Below, in pieces: positions 1-64,000 of a stretch of 64,000 nucleotides of DNA. Made by a program: the position numbers and the translations under genes. Each line of letters starts with the position of its first letter. Within the stretch, counting starts at the first letter, position 1. The notes beneath the pieces were generated by a model. It was not told the DNA's origin and did no database searches. It saw only the letters and a list, made by a program, of their open reading frames with translations. The stretch comes from a bacterium (GTDB lineage Bacteria; Zhuqueibacterota; Zhuqueibacteria; Residuimicrobiales; Krinioviventaceae). The stretch is from NCBI GenBank assembly GCA_963693055.1, contig OY843751.1, positions 4,224,001 to 4,288,000 of the forward strand, written 5' to 3'.

Positions 1-763
1 GTTCGGGTCGACCAAAGATTTTAGGTTTAACTGGTGTAGGCGGCTCTTCTTCCTCTTCTTCAACCTCGGGTTTTCTAACATTTTCACGCTGGTGCCGTAC
101 CAATGCCGGACGCGGACGTTTTTGTTTCGCTGGTGTTTTGAAACTCTTTTTAAGGAAAATGCCTGCCTGAAAGAAAAATTTGGTTAAAAATGTACTGATT
201 ATATTATACAATTCGGCAAAACTGAATGTGGTAGACAATAAAACCGTGACCATTATGATACCAATCAATACCACAACCGCACCAGACTTGCCAAAAATAA
301 TAACAAGCAATTGTGCGCCCATTCCACCGAAACGCCCGGAAAACTCGAAAGCAGGTGAACTGCCAACCGAAGATATCACATCATGCAGGGCAAAACCAAT
401 AGAGAGTAAAAATGCAAATAAAAAAGTCATTCCGGTCCATCTTGCCAACTCGTAAGGGCTTTTACCTATCAACCGGTTAATACCCCAGGCTATTACGAAA
501 AATGGCAGTACCAGAACAGGGAATCCAATGGTCCAGTGGATTAAATAATAAGCCACATAGACTCCGGCAATTCCCAATCCATTTTTTATCAATCCCGGAT
601 GTTCAATATTATTTGGTGCTTCTCCTGGTTCATAGGTAAAAAGTGCAATCAGCATCAGAATACCCATCAGGATCAGCAGCAAACCAATCAACTCTTCCTG
701 TTTTCTGTCCGGCAATGAAGCTCCGGAATATTTTACAGTTTTTTTCTTTTTTGCGTTTCTCAT
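1..763 (-). CDS. ftsK: DNA translocase FtsK, N-terminal membrane region (partial, runs off window start)
   Basis: Not in the ORF track. ATG at 763 translates as MRNAKKKKTVKYSGASLPDRKQEELIGLLLILMGILMLIALFTY...NGLGIAGVYVAYYL, then further TM helices and a Pro/Glu/Lys linker, typical of FtsK_4TM. The motor domain is outside the window. Confidence 0.65.
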   Translation of the reverse strand, partial: MRNAKKKKTVKYSGASLPDRKQEELIGLLLILMGILMLIALFTYEPGEAPNNIEHPGLIKNGLGIAGVYVAYYLIHWTIGFPVLVLPFFVIAWGINRLIGKSPYELARWTGMTFLFAFLLSIGFALHDVISSVGSSPAFEFSGRFGGMGAQLLVIIFGKSGAVVVLIGIIMVTVLLSTTFSFAELYNIISTFLTKFFFQAGIFLKKSFKTPAKQKRPRPALVRHQRENVRKPEVEEEEEEPPTPVKPKIFGRPE

Positions 764-767
764 ATCC

Positions 768-1502
768 TCAGGGTGCTAATTTAACAACACGTTTATCAAA
801 TACCATATTTAAATCGTAATAATCTTTTTGTGAACAAAAATGCAAATCCGTTTCAAATCCAATTTCTTGTAAATACCGCCCATGTTTACTTTGCAGCATC
901 ATATTGAACATATCACACTCATACAGCTCTGCCTGTTTAATGAGAGATATGGTAAACTCATCCAAATGAAACTGTTCATCAATATTTACAATCTCCCGGG
1001 CCAGTAAACCGGCACATACCGTATCTTCCAAAGTGGATTCTCCATTCGTACCCGCGCATAAAATATTAACATTTTGCGCGTGTCCGGCAGCAGTTTTGGC
1101 GATTGTGCTCAAATTCAACAGAGATGCAATATAAATCCACTCTGCAGACAATGCATGCTGCATTGCTTTGGTACCGTTCGATGTTGTCCAGACCAGAGTT
1201 TTATCTTTAATAATGGAACGCTGGTATTCTAATGGAGAATTCCCAAAATCGAATCCTTCAATTTTCACACCATTGCGCTCCCCACACAATTTTACCGATT
1301 GTGGCAAAAGCTCTTCTCTGAGAACAAACGCGTCCTGAACGTCAACAACAGGATAAATCTCATTGCATCCATTGTTCAATGCCGTAGCCATGCTTGAAGT
1401 TGCACGCAGCACATCTATTACAATGGAAACCGATCCCGTTAATTCAGACGGTTTAGCATGTTCCGGTATTTCAAAGATCCGTATACTTGGTTTATGCATC
1501 AA
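768..1502 (-). CDS. comB: 2-phosphosulfolactate phosphatase family protein
   Basis: VIDVLRATS, CGERNG..IEGFDFGNSP, TTSNGT and LEDTVCAG motifs. Confidence 0.85.
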   Translation of the reverse strand: MMHKPSIRIFEIPEHAKPSELTGSVSIVIDVLRATSSMATALNNGCNEIYPVVDVQDAFVLREELLPQSVKLCGERNGVKIEGFDFGNSPLEYQRSIIKDKTLVWTTSNGTKAMQHALSAEWIYIASLLNLSTIAKTAAGHAQNVNILCAGTNGESTLEDTVCAGLLAREIVNIDEQFHLDEFTISLIKQAELYECDMFNMMLQSKHGRYLQEIGFETDLHFCSQKDYYDLNMVFDKRVVKLAP

Positions 1503-1503
1503 A

Positions 1504-2592
1504 TCATACAGTTGTTTTATAAAACGGCGGTTTTACCACAGTTGCGGGGACCGCCTTGTTACGAACCATAATATCAATTTCAGTTCCAAATTTGGTATGT
1601 GGTCTGTTAACGTATCCCATACCAATTCCTTTTTCAAGCATAGGTGAAAAAGTACCGCTGGTTACAGTACCTACCTCGGCACCGTCTTTTGTAATCGCAT
1701 ATCCATGACGAGGAAACGCCCGATCATTCAACTCGAAAGCAACCAGTCTGCGTGTAGGGCCTTCTTCCTGCATTTTCACAATTGCGTCACGACCAATAAA
1801 ATCACCCTTGTCTGCTTTGGTGATCCAGCCCAATCCTGCTTCAATAGGATTGGTAGTTTTATCAATATCATTGCCATACAGGCAATATTTCATTTCAAGT
1901 CTCAGTGTGTCTCTGGCACCCAGTCCCACAGGTTCAATATCAAAAGGTTTACCTGCTTCCATCAGTGCGTTCCAGATCTGTTCGGAATATTGTTTGGGGA
2001 AACAAAGCTCAAATCCCGCTTCACCGGTATAACCAGTGCGAGAGATCAGCATTTCCACACCATCCACCTTGCCTGGCAATGTCCAGTAATAAACAATATC
2101 GCCAACAGCCACATCGGTAAGCTTTTGCAATATTTCAATGGATTTTGGTCCCTGTAATGCCAGCAGCGATGTATCATCGCTTATATTCTCCAACTCTACA
2201 TCACCCAATTTATGTTCAACAGCCCAGTTCCAGTCTTTTTCAAGATTGGCGGCATTGACAATCATCATATAATGATCATCCATCTTGTAAACCAGCAAAT
2301 CATCAACAATGCCGCCATCATCATAACACATGGCAGAGTATTGTACCTGGTTTACCTGCAAGCTTGCAACATCGTTAATAGTAATACGTTGTAAAAATGC
2401 TTCTGCATCTTTACCGCGAACGAGAAATTCACCCATATGCGAAACATCAAACAACCCCGCCGTGGTACGAACACGTTTATGTTCATCAATAATACCCTTG
2501 TATTGTATAGGCATAGCATACCCGGCAAATTCTACAATTTTGGCACCTGCATCAACATGCACATCATAGAATCCGGTCTTTTTTATTTCCAC
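1504..2592 (-). CDS. gcvT: glycine cleavage system aminomethyltransferase T
   Basis: FAGYAMPIQY, GLFDVSHMGE, SRTGYTGEAGFE, GLGARDTLRLE, VTSGTFSP motifs; GTG start with AGGAG RBS. Confidence 0.97.
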   Translation of the reverse strand: MEIKKTGFYDVHVDAGAKIVEFAGYAMPIQYKGIIDEHKRVRTTAGLFDVSHMGEFLVRGKDAEAFLQRITINDVASLQVNQVQYSAMCYDDGGIVDDLLVYKMDDHYMMIVNAANLEKDWNWAVEHKLGDVELENISDDTSLLALQGPKSIEILQKLTDVAVGDIVYYWTLPGKVDGVEMLISRTGYTGEAGFELCFPKQYSEQIWNALMEAGKPFDIEPVGLGARDTLRLEMKYCLYGNDIDKTTNPIEAGLGWITKADKGDFIGRDAIVKMQEEGPTRRLVAFELNDRAFPRHGYAITKDGAEVGTVTSGTFSPMLEKGIGMGYVNRPHTKFGTEIDIMVRNKAVPATVVKPPFYKTTV

Positions 2593-2630
2593 GTCCGGCT
2601 CCTTTCAAGTTATAAGATAATGTAAAACAT

Positions 2631-2659
2631 AAAGTAATATTTATATAGGAGAGTGTCAA
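2631..2659 (-). promoter_or_regulatory. sigma70-type promoter upstream of gcvT
   Basis: Minus strand TTGACA-17 nt-TACTTT, about 40 bp upstream of the gcvT start. Confidence 0.6.
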
Positions 2660-2690
2660 GTTTATTTTAAATTTATGAAAAATGTGGAGA

Positions 2691-2723
2691 AAACAAAAAC
2701 CCGGCAGATAATCTGCCGGGTTT
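2691..2723 (-). terminator. intrinsic terminator after rseP
   Basis: Perfect inverted repeat AAACCCGGCAGAT/ATCTGCCGGGTTT followed by a T-rich tract on the minus strand, just after the rseP stop. Confidence 0.75.
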
Positions 2724-2736
2724 CATATAAAAATTT

Positions 2737-3819
2737 TTACGGAATGAGACGAGATACGTCGTTAAAGATCACAAAAACCATTAGCGCAAGTAACAAAGCC
2801 AAACCAATCTGCTGTACAATCAGCTTGATATTAATAGACAAGGGTTTGCGCATAATTCCTTCAATCAAAATAAACACCAGATGTCCGCCATCCAAAACCG
2901 GTAAAGGCAGTAAATTCAGCAAACCCAGGTTAATGCTCAACATTGCCGCAAAACCCATCAAATAATTAAAACCAGCAGAAGCCTGTTCTCCTGTCATTTT
3001 GGCAATAGCAATGGGGCCGCCAATACTTTCTTTAAAAGGTACCTTACCGCTGAACAACATTCCAAAAGATTCACCAATCATGACCGTCATATTCCAGGTC
3101 ATTCTTGTACCGATCCAAAACGCTTCAAAAATACCAGGTTGCCGGATCTCGGTTACAGGACCAACACCTATCAAACCAATATCGTGAATGGGATCCAGAA
3201 TAGGTACAACCGTTCCGGACATGGTTTCGCCATCACGTTCCCACTCTATCGAAACTTCTTTTTCAGGTACATTATGAATAATAGCTACCAGGTCATCCCA
3301 TTCCTGGATTTCCTGTCCCTGAATAGCGGTAATGATATCACCTTCTTCCAAACCAATCTTTGCAGCCGGCATATCATTCATAACAGAGCCAATCACCGGA
3401 GTCATGGGTTCAACAGGCTCATTAATTCCATTAATTAACACACTACCCATAAAAATAAACATGGCTAATAAAAAGTTGAAAAACGGTCCTGCAAAAATTA
3501 CCAGCATTTTTGCCCACATGGGTTTCGACATAAACTCCCAGGGTTCGCCTTTAATGCTGTCTCTTTCCAGACTTTCATCAACCATTCCCGCCATTTTAAC
3601 ATATCCGCCAATGGGCAAGGCAGAAATACAATAATCGGTATCACCAATTTTTTTGCCAAACAAACGGGGAGGAAATCCAATAGAAAATCGTTCTACCCGA
3701 ATTCCAACCAGTTTTGCTAAAAGAAAATGTCCCAACTCGTGAACTACTATCAGCAGTCCCAACACAAAAATAAAAGGTATTAAATATGTTCCTGTAAAAT
3801 GCAAAACACTATCCATCAC
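2737..3819 (-). CDS. rseP: RIP metalloprotease RseP (M50, PDZ domain)
   Basis: HELGH, AGPFFN, PDZ segment, NLLPLPVLDGG; adjacent to dxr. Confidence 0.95.
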   Translation of the reverse strand: MMDSVLHFTGTYLIPFIFVLGLLIVVHELGHFLLAKLVGIRVERFSIGFPPRLFGKKIGDTDYCISALPIGGYVKMAGMVDESLERDSIKGEPWEFMSKPMWAKMLVIFAGPFFNFLLAMFIFMGSVLINGINEPVEPMTPVIGSVMNDMPAAKIGLEEGDIITAIQGQEIQEWDDLVAIIHNVPEKEVSIEWERDGETMSGTVVPILDPIHDIGLIGVGPVTEIRQPGIFEAFWIGTRMTWNMTVMIGESFGMLFSGKVPFKESIGGPIAIAKMTGEQASAGFNYLMGFAAMLSINLGLLNLLPLPVLDGGHLVFILIEGIMRKPLSINIKLIVQQIGLALLLALMVFVIFNDVSRLIP

Positions 3820-3886
3820 GTTCCCTTATTTATATCCAATAATTTGTCATATATTTGACGTATAAAACAGTCAAAAGGTTCATTTT

Positions 3887-5050
3887 TTATAAAAAATATT
3901 TATAAATGTCTGATCTGGCCAATAAATCCGCTTCTACCAGTGTATCCTTGTCCGGATTTTGTATAACCGAATGTTCATTCAAAGCACGCTCAATAGCTTC
4001 CGGAATTTGCATAAATCCAATATTTTTCTTTAGAAACAGATCAACCGCGGCTTCATTTGCCGCATTCATAACAGCAGGAGCCGTTCCTCCTGTTGCAATG
4101 GCCTCAAATGCAATTTTCAAAGCCCTGAATTTATCCAGATCCGGTACCTGAAATGTCAGATCAGTTATATCGCAAAAATCGAGCCGTTCAAAATCAGATT
4201 CTATCCGATCAGGGTATGTCAATGCCAACTGGATAGGTACCTTCATATCCGGCACACCCATTTGCGCTTTTATCGATCCATCACAAAACGCTACCATAGA
4301 ATGGATAATCGATTGCGGATGAATAACCACCTGGATCTTTTCAACCGGCATTCCAAACAACCAGCGCGCCTCTATCACTTCCAATCCCTTGTTCATCATG
4401 GTTGCGGAATCAATGGTGATTTTGGCGCCCATATCCCAATTGGGATGTTTTAAAGCCTGCTCAACCGTAACCTGATTCATCTCATCAAGGGTAAAATTGC
4501 GGAACGGTCCACCCGACGCAGTCAGAATGATTTTCTCCACACTATCCATAGACTCGCCCATCAGACACTGAAAGATAGCACTGTGTTCGCTGTCAATGGG
4601 ATATATAGAACAACCGTTTTGAGATGCCGATTCCATAACCAGCTCGCCGCCAATAACCAGAGTTTCCTTGTTTGCAAGGGCTATATTTTTTTTACGTTCA
4701 AGAGCTGTCAGGGTAGGTAAAAAACCCGCACTGCCTACGATTGAATTCACCAGCAAGTCATACTCTGATTCCTGAACAATGCGTTGCAAACAATCTGGCC
4801 CGGTAAACAATCTTACACCCAGCTCGGCAAAGGCGGCATGCTGCTCTAGTGTAGGCTCCACTCCGGATACGGCTACAAATTCAGGTTTGAATGCTTTCAC
4901 CATATCGATTAAAAATTCAACATTACTGTGAACACTCAACGCAGAAATCGAAAACCGATCAGAATTTTGCCGCACAATTTTCAAACAATTCTGCCCAATA
5001 GAGCCGCTGCACCCCAGCAGGGTTAATGCTTTTTTGTTTATTTCACTCAT
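3887..5050 (-). CDS. dxr: 1-deoxy-D-xylulose-5-phosphate reductoisomerase
   Basis: LGCSGSIG, LANKETLV, PIDSEHSAIFQ, LTASGGPFR, HPNWDMGAKITIDSATMMNKGLE. Confidence 0.97.
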   Translation of the reverse strand: MSEINKKALTLLGCSGSIGQNCLKIVRQNSDRFSISALSVHSNVEFLIDMVKAFKPEFVAVSGVEPTLEQHAAFAELGVRLFTGPDCLQRIVQESEYDLLVNSIVGSAGFLPTLTALERKKNIALANKETLVIGGELVMESASQNGCSIYPIDSEHSAIFQCLMGESMDSVEKIILTASGGPFRNFTLDEMNQVTVEQALKHPNWDMGAKITIDSATMMNKGLEVIEARWLFGMPVEKIQVVIHPQSIIHSMVAFCDGSIKAQMGVPDMKVPIQLALTYPDRIESDFERLDFCDITDLTFQVPDLDKFRALKIAFEAIATGGTAPAVMNAANEAAVDLFLKKNIGFMQIPEAIERALNEHSVIQNPDKDTLVEADLLARSDIYKYFL

Positions 5051-5867
5051 GAATAGATACAGTTTTAATTTTTTCTACAGTCGTGAGTTCCCTGGGTGTC
5101 AATTCAGTTTCCAGAAATTTAATATATAATTTTTCTTCAAAACCGCTTTTAATAGCTACCGCAAGATCAGAATATATAACTCTATTGCCATTACTTAAAT
5201 CATTTAAGCAAATGGTCTTTTTCATCATAAAAGATTTTATTTTTTCTTTGGCTTCACTACTCTTGCCAGACAAATAATTCGCAATATCCAAATGATCATT
5301 ACCAATCAAAATGGATCCATGTTGCAAAACAACGCCATTTAAACGACGTTGAGCACTGCCAACAAGCTTTTTGCCTTGATAACTGATTTCGTGCTGCACA
5401 GTAGACGCGTAACACATCGATGACAATTCCCCTTTAGAAAAATCCTTGGGAGTTTGCACCGCACGTTCAAACTCTACCGGAAAATTGAGCATATTCAACC
5501 CGGCAACAAGACATTGGCTGATTCTTTCATAAACCTTGCTAATCTCTTTTTCATAATACTGGCTTGATTCCGGTATAATAACCGAATACGTCAACTCGTC
5601 CGCATGCAATATAGCTCTTCCACCGGTCGGTCGGGATACAATATCAATCCCCTCTTCACGACACAATTCTAGGTCAATCTCTTCTTTTTTTTGATGGAAT
5701 CCCAGAGAAATTGCGTGAGGTGTCCACCCATACAGTCTCAAAATCGGGTATCTGCTTTCGGATGACATACATTCAGCCAAAGCAACATCAATGGCCATAT
5801 TGGTTTCGCCATCCAAAAAACCCGAATTAATGAATCGCCATGTTTCCTGATGCCCGTTACTAGTCAT
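5043..5867 (-). CDS. lipoate-protein ligase family, LipM-like octanoyltransferase
   Basis: NMAIDVAL, LRLYGW, SRPTGGRAILH, MCY, KKLVGSAQRR, LQHGSI; 274 aa with no LplA C-terminal domain. Confidence 0.8.
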   Translation of the reverse strand: MTSNGHQETWRFINSGFLDGETNMAIDVALAECMSSESRYPILRLYGWTPHAISLGFHQKKEEIDLELCREEGIDIVSRPTGGRAILHADELTYSVIIPESSQYYEKEISKVYERISQCLVAGLNMLNFPVEFERAVQTPKDFSKGELSSMCYASTVQHEISYQGKKLVGSAQRRLNGVVLQHGSILIGNDHLDIANYLSGKSSEAKEKIKSFMMKKTICLNDLSNGNRVIYSDLAVAIKSGFEEKLYIKFLETELTPRELTTVEKIKTVSIHE

Positions 5868-6645
5868 CGCTTCCCTTGATCAATCCGCGGTCAGAATTCT
5901 CAATAAAAGTCAATACATGCTCAACCTCGGGCAGTATTTCCACTTCATTGCGAATGCGTTCAATTGCCTGGCTCACGTTCAGATGAGAACGGAACAACAG
6001 CTTGTAAGTAGCTTTTAATGATTTTATAACCGGCATCTTGAATCCACGTCGTCGTAATCCAATAGAATTCAAACCATGAAACTGCAATGGCTCTCCGGCA
6101 CAAGTGATATATGGTGGAACATCCTGCACCGCACGAAATCCACCACCTATCATAGCGTGTCTTCCAATTTTGCAAAACTGGTGCACAGGTGTCATACCAC
6201 CTATAATGGCAAAATCCTCAATCACAACATGTCCACCGAGTTGTACACCGTTGGCAAGAATAACATCATCACCAACTACCGTATCATGACCAACGTGGGT
6301 ATAAGCCATCAGTAAGCAATTGCTGCCTATCTCGCTTTTACCTGTAGCATGTGTACCCCGGTTCAATGTAACACATTCACGAATGGTAGTATTATTACCA
6401 ATAATAAAAAGGCTCTCTTCGCCACCAAATTTTAGATCCTGGGGAATATTGGCAACAGCAGCGCCCTGATGTATGTTGCAATTTTCACCAATTCTGGCAC
6501 CATTGTAAATATGCACACTGGTACCAATGCGGGTACCAGTACCAATTACAACATCCCCTTCGATAATAGAAAAGGCCCCTATGGAGACATTGTCTCCAAT
6601 TTGGGCCTTGGGATCAACTATAGCTGTATTATGTATTTCTGACAA
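5860..6645 (-). CDS. lpxA: UDP-N-acetylglucosamine O-acyltransferase
   Basis: Hexapeptide repeats, PQDLKF, IRECVTLNRGT, HVGHD, VHQF, GLNSIGLRRRGF. Confidence 0.96.
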   Translation of the reverse strand: MSEIHNTAIVDPKAQIGDNVSIGAFSIIEGDVVIGTGTRIGTSVHIYNGARIGENCNIHQGAAVANIPQDLKFGGEESLFIIGNNTTIRECVTLNRGTHATGKSEIGSNCLLMAYTHVGHDTVVGDDVILANGVQLGGHVVIEDFAIIGGMTPVHQFCKIGRHAMIGGGFRAVQDVPPYITCAGEPLQFHGLNSIGLRRRGFKMPVIKSLKATYKLLFRSHLNVSQAIERIRNEVEILPEVEHVLTFIENSDRGLIKGSDD

Positions 6646-6675
6646 GGTTATTCCCTTACTAAATTAAATGCTCCG

Positions 6676-8079
6676 TCACACATTTTTACGGTCTACTATT
6701 GCAGCCATCAAATCAGCTTCACAAGCCAGTTCATCGTTTACAAATGCTCTTCCGAACATTTTTGCCAATGAACGACGATACGGTCCCATTTCCACTTCAA
6801 AACGCAGAGTATCTCCGGGTGTAACGGTTTTACGAAATCGAACGTTATCTATACCCGTAAACAGCACGGCTTTTTCAGCCGGATCCGTTTCTGAATTTAA
6901 CAGCATAATACCACCGGTTTGTGCCATGGCTTCAATGATCAAAACACCCGGCATAACCGGCCATCCGGGAAAATGTCCCTGAAAGAACGGCTCATTCATG
7001 GTCACATTTTTGATACCAATAACGCGTTCCTGAGGAATCAGATCAATAATCTTGTCTACCAGCAGGAATGGATAGCGGTGCGGTAAAATTCGCATAATCG
7101 CTTCAGTATCCAGAAAAACACCAGTGCGTTGATTGATCTGATATTTTGATTTGATCAGTTTTTTCTTGTATTCTTTACGTATAAGTTTTACCAGTTCAGC
7201 ATTTGCCTTATGTCCTGAGCGCGCCGCAATGATATGCCCCTTGATAGGAACACCCAACAGTGCCAGATCACCAATCAGATCAAGCGCTTTATGACGAACC
7301 GGTTCATTGGGATAACGCAACTCTTTACCGTTCAGAATTCCATTCGATGACATGCTCACATCAGCTTCAATGCCAAACATTTTACGAAGATCATTTAACT
7401 CTTTTGTATCCATATCACGATCTATAATAACAACAGCATTATCCAGATCACCACCTTTAATAAGGCCGGCTTTCCACAGCTCTTCAACTTCATGCAAAAA
7501 ACAAAAAGTTCGTGAAGCGGCAAATTCTGTTGCAAACTCTTCCCGCAATGAATACATGGATGTATATTGTGTGCCCAATGCCGGGTTTTGATAATCAACC
7601 ATAAAGGTGATACGAAACTCGTCAGATGGGAAAACAACGATATCAATACCGCGGTCCGGTTCGGAATATGCAATGGTACGATCAATAACCAAATAATCCC
7701 GTGGAGATTCCTGCTCTTCAAAACCGCATTTCAGCAAAACTTCCACAAAGGGTAATGCACTTCCATCCCCAACCGGGGGTTCATTTCCATCAATTTCACA
7801 AATAATATTATCAATTTCCAGTCCGCTAATGGCTGCCAAAACGTGTTCAACTGTATGGATCTTAACATCGTTAATACCAATAGTTGTACCTCGTGAAATA
7901 TCCACTACATGATCCACATCAGCGGGAATCACAGGACTCTCTTCAATGTCAACACGTTTAAATAAAATACCGGAATTAGCGGGGGCAGGTTTAAATGTTA
8001 TTTTTGTTTTATTTCCAGTATGCAAGCCAACACCAGCATAGGACGCAGACTCTTTTATTGTCCGTTGGTTTGTCAGCAT
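6676..8079 (-). CDS. lpxC-fabZ: bifunctional LpxC deacetylase / FabZ 3-hydroxyacyl-ACP dehydratase
   Basis: N-term GVGLHTG, TVEHVLAA, HKALDLIGDL; C-term LPHRYPFLLVD, FFQGHFPG, PGVLIIEAMAQ. Confidence 0.96.
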   Translation of the reverse strand: MLTNQRTIKESASYAGVGLHTGNKTKITFKPAPANSGILFKRVDIEESPVIPADVDHVVDISRGTTIGINDVKIHTVEHVLAAISGLEIDNIICEIDGNEPPVGDGSALPFVEVLLKCGFEEQESPRDYLVIDRTIAYSEPDRGIDIVVFPSDEFRITFMVDYQNPALGTQYTSMYSLREEFATEFAASRTFCFLHEVEELWKAGLIKGGDLDNAVVIIDRDMDTKELNDLRKMFGIEADVSMSSNGILNGKELRYPNEPVRHKALDLIGDLALLGVPIKGHIIAARSGHKANAELVKLIRKEYKKKLIKSKYQINQRTGVFLDTEAIMRILPHRYPFLLVDKIIDLIPQERVIGIKNVTMNEPFFQGHFPGWPVMPGVLIIEAMAQTGGIMLLNSETDPAEKAVLFTGIDNVRFRKTVTPGDTLRFEVEMGPYRRSLAKMFGRAFVNDELACEADLMAAIVDRKNV

Positions 8080-8165
8080 TTCACCTCCTAGATGCGCAAT
8101 GCGCCAGTTACATATAAAAAAGGGATTGATGAATTAAATACAATACAACCCCAGATTGTTGAACT

Positions 8166-9200
8166 TTATTCAATTTTTCCTTCTAGATCCCGTAATTGTG
8201 CTTCAAGTCGTCTGACTTTTTTGATCAATTCCGGTAATTTCGCCAAACTGGCTTCTTCACGCTTAGCCTGCATGTGAGGACGTGCAGGATACCCGGATAC
8301 AAATTCCTTTTCCGGTACTGATTTGGTGATACCCGCCTGAGCTCCAATAGCCGCCTGATCGCCAATTTCAATATGACCAACCAAACCTGCCTGGCCACCC
8401 ATTCTAACATAACGACCAATTTTTGTACTGCCGGAAATTCCAGCCTGTGCGGCAATTGCGGTATGTTCACCTACCTGCACATTGTGTGCAATTTGTACCA
8501 GATTGTCAATTTTTGCACCGGTTTTAATACGAGTTTCTCCCAGTGTGGCCCGATCTATGGTTGTATTGGCACCAACCTCAACATCATCTTCCAGCACCAC
8601 ATTGCCCATTTGCGGCAATTTGTGATACTTGCCATCCTCAAATGCAAAACCAAAACCATCGGAACCAATTACGGCCCCCATATGGATGATTACCCCGTTA
8701 CCAATTACACATTGTTCTCGAACTGTAACATTGGCATAAAGGATACAATTATCACCAACCGAAACATCGGTACCCAAAACAACACCCGGATGAATCACAA
8801 CATTTGCACCAATTTTACAATCCGAACCTATTACAACATTGGCGCCAATTGCGGATTTTTCACCAATTGAGCAATTTTCACCAATACTGGCTGTTTCGTG
8901 AATTCCTTGTAAAACCTGAGGTTTTTGTTTGTAAAAATGTCGGGCAAGCTTGAGGAATGCAAAATACGGGTTTTTCACTCGTAACAAGGTTTTATCTTTT
9001 GCCTCTGGGAAATCCGGTTCAACCAACACTGCCGAAGCATTCGTAGTTTCAATAAACTTGAAATACTTGTTATTGGCAATAAATGAAAGCTGACCTTGTA
9101 TTGCCTCTTCAATCTTGGCTAAACCGCTGATTTCCCTTGATCCGTCACCGTCTACAACAGCGCCGATCATTTCAGCAATACTATCTATGGTTAAAGACAT
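8166..9200 (-). CDS. lpxD: UDP-3-O-acylglucosamine N-acyltransferase
   Basis: IGSDGFGF, GANTTIDRA, KIDNLVQIAHNV and hexapeptide repeats. Confidence 0.96.
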   Translation of the reverse strand: MSLTIDSIAEMIGAVVDGDGSREISGLAKIEEAIQGQLSFIANNKYFKFIETTNASAVLVEPDFPEAKDKTLLRVKNPYFAFLKLARHFYKQKPQVLQGIHETASIGENCSIGEKSAIGANVVIGSDCKIGANVVIHPGVVLGTDVSVGDNCILYANVTVREQCVIGNGVIIHMGAVIGSDGFGFAFEDGKYHKLPQMGNVVLEDDVEVGANTTIDRATLGETRIKTGAKIDNLVQIAHNVQVGEHTAIAAQAGISGSTKIGRYVRMGGQAGLVGHIEIGDQAAIGAQAGITKSVPEKEFVSGYPARPHMQAKREEASLAKLPELIKKVRRLEAQLRDLEGKIE

Positions 9201-9229
9201 ATGCGCCCTGATTTATACTATCAGATCAA

Positions 9230-9784
9230 TTATTTAGTTGTAGTTTCAAGACCTTTTTCAAGCTCTTCAATAACCAGTTCGGTCAGGTCTGTTTGGTTCG
9301 GGCTGGCATATACAATATTACCTGCAACAGTATCAAAAATATAATCAAAACGTTCATCTTCACCAACAAGCTTGATAGCTTCGTTGATCTTGTCAAATAC
9401 AGGTTTCATCTGTTTATCTTGTTCGCTGTAAAACTCACCACTTTGTCCCCATTTTTGGGCCTGGTACTGTTGAATTTTCAGGTACAATGCCTGCATTTCC
9501 TGCATTTTTTCTTTCTGACGTTCTTCACTCAAAAGTAAACGCTGAGATTCCAACTGTTCGTTCATCTCTTCCAACTGCTGTTGCATCTCACGGGCTTCAG
9601 CTTCCCATTCTTTGTTGATTTTATCAAGTCTGTCTTGTGCATCTTGAGCTTCTTTATATGATGCAAGAATTTGCTGTGAATTGATGTAACCAATTTTCTG
9701 AGCAAAAGTTGATGTTGCAATCAATAAAATAAAAATTACCATTGCACCCTTGATGAGATTACTTTTTTTCACTTTTTCCTCCAA
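9230..9784 (-). CDS. skp: Skp/OmpH periplasmic chaperone
   Basis: Signal peptide then QKIGYIN, long coiled coil, FDYIFD...DLTELV; sits between bamA and lpxD. Confidence 0.9.
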   Translation of the reverse strand: MEEKVKKSNLIKGAMVIFILLIATSTFAQKIGYINSQQILASYKEAQDAQDRLDKINKEWEAEAREMQQQLEEMNEQLESQRLLLSEERQKEKMQEMQALYLKIQQYQAQKWGQSGEFYSEQDKQMKPVFDKINEAIKLVGEDERFDYIFDTVAGNIVYASPNQTDLTELVIEELEKGLETTTK

Positions 9785-9816
9785 TATCCTATATTGATTA
9801 TTGTTAAATTACTTTA

Positions 9817-12126
9817 TTAATAGCTTCTTCCAAATACAAAATGCATTTTCCACTTGGGATCAGGATCACCGTAGGCATCAACACGATCAAATCCATATCC
9901 ATAGTCAAAACCGATAATACCAATCATGGGCATGAAAACTCTGGCACCAATACCTGCAGATCGTCTCATACTGAATGGGTCCGCGTATCTAAAACTCTTC
10001 CACACATCTCCCGCTTCAGCAAACAACAGTGCAAATATTGTTGGATTCGGAGCTATCGGTATACGGATTTCAGCAGTATATTTCATCATTGCCTTTCCAC
10101 CTTCTGCTATACGGCTGTATCCCGACAATGGATCATCATAACCGCGCAAAGGGATAGATTGTGACAATCCGTCACCACCCATAAAAAAGTATTCCTGATA
10201 CGGGATGCTCGAACTTCCGCCAATCGTCTCCATATAGCCAGCCTGGAACCCGGTGTACAATACCAATTTCCAGTACGATGGCATAAACCAGTCTATCTGA
10301 AAACTGTGCTTCTGATAATCAACATTACCACCCAATACCGTACCGGCAAGCTCTGTGGTTAAAGACACTTCAGAACCCGCTGTGGGAAATTCGGGACGAT
10401 CAAGACTGTTTCTTGAAAAAATATGGGTAACACTGCTGCTTATCAAAGGCCAGTCATAAGATACAATACCATTAGGATTGCTTTCAACATAATAGTCATT
10501 AAAATCAGACAAGGTCGTCTGATCATATTGATAAATCCAATCTGTTCTAAAAAAGTTATCGGGCCAGTTCAAACGGCGTCCCAATCTTATAGAACCACCT
10601 CTACTCTGCTGACGATATCCATAATAATACGCGTCACGCTGAGTATCGTAAAAACTGAGACCACCCAAAGTGGGTGTATCCATAACCCAAGGTTCCGTAA
10701 AACTGATGCTGAATGAACGGTAATACTGGCCAAAACTCCAGTTAAAATTCAAACGTTGTCCGTTTCCAAAAAGGTTGGCCATACCAACACCTACACTTCC
10801 AATCAGGCGGTCACGTTCACTCCAGCCTGCGGACATGTTGGCGGTGTCAGTTGATTTTTCTTCAACCTTGAATTCCAGATCAACCTGGTCACCTGATGAG
10901 GGAATTACCTGGGGTTCAACATTGCCAAAATAATTCAGCATCCAAACTTCTCGCTGACTTCTTTCCAACAAAGACCGGTTAAATGTATCACCAGGATAAA
11001 TTCGCAGTTCTCTGCGGATCACCTTTTCCTTGGTTTTGGTATTACCACTCACCCGAATCGCATTGATCTTGGCCTGATTGCCCTCTGTAACATAAAAATG
11101 TAAATTTAGTTTATTGTCCTTATCTTCATCAACAACTTCCTGGGGAGTAATAGTAGAATAAATATAACCTCTGTCATAATACAGACTACCAATATGCTGA
11201 TAAACAGCTTCATCCAGCTTTTGTTTGCTGTAAACATCACCACTATCAAAACGCAAATTGGCTGTTAATTCATCATTAGAAAAGAGTTCATTTCCTTCCC
11301 AGCTAATATCTCCAAAAATGTACTGTTTGCCTTCCGAAACCCAAATATCAACAAACATGTCATCTTTTTCTTCATTATAATATATCGAATCTTTGAGTAC
11401 TTCAGCGTCTCTGTAACCCTCATTCTGGTAAAAACTGATTAAATTTACCAGATCTTCATCATACTTTTCACGATCAAAATCCGCACCGCGCCACCAGCGG
11501 TCTTCTTTGATCTCTTTGAATGATTTTTTTAATTTTTTGTCACTAAATGCTGTATTGCCATAAAAATTAATTTTTTCTACCTGTACTTTTTTCCCTTCAT
11601 TCATATAAAACCGAACAATCACCCGGTTAGAATCAGTTTTTGAAGGAATTTCCGAAGTATTTACCTCTGCAAGCAAATACCCTTTTTCTTTATACATTTC
11701 ATAAATCTTTGTACGAGATCTTGCAAGTAAGGTGGGATTTATAACCTGGCCACTGTAAAAATTTAATTCTTCTTCAATATCATCGGTTTTTAATTTCTTG
11801 TTACCGGCTATCTCTACCGTATCCAACCGGGGATATTCTTTAATCTTGATGGTAATATAAATACCCTGGGCAAGTTCCTGATCTACTACTACCTGAATAT
11901 CAGAGAACAATTCCAACCGCCATAACTGTTTTATAGCGTCTTGAATACTTTCACCGGTAATTTCAGTACCGGGTACCAGTCCCGAGTTCAAACGTACCAT
12001 ACTGGGATCCGTCGTAACAGCTCCCTCAACAGATACATCCAAAATTTTCACTGCCCGACGTTGTGCCGAGGCCATTGTTGTTAAAAGAATAAATACTACT
12101 AAAACGAGTTCAAATCTAATCCGCAT
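9817..12126 (-). CDS. bamA: outer membrane protein assembly factor BamA
   Basis: POTRA repeats (GNKKL, GNTAFS, GNELFS, GNTKTKEKVIRREL), LRGY loop, C-term HFVFGRSY. Start moved to ATG 12126 (GGTGAGG RBS, signal peptide follows); ORF track starts at 12168. Confidence 0.95.
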   Translation of the reverse strand: MRIRFELVLVVFILLTTMASAQRRAVKILDVSVEGAVTTDPSMVRLNSGLVPGTEITGESIQDAIKQLWRLELFSDIQVVVDQELAQGIYITIKIKEYPRLDTVEIAGNKKLKTDDIEEELNFYSGQVINPTLLARSRTKIYEMYKEKGYLLAEVNTSEIPSKTDSNRVIVRFYMNEGKKVQVEKINFYGNTAFSDKKLKKSFKEIKEDRWWRGADFDREKYDEDLVNLISFYQNEGYRDAEVLKDSIYYNEEKDDMFVDIWVSEGKQYIFGDISWEGNELFSNDELTANLRFDSGDVYSKQKLDEAVYQHIGSLYYDRGYIYSTITPQEVVDEDKDNKLNLHFYVTEGNQAKINAIRVSGNTKTKEKVIRRELRIYPGDTFNRSLLERSQREVWMLNYFGNVEPQVIPSSGDQVDLEFKVEEKSTDTANMSAGWSERDRLIGSVGVGMANLFGNGQRLNFNWSFGQYYRSFSISFTEPWVMDTPTLGGLSFYDTQRDAYYYGYRQQSRGGSIRLGRRLNWPDNFFRTDWIYQYDQTTLSDFNDYYVESNPNGIVSYDWPLISSSVTHIFSRNSLDRPEFPTAGSEVSLTTELAGTVLGGNVDYQKHSFQIDWFMPSYWKLVLYTGFQAGYMETIGGSSSIPYQEYFFMGGDGLSQSIPLRGYDDPLSGYSRIAEGGKAMMKYTAEIRIPIAPNPTIFALLFAEAGDVWKSFRYADPFSMRRSAGIGARVFMPMIGIIGFDYGYGFDRVDAYGDPDPKWKMHFVFGRSY

Positions 12127-12204
12127 TTCCTCACCTGTTTTCACAATTTCTAAATGTAATAAATTCATCCATTATTGTAAAGGAAAAATACAAATTCCTT
12201 TCAA

Positions 12205-15200
12205 TTAAAATGGAAACCAGTGCCGAAGCACGATTCGCTTATCATCCCTGTTCTCTCGTTGCCATATCAAACTATCGTAATCGTACTCAAGTTCCAATAA
12301 AAGGCGAGGATTTATCTGATATTCTAATCCCATGCGGTGATGTAACCCCACATTAATATCTTTGTAACGATAATCAATCCCGGATTCAACTTGACCTGTA
12401 TACTGGAAAAATACATTATCCACAATATATTTGCCCACCACAAGACGGGTACTTTTCAATAGAGACAACCTGTTGTTTACCCTAAGGTTATTGTTTAAGT
12501 TAAATTCTAAAAGATTTTTAGCAAACATGGAGCTGAACCGAACATAATCCAACCCAAAGGTCTTTTCCAATGACTTTTCAACCGGCCGAATCAAAGGCCG
12601 TAAAATTAAATTTTCTGTTCCAAAACCAATTGCGTCAATTGCAGGATTTTGCTGTAACGTAGCGTTCGAATATCCCAATGTAGATAAAATTTGTCGTTCC
12701 GATGCACCCACACTCGGATTATCAGACGATAATTTAAACCGAATCTGGTTCCACCTGCCCCGGGTATCCTCTAAACGGGCAATATCATCAACCGGCTTTT
12801 TGTCCATAGTAATATCATGTGTTTGCATGGTAAGATAAATTTGTGAAGGAATTCCCGCAGAATCGGCCACGGTTGTTCTCGCATTTCCGTAAACCACCGG
12901 CTCAAGTGTGCTTTTATCAAACTCTGCGCCGGCCCGCTCTATCCTGAAATCCATTCCCAGATATTCAATCACTCCTTTTGTGGAACGCGCTTCACCAATT
13001 ATTCTAAAACTTTCATCCTTTAACTGCCCCGCAAAACCCAGCTCACTGTATTTCTCATTTATTTGCAAATTCACATAAACATTATCAATAGCACCGGGAA
13101 AAGTTTTAACATACCTTACATCCTGAATGGGTTTAACCAGAATATCCCACTCCATCCGCATGAAAAAATCTTCTACTACAGGATCAGGGGTAGATGTTCC
13201 TTCATAAAACGGATACATGATCTCGGTATCATACAACTGTATGGTTCCTCTAAATGTAGGATTCCCATCTATCCAGGCAAAATAAAAATGGTCTTCGCCA
13301 TCCCTGCCAATCATTTCAAGGTTACCATAAACTCCGGGCTCCATTAGGCCTTCAATATTCAGCGGCACCCCTTTATCAAATGACTGGGGAATAACAATCC
13401 CCAAACTCAATCCCGTGTCACCTATCAGTATATTTTCCAAAGGTTTGGATGAATTAACCGGCGCCAGCGTATTAGATATCCTGAAAGGCTTTCCCCCCAT
13501 CTTGCCGGTAATATACTTTGCATGAATAAACTGATCATCGGGAACAAACTCAAAATCCCCCCTCAACTCGGTCATGGGAGGTATCACACCATTGCAATAC
13601 ATATCTCCATTTTCAAGCTTTAATGTAGCAGCTTCCAATACAGGATTCTCAGGTGAACCACTAACGCTGGCATTAAACTCGCAATCACTATGCGGTTCTT
13701 TAAAAAAATTAACCTTGTCAGACAATATCTGCAAAAAATTACCTTCACCTGTCAGATTAATGTACAAACTGTCTCTATTATGGAACGGATAAATACCATT
13801 TCCTCTAACCTCATAATAATCATGGCGGGTCAGCCTGAAATCATCAATAAACAATCCGGCATAGTCACTTTCACCGGCACCCAGATCAACCTCAATCTCA
13901 TCAAAGGGAACGTCATAAACACTGCCATCCTTTACAGCAAACAAACCCTCAACCCTGGGGTTCCTGGCACTACCAGTCAAACTGATATCAACCAGACCAT
14001 TTCCAATAAATGCGGGCTCTTCATCTTCGGGTGTAATAAATATTTCTTCAAAATTAAATCCCGCGCCTTTTACAAAAAAATCCAGACTATCAGATAATGT
14101 ATTGTAACTACCTTGTGTATACAAAAGTGTAGCATCTGACGAATTTAAGGTCAAATGCGGAACAGACAAATTAGCACTGTCCAGACCAATCTCCATATGG
14201 GCACTATAAGGTCCCAGGGTTTCATATCGCAAATCTTTTAAATCCAGCTCTGATTTCAATTTCGGATATTGCCGACTACCGGATATATCCAGATTCATAT
14301 CCAAAGTACCGTTAAATTTAGTCTCACGGGTTTTGTAAAAATCAGAAATCTCTAAAGATTTGGCAGAAACATTACCAGATAATAGATTATAATCTGTCAA
14401 CGTAACATTAGCAAACAACTGATCAGCAAGATTAAACTGATTTAAAACAATTTTGTTCTTTTCCTGATGAAAACGAAATTCACCGTCTAACCGGTATTCC
14501 TCGTCGGGATACAAATCGAATTTACCCCAACCATTCAGTTGCTTCTTGTTACTAAACTCCATTTGAACATTGGCAAATCCATTACGAAAATACCCACCCT
14601 CTACTCTATTAATTCTGCCAAACAAACGATGTTCTTTATTGGTTCCACTCAATCGGCCTGAAACTGAAAAATTTTTCAAAAAATAATCTGCAAACGGCAT
14701 ATGGAAATGAGGTAAAATATATTTTTGAAGCTCCTCAAATTGAATATCCCAGCTTAGGGGTGAAGACAAATTGATGGATGCAGTAATATCTGAACTACTG
14801 TCAGGATTAATTTCAAGTTTATTCTCTGCCAGTAAAACATGAACAGGTAACAATGTTGTATCTAAATCCTGAGACACGAGCTGAATTCTACCTGCTCCAT
14901 CAACTATGGGTGATTCCAAACTGCCATAAATATCTGCAGAAAGCGATGTACCAAATTTTTCGAGCTTATCAGCACCAAAACCCATCAATTCCCGGGTCAT
15001 ATCTCCTTCAATAGATAGATTACCCAGCATAGGCTTTCCATCTAAACCTAAATCCAAAACCCCAAGCAGTGATATTTGATTACTCAACAGATTAAAATCA
15101 CACTGATTAAAATAGAATTTATTTTTATTAAACCGACTATCAATATCAATATTCTTGACAGTTACCTTGTTATACAACAGACTATCAGCATGGATACGAT

Positions 15201-16317
15201 TCACCAAATCAAAATTAGTAATTGTACCGGAAAGATGGGCATCTACCTCTACAGATCCATCAAATTTTTCCGCAAAATTTCCCTCAAGTAACGGAGAAAA
15301 ATTTTCAAACTCTACGTGCGGGCTCTTTAGTTGAAGATCAAAGTAAGGAAACACAACATTATAGATTTTACCTGTTATTTCCATATATGAATCATTAATC
15401 CGTTGCGAAGCATTGTCAACAATCAGGTTCCAATCTTCAATATGAGACACCAGATTCATATCGGTAATCTGATAAATATCATCATACAACTCGGCCCCCG
15501 CATCTTTTATCCGCAAATCCCCGGATAAATCAAATCCCTCTTTGCCGGGTATACGTTCAAGATTCATTACCCCATTCACCTCGCCGGAAGTAAACCGCAA
15601 ATCAGGTACAAGCTCTTCAGGTATATAATCTTTAAGCTTGTAACGCATCAACTCAGCTCTAATGTGCGATATTGTGCCCTTTTTATTATGTGCCCGGGCC
15701 AGAATATTTAAATTGGCTTCGTTAGAATTGAATAATTTCCCCGTCAGGCGTAAATCAATAGAATCTGCCTTGTCTACGAAAAACCCACCTTCAATAGAAT
15801 GCGCAAGAAGAATGTTTAATGAATCATGAACCTGATAATACAACTCTCCATCAATAATAGATAAACGGTTCAAAATCTCTAGTCGTTGAAACTGCTTTTT
15901 GTATGTATCCTTAATTTCAGAAAAATTGGGATAAGAAAGTACTTTTTGAGTAGTATCCGATTGTTGTACACGGATATACAAACTAGGGTGATCAATCAAA
16001 ATATCCTGGGATATCGTTTGCGCATTAATGCCCTGTACCAACATCTTGAACAGATTAAAACCAACCCGAATGTTCTCTACAGAAACATCAAATTGCTTAT
16101 CCGGCAGTGGAATATCTACATCTGTGAACCGAACATTGCCAAAACCCAGCTTGACTTCTGAAATCGTACAATTTTCACCAAGCATAGGTCGAATCTGTTC
16201 AAGTACATAATTTTTGATCCGTTCATTTGCCTTAAAGTATTGTAAACCATAAAGATAAGCAATTACAATAATAACAAGCAAAGCAAATACAAATAGGACC
16301 CATTTACGTTCGCGCAA
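12205..16317 (-). CDS. TamB/AsmA-like large periplasmic beta-rich protein
   Basis: 1370 aa, one N-terminal TM anchor, continuous amphipathic beta-strands, C-term VGKYI...YQINPRLLLE resembling the DUF490 end; directly upstream of bamA. Confidence 0.7.
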   Translation of the reverse strand: MRERKWVLFVFALLVIIVIAYLYGLQYFKANERIKNYVLEQIRPMLGENCTISEVKLGFGNVRFTDVDIPLPDKQFDVSVENIRVGFNLFKMLVQGINAQTISQDILIDHPSLYIRVQQSDTTQKVLSYPNFSEIKDTYKKQFQRLEILNRLSIIDGELYYQVHDSLNILLAHSIEGGFFVDKADSIDLRLTGKLFNSNEANLNILARAHNKKGTISHIRAELMRYKLKDYIPEELVPDLRFTSGEVNGVMNLERIPGKEGFDLSGDLRIKDAGAELYDDIYQITDMNLVSHIEDWNLIVDNASQRINDSYMEITGKIYNVVFPYFDLQLKSPHVEFENFSPLLEGNFAEKFDGSVEVDAHLSGTITNFDLVNRIHADSLLYNKVTVKNIDIDSRFNKNKFYFNQCDFNLLSNQISLLGVLDLGLDGKPMLGNLSIEGDMTRELMGFGADKLEKFGTSLSADIYGSLESPIVDGAGRIQLVSQDLDTTLLPVHVLLAENKLEINPDSSSDITASINLSSPLSWDIQFEELQKYILPHFHMPFADYFLKNFSVSGRLSGTNKEHRLFGRINRVEGGYFRNGFANVQMEFSNKKQLNGWGKFDLYPDEEYRLDGEFRFHQEKNKIVLNQFNLADQLFANVTLTDYNLLSGNVSAKSLEISDFYKTRETKFNGTLDMNLDISGSRQYPKLKSELDLKDLRYETLGPYSAHMEIGLDSANLSVPHLTLNSSDATLLYTQGSYNTLSDSLDFFVKGAGFNFEEIFITPEDEEPAFIGNGLVDISLTGSARNPRVEGLFAVKDGSVYDVPFDEIEVDLGAGESDYAGLFIDDFRLTRHDYYEVRGNGIYPFHNRDSLYINLTGEGNFLQILSDKVNFFKEPHSDCEFNASVSGSPENPVLEAATLKLENGDMYCNGVIPPMTELRGDFEFVPDDQFIHAKYITGKMGGKPFRISNTLAPVNSSKPLENILIGDTGLSLGIVIPQSFDKGVPLNIEGLMEPGVYGNLEMIGRDGEDHFYFAWIDGNPTFRGTIQLYDTEIMYPFYEGTSTPDPVVEDFFMRMEWDILVKPIQDVRYVKTFPGAIDNVYVNLQINEKYSELGFAGQLKDESFRIIGEARSTKGVIEYLGMDFRIERAGAEFDKSTLEPVVYGNARTTVADSAGIPSQIYLTMQTHDITMDKKPVDDIARLEDTRGRWNQIRFKLSSDNPSVGASERQILSTLGYSNATLQQNPAIDAIGFGTENLILRPLIRPVEKSLEKTFGLDYVRFSSMFAKNLLEFNLNNNLRVNNRLSLLKSTRLVVGKYIVDNVFFQYTGQVESGIDYRYKDINVGLHHRMGLEYQINPRLLLELEYDYDSLIWQRENRDDKRIVLRHWFPF

Positions 16318-16351
16318 ACATTATTCCCAAATAATACAACTAAAAAATTAC

Positions 16352-16372
16352 AAAAAAAGCGGAATAATCCGC
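16352..16372 (-). terminator. weak intrinsic terminator after uppS
   Basis: Minus strand GCGGA-TTAT-TCCGC followed by T7. Confidence 0.45.
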
Positions 16373-16423
16373 CCATAGTAATTATACAAATACAAAAATA
16401 TTAGGTTCCGGTTAAAATCAATT

Positions 16424-17179
16424 TCAGGATTGCATTTGTTCACTGACTTTGCCAAACCGTCTTTCCCGCTGTTGATAAGATTCAATCGCATCCAAAAAAT
16501 CTGATTCGTGAAAATCCGGCCACAAAGTGGATGTAATATAGAGTTCGGTATAAGCAAGCTGCCATAATAAAAAGTTACTAATTCGCATTTCACCACTGGT
16601 TCGGATCAAAAGATCCGGATCACCAATCTCAACAGTTTGCAGGTACTCACTAAAAACTTTTTCGTCAACTTGCGATATGTCTAGCTTCCCATCCTGGATA
16701 TCTTTATAAAGGGTCCTAAAAGACTGAAGAATTTCGTTTCTTCCGCTGTAACTCAAGGCGAGGTTCAGGATCAAGCCTGTATTCTTGCTTAATTTTTTAA
16801 TCGTGTTCTTAATACCAAGACGTGGCGCCATTGGCAACACATCTATATCACCAATTGCCATTAGACGCACATTTTTTTTATTTAAATCGTTTACCTCTTC
16901 CTTAATCGTGGAAACCAGTAAACTCATCAAAGCAGAAACTTCTTGTCTGGGACGTCTCCAGTTTTCAGATGAAAACGTATACAAGGTCAATGCTTTTATA
17001 TCCAACGAACCAGCGGCCTCTACAATATCACGAACTGAATTTACTCCTTCACGGTGGCCTTCAATCCTGTCAAGACCTCTTTTTTTTGCCCATCTGCCAT
17101 TTCCATCCATAATAATAGCAACATGAGCTGGAACCGGTCCCTGATTTTTTATTATTTCAATTCTTGCTTCATCCATCAA
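16424..17179 (-). CDS. uppS: undecaprenyl diphosphate synthase
   Basis: HVAIIMDGNGRWA, YTFSSENWRRP, PDLLIRTSGEMRISNFLLWQ, RERRFG. Confidence 0.97.
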   Translation of the reverse strand: MMDEARIEIIKNQGPVPAHVAIIMDGNGRWAKKRGLDRIEGHREGVNSVRDIVEAAGSLDIKALTLYTFSSENWRRPRQEVSALMSLLVSTIKEEVNDLNKKNVRLMAIGDIDVLPMAPRLGIKNTIKKLSKNTGLILNLALSYSGRNEILQSFRTLYKDIQDGKLDISQVDEKVFSEYLQTVEIGDPDLLIRTSGEMRISNFLLWQLAYTELYITSTLWPDFHESDFLDAIESYQQRERRFGKVSEQMQS

Positions 17180-17257
17180 TTTGTTTCTCTAGTATATACA
17201 CAATCTACAAATTTATTGAAAAAATCATCAATTGCAAGAATAATAAAAAGATAATTC

Positions 17258-17294
17258 AAAAAAAAAGCCCCGTATTAGCATCTCTATACGGGGC
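17258..17294 (-). terminator. intrinsic terminator after the TPR lipoprotein gene
   Basis: GCCCCGTAT...ATACGGGGC stem followed by T9 on the minus strand. Confidence 0.8.
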
Positions 17295-17316
17295 AATATA
17301 TTTTATCTATATATTC

Positions 17317-18408
17317 TTATTTTTGCAGTTCTTCAGCTTTCTTAAAACATGCTACACCTTCATCCTGATTGCCGGATTGGATGTGAGCCACACCAAGATT
17401 ATTCCACAAATTTACATTTTCAGGCTGTGCTTCAACACCTTTTTTCAAATAAGGAATAGAATTGGTATAAAAAGTTTTCATTGCTTCACGTTCTCCAGCA
17501 GCAACGGTTTCACCATTATTTTCTTTTTCGACCAGTTTTTTGCGCATCTCATCAGCAATACTCAAATAAGCGTTACCAACATTAATATTTGCATCAATAT
17601 CAGAAGGATCGTTTGCAATTACTCTTTCAAACAATTTGATAGCTTCTTCATATTCGCCACGCATATAATGCAAACGTGCTAAATTAAACAACAGGTCCTT
17701 AGCATCTGGATTTTTTTCGATAGCTTTTTTATAGATTTCCATTGCCTCATCTTTTTTACCCAGGAAATCAAGAGCCAGGGCCAAATTAGAAATAGCATCA
17801 GTATTATCAGGATCTTTTTCCAACAATGTTTTTTCAAGATCCACTACTTTTTGAAACTCTTTATCTTCAAAATAAGCACCTGCAAGCGCTTGAACAACTT
17901 CAGAATCATCAGGATTCATTTCAACAGCTTTTTCATAAGTTTCTTTTGACTTTTCCTTATCACCATTCTGTGTATATGCAATCGCCAGATTACGATATGC
18001 TTCGGCACGATTTGGATCAACAGTCAAACAGGTCTCAAATTGATTGATAGCACCTGCAAGGTCACCACTATTAATTCGATTTACACCAGAGTTAAAAGCA
18101 GTTACCCAATATTTATCACGGCTGCTTTTAATTTGAGCTTCGTAAGTAGGTGCCAGTTCAAGAGATTTATTATACATTTCATTCATCTTTTCCCATTCAC
18201 CCTGGTTTCCGTAACCTTCTCCCAGGAGATAAGGGGCTTCAGCATTAGTAGGGTAAAGCTGTACAGCTTGTTCCAGCTGAGTAATTGCATTATTCCAGTC
18301 ATCCTGTTGAATATACACTTTTGCGGAAGTGAGTTCTTTGGGAGTACATCCCATGAATGCAACCATTCCGATTAGAATAAACATGACTGCAAAATAACGA
18401 ATCTTCAT
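17317..18408 (-). CDS. tetratricopeptide repeat lipoprotein
   Basis: Lipobox AFMGC; many TPR units (AYRNLAIAY, AISNLALAL, LWNNLGVAH). Confidence 0.85.
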   Translation of the reverse strand: MKIRYFAVMFILIGMVAFMGCTPKELTSAKVYIQQDDWNNAITQLEQAVQLYPTNAEAPYLLGEGYGNQGEWEKMNEMYNKSLELAPTYEAQIKSSRDKYWVTAFNSGVNRINSGDLAGAINQFETCLTVDPNRAEAYRNLAIAYTQNGDKEKSKETYEKAVEMNPDDSEVVQALAGAYFEDKEFQKVVDLEKTLLEKDPDNTDAISNLALALDFLGKKDEAMEIYKKAIEKNPDAKDLLFNLARLHYMRGEYEEAIKLFERVIANDPSDIDANINVGNAYLSIADEMRKKLVEKENNGETVAAGEREAMKTFYTNSIPYLKKGVEAQPENVNLWNNLGVAHIQSGNQDEGVACFKKAEELQK

Positions 18409-18545
18409 TATTAACTCCTATTATTAAATTTAAAATTCAATAAATTTACTTAAATTTATATTTCAAATCAAGAAAATTTTTATTTTCCATTTAAATTAAA
18501 CATTCTAACTAGCTATTAATTCACAACTTTTTTCTAAAATTATTA

Positions 18546-19595
18546 TTAAAACAATTTTTCTATAGCTTCCTTGTACGGAGCTTTTAATATTCCTTTTTCT
18601 GTTACAATAGCAGTGATATTACTTGCCGGTGTTACATCAAACGCAGGATTATAGACCTTGACATCCTCAGGGGCAATAAATTGACCATTAATTTTGAGTA
18701 CTTCTTCATCACTACGTTCTTCAATTGGAATTTCATTACCACTATTCAATTGAACATCAAAAGTTGAAAGCGGTGCAGCTACTATAAATGGAATATTGTG
18801 CTCCTTGGCTAAAATAGATAATCCATATGTACCTATCTTGTTAGCCACATCACCATTTGCTGCAATACGGTCTGCACCCACTATTACGGCATTTACAAGT
18901 CCTTGTTTCATTACCACAGCCGCCATACTATCACAGATCAATGTAGTATCTATTTCATCTTCCATCAACTCAAACGCAGTCAATCGCGAGCCTTGTAACA
19001 AGGGGCGCGTTTCGTCTGCATATACTTTAACTTTCTTACCAACTTTTACGGCTTCTCTTACAATACCCAATGCGGTGCCATAATCTCCGGTTGCCAATGC
19101 ACCTGCGTTACAATGGGTTAAAATATTCGCTCGATTTTCAAGCAACTGCACTCCATACCGGCCTATTTGTTTACAGCGTTCAATATCATCTTCAAGCAGT
19201 CGTTGTGCCTTTTTCAAGAGCGCCAGTTTAGTTTCGCGTAATGACTTGTTCAGGTTTGAAGATAATGTTTTGCGCATTGCATCCAAGGCCCAGAATAAAT
19301 TCTTGGCTGTAGGACGCGTGGCTTTAAGCTCATCAATTGCCTTGTTTGCAATCATTAAAAAACCGGGACGATCAGATTCATCCAGGTACCACACAGCTAA
19401 AACAACACCAAATGCTGCGGCAATACCAATAGCAGGAGCACCTCTCAAACTCATATTTTTAATGGAATTAACAATTCCATGATAATCTGATATTTCCAAC
19501 AAAACCAACTCTTCGGGCAGTTTTCTCTGGTCCAGTATCCGTACTTTTCCATCATGCCATTGTATAGATTTAACATCCTGCATAAATGATCCCAA
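18546..19595 (-). CDS. mtnA: S-methyl-5-thioribose-1-phosphate isomerase
   Basis: LDQRKLP, RGAPAIG, RPTAKNL, THCNAGALAT, ETRPLLQGSRLT, NKIGTY, NPAFDVTP. Confidence 0.95.
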   Translation of the reverse strand: MGSFMQDVKSIQWHDGKVRILDQRKLPEELVLLEISDYHGIVNSIKNMSLRGAPAIGIAAAFGVVLAVWYLDESDRPGFLMIANKAIDELKATRPTAKNLFWALDAMRKTLSSNLNKSLRETKLALLKKAQRLLEDDIERCKQIGRYGVQLLENRANILTHCNAGALATGDYGTALGIVREAVKVGKKVKVYADETRPLLQGSRLTAFELMEDEIDTTLICDSMAAVVMKQGLVNAVIVGADRIAANGDVANKIGTYGLSILAKEHNIPFIVAAPLSTFDVQLNSGNEIPIEERSDEEVLKINGQFIAPEDVKVYNPAFDVTPASNITAIVTEKGILKAPYKEAIEKLF

Positions 19596-19598
19596 TTT

Positions 19599-20891
19599 TT
19601 ATAAATAATTGTCTAATAATTTTGAAATTTTTTCTGATGCGCCTGTATTCTGTTTGATAAAATTCAGAGCACGAGTCCCGGTTTCGCGTAACTTGTCCGG
19701 ATGGTTAATAAAATCATCCAGAACGTTTAAAAGGTCGCTTTCACCTTTAATCTCTTTTGCACCTTTTGCATCAATCAGGAACCGGGGCTCAACCGAAATG
19801 ATATTTCTAGGCCCAAAACATACAGCACAACCATGTGCTGCCGGCTCTAGCACATTATGAACACCAGGGCTGAATCCACCACCAACATAAGCTAATAATC
19901 CCAATGCATATAAATTGGCAAGTAATCCGATACGGTCAATAATTAAAAACCGAAAATCCCGTTGCTCAGGAGCTTGCTCCAATTGCGATAATCTTACAAA
20001 AGGTATATCATGAGTTTTTAATAATCCCTCTATTAGCGCAATATGCTCGGCTGTTGTTTCATGAGGCGCAAGTACAAATCTAAATTCAGGATCAGATTTT
20101 AATACAGAAACAGTCGCAGGTATCCACAATTTATCATCTGTTGGCCAGGTACTACCAATAATACATGTCTTTTCATGGACAAAATATTTTTCATCAATCA
20201 GCCACTGAATTTTATCAAGCTGACGACTCCGTTGCAGCACTCTGTCATACCGTGTATCACCAAAATTTTCTATATTACTTTTATCAGAATACAACATTTC
20301 AAACCGTTCAGAGCTCTTGTCCGATACAGTCAAAATCTTGTTAAATCCTTCAAGCACAGTTCGAAAAGGGACTCTGAACCTGTAGTATGTCTTTTCATTC
20401 TTGTCCGTAATACTTGCGTCAATAAGGAATGAGGGCATTTTTCTTTTACGTATTTGCCATTGCACATTGGGCCAAATATCATGACGGACTGTTATCGCAA
20501 CAGCCGGTTTTACAATTTTTAAAAAGCGTCTTATATGAAACCAGCCGTCAATAGGCATGTAGGTTATTACCAAACGGGGATGCTGAAATTTTATATTGGT
20601 ATATGCTGATGGAGAAAAAACGGATAAAATAACAATTGCATTTTTAAAACGCCCCAGTACTTGTTCAATTACCGGCATTCCCTGCTCAAATTCACCCATT
20701 GAAGCAACATGTATCCAAATTCGTTGCTGCACATTTTCAAATTCTGACAGATTTTGCTCAAGCCGTTTGAATAATCCTATCCTACCCAGAATACCCTTGC
20801 GAATTTTAGGATTAAAAAATACGGCAATATGTACAAGAATAAAAAAAAGTGGAATGAATAAAAAATTATAAATCAAAAAAAAAGGTGTCAT
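19599..20891 (-). CDS. waaA: 3-deoxy-D-manno-octulosonic acid transferase
   Basis: WIHVASMGEFEQ, GDTRYD, IIGSTW, YVGGGF..GVHNVLEPA. Confidence 0.92.
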   Translation of the reverse strand: MTPFFLIYNFLFIPLFFILVHIAVFFNPKIRKGILGRIGLFKRLEQNLSEFENVQQRIWIHVASMGEFEQGMPVIEQVLGRFKNAIVILSVFSPSAYTNIKFQHPRLVITYMPIDGWFHIRRFLKIVKPAVAITVRHDIWPNVQWQIRKRKMPSFLIDASITDKNEKTYYRFRVPFRTVLEGFNKILTVSDKSSERFEMLYSDKSNIENFGDTRYDRVLQRSRQLDKIQWLIDEKYFVHEKTCIIGSTWPTDDKLWIPATVSVLKSDPEFRFVLAPHETTAEHIALIEGLLKTHDIPFVRLSQLEQAPEQRDFRFLIIDRIGLLANLYALGLLAYVGGGFSPGVHNVLEPAAHGCAVCFGPRNIISVEPRFLIDAKGAKEIKGESDLLNVLDDFINHPDKLRETGTRALNFIKQNTGASEKISKLLDNYL

Positions 20892-20900
20892 TATGCGGAC

Positions 20901-21425
20901 TTATTGTAATGCTCTATAAGATTTTAAGGATTCATAATCAGAACCGATAATCAGGGTAATATCTGATTCGACTTCATCATTTTGTATGCGATATACCATT
21001 TCAGATGTCACACCTATCAAATCCTGAAATTTATCAATATATTTTCGTTCTTTGCGTTCGCGGTTGATGATTACTGTTTTTTCATAATCCCAGTTTGGAG
21101 CATTTCCAACATCAACTACTTTGTATTTTTTACGTTCAAGTAATTCTGCAAATTCGTTAGCTATACCACTCACACCACAACCATTCAATATCTGCACCTT
21201 GATAGGATCATCAATCGTAAAATCAGAGGTTACAGTAGGGGTTTGCTCTGGTGTTACCAGTTTGTGCACAAAGGAAGAAATCAATACTGCATTCACTACA
21301 ACCAGGGCCCATATAAAGAAAAGATTGAAATTTTGTTTTACAGATAATAATAAAGTATTAGAAGATTTTTTCTTGCTGGATGTATTCCGCTTTACTGGCT
21401 TGCTTTGCTTTTTTCGAGTGCTCAA
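20901..21425 (-). CDS. LytR C-terminal domain-containing membrane protein
   Basis: Basic N-term, one TM, VQILNGCGVSGIA...VGNA...DITLIIGSDY. Confidence 0.85.
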   Translation of the reverse strand: MSTRKKQSKPVKRNTSSKKKSSNTLLLSVKQNFNLFFIWALVVVNAVLISSFVHKLVTPEQTPTVTSDFTIDDPIKVQILNGCGVSGIANEFAELLERKKYKVVDVGNAPNWDYEKTVIINRERKERKYIDKFQDLIGVTSEMVYRIQNDEVESDITLIIGSDYESLKSYRALQ

Positions 21426-21472
21426 ATTGTCTTCCTTTTATTTTTCTGGCAGCAATAATGCTGCTTTCTTTT

Positions 21473-21934
21473 CTACCAGCGGTCAAATCGATTATAATAA
21501 TAACTTCCATAAGGTATCTGGCGGTATTCCAGATCAATTACCATGTTCTTGGTGGGTTCATAACGTAAACTCGCACCTGAAACAAATGGCCCGCTCTGCA
21601 ACATGGATAAATTCTCATTATTACCAAAGGGTTGATGAGAAATTCCCCACTGAAAAGATACTGTAAGAGGCATTTTAAAATGATAGGTAAGTGTATTCAA
21701 ATAGGTACTTTGAGTAATTCCCTGGCCTCCAAATGAACTATACCCCATCTGATAAGAATGTTGCATATCCGATTGAGAGGGATCAAGACCTAATATACCC
21801 ATAGTATTTGAACCGAGTTTTGCAGTTGTATTCAACAATGTACTGATACCGACCGGTTCATCCAATGGCTTGAACTGACCAAAAGCTACCAGGGGCAGCA
21901 AAATCAAGAATATTAGATTTGTTCGTTTCATCAT
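21473..21934 (-). CDS. secreted hypothetical protein (beta-strand rich)
   Basis: Signal peptide (LVAFG-Q) and alternating aromatic/Gly strands; function unknown. Confidence 0.7.
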   Translation of the reverse strand: MMKRTNLIFLILLPLVAFGQFKPLDEPVGISTLLNTTAKLGSNTMGILGLDPSQSDMQHSYQMGYSSFGGQGITQSTYLNTLTYHFKMPLTVSFQWGISHQPFGNNENLSMLQSGPFVSGASLRYEPTKNMVIDLEYRQIPYGSYYYNRFDRW

Positions 21935-22022
21935 ATCAGTTTACCAGTATTGTTTAATTGCATTACACAAAATTAAAAAAAAATGTCATAATGTCAACAG
22001 ATATTTACAGGTGACTAAAATT

Positions 22023-22862
22023 TCACACCTCAATAAAACAATTATCAATCAGTCGCGTAGTACTGATATAAACAGCAAGCATAACATTGATATTTCCGGT
22101 AATTGTTGTTACCGGCTTTAAATTCTCAGAATCAACAATTTCTACATAATCTATACTTGCATGTTCTGCTGCGCCTATATGTGTTTTTAATTTATTTAAA
22201 AGCTTTTCAACATCTCTCTCACCCGCTTTAACCGCAGATTTGGCAATCTCTAAAGACTGGCTCAAAACCAGGGCCTCTTTACGCTCTGTAGGTGACAGAT
22301 ATTTATTTCTTGAACTCATGGCCAAACCATCAAGTTCCCTAACAATTGGCGCCAAAACAATTTCAACATCCATGTTCAGGTCCTGTACCATTTTTTCAAT
22401 TATGCGGGCCTGCTGAAAATCTTTTTGTCCAAATACTGCAAGGTGGGGTTTTACAATATTAAACAGCTTTGTTACAACTGTTGTCACACCATCAAAGTGC
22501 CAGGGACGCGAAGCACCACAAAGTCCTTCTGTCAATTCTTTAACATGCACAACCGTCACCGGCTTTATATACATTTCATCATTCGCGGGCACAAACAAAA
22601 CGTCTGTACCGTTCTCATAAGCCATTTTTTTGTCATGTTCCAGATCACGGGGATAACTGGAAAAATCTTCCTTGGGACCAAACTGTGTGGGATTCACGTA
22701 AATGCTTGTTACAACACAATCCGATTTTTCTGCTGCAATCCGCATGAGTGATGTGTGCCCGTCATGCAAATATCCCATGGTAGGAACCAGCGCTATCGTC
22801 TTCCCTGCACGTCTCCACTCATCGGCCTGGTGCTGCATCTCTTTAACGGATTGGATGATCAT
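22023..22862 (-). CDS. panC: pantoate--beta-alanine ligase
   Basis: VPTMGYLHDGH, VNPTQF, FGQKDFQQ, GLAMSSRN, RLIDN. Confidence 0.97.
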   Translation of the reverse strand: MIIQSVKEMQHQADEWRRAGKTIALVPTMGYLHDGHTSLMRIAAEKSDCVVTSIYVNPTQFGPKEDFSSYPRDLEHDKKMAYENGTDVLFVPANDEMYIKPVTVVHVKELTEGLCGASRPWHFDGVTTVVTKLFNIVKPHLAVFGQKDFQQARIIEKMVQDLNMDVEIVLAPIVRELDGLAMSSRNKYLSPTERKEALVLSQSLEIAKSAVKAGERDVEKLLNKLKTHIGAAEHASIDYVEIVDSENLKPVTTITGNINVMLAVYISTTRLIDNCFIEV

Positions 22863-22868
22863 ATAAAA

Positions 22869-23687
22869 TTAAAAACTCTCTTTATCTGATGGAAAATCGC
22901 TTCGCTTAATGTCTTCCGAGTATTCTGAACATGCTTTTCTGATTGCCTGACCCATTTCCGCATAACGACGTGCAAATTTGGGTTTAAATGTTTCATACAT
23001 CCCCAGCATATCTTGAGTAACCAGGATCTGACCATCGCAATGCGGCCCGGCTCCTATCCCAATTGTAGGAATTTGTAGTGTTTCAGTCACCTGTTTTGCA
23101 AGTTCAGCAGGAATCTTTTCAAGCACCAGCGAAAAAATACCGGCATCCTGCAATTCCCGGGCATCCGATAAAAGTTTTTCCGCATCTACTTTAGACGTTG
23201 CTTGCAATCCGTATCCGCCTAGTTGATGCACAGATTGCGGACGAAGACCCAGATGCCCCATAACAGGCATTCCGCATGTAACCATTCGGCGCACAGTTTC
23301 GGCAATTTCTTTACCACCTTCAAGCTTGACAGCTTCAACATTGGCTTCCTTGAAAAAACGTCCGGCATTTTCCAAAGCTTTTTCAACAGATACCTGATAA
23401 GACATAAAGGGCATATCCGTAACAAATAATGCACGTTCTATGCCTCTGCTAACCGCTTTACAATGATACAATGCTTCTTCCATGGTTAGTGGTAACGTAT
23501 TTTTATTCCCGCCAAAAACCATTGAACCGGAATCACCAACAAGAATAAGATCAATTCCTGCCTGGTCTAACAAACTTGCGAAAAGAAAATCATAAGCTGT
23601 TAATGCAGAAATCCGCTCACCACGGGATTTCATAGCGATTAGCGAAGGTACAGTAACTTTTTTGGTATCAGGTGTATGACTACTCAT
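22869..23687 (-). CDS. panB: 3-methyl-2-oxobutanoate hydroxymethyltransferase
   Basis: LTAYD, LVGDS, DMPFMSY, VKLEGG, TIGIGAG, DGQILV. Confidence 0.97.
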   Translation of the reverse strand: MSSHTPDTKKVTVPSLIAMKSRGERISALTAYDFLFASLLDQAGIDLILVGDSGSMVFGGNKNTLPLTMEEALYHCKAVSRGIERALFVTDMPFMSYQVSVEKALENAGRFFKEANVEAVKLEGGKEIAETVRRMVTCGMPVMGHLGLRPQSVHQLGGYGLQATSKVDAEKLLSDARELQDAGIFSLVLEKIPAELAKQVTETLQIPTIGIGAGPHCDGQILVTQDMLGMYETFKPKFARRYAEMGQAIRKACSEYSEDIKRSDFPSDKESF

Positions 23688-23705
23688 AGAATTGAAATAT
23701 CTTTA

Positions 23706-24629
23706 TTAAAAATGACCGGACAATGTAAAACGATTCAGACTCCCCAAAACTCCCATTGAAGAATAAGAATAATCAATATTAAAGCTGGAAAAAATCAATC
23801 CAAATCCAACTGCACCACCGGCAAAAGTATCATTTGAAGAATCTACATGCATTTTGCGGCCTACCAGATCATAACCCAATCTGAACAGCAATCGCTCGGA
23901 AAGCGTAAACTCACCGCCAACAATTCCCTGAAAAGATTCGTCAGAATATTTGTACACATTCACATTTAATAGCAAAGGTAAATGTGCCAGTCTTTTAGAA
24001 AACCCGGCACGAAGGTTCATTGGCAGGTCATCTTTGGTCTCTACAAAAGCAGAGACAGCCTGGCCAACATTAAAAAATCCAGCGGCAAACGTTAGATCCT
24101 GTGAAGGGATGGTATACATAATTCCGCCGTCAAGAGCCATAGCATCGGCAGAAAAATTATCAATAGTAGCATGTATATATTTACCAGTAAATCCGACAGA
24201 AAGATTATCCATAACCTTAATTGCATATGTAGCGTTAAAAGCAATATTATTTACTCCAAACGATCCCATTGACTCACCGGTTTTGTCCAGCTTTTCAAAG
24301 TCACCATAGTTTTTGTATAACACACTGAGACCAACGCTGCCACCCCACAGGTTGGGTTGTACCATTCCCATGAATCCTGTAGAAATATCCAGTATATCAT
24401 CAGCATAGGTTGCGGTACCCGCACGGCTGTCAAGGGTGGTTATTCCGGCAGGATTATAATGCAGCGCGTTCACATCACCCGTTACCGCCACAAATGCGCC
24501 ACCCATTGCCGAAGGACGAGCGCCAACATTAGACTTTAAAAACTGAAATCCCGTTGTTCCCGGAGAATATGCAAAAAGAAATGAATATAGTAGCAGATTC
24601 AAAAAAACTGCAAAACCTAATCTCTTCAT
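23706..24629 (-). CDS. PorV/PorQ-family outer membrane beta-barrel protein
   Basis: Signal peptide then FQFLKSNVGARPSAMGGAF...YNPAG, the N-terminal motif of PorV/PorQ/UPF0164; ends IDYSY..MGVLG..NRFTL. Confidence 0.8.
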   Translation of the reverse strand: MKRLGFAVFLNLLLYSFLFAYSPGTTGFQFLKSNVGARPSAMGGAFVAVTGDVNALHYNPAGITTLDSRAGTATYADDILDISTGFMGMVQPNLWGGSVGLSVLYKNYGDFEKLDKTGESMGSFGVNNIAFNATYAIKVMDNLSVGFTGKYIHATIDNFSADAMALDGGIMYTIPSQDLTFAAGFFNVGQAVSAFVETKDDLPMNLRAGFSKRLAHLPLLLNVNVYKYSDESFQGIVGGEFTLSERLLFRLGYDLVGRKMHVDSSNDTFAGGAVGFGLIFSSFNIDYSYSSMGVLGSLNRFTLSGHF

Positions 24630-24666
24630 AATTTCACCTGTTCAGGTTGATATGTAAAAAAAAAAG

Positions 24667-24739
24667 AGCCACCTGTCGGAATCGAACCGACAACCTGCTC
24701 ATTACGAATGAGCTGCTCTACCGACTGAGCTAAGGTGGC
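24667..24739 (-). tRNA. tRNA-Thr(CGT); CCA not encoded
   Basis: GCCACCTTAGCTCAGTCGGTAGAGCAGCTCATTCGTAATGAGCAGGTTGTCGGTTCGATTCCGACAGGTGGCT folds as a cloverleaf with anticodon loop TTCGTAA and T-loop TTCGATT. Confidence 0.95.
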
Positions 24740-24795
24740 TTTTCAGACAATAAATTTAATTATATTCTTACAGAGAAGCAAGAAAAAATAAATAC

Positions 24796-25164
24796 TTATT
24801 GCATATTTTCATGCCCTGTCGGTTCCTGTGCGGCATCACTTGCCATTTCAAATATCACTAACCCGGTTATAACAATTGCCGCCGCGATAATTAGCGCAAT
24901 AAAAGTTACGCTGCCTACCATGATTAAAAAATCTATATACTTGTTTGGGTGCTCACGTTTATGATAACTGTCTATGATAATATCGTAAAACATTTTTCCA
25001 ATATACACTATAAACAGCAATATACCCAACATGATACGGTAAAAACTGAGCCGACTTGATGCGCCCTGGGTAATTGGCCACACTAACCAGAATGCCAGCG
25101 CCCATTTACCGATTTCTTTTACTATTAAAGTAATTTTTTTACGATTTTGTTCCATCAAAATCAC
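24796..25164 (-). CDS. hypothetical membrane protein (3 TM)
   Basis: Three hydrophobic segments; co-oriented, 6 bp after yraN. Confidence 0.65.
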   Translation of the reverse strand: MILMEQNRKKITLIVKEIGKWALAFWLVWPITQGASSRLSFYRIMLGILLFIVYIGKMFYDIIIDSYHKREHPNKYIDFLIMVGSVTFIALIIAAAIVITGLVIFEMASDAAQEPTGHENMQ

Positions 25165-25170
25165 CCTTTA

Positions 25171-25545
25171 TCAAAAAACTGCCCAAAATGCATCAGGTAT
25201 ATGTTTTATACGCATCTGATTCTGCTTGTACATGACCGCAACAACATCATATCTACAGCTTGTATCTTCAATTTCTTTACGATACATATAGTCTTCGGAT
25301 GTTGCGCATATTCGTTGCTGTTTCCTCTCGTCCACCCAGGTTTCCGGCTCACCGAACTGATCGCCATTACTGGTTTTTACTTCAATAAAAACCAGCACAT
25401 CCTCATCCCAGGCAATAATATCAATCTCGCCCTCACGGGTTTTAAAATTTCTATCAATAATCCTGAATCCCTGCTTTTCAAGATACCGAGCAGCTGCGTC
25501 TTCTCCTTTTCTGCCGGTTTTAACCTTATGCATAGAGTTTTTCAT
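25171..25545 (-). CDS. yraN: YraN family PD-(D/E)XK nuclease-like protein
   Basis: GRKGEDAAARYL, GEIDIIA, LVFIEVKT, CRYDVV; overlaps rnhB. Confidence 0.92.
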   Translation of the reverse strand: MKNSMHKVKTGRKGEDAAARYLEKQGFRIIDRNFKTREGEIDIIAWDEDVLVFIEVKTSNGDQFGEPETWVDERKQQRICATSEDYMYRKEIEDTSCRYDVVAVMYKQNQMRIKHIPDAFWAVF

Positions 25546-26149
25546 GCAGATCCTCTAATGCTTTGGGCCGAAAAGAACGACGATGAATGGGGCACAAACC
25601 ATGGTTCCGTATAGCTTTAATATGCATTCGGGTCGGATATCCTTTGTGTTGGGCGAATCCATATTCAGGATAAATCTCATCATACTTGATCATCATTCGG
25701 TCACGCGTTACCTTGGCGAGTATTGACGCCGCCGCAATGGACATAGACAATGAATCTCCTTTCACAATACATCGATGCGGTATGTCAAATTTTGGACCTC
25801 GTTTGCCATCTATCAACAGATAATCCTTCATACTTAGATTGTCAGTAGCCTGCATCATCCCTTTATAGGTAGCTCCGAGTATGTTCAACTCGTCAATCTC
25901 TTTATGATCAATCACTACAATAGCGGTTTCACTGGCATGTTTCAATATGGTATCATACATTAAATCACGTTGACGGGCAGATAATCTTTTAGAGTCTATA
26001 ATTCCTTCAATCAAAGACTGATCTTTTTCAAACACAACTGCTGCCGTCACCACAGGGCCAGCAAGCGGTCCCCTGCCTGCTTCGTCAATGCCGGCAACAT
26101 ACGCATATTCCTGTTGCCAATACTCTTGCTCAAATCCTAATAAATTCAT
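25526..26149 (-). CDS. rnhB: ribonuclease HII
   Basis: GIDEAGRGPLAGPV, DSKRL, KGD, IAAASILAKVTRD, HKGYPT, HRRSF. Confidence 0.97.
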   Translation of the reverse strand: MNLLGFEQEYWQQEYAYVAGIDEAGRGPLAGPVVTAAVVFEKDQSLIEGIIDSKRLSARQRDLMYDTILKHASETAIVVIDHKEIDELNILGATYKGMMQATDNLSMKDYLLIDGKRGPKFDIPHRCIVKGDSLSMSIAAASILAKVTRDRMMIKYDEIYPEYGFAQHKGYPTRMHIKAIRNHGLCPIHRRSFRPKALEDLHEKLYA

Positions 26150-26200
26150 ACGTAACTGTCAACTCCTTGTTTCAACTGCACCTAAAATAGCTACATCCCG

Positions 26201-28618
26201 TTACAAATGCAAGCGAAACCCCTTCCAGCAAATCCGTTCAATCAATTCACCGTCGGTTTCAAATACAATTGCACCGTCCCGATCTGTTCGCAAAACCTGG
26301 GTTCCCCTATCCACAATTTCCTGCATCAGAGAATCAGACGGCAACCCAAACCGGTTTCGATGTCCTACAGATACAACCGCATATTGTGGTGACGTTTTAT
26401 CTAACAATGCCTTACCGGTTGCCGTATCGCTGCCGTGATGTCCGACTTTCAACACATCACAATTCAGCAAATCACCATATTGCAAAAATCGACTCTCGGA
26501 CTCTTTTTCAGCATCCCCCGTCAAGAAAAACTTGAACTGACCCCACGGAACCAGCATTACCAGCGATGCATTATTTAGCTCTGCCGGATGCTCATTCACA
26601 TGGTTTATCATACCACTATCCGGATGCAGTACCATGGCTTTCCCATACTTCCCACACTCGATAATATCCCCGGCAAAAGGATTGGTCCTTTCAACAGTTA
26701 ACGATCTTGCCAGACTATCAAGCTGGATTTTCAATGCATTGATAGTATCGCTTGTTGCAGGCAAAACCAGACGTTTCACATCAAAATTCCGGATCAGAAA
26801 GGGTGCACCACCACAATGGTCGGAATGGGTGTGCGTGACCACCAACACATCAAGCGTTTGTATTCCGTTTTGCAGCAAATAAGGAGCAATGACCTGCTCT
26901 CCACAGTCAAAGTGCTCTGATCTCTCACCACAATCAATCAACATATTAGATCCATCTGGGTACTCGAACAAAGCCGCATCCCCTTGTCCTACATCAAAAA
27001 AAGTCACGCGCAGCTTTTCTTTTTGGAAAATGGGTTTCCAGGCATTGATGGCAATCAAAATCAGGAATACAAATACCAAACCTTTAAAAGCCTGTTTTCT
27101 GTTATATGCAGCAGCTAAAACAGATGCCAGCATGGTAAAATAGATCAATATCCATAAAAATGAAGGTCTTGCCGTCTGTAACCCCGCGAAAGGCAAAGCA
27201 CTACTCCATTCAACCACCAAAATCATCACTTTTAACAACCAACCATCCAGCCAAATGATCAACACACCCAACGGCTGAAACAATGCAGCGATTATTGCAC
27301 CCGCAAAACCGGCTGAAACTACAACCATTGTCAGGGGCACTATTAGCAGATTTAACAACAGGGATACAACCGGTACCCGCCCAAAATACCACGCTGTCAG
27401 GGGCAGTGTTGCAAGTTGAGCTGCCAGCGATACTAGAAACAGTTGAATAATATTGATCAATATCCGGCGGTCCTGTTCATATAAACGGGTAAACACGAGA
27501 TTTAACCATTGTGCAAAAGCACGATACAACAAAACTATACCCAAAACAGCAGTGCAGCTCAATTGAAATCCTACCTGAAACAAATCAAGCGGATTCAACA
27601 ATAAAATGATCAAGATAGCAATGGATAATGTATTAACAGCCGTTGCACGACGATGCAGCATTTTTCCCAAGGTATAGGTCCCGGCCATTATAGCCGCGCG
27701 CACAACAGGCGGATGACTACCGGTCAGAAGTACAAAGAAGTACAATCCCGCAAGTGTTAGCACACCCTTATAGATTGGACCCAACCCTAGAGTCTTGAAA
27801 ATAAAATTCAAACCGATCAATATAAATCCCACATGCAATCCGGATACTGCCAGCACATGGATCACCCCCACATTTGCAAAGGCATTGTACAACTCGGTAT
27901 GAATGTCCTCCCGTGCTCCCACCAGTAAACCCTTTAACAAAGCTGCAGGCTGCCCGTTTAGGCTCTTGCTTACAATATCAAGAACAAACCGCCGTACAGG
28001 ATATACACCCCGTTGCAGTAACCACGTCCCCTTGTTTTCCGCCAGTACCTGCAGCATTACATCCGATTCCATGGACATGATGGCATGGATTCCATTTGCT
28101 GCTAAATAAGAACGATAATCAAACCCGCCAGGATTTCTCAAACCCGGCGGTGCACGCAGATTGCCTTTGCACACAATATGATCTCCGTATTTCAAGGGCT
28201 TGTCCATATTGTAAATCGTTACCTTGATATTCCCCGAACATGCAGAAACGGTATAATCTATCCAGATGCTGTCACTTTTAATTGAAAAAGTTGTTTTTTC
28301 CTCCGCGTAAACAACCGGTCCGCAAACTGTACCTTCTATGGCTACCGGTTCTTCAGGGAAAGCAATATAGCCAACATGAGTTTGAGGAAACTGATGGCTC
28401 TGCTCCATTCTTACCCAGCCCAATGCAACAAGTGCCAATTGGACCAACATGAAAAATATTATATATTTATTGAACCTGTAAGCAATTGTCAAAAAGAAAA
28501 AGAGTAAAAGAATAATAATATATAGACATACTAAACCCACCTGGATATATTTGCCAATAATTATCCCCAAAATAATTGGAACGATTGTTAATAGTGCGGG
28601 CGGTAATTGTGTTTTCAA
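26201..28618 (-). CDS. comEC: ComEC/Rec2 DNA uptake channel with metallo-beta-lactamase domain
   Basis: NPGGFDY, HVLAVSGLHVG, GFQLS, DVGQGDA, THTHSDH, LKVGHHGS. Confidence 0.93.
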   Translation of the reverse strand: MKTQLPPALLTIVPIILGIIIGKYIQVGLVCLYIIILLLFFFLTIAYRFNKYIIFFMLVQLALVALGWVRMEQSHQFPQTHVGYIAFPEEPVAIEGTVCGPVVYAEEKTTFSIKSDSIWIDYTVSACSGNIKVTIYNMDKPLKYGDHIVCKGNLRAPPGLRNPGGFDYRSYLAANGIHAIMSMESDVMLQVLAENKGTWLLQRGVYPVRRFVLDIVSKSLNGQPAALLKGLLVGAREDIHTELYNAFANVGVIHVLAVSGLHVGFILIGLNFIFKTLGLGPIYKGVLTLAGLYFFVLLTGSHPPVVRAAIMAGTYTLGKMLHRRATAVNTLSIAILIILLLNPLDLFQVGFQLSCTAVLGIVLLYRAFAQWLNLVFTRLYEQDRRILINIIQLFLVSLAAQLATLPLTAWYFGRVPVVSLLLNLLIVPLTMVVVSAGFAGAIIAALFQPLGVLIIWLDGWLLKVMILVVEWSSALPFAGLQTARPSFLWILIYFTMLASVLAAAYNRKQAFKGLVFVFLILIAINAWKPIFQKEKLRVTFFDVGQGDAALFEYPDGSNMLIDCGERSEHFDCGEQVIAPYLLQNGIQTLDVLVVTHTHSDHCGGAPFLIRNFDVKRLVLPATSDTINALKIQLDSLARSLTVERTNPFAGDIIECGKYGKAMVLHPDSGMINHVNEHPAELNNASLVMLVPWGQFKFFLTGDAEKESESRFLQYGDLLNCDVLKVGHHGSDTATGKALLDKTSPQYAVVSVGHRNRFGLPSDSLMQEIVDRGTQVLRTDRDGAIVFETDGELIERICWKGFRLHL

Positions 28619-29238
28619 TGTAAAATCGTTTTGCTTTTCTCTATCAGCTTTTGGTTCAACGTTTTTACTTCTTCCCTCAGTAAATCAAGATCACCGGAAT
28701 TAACTATAGTCATATCCGCGAACTTTATCTTTTCTTCCTGCGAAAACTGTGCATGGGTCATCTGTTTTGCTTTTTCAAGACTGACCTTGTGACGCTCGCA
28801 TAATCGCTCAAGTCGTTTCTCAAGTGGCGCGGTAACCGTTACAACAAAATCGGTTTCACAATGCAGACGTAATTCAATCAACAAGGCTGCATCTATAACC
28901 ACAAAGCTTACATCCCGATAATGGTTACAATGCGAAATCATCGTGCGGACCCGATTGATCATAACAGGATGGACGATTTTATTCAGTGCGTGCTTTTGTG
29001 CTTCATCTGCAAATATAATATCACCCAGTTTTTTCCTATCCACATGCCCGTCATCCAGAAACACAGAATCCCCAAAATGTTCTCTTAAACGCTGGCGCGC
29101 AAGAAGACTGTTATCCAGCACCCATTTGCCTGCTTTATCTACATCCACAATGCAAGCACCATGCAATTTCAGCAACTTTGCTACTGTTGTTTTACCACTT
29201 CCCGGGCTCCCGGTTATGCCAACAACAAACTGTCTCAT
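28615..29238 (-). CDS. coaE: dephospho-CoA kinase
   Basis: GITGSPGSGKTT, DRKKLG, LNKIVHP, DAALLIE. Confidence 0.93.
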   Translation of the reverse strand: MRQFVVGITGSPGSGKTTVAKLLKLHGACIVDVDKAGKWVLDNSLLARQRLREHFGDSVFLDDGHVDRKKLGDIIFADEAQKHALNKIVHPVMINRVRTMISHCNHYRDVSFVVIDAALLIELRLHCETDFVVTVTAPLEKRLERLCERHKVSLEKAKQMTHAQFSQEEKIKFADMTIVNSGDLDLLREEVKTLNQKLIEKSKTILH

Positions 29239-29247
29239 TTTTTCGCC

Positions 29248-32200
29248 TTACCTGATTATAGCAAGTTTCCCTAAAACATCCTGATCATCATTTTTAACTC
29301 TGTAAATATAGATCCCCGAGGCTACAGGATTCCCGGATTCGTCACACAAATCCCAATCTTTTCCCCCGTTTCCATCGGTTTCTTCCAATGTACGAACATG
29401 CAAACCATGTTCTGTCATTATACGAATTTCAGCGGTTTTTGTCAAGTTCCCAAAAGTAATTTTATCTGTTCCCAGTCCGGGTCGATAAGGATTAGGAAAC
29501 GCAATTACCTGCGACAGATCGTTCCGGTTAAATAACAATGTCAATACATCTCCACGCCCGGCCTCTATGGGTACACCTGCTTGGCTGGCTACATTTTCTA
29601 CCCTAACCGTATAGCTGCTGCCTAGCGCACCAAAGGCAACATCCGTTTCAAGGGTCAATGTTACATAAAGTTCATCATGTAATACCGCAGAAACGACCTT
29701 AATATCCTCTCCCATATCATAGTTATCAGCTATTTCAACGGATGGCCCCATGGCTTCGCTATAATATAGTTCAAGCGCATGGTTCCCCTTTAGAGATCCA
29801 CCGGCAAGATAAGGGGCAGATTGAGTAAAGCTTATGGTAACCGTTGCGCTGTTTCGCAAAGTATCAAGCGGGGTACGGTCTGCATCTGCAATATCATTGC
29901 AGCTTATTGTATACGTTCCAAAAGCCATTGGTTCTTTCCATGATAATAAAACCTGCTGACCGGATGCGTCAACAGCCGCGGAAGAAGGCCTGCCATAACC
30001 GTTTGATAACGTGTAATGCGATGCATTTTTCAAATCATCGCCCATGGGTTCACTGAAATACAAACGAATGGATTGGGCAGATTCAGCTTTCGCAGATTCA
30101 AGAAACGGCTTTGCTCCGGGACGTGCGGAAACCAGCATTGACAATCCACTGGGTTGCGCAGGGATATCATTTGAAACGGATATCAAAGCATACCAATACA
30201 GAGAATCCGTTTTTACAGATGTGTCCATATATTTATTTTCAGTGACCAATGCAAGAGGAAAAAGCTCAAAAGGAGTTGTTCCCCGATATACTTGGTAAGC
30301 GGCAGCACCATCCACATTCCGCCAGTTTAACGCAATCTGGTTCTCGTTCAATGGAGTTGCACTGAGGCCAACTGGTATTGCGGGACCTGTCAAATCGCCA
30401 ACCAGATTAAAGGAACGGGTATATTCACCTGTACCGGCAAAAAACTCGGTACGGCCATCTCTGTCTGCATCAGCAACGATACAACTGTTGCTGAGTGCTG
30501 TTTGATAATGATAATCAATCACATACCCCGCATCAGCCTGATATTCTACTATATATAAATCCGGGAACAGTGTAAGAATAATCTCATCGTCACCGTCATT
30601 ATTCAGATCACCACAGCTAACACCTGAGGGAAAATCACGAACTGACTCAAAACCAAAAAACCGCCATTCTGCAGAGCGTTCATATTGATTATTTCCAGCC
30701 TTGTCATAGATTGCAAAGTACCAATGCCGTGCATCATAAAAATGTTCTGTATTCAGATTAGGATCAGAATGGCATCCTGCTATAAACTCGTCTTCTCCGT
30801 CGCCATCAAAGTCCCCTGCACGTATAAAATCAATACTGTCCATCAAGGGCAGCGAATCAAACCACACACTACTGTAACTGTCATCACCGGTATTTTCATA
30901 GATGTAAATATCGCCATCATTGTCACCCATCAGGATATCGGTATATCCATCTGCATCAAAATCACCAATCTCCACATGGGGAACACCATTTATGTTCTCA
31001 CCATCGGTTAAATTTTCCAATGCGGCAACAGATACAAAATCACCACCCTGCAATTCCCAAATTTCAAAACGGTCTGTTTCTGTAGTTACATAGCGTATAA
31101 TCATCTCGGCTTTACCGTCCTGGTCTGCGTCCGCAAAGCGGCTGGCCCAGAATTGTTCCGAACTGCTACCTGTCAATTCCTTGAATAACTGTACAGGAAA
31201 ACCACCCGATTCTGCGGGTGTATAAATATAGCTTGAAAACCCAAATCCACACAATAACTCTGGCACACCATCTCCGGTGATATCTGCCATGTCGCGAGGT
31301 ATCAAACTCCCCTCAACTATTGCGATCTCTGCAAGTTCTTCTCCATTATACTCCCAAAACCGGACATCTCCAATATTTCCCTGTTCGTCGGCAGAGAACA
31401 AAAGTTCTGGTAATCCATTTTGATTATAATCAAACGAATTGTTTAATAAATGCCCAAAAGGAAGCATCAGGTTTACTGGCGAATAATTTGTTACGCTTGT
31501 AGGATCTTTATCCAGATTCACAAGGTAATATTGTCCATTATTATCATCTATGGACTCTAATCCCGCTCCATTCACAGCTTTGACATAAAGTTCCAAATCC
31601 GCTGTTATCTCGGACTGTGACAAATGATACCGCAATTCCCGCGTCCGATACGCCATAGCCGCTTCTGTGAATCCGGCATTGCTTCCAAATGGCCTGTAAT
31701 ATATTGATCCTTCACACAAATCGTCAGTACTGAATTGGATCAATACAGAATGCAGATCACTGTCATACATGGGAATGATGTCAATATTAGAAATAACAGG
31801 AGCAGATTTGTCAACAAATACACGTGTATTTGATTCTACCTTTGATCCATCACGATTTTCTACCAGCAATCGCAGGGTATATTCTCCTTCAGAGCCTGGC
31901 AATGGGTCCCAACTGCCAAGGTAACCATCCAGCACCCGCTTGTCTTCAAATCGTTCAATCAATGTCCATGTATCGGGATTTGCTCCTACGCCATAAGACA
32001 AGCTATAACTCTCAAGCATGGGACTCCAGGCAGAGCCATAAATATCGATATAATCCTCAGAAATCCCCTGATCCAGCATTGGTTCATCAATACGCACAAT
32101 GGATGCCAGAAACGATTCAACAAGGGTAAGTAAATTCAATCGGCCCGCCCGAAAATAGGTATCAGTCCCCTTTGTACCCAAATCATCAGCAGAACTCAAT

Positions 32201-33444
32201 AACCGGCCTTTAACGGCATCCGGTCCCAAAGCAGGATTTTGTGAAAGCACCAATCCCGCGGCCGCTGAAACAAAAGGTGCGGCAAAAGAAGTTCCGTTCA
32301 TACTGCTGTAACTATTATCCAGGTCTGCTGTTAGGATTTCAGAACCCGGAGCGGTCATGTCCACAGAAGGTCCGTAATTTGAAAACCCGGAAATAAAATC
32401 ATCACTATCAGTTGAACCCACGGATATGGTTTCAACAAATGCAGAAGGATAATGCACGGCATCGGTTGAAGAGTTTCCCGCGCTTGCCACCATAACCACA
32501 CCCTGCGAAGCAGCATAATTTACTACGTCTTGCACCAACCGGGTTACAAAGACATCTCCCCAACTCATATTGATAATCTGTGCACCATTTTTAACCGCAT
32601 ATAAAATGGCTGAAGCCACATCATCCTCTTCACCATTACCCCCGGCAGTAAATGCTCGCAATGCCATTACCCGGCAGCCGGGTGCGGTTCCGGCAATACC
32701 TATATTATTATTTGTAACACCGGCAATAATGCCGGAAACTCCGGTCCCGTGCCCCATTTCGTCCATGGGATCATTATCACGCTCAAGATAATCTCCACCA
32801 TCCGGATAATTGGGAGCATCAGTAAAATCCCAACCCAATATATCATCAACAAATCCATTATTATCGTCATCAATTCCGTTATGATCTGCAAAATCTTCAA
32901 TACCATTACCATTCAGGTCTTCACCGGGATTAATCCACACATTTTCCTGTAAATCCTCGTGATTATAATCCACACCCGTATCAATAACTGCAATCAATAC
33001 TTCTTTTTCACCTTGTTCAATATCCCAGGCATCAAATGCTTTGATTTTCGACAATGCCCACTGCTCATTTATTTTGCTGTCATTGGGTTCATAATCAAGC
33101 TTGAATGAACGGTTGGGCTGCACATAGATTACACCATCCTGATTTATTAATTGCTCCAGCGCAGATTCAGCATCCTTTTGTAAAGTAAACGAGCATGTAA
33201 TCCAGCTTGCGAGATACTTATTCTCTAACGGTGAATGTGAATCTGCAAACACGGGTTTTACCTGATTTGCAGAAAAGGCGTTCAATACCTTGTCAATATT
33301 TGCAATCCCCGTTGTGTTTAAAGATGCATTTTGCTTACGCAGCGCGTAAACTTTAGGATCAATCTTTATCAATAGTTGCTGTGAAATGGATGTACCCGTA
33401 ATCAGCAACACAGAGATCCATATATGTATAAATTTTATTCTCAT
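29248..33444 (-). CDS. secreted S8 (subtilisin-like) peptidase with FG-GAP/VCBS repeats, FN3/Ig-like domains and a T9SS-type C-terminal domain
   Basis: Triad VIDTG / GHGT / GTSFAAP; GDFDADG..D repeats; C-term FPNPY...WD...GNPVASGIYIY...KLAIIR. Confidence 0.9.
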   Translation of the reverse strand: MRIKFIHIWISVLLITGTSISQQLLIKIDPKVYALRKQNASLNTTGIANIDKVLNAFSANQVKPVFADSHSPLENKYLASWITCSFTLQKDAESALEQLINQDGVIYVQPNRSFKLDYEPNDSKINEQWALSKIKAFDAWDIEQGEKEVLIAVIDTGVDYNHEDLQENVWINPGEDLNGNGIEDFADHNGIDDDNNGFVDDILGWDFTDAPNYPDGGDYLERDNDPMDEMGHGTGVSGIIAGVTNNNIGIAGTAPGCRVMALRAFTAGGNGEEDDVASAILYAVKNGAQIINMSWGDVFVTRLVQDVVNYAASQGVVMVASAGNSSTDAVHYPSAFVETISVGSTDSDDFISGFSNYGPSVDMTAPGSEILTADLDNSYSSMNGTSFAAPFVSAAAGLVLSQNPALGPDAVKGRLLSSADDLGTKGTDTYFRAGRLNLLTLVESFLASIVRIDEPMLDQGISEDYIDIYGSAWSPMLESYSLSYGVGANPDTWTLIERFEDKRVLDGYLGSWDPLPGSEGEYTLRLLVENRDGSKVESNTRVFVDKSAPVISNIDIIPMYDSDLHSVLIQFSTDDLCEGSIYYRPFGSNAGFTEAAMAYRTRELRYHLSQSEITADLELYVKAVNGAGLESIDDNNGQYYLVNLDKDPTSVTNYSPVNLMLPFGHLLNNSFDYNQNGLPELLFSADEQGNIGDVRFWEYNGEELAEIAIVEGSLIPRDMADITGDGVPELLCGFGFSSYIYTPAESGGFPVQLFKELTGSSSEQFWASRFADADQDGKAEMIIRYVTTETDRFEIWELQGGDFVSVAALENLTDGENINGVPHVEIGDFDADGYTDILMGDNDGDIYIYENTGDDSYSSVWFDSLPLMDSIDFIRAGDFDGDGEDEFIAGCHSDPNLNTEHFYDARHWYFAIYDKAGNNQYERSAEWRFFGFESVRDFPSGVSCGDLNNDGDDEIILTLFPDLYIVEYQADAGYVIDYHYQTALSNSCIVADADRDGRTEFFAGTGEYTRSFNLVGDLTGPAIPVGLSATPLNENQIALNWRNVDGAAAYQVYRGTTPFELFPLALVTENKYMDTSVKTDSLYWYALISVSNDIPAQPSGLSMLVSARPGAKPFLESAKAESAQSIRLYFSEPMGDDLKNASHYTLSNGYGRPSSAAVDASGQQVLLSWKEPMAFGTYTISCNDIADADRTPLDTLRNSATVTISFTQSAPYLAGGSLKGNHALELYYSEAMGPSVEIADNYDMGEDIKVVSAVLHDELYVTLTLETDVAFGALGSSYTVRVENVASQAGVPIEAGRGDVLTLLFNRNDLSQVIAFPNPYRPGLGTDKITFGNLTKTAEIRIMTEHGLHVRTLEETDGNGGKDWDLCDESGNPVASGIYIYRVKNDDQDVLGKLAIIR

Positions 33445-34352
33445 GATTTTTCTTTCAAAATATATACCGGCAAAATGCGTGGAATCAGTATAATTAGTAG
33501 TAAAAATTTTATAATACAGGTGGCCATTCGGTTGTAGAATGTTTTATCATATTTCCGAAAATACGCTGCAAACGAACGGTGCGACGAAACTATCATAGCG
33601 TCTCTAACCTGATAAATACTGGCCCCTTTTAAATGATACACAAAAGTATCACTGGAAAAATATATTCGCTCACCGTTTTCATAAACACGCCTGCACCAAT
33701 CCACATCACTAAAAAACATGGGGAACCGCTCATCCAGCAAACTGGTTTTTAGCAATACATCTCTATTCATTAAAAGAAACGCACCTTGAGGCTGTTCCAC
33801 AAATTCTGAATGATTATGATCAAAGTCCGGCATTCTCCAGCGGTTAAATTGAGGGCTCCCGGGAAATATTCTCGCCAGTCCCAACAATTCACTCACAACA
33901 TCCATTTTGCGTGGAAATCGCCTGCATGACGGCTGAATTTCACCCCAGGGATACCGCAATTGCGGAGCAATTACACCCGCTTTTTGCTTTTTCATCTGTT
34001 CAAATAAAATTTCAAACGTATCTTTGCGGCAAACAATATCCGGATTCAGAATCAGTACATATTCTCCGCTGCAAAGCTTTACCCCCTGGTTAACACCTCG
34101 GGTAAATCCGGTATTTTGTTGGTTTGGAATAAAATTTAATGATGTAAAAGATAATGTATCTAAAATTTGATGTATTTCAGTTACCGTATCATCCTGACTC
34201 TTGTTGTCAATAAGCACCAGTTGACTTGAATAACCATCTAACGCGTCGGCAAGACTTTTCAATGTCTGTTTGATGTGGGACTGATTATTAAAGGTGACAA
34301 TAACAATGGAAATTTGAAATGTAATACTCCCGGACTCTCTATTCACGAGCAT
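33441..34352 (-). CDS. glycosyltransferase family 2
   Basis: SIVIVTFN, IDNKSQD, NTGF..GVNQG, LNPD, LDERF.MF.SDVDWC. Confidence 0.9.
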   Translation of the reverse strand: MLVNRESGSITFQISIVIVTFNNQSHIKQTLKSLADALDGYSSQLVLIDNKSQDDTVTEIHQILDTLSFTSLNFIPNQQNTGFTRGVNQGVKLCSGEYVLILNPDIVCRKDTFEILFEQMKKQKAGVIAPQLRYPWGEIQPSCRRFPRKMDVVSELLGLARIFPGSPQFNRWRMPDFDHNHSEFVEQPQGAFLLMNRDVLLKTSLLDERFPMFFSDVDWCRRVYENGERIYFSSDTFVYHLKGASIYQVRDAMIVSSHRSFAAYFRKYDKTFYNRMATCIIKFLLLIILIPRILPVYILKEKS

Positions 34353-34394
34353 ATCTCTTAATAAAAGACCGTTATTGCTAACGGCCCCAAAATT

Positions 34395-36506
34395 TTATTC
34401 ATTTTCTTCGAGTTTTTTGCGCAGGTATTCCAGTTTTGATTGATACCACTCATTTTCAGGACTTTTTTCCAACAGCATTTCAAAAACATTAATTGCTTTT
34501 GCATACTGACCCTGAGCAGCATAAATTTCACCCAAGGTTGGGGTAACAAACTTTTCTTTTGGCTTTTCTTCCGAATCATCATCAGAGACAGCTTGAGTTT
34601 GTTTATTGGAATCATGTGGTTCCGGCGCACTGATAAATTCAGCAGTAGGTTTATCATCTTGCTCAAATTCAGACATTTGGGCACGCGGAGTTGTCTCTTC
34701 CTGCTCGTACTCGCTTACAACTTCGTCTTTAAATTCTTTGGGATCACCCAATCCGGCGAGGAAATCACTGAATTGTTCTTCATCCTCATCAAGTCCTTCA
34801 TCTTCCTGAACATGCACTGCACCTGTTTCAATAATTTCCTGCGTTTCATCTTCTTCAAAAGCCATAAATCCATCAGGAATATGGGGTTCTTCTGCCTGGC
34901 TTTCCAACCCTTCCTGTTCAGGAATTTGCTCAGCCTCTTCTGCTTTTGTCATCAAAAGGTCTTCAGGCGAAGCATCTTCATCTTCTTCATCTGTATCTGT
35001 ATCAAAAAATGCATTGGCTGCAAGGTCATCATCTATCTGCATTTCATCAAAGTTATAAGAATCATCCAGTTCTGAAGCACCTTCAGACTCGGTAATAACT
35101 TGTTCCAGTTTATCACGTGTTTCAGATTCCTTGCGTTCTTCTTCTTCAACATCCTGACTAAAGATACCATCAAGTATATCTGAATATTTATCACTTTCTT
35201 CCCGAACTGAATCATTAGCTACATGAGGCATATCAGCTTCTTCATCAAATTCTACCTCTGGCTCTGATTGCGGTTCTTCACGAGTTAAAATTGGTTGTTC
35301 AGGAAGACCTGCTTCAGTCTCTTGTTGTTCAAATCCCGACTCATCAGGTGTTTCAAAATATGTTTCCGTTTCAGTATCAGTTTCATCTTGTTCTTCATCG
35401 GTTGCAAACAGTTGCATATCATCGTCATCATCCGAAGCGGTCATGGGAAAAATACTGTCTTCCTGAGCCCCACCAAAAATATCATCAGTAGAAGGTTGAA
35501 TATTCTCATCCTTCATTTCATCATCTACAACATCCTGATCAAAAACAGATTCATCAGCTTCGGGTTCCATAAATCCTTGTGCATTATCTTCAACAGTTGG
35601 GAATGTCTGTGTAAAATCATCCTGTTCTATAAAAGAATCATCAACACCAAACGTTTCCGTATCCGACAACGATTCGGTTTCATCTGCAACAGAAAAAATA
35701 TCATCAATCTGTTCATCATCTTGATCTTCATCCTGATCTTCAGTTACCATAGTATCCTGAAAAACAGAATCAGAGTCTACATTAAATTGATCATCTGAAC
35801 TTTCGGATCCATTTTCAAAAAGGGCTTCAACTGTTTCATCAGCTAGACGGTAATCGTCCATATCGGTATCTTGAATATCCTGTGCCACATCAGCATCCAG
35901 TTCTATACTGGTGTCAGAAAAGTTGTCTTCCTGTTCATCACCAAAAATGGATTCAATGGTTGCATCACTATCTTCCGCAGACGCTCCAAACATTTCATCT
36001 ACCGGTTCATGCTCACGGATCATATCATCATCTTCAGAAACCGGTTCAATATTTACTCCCGGCTCTGCAGATCGCTGTACCTCAAACACAAAATTTCCAA
36101 GAGACTCTTTCATATGTGTTTCAAGCGGATCAATCTCCAGAATTTTTTCATAACTGGTTTCTGCCGAGTTGGCCCAGCCGGTATGGGTCATCAAATCACC
36201 ATACAACTTGTGAGCGGTGAGATGATTGGACTGAATAGACAAAAGTCTCCTAAATTCCTGGTCCGCTTGTTCAAAGTCACTGGTTTTCATATAACATTTT
36301 GCCAAAACCAGATGTGCATTTGAATATTCAGGGTGCTCTTCAAGTCCACGATTGCAGATATCTATCGCCTGATCATATTCTTCCATCTGCATATAACGTT
36401 CAGCAAGTCTGGCAAAAAGCATGGATTGAGGATTTAACTCGATACGTTTCTGCAGCCACTTAATTTCATCTGTTAAATTCTTGAACATAATATCACCCTT
36501 ATGCAA
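34395..36506 (-). CDS. TPR protein with a long Asp/Glu-rich disordered linker and a C-terminal TPR
   Basis: N-term TPRs (FARLAERY, AHLVLAKCY), ~500 aa acidic low-complexity centre, C-term FVTPTLGEIYAAQG motif; true start may be the second Met (36488). Confidence 0.8.
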   Translation of the reverse strand: MHKGDIMFKNLTDEIKWLQKRIELNPQSMLFARLAERYMQMEEYDQAIDICNRGLEEHPEYSNAHLVLAKCYMKTSDFEQADQEFRRLLSIQSNHLTAHKLYGDLMTHTGWANSAETSYEKILEIDPLETHMKESLGNFVFEVQRSAEPGVNIEPVSEDDDMIREHEPVDEMFGASAEDSDATIESIFGDEQEDNFSDTSIELDADVAQDIQDTDMDDYRLADETVEALFENGSESSDDQFNVDSDSVFQDTMVTEDQDEDQDDEQIDDIFSVADETESLSDTETFGVDDSFIEQDDFTQTFPTVEDNAQGFMEPEADESVFDQDVVDDEMKDENIQPSTDDIFGGAQEDSIFPMTASDDDDDMQLFATDEEQDETDTETETYFETPDESGFEQQETEAGLPEQPILTREEPQSEPEVEFDEEADMPHVANDSVREESDKYSDILDGIFSQDVEEEERKESETRDKLEQVITESEGASELDDSYNFDEMQIDDDLAANAFFDTDTDEEDEDASPEDLLMTKAEEAEQIPEQEGLESQAEEPHIPDGFMAFEEDETQEIIETGAVHVQEDEGLDEDEEQFSDFLAGLGDPKEFKDEVVSEYEQEETTPRAQMSEFEQDDKPTAEFISAPEPHDSNKQTQAVSDDDSEEKPKEKFVTPTLGEIYAAQGQYAKAINVFEMLLEKSPENEWYQSKLEYLRKKLEENE

Positions 36507-36580
36507 TACTAACTAAAAAAATTTACGTTTTTCATAATAAAAATGCAACAAATTTCTATAAAATCAATATGTTACTCTAC

Positions 36581-37075
36581 TTACCACCCCGAAACGGTTT
36601 TATTCAATATCTCTTCACTAGTTTTTTCGATAGCTTCGGTAATTGCGGCCAGACGTCCATCTGCACCTTCTGCAGGGTCATAGGTTCCGAACTGGGTTAA
36701 ACGCTCATCCCACATGACCTGACGTTTCACCTGGTCCGTGCACTTGATCTTGACTGTAACATATATTTTCAGATCTTCTACTTCCTCCGATTGTGTATAA
36801 GCGCCGGCCCGGTCATCAATTCGAATGATGGATCCCTCTACCAGCACATCCGAACTGCCCCGCTCCGATATCCTTAACGAACCGTCACGTGTAAACTCGT
36901 CAATCAGAGTATCTGTCATTTCCTCAGCAACACCAAATTCCGCAGTTCGATTATCAAACAAGGGAATCGCAACAGTATTCAAATGTGGCGGCAAAGATCC
37001 TGAAAAAGAATAAAAGCCACAATGCATTACGGTTATCAATGTTACGGTTATCAAAATATATACTATTTTTTTCAT
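36581..37075 (-). CDS. lptE: LptE-family LPS assembly lipoprotein
   Basis: Lipoprotein-type start VMHCGFYSFSG, TVAIPLFDNRT, C-term KTVSGW, as in FCB-type LptE. Confidence 0.8.
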   Translation of the reverse strand: MKKIVYILITVTLITVMHCGFYSFSGSLPPHLNTVAIPLFDNRTAEFGVAEEMTDTLIDEFTRDGSLRISERGSSDVLVEGSIIRIDDRAGAYTQSEEVEDLKIYVTVKIKCTDQVKRQVMWDERLTQFGTYDPAEGADGRLAAITEAIEKTSEEILNKTVSGW

Positions 37076-38262
37076 TTTTCACGTAAACCATATTGATTAA
37101 TTTTTCGATACAAGGTCCGTTCGCTTAATCCCAGTATCTGTGCGGCCTTGCGTTTGCTGCCTCCTGTCTTTTGCAGCGTTTTTTCAATCAACTGCCTTTC
37201 CATATCTGCAACCGAAGTCTGATCGACAGGTTGTTGTGGAGTCGGTTGTGAATATTCATTGGGCAATTCATCCCGCCAAGCCCCTAACCGATAGGGTGAA
37301 ACGCCTCCGCCTGCCAGAATAATTTCACGCAACTGTGCAATCTCGTCCTTGATCTCTAACAATACCCTGAATAAAAATTCACGCTCCATTTCATCCTTGG
37401 GTTTATTCAGAGGAACAGGCAGACTTTTATCAAAGGGTTCTTCCTGAGGAAGATACTTGTCTAACACAAATTCGTCTATTTTTCGTCCTCGTTCAAGCAC
37501 AATAACCTTTTCAACGAGATTTTTCAACTCTCGAATATTCCCCGGCCAACTGTACTCTTGCAGTCTGAATATGGAATTAGGAGTAAATCCCTGAAATTCG
37601 ATCAGATTCTCGCGGCTGAATTCCGAAGCGAATTTCTTGACCAGTACCGGAATATCTTCACGACGTTCACGCAAGCTCGGCACTTTGACGTGCATGGCGT
37701 TTAGCCGGTAAAACAAGTCCTGTCGAAAATTGCCTTTTCTGACCTCTTCTTCCAGATTCCGATTGGTTGCGGCAATAAACCGTATATCAACTTTATGCAA
37801 ATCTGAACCACCAACCCGAATGAATTCGCGGCCTTCAAGTACTCTTAATAATTTCACCTGAATAGACAAAGGAAGTTCACCTATCTCGTCAAGGAAAATA
37901 CTGCCGGTATCTGCCAGTTCAAAATACCCTTTTCTGGGACCTACAGCACCAGTGAACGATCCCTTTTCGTGCCCAAACAATTCAGACTCGAGAATGCCTT
38001 CGGGAATCGCCCCGCAGTTGACCGTAATCAAAGGCGCGCTGTACCGTTTACTAAGATTGTGCACAGCTTTGGCAACCAGTTCTTTACCGGTACCGCTTTC
38101 TCCTGTGATCAATACAGAGATATCCGTAGGAGCAATCTGATCCAGAGTCTCCAGCATTTGACGGACTTTATCAGAATCTCCAAGTATACCAACATGGTCC
38201 TGAATATCACGCCAGTGTTCAAAATGCTTTAAACCATTGTCATATGTTTCAGCGCTGTTCAC
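37072..38262 (-). CDS. sigma54-dependent enhancer-binding protein lacking an N-terminal regulatory domain
   Basis: Walker A GESGTGKE at ~aa 54, ESELFGHEKGSFTGA, FLDEIGE, FRQDLFYRL, WPGNIREL, Fis-type HTH. Confidence 0.92.
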   Translation of the reverse strand: MNSAETYDNGLKHFEHWRDIQDHVGILGDSDKVRQMLETLDQIAPTDISVLITGESGTGKELVAKAVHNLSKRYSAPLITVNCGAIPEGILESELFGHEKGSFTGAVGPRKGYFELADTGSIFLDEIGELPLSIQVKLLRVLEGREFIRVGGSDLHKVDIRFIAATNRNLEEEVRKGNFRQDLFYRLNAMHVKVPSLRERREDIPVLVKKFASEFSRENLIEFQGFTPNSIFRLQEYSWPGNIRELKNLVEKVIVLERGRKIDEFVLDKYLPQEEPFDKSLPVPLNKPKDEMEREFLFRVLLEIKDEIAQLREIILAGGGVSPYRLGAWRDELPNEYSQPTPQQPVDQTSVADMERQLIEKTLQKTGGSKRKAAQILGLSERTLYRKINQYGLREK

Positions 38263-38280
38263 AATTCACACCTGTTCTTG

Positions 38281-39204
38281 TTACATTTCATATTTCTTGA
38301 AATATTCTACGGTTTCTTTTAAACCTTCCTGCAGGGAAGTTTTTGGTTCCCAGCCCAGCGTTTTCTTGATTTTTTCATAGGAAACAACGCTTCTAAACTG
38401 CTCACCTTCTTTACCGGGACCATGTTGCTCTTCCAGATTTGCCCCGGTTTCTGTACTCAGAATACGATAAACATCATTAATGGTACTTTCAATACTGGTG
38501 CCCACATTAAAAATATTGTTTTCTTCATTCTGCAATGCCAGTACATTCGCACGCACAACATCTTTAACAAACACAAAATCCCTTGTCTGCTCACCGTTTC
38601 CATTTATAACCGGCTGCTGTTTTGCCAGCAACATTTTGATAAAAATAGCGACAACGCCTGCTTCACCATGCGGATTCTGACGGGGTCCATAAACATTGGC
38701 ATAACGCAATGCAGTATATTTCATTCCATAATTTAGAGCATAAAAAAACAAATACTTTTCACCTACCAGCTTGGTTATACCATAGGGACTATAAGGCTGC
38801 AGTTTGTGTTCTTCATCCGCGGGAAAATAATCCTGCTCACCATAAATAGCTCCACCGGATGAGGAAAAGATCACCTTTTTCACTCCGCTTTTGGCACTGT
38901 TTTGCAGAATATTGATAAAACCTAACACATTGTTCTTTGCGTCATAGATGGGATCTTCTACGGATTTTCTCACATCCATCTGAGCGGCCTGATGGTTCAC
39001 CACATCAATGCGGTGTTTTTGAAAAATCTCTTCAACCTCAGGATCTTGAATATTGGCGCAGATAAATTCTGCGTTTTTATTGACATTCTCTAAACGACCG
39101 GTTGACAAATCATCCAGTATGATCACCTTGTGACCAGCTTCTATATATGCATCAGCAATTTGCGAAGCGATAAATCCGGCCCCGCCAGTTACCAGTATAT
39201 TCAT
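38281..39204 (-). CDS. NAD-dependent epimerase/dehydratase (UDP-glucose 4-epimerase-like)
   Basis: TGGAGFI, SSSGGAIYG, YGITK, LRYANVYGPRQ, TRDFVFV. Confidence 0.9.
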   Translation of the reverse strand: MNILVTGGAGFIASQIADAYIEAGHKVIILDDLSTGRLENVNKNAEFICANIQDPEVEEIFQKHRIDVVNHQAAQMDVRKSVEDPIYDAKNNVLGFINILQNSAKSGVKKVIFSSSGGAIYGEQDYFPADEEHKLQPYSPYGITKLVGEKYLFFYALNYGMKYTALRYANVYGPRQNPHGEAGVVAIFIKMLLAKQQPVINGNGEQTRDFVFVKDVVRANVLALQNEENNIFNVGTSIESTINDVYRILSTETGANLEEQHGPGKEGEQFRSVVSYEKIKKTLGWEPKTSLQEGLKETVEYFKKYEM

Positions 39205-39214
39205 GATTATACTC

Positions 39215-40480
39215 CTATTTTAATGCGCGCCAGGCGATGTCACGACGATAGTATGCGCCATCAAAGGCGATTTTTCCAACACCCTTGTATACCTTATCTA
39301 TTGCCTGTTTAATATTGTCACCGGCAGCGGTAACGCCCAGTACACGTCCGCCATTAGTAACAACTTTATCTCCTTCAAAACGTGTTCCCGCATGAAAGAC
39401 CATTATATTTTCATCGATACGGCCATCAAGACCTAAAATTTCTTTACCATTTTCATATTTTCCCGGGTACCCACCGGATGCAATTACCACACATACCGCG
39501 GCACTGTCATAATTTTCAAAATCCAGATCTTTTAACGTACCGTCTCGCGATGCCATCATGGCTTCCAAAAGATCGGTTTTAACCAGCGGCAATACAGCCT
39601 GAGTTTCAGGATCTCCAAAACGGCAGTTGTATTCCAAAACTTTGGGGCCACTTTGCGTCATCATTAACCCCGCGTACAAGACACCCTTGTAGGGACGTCC
39701 TTCAAGCGCCAATCCCTTTAATGTAGGTTCCATGATTGTTTTTTTAATGTGGTCCATCATTGCTTCATCGATATACGGAGTAGGAGCATACGCACCCATA
39801 CCTCCCGTATTGGGACCTTTATCCTGATCAAAAATCCGTTTATGGTCCTGTGAGGGTGTAAGATAGACCAAGTTTTCGCCATCGGCTATGGCAAGCACAG
39901 AGACTTCGGGGCCTTCCATAAACTCTTCTATTACCACTTTGCGGCCCGCTTCGCCAAAAGCGTTTTGTTTCATAATCAGATCAATTGCATCAAAAGCCTG
40001 TTCACGGGTCATGCACACAATGGCGCCTTTACCGGCTGCCAATCCATCCGCTTTGACCACTATGGGTATGACACTGTTTTCCAGATACTCACGTGCCTCA
40101 TTATACTCGGTAAACACTTTATAAGTTGCAGTAGGAATGTCATATTTATCCAGCAGGTATTTGCAAAAAGTTTTGCTTCCCTCAAGTTCCGCGGCTTTTT
40201 CACTGGGACCAAAAACTGGCATACTGTTTTTTTCAAACTCATCAACAATACCCATTACCAACGGCAGTTCTGGCCCAACAACCGTAAAGTCTACATTTTT
40301 TTCCATAGCAAACTGTAACAATCCCTGTATATCTGTAACAGGTATGTCTCTGCACTCTGCAATTTGAGCAATACCTGCGTTACCCGGTGCGCAAAAAACA
40401 TTGGTAACCAGCTCACTCTGTTTTAACTTCCAAACCAAAGCATGTTCACGGCCGCCGCCGCCAACAACCAGTATATTCAT
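39215..40480 (-). CDS. purD: phosphoribosylamine--glycine ligase
   Basis: GGGGREHA, VGPELPL, KADGLAAGKG, GPNTGGMGAY, EYNCRFGDPETQ. Confidence 0.98.
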   Translation of the reverse strand: MNILVVGGGGREHALVWKLKQSELVTNVFCAPGNAGIAQIAECRDIPVTDIQGLLQFAMEKNVDFTVVGPELPLVMGIVDEFEKNSMPVFGPSEKAAELEGSKTFCKYLLDKYDIPTATYKVFTEYNEAREYLENSVIPIVVKADGLAAGKGAIVCMTREQAFDAIDLIMKQNAFGEAGRKVVIEEFMEGPEVSVLAIADGENLVYLTPSQDHKRIFDQDKGPNTGGMGAYAPTPYIDEAMMDHIKKTIMEPTLKGLALEGRPYKGVLYAGLMMTQSGPKVLEYNCRFGDPETQAVLPLVKTDLLEAMMASRDGTLKDLDFENYDSAAVCVVIASGGYPGKYENGKEILGLDGRIDENIMVFHAGTRFEGDKVVTNGGRVLGVTAAGDNIKQAIDKVYKGVGKIAFDGAYYRRDIAWRALK

Positions 40481-40507
40481 TTTTGGTCCTTTCAGATAAA
40501 TTTCAGG

Positions 40508-42556
40508 TTAATATTTGACCCGTTTTCCTCTACCTGCGCGGGGATTCAGTGCACCGCTGTTCAAATCCTGTATCCGGTCACGTAAATCCGCGGCTTTTTC
40601 AAATTCCATATGTGATGCCGCTTCATACATCTGATGTTCTAACTGAAGCAGGTATTCGTTCTTTTCTTCAAAAGAGAGTTTTTTCCAGTTCTCTTTGAAT
40701 TGTTTTTCTTCATCCGCAGATTGCTTTTTACCATAGGGTGCCGGTTTAGCATCTGCAACCCGTGTTGCGCCCATTACCGCTTCAATGGATTTCATAATGG
40801 TTGTGGGCGTTATATTATGTTCTTCATTGTATTTCTGTTGAATGGCACGACGACGATTGGTCTCGTCTATGGCAACCTGCATGGAATCCGTTACCTTGTC
40901 CGCGTAAAATATAACAATACCCTCTGAATTTCGCGCAGCTCTTCCTGCAGTCTGTATCAACGATCGTGCCGAACGTAAATATCCTTCCTTGTCCGCGTCC
41001 AGTATTGCCACCAGCGAAACTTCTGGCAAATCCAATCCCTCTCGCAGCAGGTTAATACCCACCAATACGTCAAACTCGCCCAAACGCAGATCACGTAAAA
41101 TAGCCATTCGGTCCAGAGCGTCTATCTCAGAGTGCATATACCGCACCCGAATGCCAATACCCGCCAGGTAATCGGTCAGGTCTTCTGACATGCGCTTGGT
41201 CAGTGTGGTTACCAATACACGCTCGTTCTTGTCCGCGCGAATATTAATCTCGTGCACCAGATCGTCGATCTGTCCTTTAACAGGACGTATTACAATCTGC
41301 GGATCCATAAGCCCGGTGGGACGAATGATCTGTTCAGACACCACACCGTTGCACTTTTCCATCTCGTAATCCGCAGGTGTTGCGGATACAAATACGACTT
41401 TATCTATTACTTTTTCAAATTCATCAAAATTTAACGGACGGTTGTCCAGTGCCGACGGCAGACGAAAACCGTGCTCTACCAGCGTTTCTTTACGGGACCT
41501 GTCACCAAAATACATCCCCCTGAACTGCGGAACCGACACGTGCGACTCGTCAATGATCATTAAAAAATCATCCGGGAAATAATCGATCAACGTATACGGA
41601 CGCTCACCGGCTTTTCGTCCGGACAAGTGCCGCGAATAGTTTTCGATACCCGAGCAAAAGCCGATTTCCTGCATCATCTCGATATCGTAACGGGTTTTCG
41701 ACTCCAGTCGCTGCGCCTCTACCAGCTTGTTCTCTTTGCGGAACTTTAGCAATTGCTGGTCCAGTTCTTCTTCTATATCTGTAATGGCTTTTTGAAGTTG
41801 CGTATAGGGGGTTACAAAATGCTTGGCGGGAAAAATGGCCACATTGGGACGACGACTTATAATCTCGCCGGTGATCGTGTCCACAATCGAAATTTCCTCA
41901 ATCTCATCACCAAACATCTCGATACGAATTGCCTCTTTTTCATACGCAGGGATTAGTTCAATCACATCACCACGCACCCGGAACGTACCGCGCTCGAACG
42001 CAATATCGTTACGGCTGTACTGGATCTCTACCAGCTTGCGCAGGATCTCATCCCGATCGATCCGCTGCCCCACATTCAGGAACAGCAGCATCTGCTTCCA
42101 GGTCTCCGGTGTACCCAATCCGTAAATACAAGACACTGAAGCCACAATGATTACATCACTACGGGTCATCAAAGAACTGGTGGCCTTTAACCGCAATCGA
42201 TCAATCTCGTCATTGATAGACGTGTCTTTTTCGATATAGGTATCTGTAGACGGCAAATACGCTTCCGGCTGATAATAATCGTAATAACTGATAAAATATT
42301 CTACCGCATTGTCGGGGAAAAAGCTTTTAAACTCTCCGTACAACTGGGCCGCCAGGGTCTTGTTATGCGAGATCACCAACGTGGGACGGTTATAGCGGGC
42401 AATCACATTCGCCATGGTATAGGTTTTACCGCTTCCGGTAACACCCAGCAGCGTTTGAAATTTCTCACCCTGCTCCAGTCCCCGTGTCAGCTCATCTACT
42501 GCCTGCGGCTGATCACCCTGTAATTTATAATCTGATACTAGTTTGAATTTATCCAT
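40508..42556 (-). CDS. uvrB: excinuclease ABC subunit B
   Basis: [43 protein letters not shown]-term UVR domain. Confidence 0.98.
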
Positions 42557-42610
42557 AACACTATTATAATATGAGAATTGCGTAATTATCCAATGTAAAA
42601 ATCTGACAAC

Positions 42611-42639
42611 AATATACTATCAATATGACAAATTGTCAA
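42611..42639 (-). promoter_or_regulatory. sigma70-type promoter of uvrB; -35 box overlaps the palindrome TGACAAATTGTCA
   Basis: Minus strand TTGACA-17 nt-TATATT; palindrome at 42626-42638. Confidence 0.7.
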
Positions 42640-42784
42640 GCTGTAAGTGACCTTGATTTAACCTTGATTAAAAGGATTAGACCATGATTACCATGATAAG
42701 AAGGATTAAAGTCGGTCGCTGCCCTTCGATACTCTGCCTACGGCAGATACTCAAGGTCCGTGCCCGCCGAAGGCCCGATTCCAT

Positions 42785-42810
42785 GTACGGGCGGACCTGT
42801 GTGTCCGCCC
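42785..42810. repeat. REP-like palindrome, copy 1 of 3
   Basis: GTAC-GGGCGGAC-CTGTGT-GTCCGCCC; related copies at 44899 and 46663. Confidence 0.8.
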
Positions 42811-42836
42811 ATTTCTTTACTCCGTCCGAAACTCCT

Positions 42837-43135
42837 CAGACTGTGTGAAAATGAATTAAATTTCAAACAAATAAAATTATATTTATGAGCAAAATTTAAA
42901 AAAGACGTGGAGTGCATTACCTTTATGTAATGCGGGCCGTCGGAGACGGCCTCCATTCAACTATATTTGCATAATAATATTAAACTTACATCACAATAAT
43001 AAATCTATAATATTTGAAAAGCAGGCGGGTTTAAATCGGACCTTCGGTCCGACGCATAACGCCGGTAGGCGGTCACACGCATAAAGGCGATGCAGTCCAA
43101 AAACATAACAATTTTTCTTGTTTTTACACAACCTG
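42837..43135. mobile_element. 299-bp non-autonomous IS1182-type element (MITE)
   Basis: Left end CAGACTGTGTGAAAATGA is identical to the IS left end at 45030; right end matches the IS right end 15/18; flanked by duplicated TCCT inside the perfect hairpin TCCGTCCGAAAC/GTTTCGGACGGA; no transposase ORF. Confidence 0.85.
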
Positions 43136-43248
43136 TCCTGTTTCGGACGGAAATGACTCACAAAACTCTGTTTTGTTTTTCACCAGATCACCGGGTGCAT
43201 TTGCGCCCGGTGGAACATCACTCAGTACTTGAGACCTGGGAAAATCAC

Positions 43249-43365
43249 TGTCTGAAATATGATTTTTAGGATTCATCAGATGAAAGAATTACAACCATTA
43301 CTCCTTAAATCCCCCTCCCTCATCCTATTAATCCTTTCATCCTACCCATCCTAATTCAGACAAAA
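43249..43365. repeat. ATCCT/AGGAT-unit repeat bounded by inverted TGTCTGAA...TTCAGACA
   Basis: Imperfect inverted repeat; its right half recurs at 44972-45009. Confidence 0.65.
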
Positions 43366-43498
43366 AAAATTACATATTTCTATTGCTTTATATTACATTT
43401 TTCCATTTATTCATAATGATGGGGGTAGTACAGGATGGGTGTAAGTTTTTCAATAAATAAATTCATTACTAATTGAAAAAAAATAAAAATTAAATTGT

Positions 43499-44245
43499 AT
43501 GAATACAACATTTTTAAATCATTGTAAAGAAGCATATTACTTTGAATTAGAGCGAAAAGATAGAATAAATTCCAATGTCAATATTCATATAACAATAATC
43601 ACTATCGTTATTGGTGCAATTGCTTTCTTTTTAAATAATTTACCTGATCCCCAAATAAATATCATCTTAATTATGATTTTTTATTTATCCTTATTATTGT
43701 CATCAGTTTTTACATTAATAGTATTTTATATCATTTTTAAAACAATTACTGGATACAAGTATGAATTTATTGCATCAACAGAAACATTTGAAAATTACAT
43801 AAATGATGTAAATGCTTATAATAAACAAGTATCAAAAAATGAAAAAATTGACATAAACACCAAATTCGAAAATTTACTATTCAAACAATTTTGCAAATGT
43901 GCAACACGTAATCAAATTAATAATGATAAAAAATCAGGTTATTTGAATTCTTTATCACGAAAACTTAGTATAACAGTAATACTGATTTTTTTTACATCAA
44001 TACCATTTTTTATATTAAATTTTACTCCTGAAAATAAAATTCAAAATATAAGAATAATTAACTTCGAGGATTCTGAAATGTTAGATAAAAAAGATGAAAC
44101 ACCAATAAATAAAAATACTAATGATTCAGATAAAACAAACAATCAAAAACCTGAACCGCCCAAAGAACCAACAACAAGGACTGTATTAGAATCTGAGCAT
44201 GGGCAAGACAAAGATAGTAACAACCTTTCGAGTACTGAAAAATAA
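43499..44245 (+). CDS. very AT-rich 3-TM hypothetical protein (PycTM-like topology)
   Basis: 248 aa; two adjacent TMs, soluble loop ending N..N.KK..YL, third TM, low-complexity C-tail; 9/60 GC at 43681-43740. Confidence 0.7.
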   Translation: MNTTFLNHCKEAYYFELERKDRINSNVNIHITIITIVIGAIAFFLNNLPDPQINIILIMIFYLSLLLSSVFTLIVFYIIFKTITGYKYEFIASTETFENYINDVNAYNKQVSKNEKIDINTKFENLLFKQFCKCATRNQINNDKKSGYLNSLSRKLSITVILIFFTSIPFFILNFTPENKIQNIRIINFEDSEMLDKKDETPINKNTNDSDKTNNQKPEPPKEPTTRTVLESEHGQDKDSNNLSSTEK

Positions 44246-44373
44246 TTCCCCCTAATTTCAAAATTCATCTTATTAGGAACGAATTATTTGCATAATTTGC
44301 TCCTCGTCAAATCATTGCTGGCTTGTAGTCCGCATAACATAATAAAACATATCCAACCAATAAAGGAACCCCA

Positions 44374-44862
44374 ATGCCCAATATAACCGAATACAAAAAA
44401 CAGATGCAAAAAGGCGACGTGCCCAAAGCGTATCGCACGATCATGCAATACATCATGGACCTGCGCACGCATTTTCAGAAAGCACACCCCGACTTTACCG
44501 TCTCCGGCAGCATCTATTTCGGATACATGGACATGTCTTACTTTGCAGTCATAACGGATTTGTTGAAAAGCCACAAGCTGAAAATCGCCATTGTGTTCAT
44601 CCACGAGACCGTCAGCTTTGAGGTGTGGCTCGCCGCCGCAAACAAACAGGTACAGAAAAAATACTGGCAATACGCCAAACAACACGAGTGGGACAAATAC
44701 CGCATCCCCCAGTCCATCCAGGGCGAGGACTCTATCCTCGAGCACACCCTTACCTCCACCCCGGATTTCGACAAACCCGATTCCCTCACCCACCAAATCG
44801 AAACAGACACTCTGGCATTTATCAAAGATATCGAAGCGTATCTGGCAGATATTTCAAATTGA
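44374..44862 (+). CDS. hypothetical protein (DUF7000-like, recalled from motif)
   Basis: AAGGA RBS; KAYR.IM.YIM.LR..F...GSIYFGYMDMSYF...LKIAIVF.H...FEVWL; C-rich codons. Confidence 0.7.
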   Translation: MPNITEYKKQMQKGDVPKAYRTIMQYIMDLRTHFQKAHPDFTVSGSIYFGYMDMSYFAVITDLLKSHKLKIAIVFIHETVSFEVWLAAANKQVQKKYWQYAKQHEWDKYRIPQSIQGEDSILEHTLTSTPDFDKPDSLTHQIETDTLAFIKDIEAYLADISN

Positions 44863-44898
44863 TCAAATTTTATCATTATTTTTATTTCTACTCATACC

Positions 44899-44924
44899 GC
44901 ACAGGCGGACCTGCGTGTCCGCCC
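44899..44924. repeat. REP-like palindrome, copy 2
   Basis: GCACAGGCGGACCTGCGTGTCCGCCC. Confidence 0.75.
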
Positions 44925-44971
44925 CAATTATATTTCACTGTGTATCCATCCAATTATCTGTCCCTACAAAG

Positions 44972-45009
44972 CCCCCTCCCTAATCCTACTCATCCTAATT
45001 CAGACAAAA
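44972..45009. repeat. direct repeat of 43311-43365 (ATCCT family)
   Basis: ATCCTAC[C/T]CATCCTAATTCAGACAAAA is 26/27 identical at 43339 and 44983; both copies are preceded by CCCCCTCCCT. Confidence 0.75.
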
Positions 45010-45029
45010 GCCTCTCATTCCCAGGCAGA

Positions 45030-46629
45030 CAGACTGTGTGAAAATGATCTTGAATATATGATATTAAAGTTGGATATTCAAGTTGAAAGGAGAATCCAAC
45101 TATGCGATATGTTCAAGGTCATAATCGAGAGCAGGAGACGATGTTTCCATCGGTAATGGATGACTATGTAACCGAAGATAATCCGGTAAGGTTTCTTGAC
45201 GCTTATGTTGATACTCTTGACTTACTTAAACTCGGATTTACCCATGCAGATCCCCAGGCAGTAGGCAGAAAACCTTACAATCCGGCAGATCTTTTAAAAT
45301 TATACATTTATGGTTATCTCAATCGTGTTCGGTCCAGTCGTATGCTTGAAAAAGAGACAATCAAAAATTTAGAAGTAATATGGTTGCTTCGTGGATTACG
45401 ACCAGACTTTAAAACTATTGCAGATTTTCGAAAGGACAATAAAGGAGCACTTAAAAAAGTACATCGGGAATTTGTCCTTTATTGTCGTGAACTCAATTTG
45501 TTTGCCCTGGAATTGATTGCCATAGACGGCAGTAAATTCGCTGCAGTCAATCACACCAGAAAAGTTTTTAGTAAAACGAAAATAAAAAAAATGATCAATG
45601 AAATAGATCAAAGTATAAATGATTATCTTGAAAATATTGAACAAAATGATAAACATGAAAAGAGTGCCTCCCATCCGTCGGAAAATAAAGTAAAAAAAAA
45701 GATTGAACACCTAAAGACACAAAAAAGCACCCTGCAAGGCTATGAAGCTGAATTAGAGGCAACAGGCGAAACACAGATTGCCCTGACTGATCCTGACTGC
45801 CGTATCATGCGCACGGGACATAAGGGGCAGGATGCGTGTTACAATATTCAAAGTGCAGTTGACGGTAAATACAAGTTGGTCGTTGACTTTGATATTACAA
45901 ACGAAGGGAATGACCTGCATCAACTTGATAATATGACAAACAGGGTGAAAGAGTTATTTCAAATTGAAGGATTCAACGCTGTTGCTGATTTAGGATACTA
46001 TGAGAGAGATGAAATAAAAAAATGCCATGATAATAAAATCGAATGTTTTCTACCGGAAGGTAATAAATCACAGAACAGCGCAAAAGGGCTGTATACCAAT
46101 AAAAGTTTTCAATATAATGCTAAAGACGATTGCTATATTTGCCCCGCAAAACAACAATTGAATTGGACATACTTCAGAAATCATAACGGCAAAAAAGAAA
46201 AGGTATATTGGACTGCGGCTTGTCGAAAATGTAAACTCAAATCAAAATGCACTACAGCCAAAGATGTGCGTCATATTTATCGATGGGAACATGAAGGAAT
46301 CATAGATGAAATGCGCCAACGGGTCAAAGAAAATCCAGAAATCATTGCCGCTAGGCGGAATATAGTGGAACATCCATACGGGACCATAAAATATGCAATG
46401 GGACATTACTATTTTCTTTGTAAAGGGCTTGAAATGGTTAAAACGGAAATGAGTTTATCATTTCTGGCTTACAACATGAAAAGAGTAATGAATATTATTG
46501 GTGTGAAACAATTAATAAGCATTATTAAAATGTATAAAATGAAAACTCGTGATTTTAAATGTTATTTTCCATTTTGTCCCATTAAAGTCTATAAAATAGC
46601 TGTTCTATAGTTTGTTTTCACACAGTCTG
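45030..46629 (+). mobile_element. IS1182-family insertion sequence, 1600 bp
   Basis: Perfect 15-bp TIRs CAGACTGTGTGAAAA (45030-45044) and TTTTCACACAGTCTG (46615-46629); AGA duplicated on both sides; transposase inside. Confidence 0.93.
45102..46610 (+). CDS. IS1182 family DDE transposase
   Basis: GRKPYNP..LLKLYIYGY..SSR.LE, PDFKTIADFR, IAIDGSK, TDPD, ADLGY, CPA..C..C..C, RR.IVEHPYG, LAYNMKR; GGAG RBS. Confidence 0.95.
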   Translation: MRYVQGHNREQETMFPSVMDDYVTEDNPVRFLDAYVDTLDLLKLGFTHADPQAVGRKPYNPADLLKLYIYGYLNRVRSSRMLEKETIKNLEVIWLLRGLRPDFKTIADFRKDNKGALKKVHREFVLYCRELNLFALELIAIDGSKFAAVNHTRKVFSKTKIKKMINEIDQSINDYLENIEQNDKHEKSASHPSENKVKKKIEHLKTQKSTLQGYEAELEATGETQIALTDPDCRIMRTGHKGQDACYNIQSAVDGKYKLVVDFDITNEGNDLHQLDNMTNRVKELFQIEGFNAVADLGYYERDEIKKCHDNKIECFLPEGNKSQNSAKGLYTNKSFQYNAKDDCYICPAKQQLNWTYFRNHNGKKEKVYWTAACRKCKLKSKCTTAKDVRHIYRWEHEGIIDEMRQRVKENPEIIAARRNIVEHPYGTIKYAMGHYYFLCKGLEMVKTEMSLSFLAYNMKRVMNIIGVKQLISIIKMYKMKTRDFKCYFPFCPIKVYKIAVL

Positions 46630-46662
46630 AGAGCCCGGGAACGAGAAACAGGATATTTCCAT

Positions 46663-46688
46663 GTACGGGCGAATCTGTGTGTCCGCCC
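46663..46688. repeat. REP-like palindrome, copy 3
   Basis: GTACGGGCGAATCTGTGTGTCCGCCC; shares the upstream TTCCAT with copy 1. Confidence 0.75.
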
Positions 46689-46799
46689 TCCCTCATTTCA
46701 CCAATCCTTAAATCCTGTACATCCGGGTTCATCCCCAAGAAAATCACTTGATTCCTACCCGCAAAATGCTAATTTATAACCGTGCTGTGAACGGTTTCA

Positions 46800-46815
46800 T
46801 GGCATATTCCTTGCA
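46800..46815 (+). promoter_or_regulatory. sigma54 (-24/-12) promoter upstream of the GHL10 gene
   Basis: TGGCATATTCCTTGCA has exact GG-N10-GC spacing and is close to the TGGCACG-N4-TTGCW consensus. Confidence 0.65.
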
Positions 46816-46908
46816 AAATTATCCACATTCGGTATTTAAGTCTTGATGTTGTAAATAATGAACCAGAATTAAAACGCTAACAGACTGATTAAAAAGAAAT
46901 TATACCCA

Positions 46909-49251
46909 ATGCGCAACATGAACCGTCACCACCTGTTTTCTGTCATTTTCCTGTTTTTTCTCCTGATGGGGAGCAATTTACCCGCTCAGGACGGGCAAAC
47001 CCGCGCCTTGTGGATAACCCGCTGGGACTATCAATCACCCGACGATATCAAACAGATTATGCGCAATGCCAGCGCCTATCATTTCAATACCATCCTGTTT
47101 CAGGTACGAGGCACCGGTACGGTAGCCTATCCCTCAAACCTTGAGCCCTGGTCCGCCGAGTTTAACCATACCGATCCCGGTTGGGACCCCCTTCAGCTTG
47201 CGCTTGAACTGGCACACGGTTATAACATGGAGCTGCACGCCTGGATCAACGTTTATCCCGGTTGGGGTGGCAAACAAGCACCAAACGATCCCAATCAACT
47301 TTACAACAGCCACAAAGACTGGTTCATGACCGATCAGGCCGGTAATCCCCAGGCGCTGAACAGCCACTATGTATGGCTCTCCCCCACGCATCCGCTGGTA
47401 CAAAAACATATTCTCAATCTATGCAGGGAGCTCTATTCCCGCTACAACATTGACGGCATTCATCTCGACTATTTCAGATACCCCGGTCCCGGATTTTCTT
47501 ATGATCCGGCATCCATTAAAATATTCCAGTTCAAAACCGGTCACACCCCGGATGAGGTCCCCTATACCTGGAACAAATGGCGGCGCAATAACATCAGTCT
47601 GCTGTTGGCAAAACTGCACAGGGCGCTCAAAGAACACAATCCTGAAATGATTCTTAGCGCTTCGGTTGTGGGTAATTACAGTCGCGGATACAACATGTTT
47701 TTTCAGGACAGCCACGGTTGGCTCGCCAACAATATCGTCGATGCGGTTTACCCCATGGTCTACACATCCGATTCTTTACTCTTTCGCAACTGGACCACCC
47801 AGCATCTGTTCAATACACACGATCGACATATATACCCCGGTATTCTAATCAATTCTCCCGATCAGATGGCAGACCAGATACGTATTTCCAACACGCTCAA
47901 TACAAAGGGGCTCGCACTGTTCTCGTACGGCAAGCTGTTTCCTTCGCATTTCCCGGATCCGGTTTACACCCAAAAGCTGGAAGCAGCCTTTGGCCCCTCT
48001 ACCCGTCCCGCTTCCCTGCCATGGAAAGCCTATGCCGGAGATTCGCAAGGTCCTGTTATCTCAGAGATCAAAACCATACCCGCATCTCTCGATGATCACA
48101 CAAAGTTTAAAATTGCCGCATACATTACAGATCCATCCGGTGTTTATGACGACAAAACCGGTCCCGAAGGCCAGGGCATTTACCTGATCTTTGACCGGCA
48201 GTGGCCGCCCAAAGACGGACAACAGTATAAAATGAGCCGGGTCAAAAAATCTGACAACTGGTACATAACAGACAAGTCCATACCCCCGCAAAGTATAGGG
48301 CTCGATTTCCGCTGCAGAATTTTCGCATGGGATGACTATCACGAATCAGCCAATCACCCCAAACGCAATTTGGGATACAGCGATATCTGGTCTTTTTCAA
48401 TCCTGAAAACTGACGATCATTATATATCCAAAGGTAAATGGGGACCGTCACTATGGCGGCCAACCTCGCTCGCTATCGATTCTCAGCAAAACATCTGGAT
48501 AGGCGGCATCAGTGAGAATCCTGTCACAGTATTGAAGCAGAACGGTGAACCCACGTTATTCTCGCCCATCACGGAAGCGCTGAACGAATATGGCAATCCC
48601 TTGCAAATCCAGTCTGTCTCCTGCCTGGCTTATTCCGGCAATGGATATATTTACGCGCTGGATTCTGATAATCCCGGTCTCATACTACGCTTTTTCACCC
48701 GAAACGGTATTGCAGATACAGCTTGGGTAACCAATTATCCCGCAAGCGCTCTCGATTGTGATGATTATGGTAATATTTATCTACTCGAAAGTCGTACTGC
48801 CAAATGGCATGTGCTGAACAAGCAGGGTGTTGAATTAAAAAACAGTCCTTTTGGTGAGGGACATTTCGGGCATGACATTGCAGTGCTAAGAGATGGCTCT
48901 GCGGTCTTTATAAACGATCTGTCTACAAATTCAGTACAACAATGGAACGGTGCCATAGAAGGCGAATACGCGCGTTTTTGGCAAAGTGATGACCTGCCGG
49001 CAGTAGATCTGGATGTGGGTAGAATTACATCAAAATCAAACTTTGTTTATGTCTCGCACAGCCAAAGGGGAATTATCACCATCTATAGTAGAGCGGGCTA
49101 TCCTGTAACGCATTTGACCGGCGGAACACCGCCATTATATGCGCCAATGGATATAGCAATATCCAAAGACGGATCAACGCTATATGTTTTGGAAGCTCCG
49201 GGTAACGGACCGTCTCAATTGATAAAATGGAATAAACAGGCAGGTAATTAA
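46909..49251 (+). CDS. secreted GHL10 (YddW/DigH-like) glycoside hydrolase with a C-terminal beta-propeller-like region
   Basis: Signal peptide; RALWITRW, FQVRG, WDPL, LHAWIN, DGIHLDYFRYP, PMVY; C-term NHL-like repeats (PTSLAIDSQQNIW, PMDIAISKDG..LYV). Confidence 0.85.
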   Translation: MRNMNRHHLFSVIFLFFLLMGSNLPAQDGQTRALWITRWDYQSPDDIKQIMRNASAYHFNTILFQVRGTGTVAYPSNLEPWSAEFNHTDPGWDPLQLALELAHGYNMELHAWINVYPGWGGKQAPNDPNQLYNSHKDWFMTDQAGNPQALNSHYVWLSPTHPLVQKHILNLCRELYSRYNIDGIHLDYFRYPGPGFSYDPASIKIFQFKTGHTPDEVPYTWNKWRRNNISLLLAKLHRALKEHNPEMILSASVVGNYSRGYNMFFQDSHGWLANNIVDAVYPMVYTSDSLLFRNWTTQHLFNTHDRHIYPGILINSPDQMADQIRISNTLNTKGLALFSYGKLFPSHFPDPVYTQKLEAAFGPSTRPASLPWKAYAGDSQGPVISEIKTIPASLDDHTKFKIAAYITDPSGVYDDKTGPEGQGIYLIFDRQWPPKDGQQYKMSRVKKSDNWYITDKSIPPQSIGLDFRCRIFAWDDYHESANHPKRNLGYSDIWSFSILKTDDHYISKGKWGPSLWRPTSLAIDSQQNIWIGGISENPVTVLKQNGEPTLFSPITEALNEYGNPLQIQSVSCLAYSGNGYIYALDSDNPGLILRFFTRNGIADTAWVTNYPASALDCDDYGNIYLLESRTAKWHVLNKQGVELKNSPFGEGHFGHDIAVLRDGSAVFINDLSTNSVQQWNGAIEGEYARFWQSDDLPAVDLDVGRITSKSNFVYVSHSQRGIITIYSRAGYPVTHLTGGTPPLYAPMDIAISKDGSTLYVLEAPGNGPSQLIKWNKQAGN

Positions 49252-50108
49252 CGGGTCATCAACATGGCGCAAGGCAAATTCTGCAAAGCCAGCTCCAGTT
49301 GTTGAGGAAATAATCGGTCCCACAAATTCAAACGACTACGGGGACCATGCACAATAAACAAGTCCGCCATAATTTCACGAGTCAGATCTAGCGTTGTTGA
49401 ACGGCTCTTTTCGTTCAAACACCGGGTCTGAAAGCTAATACCCTCTGTATCAAACTCGGCAATAAAAGATTTCAGCTTGTCATCTTCTTTTTTATAAATA
49501 TCTTTGATCTTTTTAGCGTCATTGCTTAGTGTCTTTTTATCAGCAAGATCAGGTATACGAAACGTATGCGTAAAAAACAGATCTCGTGTCCCCAATTCTT
49601 GCGCTATATTAATAGCGACCTGAACAGCCAGTCTGGCTTCATCATCATACTCTACCGCACAATGGATACGTTGCAGAGGCATTGGTTTGATCTGGGGTTC
49701 CGTCATTAACAATACAGAACAAGGCGCATGTCGTGCAATGCTTCTAGCCACAGAACCAAGATAATACTTTAAAAATCCTTCTTTTTTCAAGGCTCCGGCA
49801 ACTATTAAATCTGCATCATATTCTTTGGCCACATCAATCAAAACATCGGCAGGATTACCATTCCGAACAAAGCAGATTGGCGGGTGTTTTTTAAAATTAG
49901 ACTGGTCTATAGCCTCTTCCAGCTTTATACGTTGCGAAGCCGTTTCGTCACCTGCATGCACAATGATTGGCCAGGTGCCCATCATTTTTAACAATCGATG
50001 AGATTCATTCAACACCGCAGTCAATCTTGGGGAGAATGCGGCAGCAACAACAGCCCGTTTAAAAACAGGTTCTCCTAAAGAATCATTCATATCAAACGGC
50101 TCTAACAC
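49248..50108 (-). CDS. universal stress protein (tandem USP domains)
   Basis: GNPADVLIDVAKEYDADLIVAG...LGSVARSIARHAPCSVL; second domain ends LPCAMLM. Confidence 0.88.
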   Translation of the reverse strand: MLEPFDMNDSLGEPVFKRAVVAAAFSPRLTAVLNESHRLLKMMGTWPIIVHAGDETASQRIKLEEAIDQSNFKKHPPICFVRNGNPADVLIDVAKEYDADLIVAGALKKEGFLKYYLGSVARSIARHAPCSVLLMTEPQIKPMPLQRIHCAVEYDDEARLAVQVAINIAQELGTRDLFFTHTFRIPDLADKKTLSNDAKKIKDIYKKEDDKLKSFIAEFDTEGISFQTRCLNEKSRSTTLDLTREIMADLFIVHGPRSRLNLWDRLFPQQLELALQNLPCAMLMTR

Positions 50109-50425
50109 CCTGGTTCTCCTGGATTAAAATAAAACAATAACTTAGCCAATCACGCTTCAAAAATCAAGCACTAAATTCAAGATAAATAAAATATATCAAA
50201 AAGATTTATAATTTTTCAGCGTCTATATAATCAAGAAATTTCAAAACAATTCAACATCGTTTGTATGATTTTGGTCTAATTGTTGCCAAAACAGTGTTAG
50301 AAAATCAATATAAAAATATTATAGTTCTTTCATAAACAATAAAGCAATAAAAACAATAACTTAGAAACCCTACAAGTGTGGTATCCCTTAAGCTGTTACC
50401 TTTATGGGACAAATAAAGACCAAAA

Positions 50426-53400
50426 TTGATTTTCATGCCACATTTTTGTATTTGTAGCAAATATGCTGTTATGCATAAAATTATTCCGGGAAGGTATTTT
50501 GGTATGTTGCCAAAAGATAAAAGTACTTTATTTAATACACTCGCAAATCAGGTAAATACGGTCGTTTTTATCACTTCTGATTCATTCAAAATTTTGGATC
50601 AAAACAAATACGCCAATGACATGCTGGGTTTGGATAATTCAAACAATAAAAAATCATTGCTTGACTATATCCCCGCACTTTCAAAATATGTAGAAAAATT
50701 ATCAACGCTTGAACATTTTACACTTGAAACCGATTTTATTCGTCCTGACCAATCCATATGCAAAGTTCAAATTGAAATCAATTCTTTCAAAGACAGAAAA
50801 AAAACATATTATATTTTTGTCATCAACAAAGAAAATGTAAAATCCTCTGGGTGCGCATGTAAAGATTTTGATATTGTACTAAATATTACCGGTATTCCTG
50901 CGGTAATCATTGAGCAAGACTATACCATCTCACTTGCCAATCCCGAGTTTATTAACTTTTCTGGGTATTCTAAAAAAGAAATAGAAGGACATAAAACCGT
51001 TCTTGACTTTATTTCCCAAAATGATATCAAAAAACTCAAAGCTATGGTAACGGAAAAAACTAATTCAGCGTTTAAGCTGGAAAACCACGAAATCCTGTTT
51101 ATTGATAAAAATCGCAATACCAAAACCATCTATGCGTCCATTGATACTTTGCCGGAAACCGGACAAATGGTTGCATTTTTGCGGGATATAAGTCATCACA
51201 ATACCATCAAAGATTTTTGGTCAAAACAAAAAACGCTTTATAACGCGCTGATTGATAGCGAAAACACAGGCATTATGATATTGACTCGAAACAACAATAT
51301 TAAATTTGTGAATCGTATCATGTCTATTATGCTCGGATTCAAAGCGGAAGCGTTAGAAGGTAAAAGCTTGTCCGAATTTATGGATACCGATCTTTTAACC
51401 AACCCCAGAATCAATCTCTTTGAAAAACCCGAACTGGTATTAAAAACGAAATATGGAAATAAAAAACATTTTATTGTATCAGTTGCACAGGTACAGGAAA
51501 CCCAGGCCAATGCAGATGATAAAATGTTAATCCTGACAGACATTACTGAGCGTAAAAACGTTGAAGAAGCGTTAATGATTGAACAGACCTTGATCAGCTC
51601 TCTCATAGATAATATTCCGGATACAATATATTTCAAAGATAAAAAAAGCAGATTTATCAAAATCAACAAGTCTCATGCCAAAATAATGGGCTTGGAGAAT
51701 GCACATGACGCTATAGGGAAAACCGATTTCGATTTCTTTCCGCAAAACGATGCAGAAAAATACATGATAGACGAACAAAAAATCCTTAAAGAGAATAAAC
51801 TTTTGGTAGACAGAGTTGAAAGAGTTCTCCACGCTGATGGATCGTATCATTGGTACTCTACAATTAAAATTCCTCTGGTTATTAACGGACAAGTATCGGG
51901 CATAGTTGGCTTGTCTCGTGATATTACAGAAATCAAAGAAATGAGTAATGAGCTCGGCAAAAAGAACAAAGAACTCGATATCGCTCTGGCCAAAGCAGAA
52001 ACGGCTACCCAGGCTAAAACAGATTTTTTAGCCAATATGAGTCACGAAATCCGAACACCCATGAATGGTGTTATCGGCATGACCAGTCTCTTGCTTGAGA
52101 CGGAACTCACCAACGAACAAAAAGACTATCTTGAAACTATTCGCAACGGTGGCAATGCTCTGCTGGTACTAATCAATGATATTCTTGATTATTCAAAAAT
52201 AGAATCCGGTAAACTTGATCTTGAATACCGTGAATTTGATCTCAGAGAACGCATTGAGGAATCTCTTGACCTGCAAGCAGCAAATGCAACTCAAAAAGGT
52301 CTTGAACTTGCCTACCTCATTGATGACAATACTCCAACCAATCTCATTGGTGACGAGTTGCGTTTAGGGCAAATTCTGAATAATCTGTTGAGTAACGCAA
52401 TCAAATTCACCCGTGAAGGTGAAGTGGTTGTGCATGTAAGCGCTGAAAAACAGGGACACAATAATTTTAAATATACTTTTGCAGTCAAAGATACCGGTAT
52501 CGGAATCCCTCAGGACCGAATGGATCGTCTTTTTAAATCATTCAGTCAGGTAGACACCTCTACCACACGTAGATACGGTGGGACCGGCCTGGGCCTTGCT
52601 ATCAGCAAACGTCTTTCCGAATTAATGATGGGAAAAATGTGGGTCGAAAGCACTGTCAACAAGGGATCAACCTTTTACTTTTCAGTCCAGGCAGAGACAC
52701 GTGATCCCAGGCCCAAAGTATTTGTTAAAAGTGCAACTTCAAAATTAAAAGATAAACGGTTGCTGATTGTTGACGATAACCAAACCAACCGCACTATTCT
52801 TACCAAACTTGCAGAAAACTGGCAAATGCTGCCACAAAATGCCGAGTCCGCAGAAGAAGCCCTAAGACTTTTGCGTAAAGGATATTTTTATGATCTGGCA
52901 ATACTTGATATGCAAATGCCTGAAATGGATGGGCTGGAACTTGCCAGGATCATCAAATCCGATCCCGACACACGCAACATGCCATTATTTATGCTTACAT
53001 CAATCGGTTGGAAGAGTGAAGAGTTTGAAAAAGAAGGTGTTCAATTACAGGGAATTATGTCAAAACCTGTAAAACAAAACCATCTTTACAACGCACTGGT
53101 CGATCATTTTAAACAGAAACAAACAGTATCACCCAGAACAACAAAAACCGAAAAATCCAAAATAGATCCCAATATGGGAAATTGGCTGCCGCTAAGCATA
53201 CTGGTCGCTGAAGACAATCCCGTAAACCAAAAACTGATCATCCGGTTATTGAACAAAATGGGCTACAAGCCGGATATCGTTCATAATGGATTAGAAGCCA
53301 TCATGGCACTTGAAAGAACCACATACAATGTTATCCTTATGGATGTTCAAATGCCAGAAATGGACGGATTGGAAGCAACCCGTATTATTAAAGAAAAATT

Positions 53401-53563
53401 TCCCAACGGCAGCAGACCCCTTATTATTGCCATGACAGCAAATGCAATGCAGGGTGACAGGGAAAAGTGTATAGACTCAGGCATGGATGATTATGTCAGT
53501 AAACCTATTGACATATCTGAACTGACTAACGCATTATTTAAATGTAAAATATCTGTCAATTGA
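50426..53563 (+). CDS. cytoplasmic multi-PAS hybrid histidine kinase with two receiver domains
   Basis: PAS repeats (RDIS, TDITERK, RDITE), [40 protein letters not shown] motifs LDMQMP and MDVQMP; no TM; true start may be a downstream Met. Confidence 0.92.
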
Positions 53564-53594
53564 AAGATTATTTAATAATTAATAGAGGACTAAA

Positions 53595-53981
53595 ATGCAA
53601 GCAGATCATGTTTTGAACGTTGAAGAGTTATATGAACGTGTAGCAGGTGACGAAGAACTGCTCCAGGAAATCATAGAATTATTCATGGAAGACTATCAAG
53701 AGCATTTGGATAACATCAACACTGCAATAGCAACCAATGATGCAGAAGCGCTGACCAAAGCGGCACATACTTTAAAAGGTGCAGTGGCTACTTTTGCTGC
53801 AGCCAAAGCCAAAGATGCTGCGTTTGTTCTTGAAAAAATGGGTAGAAACAATGATCTCACCGGGGGCTTGGAAGCATATCAAACACTGGTGATCGAGGTT
53901 CAGCATTTAAAAGAAGCTTTATCTCAATTTACAATTCCGGAAGAAATAGAAAAAACACTAGACCACGAAGCAATTTTTTAA
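53595..53981 (+). CDS. Hpt domain phosphotransfer protein
   Basis: GDEELL.E....F, AAHTLKGA motif; GAGG RBS; follows the hybrid kinase. Confidence 0.9.
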   Translation: MQADHVLNVEELYERVAGDEELLQEIIELFMEDYQEHLDNINTAIATNDAEALTKAAHTLKGAVATFAAAKAKDAAFVLEKMGRNNDLTGGLEAYQTLVIEVQHLKEALSQFTIPEEIEKTLDHEAIF

Positions 53982-53983
53982 AT

Positions 53984-54016
53984 AAAAAAAGGCACCGGCT
54001 TAACACTGGTGCCTTT
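53984..54016. terminator. bidirectional intrinsic terminator
   Basis: AAAGGCACCGG...CTGGTGCCTTT between the convergent hpt and ROK genes, with A/T tracts on both sides. Confidence 0.75.
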
Positions 54017-54024
54017 ATAAAACT

Positions 54025-55128
54025 CTATTTCGATAATTCGTGCAGCGCAAAGGCATAAGCACCAATAGCTACGGCCTTACTTGTGCCCAGACGGGAAATT
54101 CCCACACCTACACGTTTCAGGGGATCGTATAATATTTTATTATTTTTTCGTGGAACCGTGATCTCTATAACATCACCTTTTACAAAAGCATCCATTTCTT
54201 TATCATCTTCAAGATTATATGCTCTCGATTCCATACGGTTTACCCATTCACCACTATAGGTTGCCATCTTACTGTTCAACTCGGCTACAATACCCGGCAA
54301 CAACAATTCACTGGCACCAGACAAACCACCGCCAATCACTATCAAACCATCTATCAGTATTGAAGTATTTGCAAGCACATCTCCAACAATCTCTGCAAGT
54401 TCATCAAATGCTCTTACAGCAGCTTGTTTATTGCCATCCATCTTGCCTTTGGCAATATCAAATATATCACAAGGTTCAGGAGCGTCTTTAATATCTATAC
54501 CATCAATACGCGCAAAAGTGCCTTTTACACCACGAATACTTGCACCCTCTTCAGCAAATGAATCTAAATGCAGTTTATTGCGCATACTCCATATCTCAAA
54601 CCCGGCAGAATTGTCACCCAAAAACAATTCACCATTCGAAACCATACCACCGCCAAAACCGGTGCCCAGGGTTACTCCAAATATATTTTTATACTGCTTG
54701 GGGCTTCCCGCCGATTTGAGCGTTTCATTTACCTGCGGTAACAATCCTGCAATGGCTTCACCATAAACAAACAGGTCCCCATCATTGTTTATAAATACTG
54801 GCACATTGAATAACGATTCAAGCATAGGTCCCAACGCAACACCTCCGCGAAATCCCGGTAGATTCACCAGATCACCAATAATTCCATTGGGATAATCTGC
54901 AGGCCCGGGAAACGCAAAGCTGATTGCCGCGGGTTTCTGCTCCAGTTTGGATTGGAGCTGGGTAAATCCTTCAATTATCGTATCCAGACATTTTTCAAGA
55001 TCATGCGCATTGGATGGCAGTCTCAAGGGTCCGGCAACCTCCTTGTTTCCCTGAATTGCGGAAAAAACAAAATTGGTGCCTCCGGCATCCAGCGTCATGA
55101 CGATCCGTTTATCGTCATCATATTTCAT
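54025..55128 (-). CDS. ROK family sugar kinase
   Basis: LDAGGTN, AFPGPADY, INNDGD, TLGTGFGGG, IGGGLS. Confidence 0.9.
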   Translation of the reverse strand: MKYDDDKRIVMTLDAGGTNFVFSAIQGNKEVAGPLRLPSNAHDLEKCLDTIIEGFTQLQSKLEQKPAAISFAFPGPADYPNGIIGDLVNLPGFRGGVALGPMLESLFNVPVFINNDGDLFVYGEAIAGLLPQVNETLKSAGSPKQYKNIFGVTLGTGFGGGMVSNGELFLGDNSAGFEIWSMRNKLHLDSFAEEGASIRGVKGTFARIDGIDIKDAPEPCDIFDIAKGKMDGNKQAAVRAFDELAEIVGDVLANTSILIDGLIVIGGGLSGASELLLPGIVAELNSKMATYSGEWVNRMESRAYNLEDDKEMDAFVKGDVIEITVPRKNNKILYDPLKRVGVGISRLGTSKAVAIGAYAFALHELSK

Positions 55129-55235
55129 TTGTATAGCACTCCTTTACCTTTGCTTGGTGGTTATAAAAAGCCGGAGAAATTCCCGGTCAAAATTTTCAAC
55201 AATAGCATTTACAAAGATATTTATTCTGAAAAAGT

Positions 55236-55571
55236 CTATTCAGCTAAAAAATCCTCGCGAATGGGTGTAAATGTATCCAATATCAAAACGTCTTCATCAC
55301 CTATAACGGTCACACCATGTTGAACATTTGAAGCAACCAGGTATCCCTCACCGGCCTTTAATTCTTTTTTATCACCGGCAATATTTGCTATCAATTTACC
55401 CTGCAAAATATAACCAGTCTGTTCATGCGGATGACTATGCACCGGCGCATCGGTTCCTGCTTTCAACTCTACAAGAACATGCATTAAATTGCCAATCCAT
55501 ATTTGTTTTCTGCGGGTATTTTCATCCACAGGGATCCATTCCAGTTCGTCCCAATTGAAAAATACGCTCAT
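55236..55571 (-). CDS. cupin domain protein
   Basis: HSHPHEQTGY...HGV...DTFTP.RED. Confidence 0.88.
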   Translation of the reverse strand: MSVFFNWDELEWIPVDENTRRKQIWIGNLMHVLVELKAGTDAPVHSHPHEQTGYILQGKLIANIAGDKKELKAGEGYLVASNVQHGVTVIGDEDVLILDTFTPIREDFLAE

Positions 55572-57931
55572 GATTCACCTTGATCTTTTTTATCATCAAT
55601 ATTTTCTGTAGTCTTGCGCATTTCACGCGACAGTTTCAGGAATTCATCCGGCATCATCTCTTTAATATAAACCATACCGTGACTTGCACGCATTCTGGGA
55701 TGCTGATTTTCATAAAAGAACTCTCTACCCAGGCAGGTCTTGATATCCAGATATTGTTCTACCATAATCTTACGTGCCAGGCGGGAGAACGGTCCATCCA
55801 GTTCATAACTTGGGAACGATGCATTACGCTGTGACCCAAAACACTTGTCAAACGCATTTTCCAAAACAGCCATAGAATTCAGCGAAACCGGGACCAGTAT
55901 ATTGACATCCGTGGGATGAAAACGGTACCACACATTTCGGTAGCCCCAAACTTTGACATCTTTACGGCCGGTTTTTGCGATATATTCTTTCAAAGATTCT
56001 GCAATAACTTGCAGCACCTTGTAATGCGTATCTGGTCCGCTTGCTTCCGGGTCAAGTGCCACGGTCACTATAGATGGTTGAATTTTCATCATCTGACGGA
56101 GAACCGGCGCCACATCGCGATCTACAGTAGGTTCTTCGGTAAAGATATCACCTTTATAAAATCCCAAACGCATATGATGCACATTGTTATTATTAAAGCC
56201 CAAATATCCCCATAGCAGGTCAGCTTCCCATTCTCTTATCATACCCTTGAATTGTTGAATATAGGGCAGGTCTTTTTTACCGGGATATTGAGATTCAAAA
56301 TACATTTGCAATTCATTGATCCGGTTTTTCAATTGTTTAATGCCCGGTTCTTCAAATAAAAAGATCAAATTTCGTAATAAACGTCGCGCTTCACCTTCAT
56401 TCTGCATGGTCCTGCTATGTGCAGCCACACCATCCAGATATTTATAAACATCACGGTTACGTGCAGTATAATTGTCGTTGTCAAAATAATTTTCACTCAT
56501 CAAATGTTCACAAATGGGTGTATCCATATAAGACAATAACATATTGATCCTGTCAAGCACAAAGCTGTTGGTCACTGCATTAAAACCGCTTGTCATATAT
56601 GTAAAATGATGTTTATTTAAAGGAGTACGAACCAGATGCAAAATATAAGCCCAATACCCCAGCATAATATCATCATGATGCGGTGCAGTATGCAGAAACA
56701 CCTGATTTTCCAGCATTTCCAAACCGCGGTCAATCTTTTGGGTCAAATCATCATGCGTTTGATTTATCAAATCTTTAACTTTGAACTCTCGTTTTTCCAG
56801 CAAATGCGCGGCAAAACGATTGCTCTCAAAGTCCTGTTTATCCAACTCCAACAGACGTTTATTTTTTTCTAAAGCTAGTCCTGTAACAATTTTGCCAATT
56901 TGTTCCTGTGAAACTTTAGCTTTACACAGGTCCGCGTAATTGCGTTCATCCAGTTGAGATGCCGCACCACGGGTCAAATAAAACCGGCTATTCTTCAAAG
57001 ACTGTAATACCGTTGCAGGGTACACATTACATGCCTCTTCCTGCACAGCCTCACGCACAACACGTGCTTTTGCCTCTCCTGCTGCAATAATAATTGCAAC
57101 AGCTTCAGGATTATAAGTTATGGTTGACAAACCAACAGTAATCACTAACCTTTTGCGGGCAACTTCAATCCCCCCCAGATCCGATGCCGCTGCCGCCTGG
57201 GTCTCGTAATTGGTTGCTGTGAGTCGGGTTGTGGAATAGTGATCTGATCCCAGCACATTGAAACCGATATGCCCATCAGGCCCTATGCCTCCCAGGAAGA
57301 ATCCAATCCCTCCCATTTTGCGGATCTTGTCTTCATATTCTGTACAATATTGATCAATATTCTGAATTACTTCTTTTTGAAGCCGTTCCTGGCTGTTACG
57401 ACCCAAACGGGTGCGTAATCCCAAATCAACGACCTCATCGGGAAAAATCTCTTTCATGGTCATACCAGCAGGGATACCGGTATTCCAGGCATCTAACAAC
57501 AGAGCTTTTTTGATATCAAGGCCAAAGCCCTCAATATAATATTTTTTTATATAGTATGAAAAGCTGTTACTTTGTGTAGAATTGATAGGATAAAATTCAT
57601 CAATTTGAACAAATCTTAAATTTTTCGTAGACGGTTTTTTTGCAGGATCAAGACCTGCAGCCTCAAGTTCTTCAGCAACTTTGGCATCGTTCCAGTTTTG
57701 CAGGTAATATACAACCCATTTAATAAAATGTTCAGGGGTTTTACCAGTTGGCAAAGAGATAACCCCCTCGGGGTTCTCACCAATCCATTCTAAAAAACGT
57801 AATGCCGTTAAACGACCTAACGCCGGAAAGTTATCAACCTCAAGTATCCCTATTTTTTCGGTCGGACTGTATTGAAAGCGGCGTTTGCTCGAATCAAGCG
57901 CCATTTGTTCTACTTTGGATTGTAACTTCAT
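55568..57931 (-). CDS. glucosamine-6-phosphate deaminase-like domain fused to a PIG-L/LmbE-like deacetylase domain
   Basis: SLPTGKTP, QIDEFYP, GGIGPDGHIGFN (NagB); APHHDD and PDTH (PIG-L-like). Start set at ATG 57931 (GAGGAG upstream, avoids overlap); ORF track starts at 58018. Confidence 0.8.
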   Translation of the reverse strand: MKLQSKVEQMALDSSKRRFQYSPTEKIGILEVDNFPALGRLTALRFLEWIGENPEGVISLPTGKTPEHFIKWVVYYLQNWNDAKVAEELEAAGLDPAKKPSTKNLRFVQIDEFYPINSTQSNSFSYYIKKYYIEGFGLDIKKALLLDAWNTGIPAGMTMKEIFPDEVVDLGLRTRLGRNSQERLQKEVIQNIDQYCTEYEDKIRKMGGIGFFLGGIGPDGHIGFNVLGSDHYSTTRLTATNYETQAAAASDLGGIEVARKRLVITVGLSTITYNPEAVAIIIAAGEAKARVVREAVQEEACNVYPATVLQSLKNSRFYLTRGAASQLDERNYADLCKAKVSQEQIGKIVTGLALEKNKRLLELDKQDFESNRFAAHLLEKREFKVKDLINQTHDDLTQKIDRGLEMLENQVFLHTAPHHDDIMLGYWAYILHLVRTPLNKHHFTYMTSGFNAVTNSFVLDRINMLLSYMDTPICEHLMSENYFDNDNYTARNRDVYKYLDGVAAHSRTMQNEGEARRLLRNLIFLFEEPGIKQLKNRINELQMYFESQYPGKKDLPYIQQFKGMIREWEADLLWGYLGFNNNNVHHMRLGFYKGDIFTEEPTVDRDVAPVLRQMMKIQPSIVTVALDPEASGPDTHYKVLQVIAESLKEYIAKTGRKDVKVWGYRNVWYRFHPTDVNILVPVSLNSMAVLENAFDKCFGSQRNASFPSYELDGPFSRLARKIMVEQYLDIKTCLGREFFYENQHPRMRASHGMVYIKEMMPDEFLKLSREMRKTTENIDDKKDQGES

Positions 57932-57938
57932 ATACTCT

Positions 57939-60188
57939 TTACTCCTCACAGGGTTCATATAATTTATATCTATAAAGAAACAATAGTAAAGAAACCAAAC
58001 CACCAATAAACAAGACAAGCAAGCTATTTATAAAGCCATAGAGGGGAATTAATATACCGCTAACTGTCAATGCTCCAGCGGCACCGCCTAAAACATCTGC
58101 CGCATAATAATACCCCCCTGTTCTTTCTTCAGTACGAAAAGATGCCAGGCTGCATAGTCCCGGGAAAAATCCACCGGTAAATGCTCCGGAAGCAAAAACT
58201 ATGAAAAGAAAAAACAATGGTGTATCAAAACGGCCCGATATGAGGATTATCGGCCACATCAGGCCGATTAATAATATAAGCAAAATAAAGTAAAAAAATA
58301 ACACTTTTTTTAACCACTTTTGGCAGGTATATTTTCGCATCCACTGTGCGGCAATCACCAAACCCAGCATATAAATACCAATGGTCAAACCAATCCACTC
58401 ATATATATATCCATACAATACCTGAAAAGCAAAAATCAGTAACAATTCAAGCGCCATACCCGCAAAGCCCGCATAGGTCATGACCAGCATTCCCAGACTG
58501 GATGTACGGATCCCTTTTCCCGCAAAAGCGATACAAACCAATAAAATAAATCCAAAGGTTAAAACACTAAACTGTATTCGGCTAAACGGAATATCTATCA
58601 ACCATTTTAATAATGAATGGGTATCATCCTGGATCTTGTCCCACAATAAATAATCATAATAATAAGCTATAGGAGAAAAGTCGTGATTTGCCCGGACAAC
58701 ATCAGCAGAACTCAATAAAGTATCTAAATCTGCAATCCGTTGTGGCATTAAATATTGCAAAAACATACCGCTGAAAAAATAGTCATGGGTTACTCCCCGT
58801 TCCTGATATCGCTCTGCAAGTGTTTGAGGATTCCTTTGCAGCACATCAAGATTTCCGGATGCAAAAAAAATAGCCTGGTCTCCGGGCAATACCAGTATAT
58901 CTTTAAACTCGGTCCGCAAGTCCTGGTACAATCCTGCATTCAATTGCAATAACTCGTCACCAAGATAATTTTCCGCGGAAGGGAATCCATCAATTACCAA
59001 TATCCCGGCTCGGTTCAATTTTGAATAAACCAATTTAAAAAATTCACGGGTATAATAACGATTACTTTCACCGGTAGCGGGAGCACCTTTTTGAACAACA
59101 ATCAAATCATAACATTCATTTTCACGTTCAATGAACCTGCGTCCGTCCGTAAATAATAGTTTTATATTTTCCTGTTCTACTACCGAATCCAGCATTCCCT
59201 TTGTGTACTGTTTTGACAGTTCAAATGCATCCCGATTTTGTTCTATACATGTGATTTGGAAATCAGTATATCGTCCCACCTCGTTTAAAAGCCCGCTAAA
59301 TGCCCCGCCAATCATCAAGATTTTTTGTGGATTTGGATGTTGATTTATAATCAGTGCGGCCTGTTCCTGTGCACCAATAATATCCGGCAGTTGGGTCAAT
59401 TTTGTTCCATTGTTATATAAAAAATAATCACCAGCCCAATCAATCACACTCAGTTCACCATATCGTGATTGTGTTCCATCTATATAATTCATCCCCTCAC
59501 CAAACATTTGCCAATAATGCTGCATTTGCATTTTATAAAAATGCCGTAGTAGTGGAGACAATAACATGCCAACCAGTAATATAGTAAAAACGAGGAGAGC
59601 TTTGTTGTGGGAAATATAAACCAGGAACACAAAACAGAGGCTAAAAACAATCAGCAATACCTGTAAATTCACAAAAAAACGAAACAGAAACAAACTTGTC
59701 AACAACCCGGCAATGGTACTTCCCAGTGCTTCAAACACATATACACCGGCAATCCCATTGCCAGCTTTATCAATATTACGTGATAATCCTGATAAAAAGG
59801 TAAACATCATCCCTGCAAGCATACAGGGTAAAACCAGGACCAGAAATGCAAAACCTGCCAGGTTGGTGCTGGTAATATATTCTCCATAAGGAACCTTTAA
59901 AAAGAACCTAACAAGCTTGATCGCAAACACTGACAAAAAAACACTGACAAAAAACAAGAATTGCAAAAAATAATTAAAGTGGGCTTGTTTGAAAAGTTGT
60001 GAGTTTATAAATACAGCAATAAAACTTCCGGCAGCTACACAAAGCAGCCAAATAGCCAAAAGGATGCCAAAACAGGATTCATTTCCATAAAAGACTGCGT
60101 AAAACTCTCGCATCAAAACAATTTGTGCGGTTAGCGTTGTAATCCCAGTGATTACAGCAAAGGAATGTAATTTGAACGAATTTGACAT
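57939..60188 (-). CDS. multi-TM protein with a central spermidine-synthase-like (class I SAM-fold) domain
   Basis: QIVLMREF..F.GNE, Y.FEALGS, SRYGEL, KILMIGG, DGRRF, YYTREFF, FQVLYGYIY, YAADVLG. Confidence 0.8.
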   Translation of the reverse strand: MSNSFKLHSFAVITGITTLTAQIVLMREFYAVFYGNESCFGILLAIWLLCVAAGSFIAVFINSQLFKQAHFNYFLQFLFFVSVFLSVFAIKLVRFFLKVPYGEYITSTNLAGFAFLVLVLPCMLAGMMFTFLSGLSRNIDKAGNGIAGVYVFEALGSTIAGLLTSLFLFRFFVNLQVLLIVFSLCFVFLVYISHNKALLVFTILLVGMLLSPLLRHFYKMQMQHYWQMFGEGMNYIDGTQSRYGELSVIDWAGDYFLYNNGTKLTQLPDIIGAQEQAALIINQHPNPQKILMIGGAFSGLLNEVGRYTDFQITCIEQNRDAFELSKQYTKGMLDSVVEQENIKLLFTDGRRFIERENECYDLIVVQKGAPATGESNRYYTREFFKLVYSKLNRAGILVIDGFPSAENYLGDELLQLNAGLYQDLRTEFKDILVLPGDQAIFFASGNLDVLQRNPQTLAERYQERGVTHDYFFSGMFLQYLMPQRIADLDTLLSSADVVRANHDFSPIAYYYDYLLWDKIQDDTHSLLKWLIDIPFSRIQFSVLTFGFILLVCIAFAGKGIRTSSLGMLVMTYAGFAGMALELLLIFAFQVLYGYIYEWIGLTIGIYMLGLVIAAQWMRKYTCQKWLKKVLFFYFILLILLIGLMWPIILISGRFDTPLFFLFIVFASGAFTGGFFPGLCSLASFRTEERTGGYYYAADVLGGAAGALTVSGILIPLYGFINSLLVLFIGGLVSLLLFLYRYKLYEPCEE

Positions 60189-60245
60189 GTCCTGACCAGA
60201 TTGATTATATTGATTAAATTTACAACCTTTGAGGACATTTCAAAT

Positions 60246-60282
60246 AAAAAAGGCCCGTGATTACTCTAAATCACAGGCCTTT
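60246..60282 (-). terminator. intrinsic terminator after the thioredoxin gene
   Basis: Minus strand AAAGGCCTGTGATT...AATCACGGGCC followed by T6. Confidence 0.7.
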
Positions 60283-60305
60283 CTTTTATATATTATATAC
60301 AATTA

Positions 60306-60830
60306 TCAGGATTTTTCACCACAATCCTGATTTTTCACATAATCTTCAAATGAAACATCTTTTTCCCAGCATCTATCATCAATAAAATTCAAAATTTGCA
60401 AAAACATATCCGCTTCAACATATCCTGGCACCAGCGTAATGATATCACCATTGCTATCCAGAAATGCCAGTGAAGGAAAACCGGTCACTCCAAACGCTTG
60501 TGTCAACTGTGGATTGGTATAGGTTTGTTCCTTGTAAACTACAGACTGTGCTCTGTCTTCTGCGTTCAGCTTTACCGTTACAAAGCGTTCAGATAGTTTT
60601 TTAGCTACGGCATCATCCTGAAATGTCTTTTCATCCATTACTTTACACCAATGACACCAATCTGCGTAAAAATCAACCAGAATCATCTTTTTTTCTTTTT
60701 CAGCTTTGGATAAACCATCGTTAAAACCCTTCCAATTTTTACCCTCTGCCGCACCAGAAACACCTGTAAAAGCCAGAAATGTGATCAACATCAACCCGGC
60801 AATCATAAATTTTTGTTTATTGGTATACAT
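60306..60830 (-). CDS. exported thioredoxin-fold protein (SoxW/DUF255-like)
   Basis: Signal peptide; VDFYADWCHWCKVMD, FGVTGFPS. Confidence 0.88.
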   Translation of the reverse strand: MYTNKQKFMIAGLMLITFLAFTGVSGAAEGKNWKGFNDGLSKAEKEKKMILVDFYADWCHWCKVMDEKTFQDDAVAKKLSERFVTVKLNAEDRAQSVVYKEQTYTNPQLTQAFGVTGFPSLAFLDSNGDIITLVPGYVEADMFLQILNFIDDRCWEKDVSFEDYVKNQDCGEKS

Positions 60831-61070
60831 AATATTTCTCCATCAATTGAATATAATTGGACTGTTATCTGTTCTCAGTAATTAGATGCATAAAACACAA
60901 AAAAAATTCAAAATATTTGAGCAATGTTGTTTTTTTCTCCAGATTACTAATAATTAAAATAAAAAACAAAAACTGCTTGTTATTCTATTCCTTACAGATT
61001 AAATTATTTATTATGCTCAGTAGTATACAACAGAATTTCTCCAACCTTGCAAGCCCACAGGGAGTATTAA

Positions 61071-62441
61071 ATGCCCAATAAATTTAAATTACTATTACTA
61101 ACCGGTTTGATCTTGAGTTCCTGTACTTCGGTAACCTTGAAACAGGATCTGTCAGATTATAAACAAGAAATTAACGAACTGGCCACGCAGATCAAGAGCA
61201 ACCCCAATGACGCTCAGGCTTACAGAGATCTGGGTGTTATTTGTGTTAAAACCGAAATGTATGAAAAGGGTGAACAATATCTCAAAAAAGCAAATGCCCT
61301 TGAGCCGGATGATCCACAAACACGATTTTATTATGGACTGGCCCTCGAGTTCAATTTCAACAAAGAAAATGCCTGGCAAATTTACCGAACCTACCCCGAT
61401 GTTTCACGTCTGTCACCGTATCGCAGACTTATGGAAGGTCGTTATACCCTGCTGGGACGGGAAATAGCAGAAAAAGAGGCCCAAAGCCTGTTACAATCCG
61501 AAAAAGATATAAACGCAGACGAATTGCACCCCAATCTAATTGCTGTATTTCCTTTAAAAAACCAGAGCAGTAATTCCGAATACGACAATCTGGGCCGCGG
61601 TATTGGAGAAATGCTCATCACCGATCTTAGCCAAGTGCCCAACCTTGAACTGGTTGAACGTATCCGATTAAATGCGTTAATAGAAGAAATGGCCATGGGA
61701 CAAACGGGAATGGTTAAGGAAGGTTCTGAAGCCCAATTTGGAAAACTTTTAGGAGCCGGCAAAGCAGTAACAGGATTTTTTGATGTATATGGCAACGATA
61801 TTCGCATGAATGTAGAACTTTGGGACCACCAAAGATCCAACAAACCCCGCAGGGCCAATAACTCCAATTCACTTGAACAGCTCTTTATAATGGAAAAAAG
61901 ATTGGTTTTAGGTATTGTTGGCAGCATGGGAATTGAATTAACCCCCGAACAACGTCGGGAAATACTTTACATACCCACCAAAAATATTCGCGCGTTTATG
62001 GAATATTGTAATGGACTTGAAAAACAGGACAGCGGTCAGCTGGAAGCGGCTAGCCAGCACTTTAAACGTGCTGTTAAAATTGATCCCAAATTCCAGGCAA
62101 GTAAAAACAAAGTAGAAGAAACTGAAACAGCTATCAGTATGCTTCAGGCAGATGAAGAACAACTGATTGCAATGGCAAGCCAGGTTGAATCACAAACAGA
62201 TCTGCGTCAGGAAACGATCAACAATACTTTGTTAAACGGGAAATACAAGGTCAACAAAAGATTGCAAAGTCAGTCAACCAATGTGGGCTCTACATTTATC
62301 CCGGGTGAAGACTCGCGTAAAACCAGTGAAGAAGCTGTAGGCTCTGAAACAGATTTGGGAGATGACATTGTCATTAATGTATTACCTCAAAAATCAGATA
62401 TTTTACCTGATCCGCCTGCTCCACCCATACCGGGTCAATAA
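61071..62441 (+). CDS. TPR lipoprotein with a CsgG/FlgO-like (TolB-N fold) domain
   Basis: Lipobox LSSC; TPRs; IAVFPL.N...LG.G..EMLITDL.....LVER..L..L..E...G.LLGA. Confidence 0.75.
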   Translation: MPNKFKLLLLTGLILSSCTSVTLKQDLSDYKQEINELATQIKSNPNDAQAYRDLGVICVKTEMYEKGEQYLKKANALEPDDPQTRFYYGLALEFNFNKENAWQIYRTYPDVSRLSPYRRLMEGRYTLLGREIAEKEAQSLLQSEKDINADELHPNLIAVFPLKNQSSNSEYDNLGRGIGEMLITDLSQVPNLELVERIRLNALIEEMAMGQTGMVKEGSEAQFGKLLGAGKAVTGFFDVYGNDIRMNVELWDHQRSNKPRRANNSNSLEQLFIMEKRLVLGIVGSMGIELTPEQRREILYIPTKNIRAFMEYCNGLEKQDSGQLEAASQHFKRAVKIDPKFQASKNKVEETETAISMLQADEEQLIAMASQVESQTDLRQETINNTLLNGKYKVNKRLQSQSTNVGSTFIPGEDSRKTSEEAVGSETDLGDDIVINVLPQKSDILPDPPAPPIPGQ

Positions 62442-62480
62442 TCCGTATACTAACTCTCTTTGAATGTCAAGGATAGATTA

Positions 62481-64000
62481 ATGATAATAAAAAACAATTT
62501 TTCTTATTCGCTTCTACTGTGTATTGTACTGCTATTTACACAAACACTTTTCGCCCAGAATATCTGGCAGCAAACCAGTGGTCCCGAAGGTGGTTCTGCA
62601 CAGCATGTTTACACAAATGGACCGGGACGTTTAATCGCTGCCGGTGGTATGAATGTATTTCGCTCTATTGATAATGGAGCATCGTGGACTAATATCACAT
62701 ATAATCTGCAGGTATCCAACATCAATGCAATGGATGTCAACTCTACTGGCGATATTTTTGTCGGAAGTTATATGGGTTCATTATATAGGCTCGACAATAA
62801 CTCAACCACATGGCAAGACCTCAGTAATATCACTATTGGAACGGATAACATTAATACCATTGCCGTTGATTCTTCAGGCAATATTTTTGCTTCTACTGTG
62901 TCCAACCTTTATCGTTCACCAGATAATGGTGACAGCTGGACAGCTTTGACACTCGTTACAGGGCTTCCATTCGAGTCTGTTGACGTTATTCATGTAGGAC
63001 CTAATGGAAGAATGTTTGCAGGAAATTATAACGGCATTCAATATTCGGATGATTCGGGTGACAACTGGACAACATTGACTACGGGAACATCTGCTTATAC
63101 CATAGCAGAAACAAGTACCGGAGGCATTTATCTCGGTTCCTTTGATGGTATCCGCTATGCACCGGATACAGGTGGAAATTTCTCTTTGCTTAATTCAGAT
63201 CTCCCAACCAATCCCGATATCCGCTCTTTAGTGATTGGCTCAACCGGCACACTCTATGCCGGTGCAATGGGCGGATTTTATGTATCTATAAATAATGGTA
63301 ACAATTGGTCAAAAGCAGTAAATGGTTTAACTGCCAAAGATGTTTATTCTCTATCCAAGCAAGCGGATAATACCTTGCTTGCTGGTACAGAAAATGGCCT
63401 GTTTATTACATCAAACGACGGAGCAAACTGGTCTAAAAACATTAGCAACTTTATTAATACCGGTATTAATCAAATTATTGAATTGGATAACGGCAGTTTT
63501 TTTGCCGCATGTGATTTTGGCTTATTTCAATCCGTGGATGATGGTGAAACCTGGACCGCCATCGCCCATTTTGATACTATGCAAGTCCGGGCTCTGCTTC
63601 AACATGCTTCCGGTACATTGTTCGCGGGTACCGGAAACCACGGTCTGTGGCGTTCTACGGATAATGGTGTAAACTGGAACAACGCTATAAATGGTTTAAC
63701 AAACCCCGAAGTTATTGCACTAGAGACAGATGATCTTGACCAGTTGTATGCAACCAACTATAGCGGTGTATACCGTTCAACAGACAATGGAGTTAATTGG
63801 AGCAGTGTATTTGGTGGATATGAAGCGATTGACATGATTGTTGATGAAAACAGTTATATCTATTTCGCTTCATATGACGGCATTTACCGCTCTACAAACA
63901 ATGGTACAAATTGGAGCCTGATTAATACCAGTCTTACCAATGTTAATGCACTGGAAAACCGGGATGATGGCTATCTTTATGCAGGTACAATGAATGGAAT
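62481..64000 (+). CDS. secreted BNR/Asp-box repeat beta-propeller protein (partial, runs off window end)
   Basis: Not in the ORF track. ATG 62481 gives MIIKNNFSYSLLLCIVLLFTQTLFA-QNIWQQTSGPEGG, then repeated S-x-D-x-G-x-x-W (RSIDNGASW, RSPDNGDSW, RSTDNGVNW). Confidence 0.85.
   Translation, partial: MIIKNNFSYSLLLCIVLLFTQTLFAQNIWQQTSGPEGGSAQHVYTNGPGRLIAAGGMNVFRSIDNGASWTNITYNLQVSNINAMDVNSTGDIFVGSYMGSLYRLDNNSTTWQDLSNITIGTDNINTIAVDSSGNIFASTVSNLYRSPDNGDSWTALTLVTGLPFESVDVIHVGPNGRMFAGNYNGIQYSDDSGDNWTTLTTGTSAYTIAETSTGGIYLGSFDGIRYAPDTGGNFSLLNSDLPTNPDIRSLVIGSTGTLYAGAMGGFYVSINNGNNWSKAVNGLTAKDVYSLSKQADNTLLAGTENGLFITSNDGANWSKNISNFINTGINQIIELDNGSFFAACDFGLFQSVDDGETWTAIAHFDTMQVRALLQHASGTLFAGTGNHGLWRSTDNGVNWNNAINGLTNPEVIALETDDLDQLYATNYSGVYRSTDNGVNWSSVFGGYEAIDMIVDENSYIYFASYDGIYRSTNNGTNWSLINTSLTNVNALENRDDGYLYAGTMNG

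Follow-up and report, generated by a model that had tools for sequence, protein, structure and literature searches.

A gene-less IS1182-type element enclosing an inverted REP pair in the duplicated loop of a dispersed palindrome

Background

MITEs, hairpin targeting by IS1182 elements and REP dimers enclosed in shells are each already known, separately from one another. Some IS1182 members reportedly duplicate the loop of their target, and elements of other families also make use of palindromic targets, IS1397 of the IS3 family among them. Within the IS1182 family, IS1272 and TnSha1 are described (PMC5678879, PMC4923244) with several traits that recur at the locus reported here, namely terminal inverted repeats, structure-directed targeting of hairpins and repeated insertion into one target in both orientations. 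The Nezha, Correia and RUP MITEs (PMC3184786) are likewise short and non-coding, share their ends with insertion sequences, duplicate their target and are represented by filled and empty orthologous sites. In REPINs and BIMEs, and in the REPtrons of RAYT (TnpA-REP) genes, REP sequences form inverted pairs with a tetranucleotide at the 5' foot of the hairpin, and the same REPs flank RAYT genes (PMC6006769, PMC8266576), as is also the case here. The mechanism of REP spread is described in PMC8266576 as still to be elucidated, and the passages on CGTC repeats in PMC3733652 report no enzyme beside them and guess at a broad range of transposases.

In this study, we analysed a window, by which we mean the whole stretch of 64,000 nucleotides taken from contig OY843751.1 (positions 4,224,001 to 4,288,000). 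At a probability of roughly 0.8, we read one of its short elements as a gene-less IS1182-type MITE that encloses a RAYT-type REP pair and lies in the duplicated loop of a dispersed palindrome, the REP pair being a likely passenger and the whole being moved in trans. The genome of the window (6.5 Mb, one contig) is called G000; G001 belongs to the same genus, and G005 and G014 to another genus.

Structure of the element and its setting

The element is non-coding, with no open reading frame of at least 80 aa, and its 299 bp (42837-43135) are bounded by IS1182-type ends. Its parts, those of its target and the nearby intact IS are as follows (window positions).

42837..43135, plus strand: IS1182-type MITE carrying an inverted REP doublet, 299 bp
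42837..42854, plus strand: left terminal inverted repeat, equal to the IS left end over 18 bp
43118..43135, minus strand: right terminal inverted repeat, 15/18 against the IS right end
42909..42933, plus strand: left REP with GGAG tetranucleotide, 7-bp stem and CTTTAT loop; begins at element position 73
42935..42951, plus strand: second 7-bp hairpin, directly 3' of the left REP
42952..43035, no strand: AT-rich spacer, constant in length, divergent in sequence between subfamilies and genera
43036..43052, minus strand: second 7-bp hairpin of the right REP
43054..43098, minus strand: right REP facing the left REP; tetranucleotide GGAC in the window copy
42833..42836, plus strand: target loop TCCT, left copy of the duplication
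43136..43139, plus strand: target loop TCCT, right copy of the duplication
42811..42832, plus strand: 5' part of the 69-bp palindromic target unit, left arm 42821-42832; missing from G001 together with the MITE
43140..43182, plus strand: 3' part of the target unit, right arm 43140-43151, second hairpin 43160-43176
45030..46629, plus strand: intact IS1182, ORF 45102-46610 starting at element position 73

An earlier note on this DNA had proposed an IS1182-ended element in the loop of a perfect hairpin with the loop duplicated, and this description was borne out. The left 18 bp are identical (18/18) to the IS end at 45030, 2193 bp away, and the right end agrees with the IS right end (46629) at 15 of 18 positions. 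The arms 42821-42832 and 43140-43151 are fully complementary, TCCT stands on both sides of the element, and the empty site rebuilt in silico folds into a 12-bp stem with a TCCT loop. Since the right-end variant is common to six copies of one subfamily, it is not a product of local decay; at the same time, CAA had been over-read as the mark of the right end, as it is confined to a subfamily, the variant being found in 6 of 29 aligned copies and other letters in most of the others. Exact 15-mer IS ends occur three times in the window, and end matches with at most 3 mismatches occur nine times against 1.95 expected, a number reached by none of 100 shuffles. Contigs of run X1 cross both MITE junctions, which excludes misassembly.

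The intact IS1182 itself lies in a 3-nt hairpin loop, with AGA duplicated. Its transposase (45102-46610) has the domains DUF772 and DDE_Tnp_1_6 and passes the NCBIfam IS1182 model NF033551 with 387 bits at a cut-off of 270.

The MITE is located between uvrB (minus strand, start 42556) and an ORF at 43499, approximately 200 bp upstream of the likely uvrB promoter. A promoter-like site with 11 of 12 consensus bases lies at 42611-42639 (minus strand), 55 bp upstream of uvrB (40508-42556), and is untouched by the MITE further upstream. Within the MITE, the search for promoters yielded one 9/12 site only and no excess, and no Rfam family was found, the best match (16.5 bits against a gathering score of 80) falling outside the element. 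A further short palindromic repeat with a terminator-like score was observed at 42779-42810 and at about 46660-46690, beside the target unit of the MITE and beside the target of the IS. In addition, a segment of 1.6 kb (about 43366-44981), with a direct repeat of 28 bp or more at its borders, is missing from G001; its two ORFs are 43499-44245 (weak DUF2207_C) and 44374-44862 (DUF7000).

Copies of the element and of IS1182

Further copies were looked for and are present. G000 contains ten full-length short copies of 274-299 bp with 70-95% identity to the window copy, nine found by end pairing and one, with a 2-bp loss in its left end, added by hand; three more short copies are truncated or degenerate. 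No two MITE copies are identical, the nearest pair in G000 sharing 95%, so that these sequences would not support ongoing activity of the MITE. The same architecture and spacing were found in G001, G005 and G014, and a form of 92-119 bp, which comprises barely more than the ends and the doublet, in G002, L102, L122 and L148. When 185,579 species genomes were scanned for an end followed by a REP within 30 bases, 26 loci were returned, 25 of the MITE kind and one by chance. From the candidates, L080, L132 and L149 were dropped as chance matches, and L134 and L135 were dropped as their second end is missing.

The IS itself is present in G000 in three copies of 1600 bp, of which two are identical and one is 91% alike. 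The earlier note had given the neighbouring transposase a special role, which is not supported: there are three full IS copies in the genome, the other short copies are not adjacent to them, and in G001 this MITE subfamily occurs alongside another IS1182, whose protein is 79% identical.

Several individual loci deserve mention. The third IS copy, L250 (G000 C1:1976057-1977656), has near-identical terminal regions despite its overall identity of 91%, which suggests a mosaic, and 2 of 4 bases are mismatched between the two copies of its loop. A different transposase, present ten times in G000 (e.g., C1:557992-558321), matches NF033551 weakly, below the cut-off. At L025 (G000 C1:5718200-5720900), an IS4-family element (269 bits, NF033592) is nested in the inter-REP spacer of a truncated MITE; the G001 orthologue of this copy (L034) is without the insert. 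In the viral collections, no relative of the transposase was found, and there was one match to the target palindrome.

Insertion into hairpin loops

Target statistics were compiled for 43 elements (4 ISs and 39 short elements) from six genomes, after 6 of 49 rows had been removed as false end pairings. In 35 of the 43, at least 8 of 10 flanking positions are paired around a loop of 3 or 4 nt, compared to 2.0% of 20000 random control positions. Duplication of the loop is exact in 25 of 43 and has at most one mismatch in 38 of 43; among the 18 imperfect duplications, five differ by more than one base. Some of the relatives' loci were found by a query that included a target arm, a possible source of inflation in these counts; for the G000 set, which was found by ends alone, flanks are paired in 11 of 12 and duplication is exact in 8 of 12. 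Duplications measure 3 bp where the loop has 3 nt and, in most cases, 4 bp where it has 4 nt; one G000 copy duplicates three bases of a 4-nt loop. The intact elements have targets of the same form: 8-9 of 10 flanking positions are paired at all three IS copies of G000 and at the IS of G001, and more such cases were found in other genomes.

As a rule, the target belongs to a dispersed palindrome family, which has 33 strict matches in G000 compared to 0-1 when the sequence is shuffled (two shuffles); a few of the matches lie inside ORFs and are likely due to chance. The hairpin at the window locus belongs to this family and is not a unique site. Near-identical MITE copies occupy different variants of the target in both orientations, each with its own loop duplicated. 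Distant elements with the same ends (L191, L193, L197, L209) lie in duplicated loops of quite different hairpins, so that the insertion site appears to be recognised by its shape and not by its sequence. No enzyme gene for the outer palindrome was found among the 30 RAYT loci, the nearby ORF starts and the one viral match that were checked.

Empty sites were examined in G001 through 13 stretches fetched by synteny and five earlier loci. An intact empty hairpin is present at the orthologous place for four of the ten G000 copies (c1, c4, c5 and c8), three sites are occupied and three are uninterpretable or lack the unit. Among the occupied sites, copy c7 is common to both genomes, and the sites of c3 and c6 hold other forms (a reversed half element, and another subfamily with another loop); c2 and c9 are unreadable in G001, and the window copy is without a clean empty site there. 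A perfect empty site in G001 was found for the window IS. Reciprocally, G000 has empty hairpins for the G001 IS and for MITE L002, and a degenerate one for L033b. Together with the multi-copy family and the targeting shared with the intact IS, these empty orthologous hairpins uphold the earlier reading of a non-autonomous IS1182-type MITE in a loop.

The window locus itself requires separate consideration. G001 is without the whole of 42811-43182, so that both the MITE and its 69-bp palindrome unit are missing; the junction is clean and shows no duplication, and contigs of runs X4 and X5 (one sample) skip the same interval similarly. The earlier note had named two observations as speaking against its own proposal: a relative lacking both the element and the hairpin, which is what G001 presents at this locus, and a lack of other copies, which fails because such copies exist. 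One explanation of the missing interval is that the 372-bp block of palindrome unit and MITE arrived as one piece through spread of the outer palindrome, or was deleted whole in the relative; half-elements followed by the whole target unit in relatives (L084, L030, L190) are compatible with this. However, no second copy has the outer unit of the window copy, near-identical copies lie in different target variants and in both orientations with their own loop duplicated each time, and empty units of the same type exist elsewhere in G000 (the strict matches given above). We therefore regard arrival or loss as a single block as rather improbable. Instead, the palindrome unit was likely inserted first and the MITE then entered its loop.

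Two observations on orthologous and half-element loci may be added. At L033:1219-1507 and G000 C1:5441692-5441970, an orthologous target holds different MITE subfamilies with different loops, which suggests independent insertions or conversion. At L084:1760-2050, L030:1170-1450, L189 and L190, half-elements are directly followed by the whole target palindrome, and the left arm of the target is doubled at L084 and L030.

The interior as a REP doublet

The interior of the MITE had been described as not recognisably transposase sequence, and a BLAST comparison with the IS agrees: beyond the ends there is no match, and the IS body was rejected as its source. The interior is not unrecognisable as such, being an inverted pair of RAYT-associated REPs. 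Every full copy contains two inward-facing units, each combining GGAG with a 7-bp stem, a loop of TTTAT type and another 7-bp hairpin. GGAG is invariant in the left REP (29/29) and present in the right REP of 28 of 29 copies, the exception being the window copy, whose right REP is damaged by GGAC and by a 20-bp hairpin insert (43058-43077) in the stem. The tetranucleotide thus departs from GT[AG]G, the canonical form in the definition of PMC6006769, which also notes atypical motifs for some REP classes.

The right unit was also found without IS ends, just behind a frameshifted RAYT gene (G000 C1:6210839-6211386), where the REP and its hairpin differ at 1 base in 43 from the right REP of three copies. 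A search with the C-terminal piece of this RAYT in 125 genomes gave matches in 55, and 30 loci (that of G000 and 29 others) were examined. Among these, GGAG REPs are present on both sides of 12 of the 13 closest homologues (37-44% identity), the thirteenth ending at a contig edge, whereas none of 16 distant homologues is flanked by the GGAG REP pattern, some of them having other GGAG-led hairpins. All three intact homologues tested pass NF047646. Judged by its form and its RAYT association, the MITE interior is the REP doublet of this RAYT clade.

The hairpins are conserved in structure. Across 29 aligned copies, 96% of cells are paired and 11 of 28 pairs have two-sided changes, counts that relatedness inflates; none of 500 shuffles is as high, and slid controls give 27-44%. 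Between genera, identity is 0.75 and 0.92 for the REPs, 0.72-0.76 for the extra hairpins and 0.76 for the ends, compared to 0.30-0.44 for the spacers. In G000, 24 of 33 GGAG REP matches are inside IS1182-ended shells (19 full-length and 5 damaged). All ten full-length G000 copies retain both REPs although the cognate RAYT is frameshifted there, and with the G000 RAYT as query no cognate gene was found in G001. Segments have been swapped at REP junctions in copies c3, c4 and L033, which is compatible with RAYT action or with ordinary recombination.

As the interior is the REP doublet of a RAYT clade, the element could also be viewed as a REPIN moved by the RAYT (HUH) enzyme, with incidental IS-like ends. 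This is very unlikely, as every full copy is bounded exactly by the IS ends, the duplications are like those of the intact IS, the cognate RAYT is broken or not found as stated above, and the same ends move unrelated interiors. To our knowledge, moreover, HUH enzymes make no target duplications.

Further REP variants were noted in passing. A GC-rich 20-bp hairpin occupies one stem position of the right REP in the window copy (43058-43077), L011, L027, L030 and L024, and a variant of this insert with a 21-bp gap is found in L033, L029 and L032, a similar one being present in the REP upstream of the broken RAYT. At L024 (G000 C1:1610958-1611079), a GGAG REP doublet stands free of IS ends, its two units separated by a very short spacer. 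Two more RAYT-like genes, one apparently intact and one frameshifted, are located at L023 and L022 (G000 C1:373.2-373.7 kb and 6442.2-6442.8 kb), each flanked by its own GTAG palindromes unrelated to the MITE REPs.

Other doublets within the same ends

In the phylum, 71 of 167 genomes contain the 13-base core of the end, with as many as 125 occurrences, compared to at most 2 for the reversed control. From a convenience sample (20 places by hand and 30 automatically, plus earlier loci), complete short elements were obtained from 16 genomes, and in 14 of these an inverted doublet lies inside, as judged by eye from sequence and fold. The doublets are of GGAG type in G000, G001, G002, G005 and G014, with a related type in G025, of TGTCATT type in G002, G012, G049, G061 and G065, and of CTTCGAC..GCTCAG type in G007, G013, G098 and G115; short elements in G055 and G160 are without a doublet. 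Thus, at least three unrelated repeat families are represented among the doublets within these ends.

Repeats of the TGTC and CTTCGAC..GCTCAG types are spread over the whole genome, including places without the ends. Counts of TGTC repeats and of ends in three genomes are 122 versus 21, 110 versus 8 and 72 versus 16; as the repeats far outnumber the ends, hitchhiking there would be one route but not the main one. We provisionally place the TGTC type in the CGTC superfamily by the description in PMC3733652, where the terminal motif is often TGTC, rather than by its consensus.

A model for movement and origin

The MITE would likely be moved in trans by any IS1182 transposase with matching ends, with the REP pair as a passenger. 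Very probably, the target is extruded as a cruciform and a DDE transposase joins the paired ends at the edges of its two loops, after which gap repair duplicates the loop. Joining at a cruciform with loop duplication corresponds to pathway c of the model in PMC5678879, as given in the legend of its Fig. 13.

With regard to origin, we lean towards a course in which the REP doublet, by means of the REP machinery, replaced the transposase gene or entered a short shell, several times and with unrelated REP families. The left REP starts at position 72-74 and the ORF starts at position 73 in 6 of 8 related ISs, which is a hint only. When the outer segments of the MITE were compared with 8 left and 7 right IS ends, no resemblance was seen outside the terminal repeats (z <2.4 in all but one comparison), and with leaders so dissimilar in sequence the replacement step is unproven. 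No ancestor with IS ends around a RAYT was encountered: tblastn gave no RAYT or transposase match in 32 metagenome loci, and the 26 genome loci of the species-genome scan were inspected for ends and REPs only. Among autonomous relatives, none of 14 IS loci has a GGAG REP.

Another question is whether the doublet does anything for the element. The strong conservation of the hairpins could equally mean function, and a different reading keeps the same element and the same mover and makes the REP pair a working part: its hairpins, or host proteins bound to them, would unite the ends, or new hairpins would make insertions at gene ends tolerable. In its favour, the inner hairpins are conserved as much as or more than the terminal repeats, and across two genera they show compensatory changes at a constant spacing; in 14 of the 16 sampled genomes, doublets from unrelated families occupy these shells; and both REPs are kept in all ten full-length G000 copies despite the broken RAYT there and the lack of a match in G001. 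However, changes private to a single copy are already 2.7-fold rarer in hairpins (32 of 2061 sites) than in spacers (161 of 3853), and the search for selection at transposition found no difference between the private and the between-subfamily ratio (Fisher p 0.24). The damaged right REP of the window copy, the doublet-free short elements in two genomes and the want of an Rfam family or promoter excess inside also speak against a working part, which we consider doubtful. Two points, the equal depletion of private and of fixed changes in hairpins and the existence of elements without a doublet, make us lean slightly towards the doublet being mainly a passenger, preserved by the slower rate of change of GC-rich hairpins and by recombination among copies.

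A broader proposal, which we put forward only tentatively, is that the IS1182 end type is a general second vehicle for REP doublets, one that targets palindromic repeats and has been repeatedly rebuilt around unrelated families, the doublet being a working part for transposability. If this were true, REP families could survive and spread after loss of their RAYT, and the proposal would cover the TGTC/CGTC repeats, for which no dedicated enzyme is known.

Taken together, these sequence comparisons make it likely that REP doublets hitchhike on IS1182 transposition. What appears to be new is a nest of three layers (outer palindrome, IS1182 shell and REP doublet) and, with it, evidence for REP-doublet spread by DDE transposition; a search of titles and abstracts, with most subscription papers, ISfinder and supplements outside its scope, found none on IS1182 MITEs with REP interiors. 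Here REP doublets are carried by the end of a DDE transposon, each move being recorded in duplications and empty sites, and in a genome with a broken RAYT the IS1182-ended shells hold most copies of one REP family. The system thus offers a simple assay for RAYT-independent REP spread. In addition, its many natural targets, in which the length of the duplication follows that of the loop, provide a direct handle on structure-directed IS1182 integration.

Comparison with known systems

Compared to IS1272 and TnSha1, the element described here is non-autonomous and its targets form a dispersed repeat family; furthermore, IS1272 is described as deleting the stem-loop without duplication (PMC5678879, PMC4923244), whereas the loop is duplicated here. 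It differs from the Nezha, Correia and RUP MITEs as portrayed in PMC3184786 in that a doublet belonging to a different class of mobile DNA can be recognised in its core. Unlike the REPINs of PMC6006769 and PMC8266576, it has GGAG in place of GT[AG]G and an extra hairpin for each REP, and the pair is enclosed by the ends of a DDE transposon and spreads with target duplications.

The most similar arrangements are GTAG-15 of Anabaena variabilis and CGTC-1 of Halothiobacillus neapolitanus, for which PMC3733652 describes a REP dimer regularly situated within a longer inverted repeat, with no empty shells there. Its account of these shells, which calls the issue out of scope, makes no mention of a transposase, a duplication or an empty site, whereas the shell described here has an intact IS1182 as its counterpart and is found around several REP families. 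Finally, IS1397, IS621, ISPpu9/10 and ISPa11 insert specifically into dispersed extragenic palindromes (PMC1525189, PMC3184786), as the present elements do; however, the REP-targeting IS621 belongs to IS110, while here an IS1182 group targets the palindromes and its MITEs also contain REPs.
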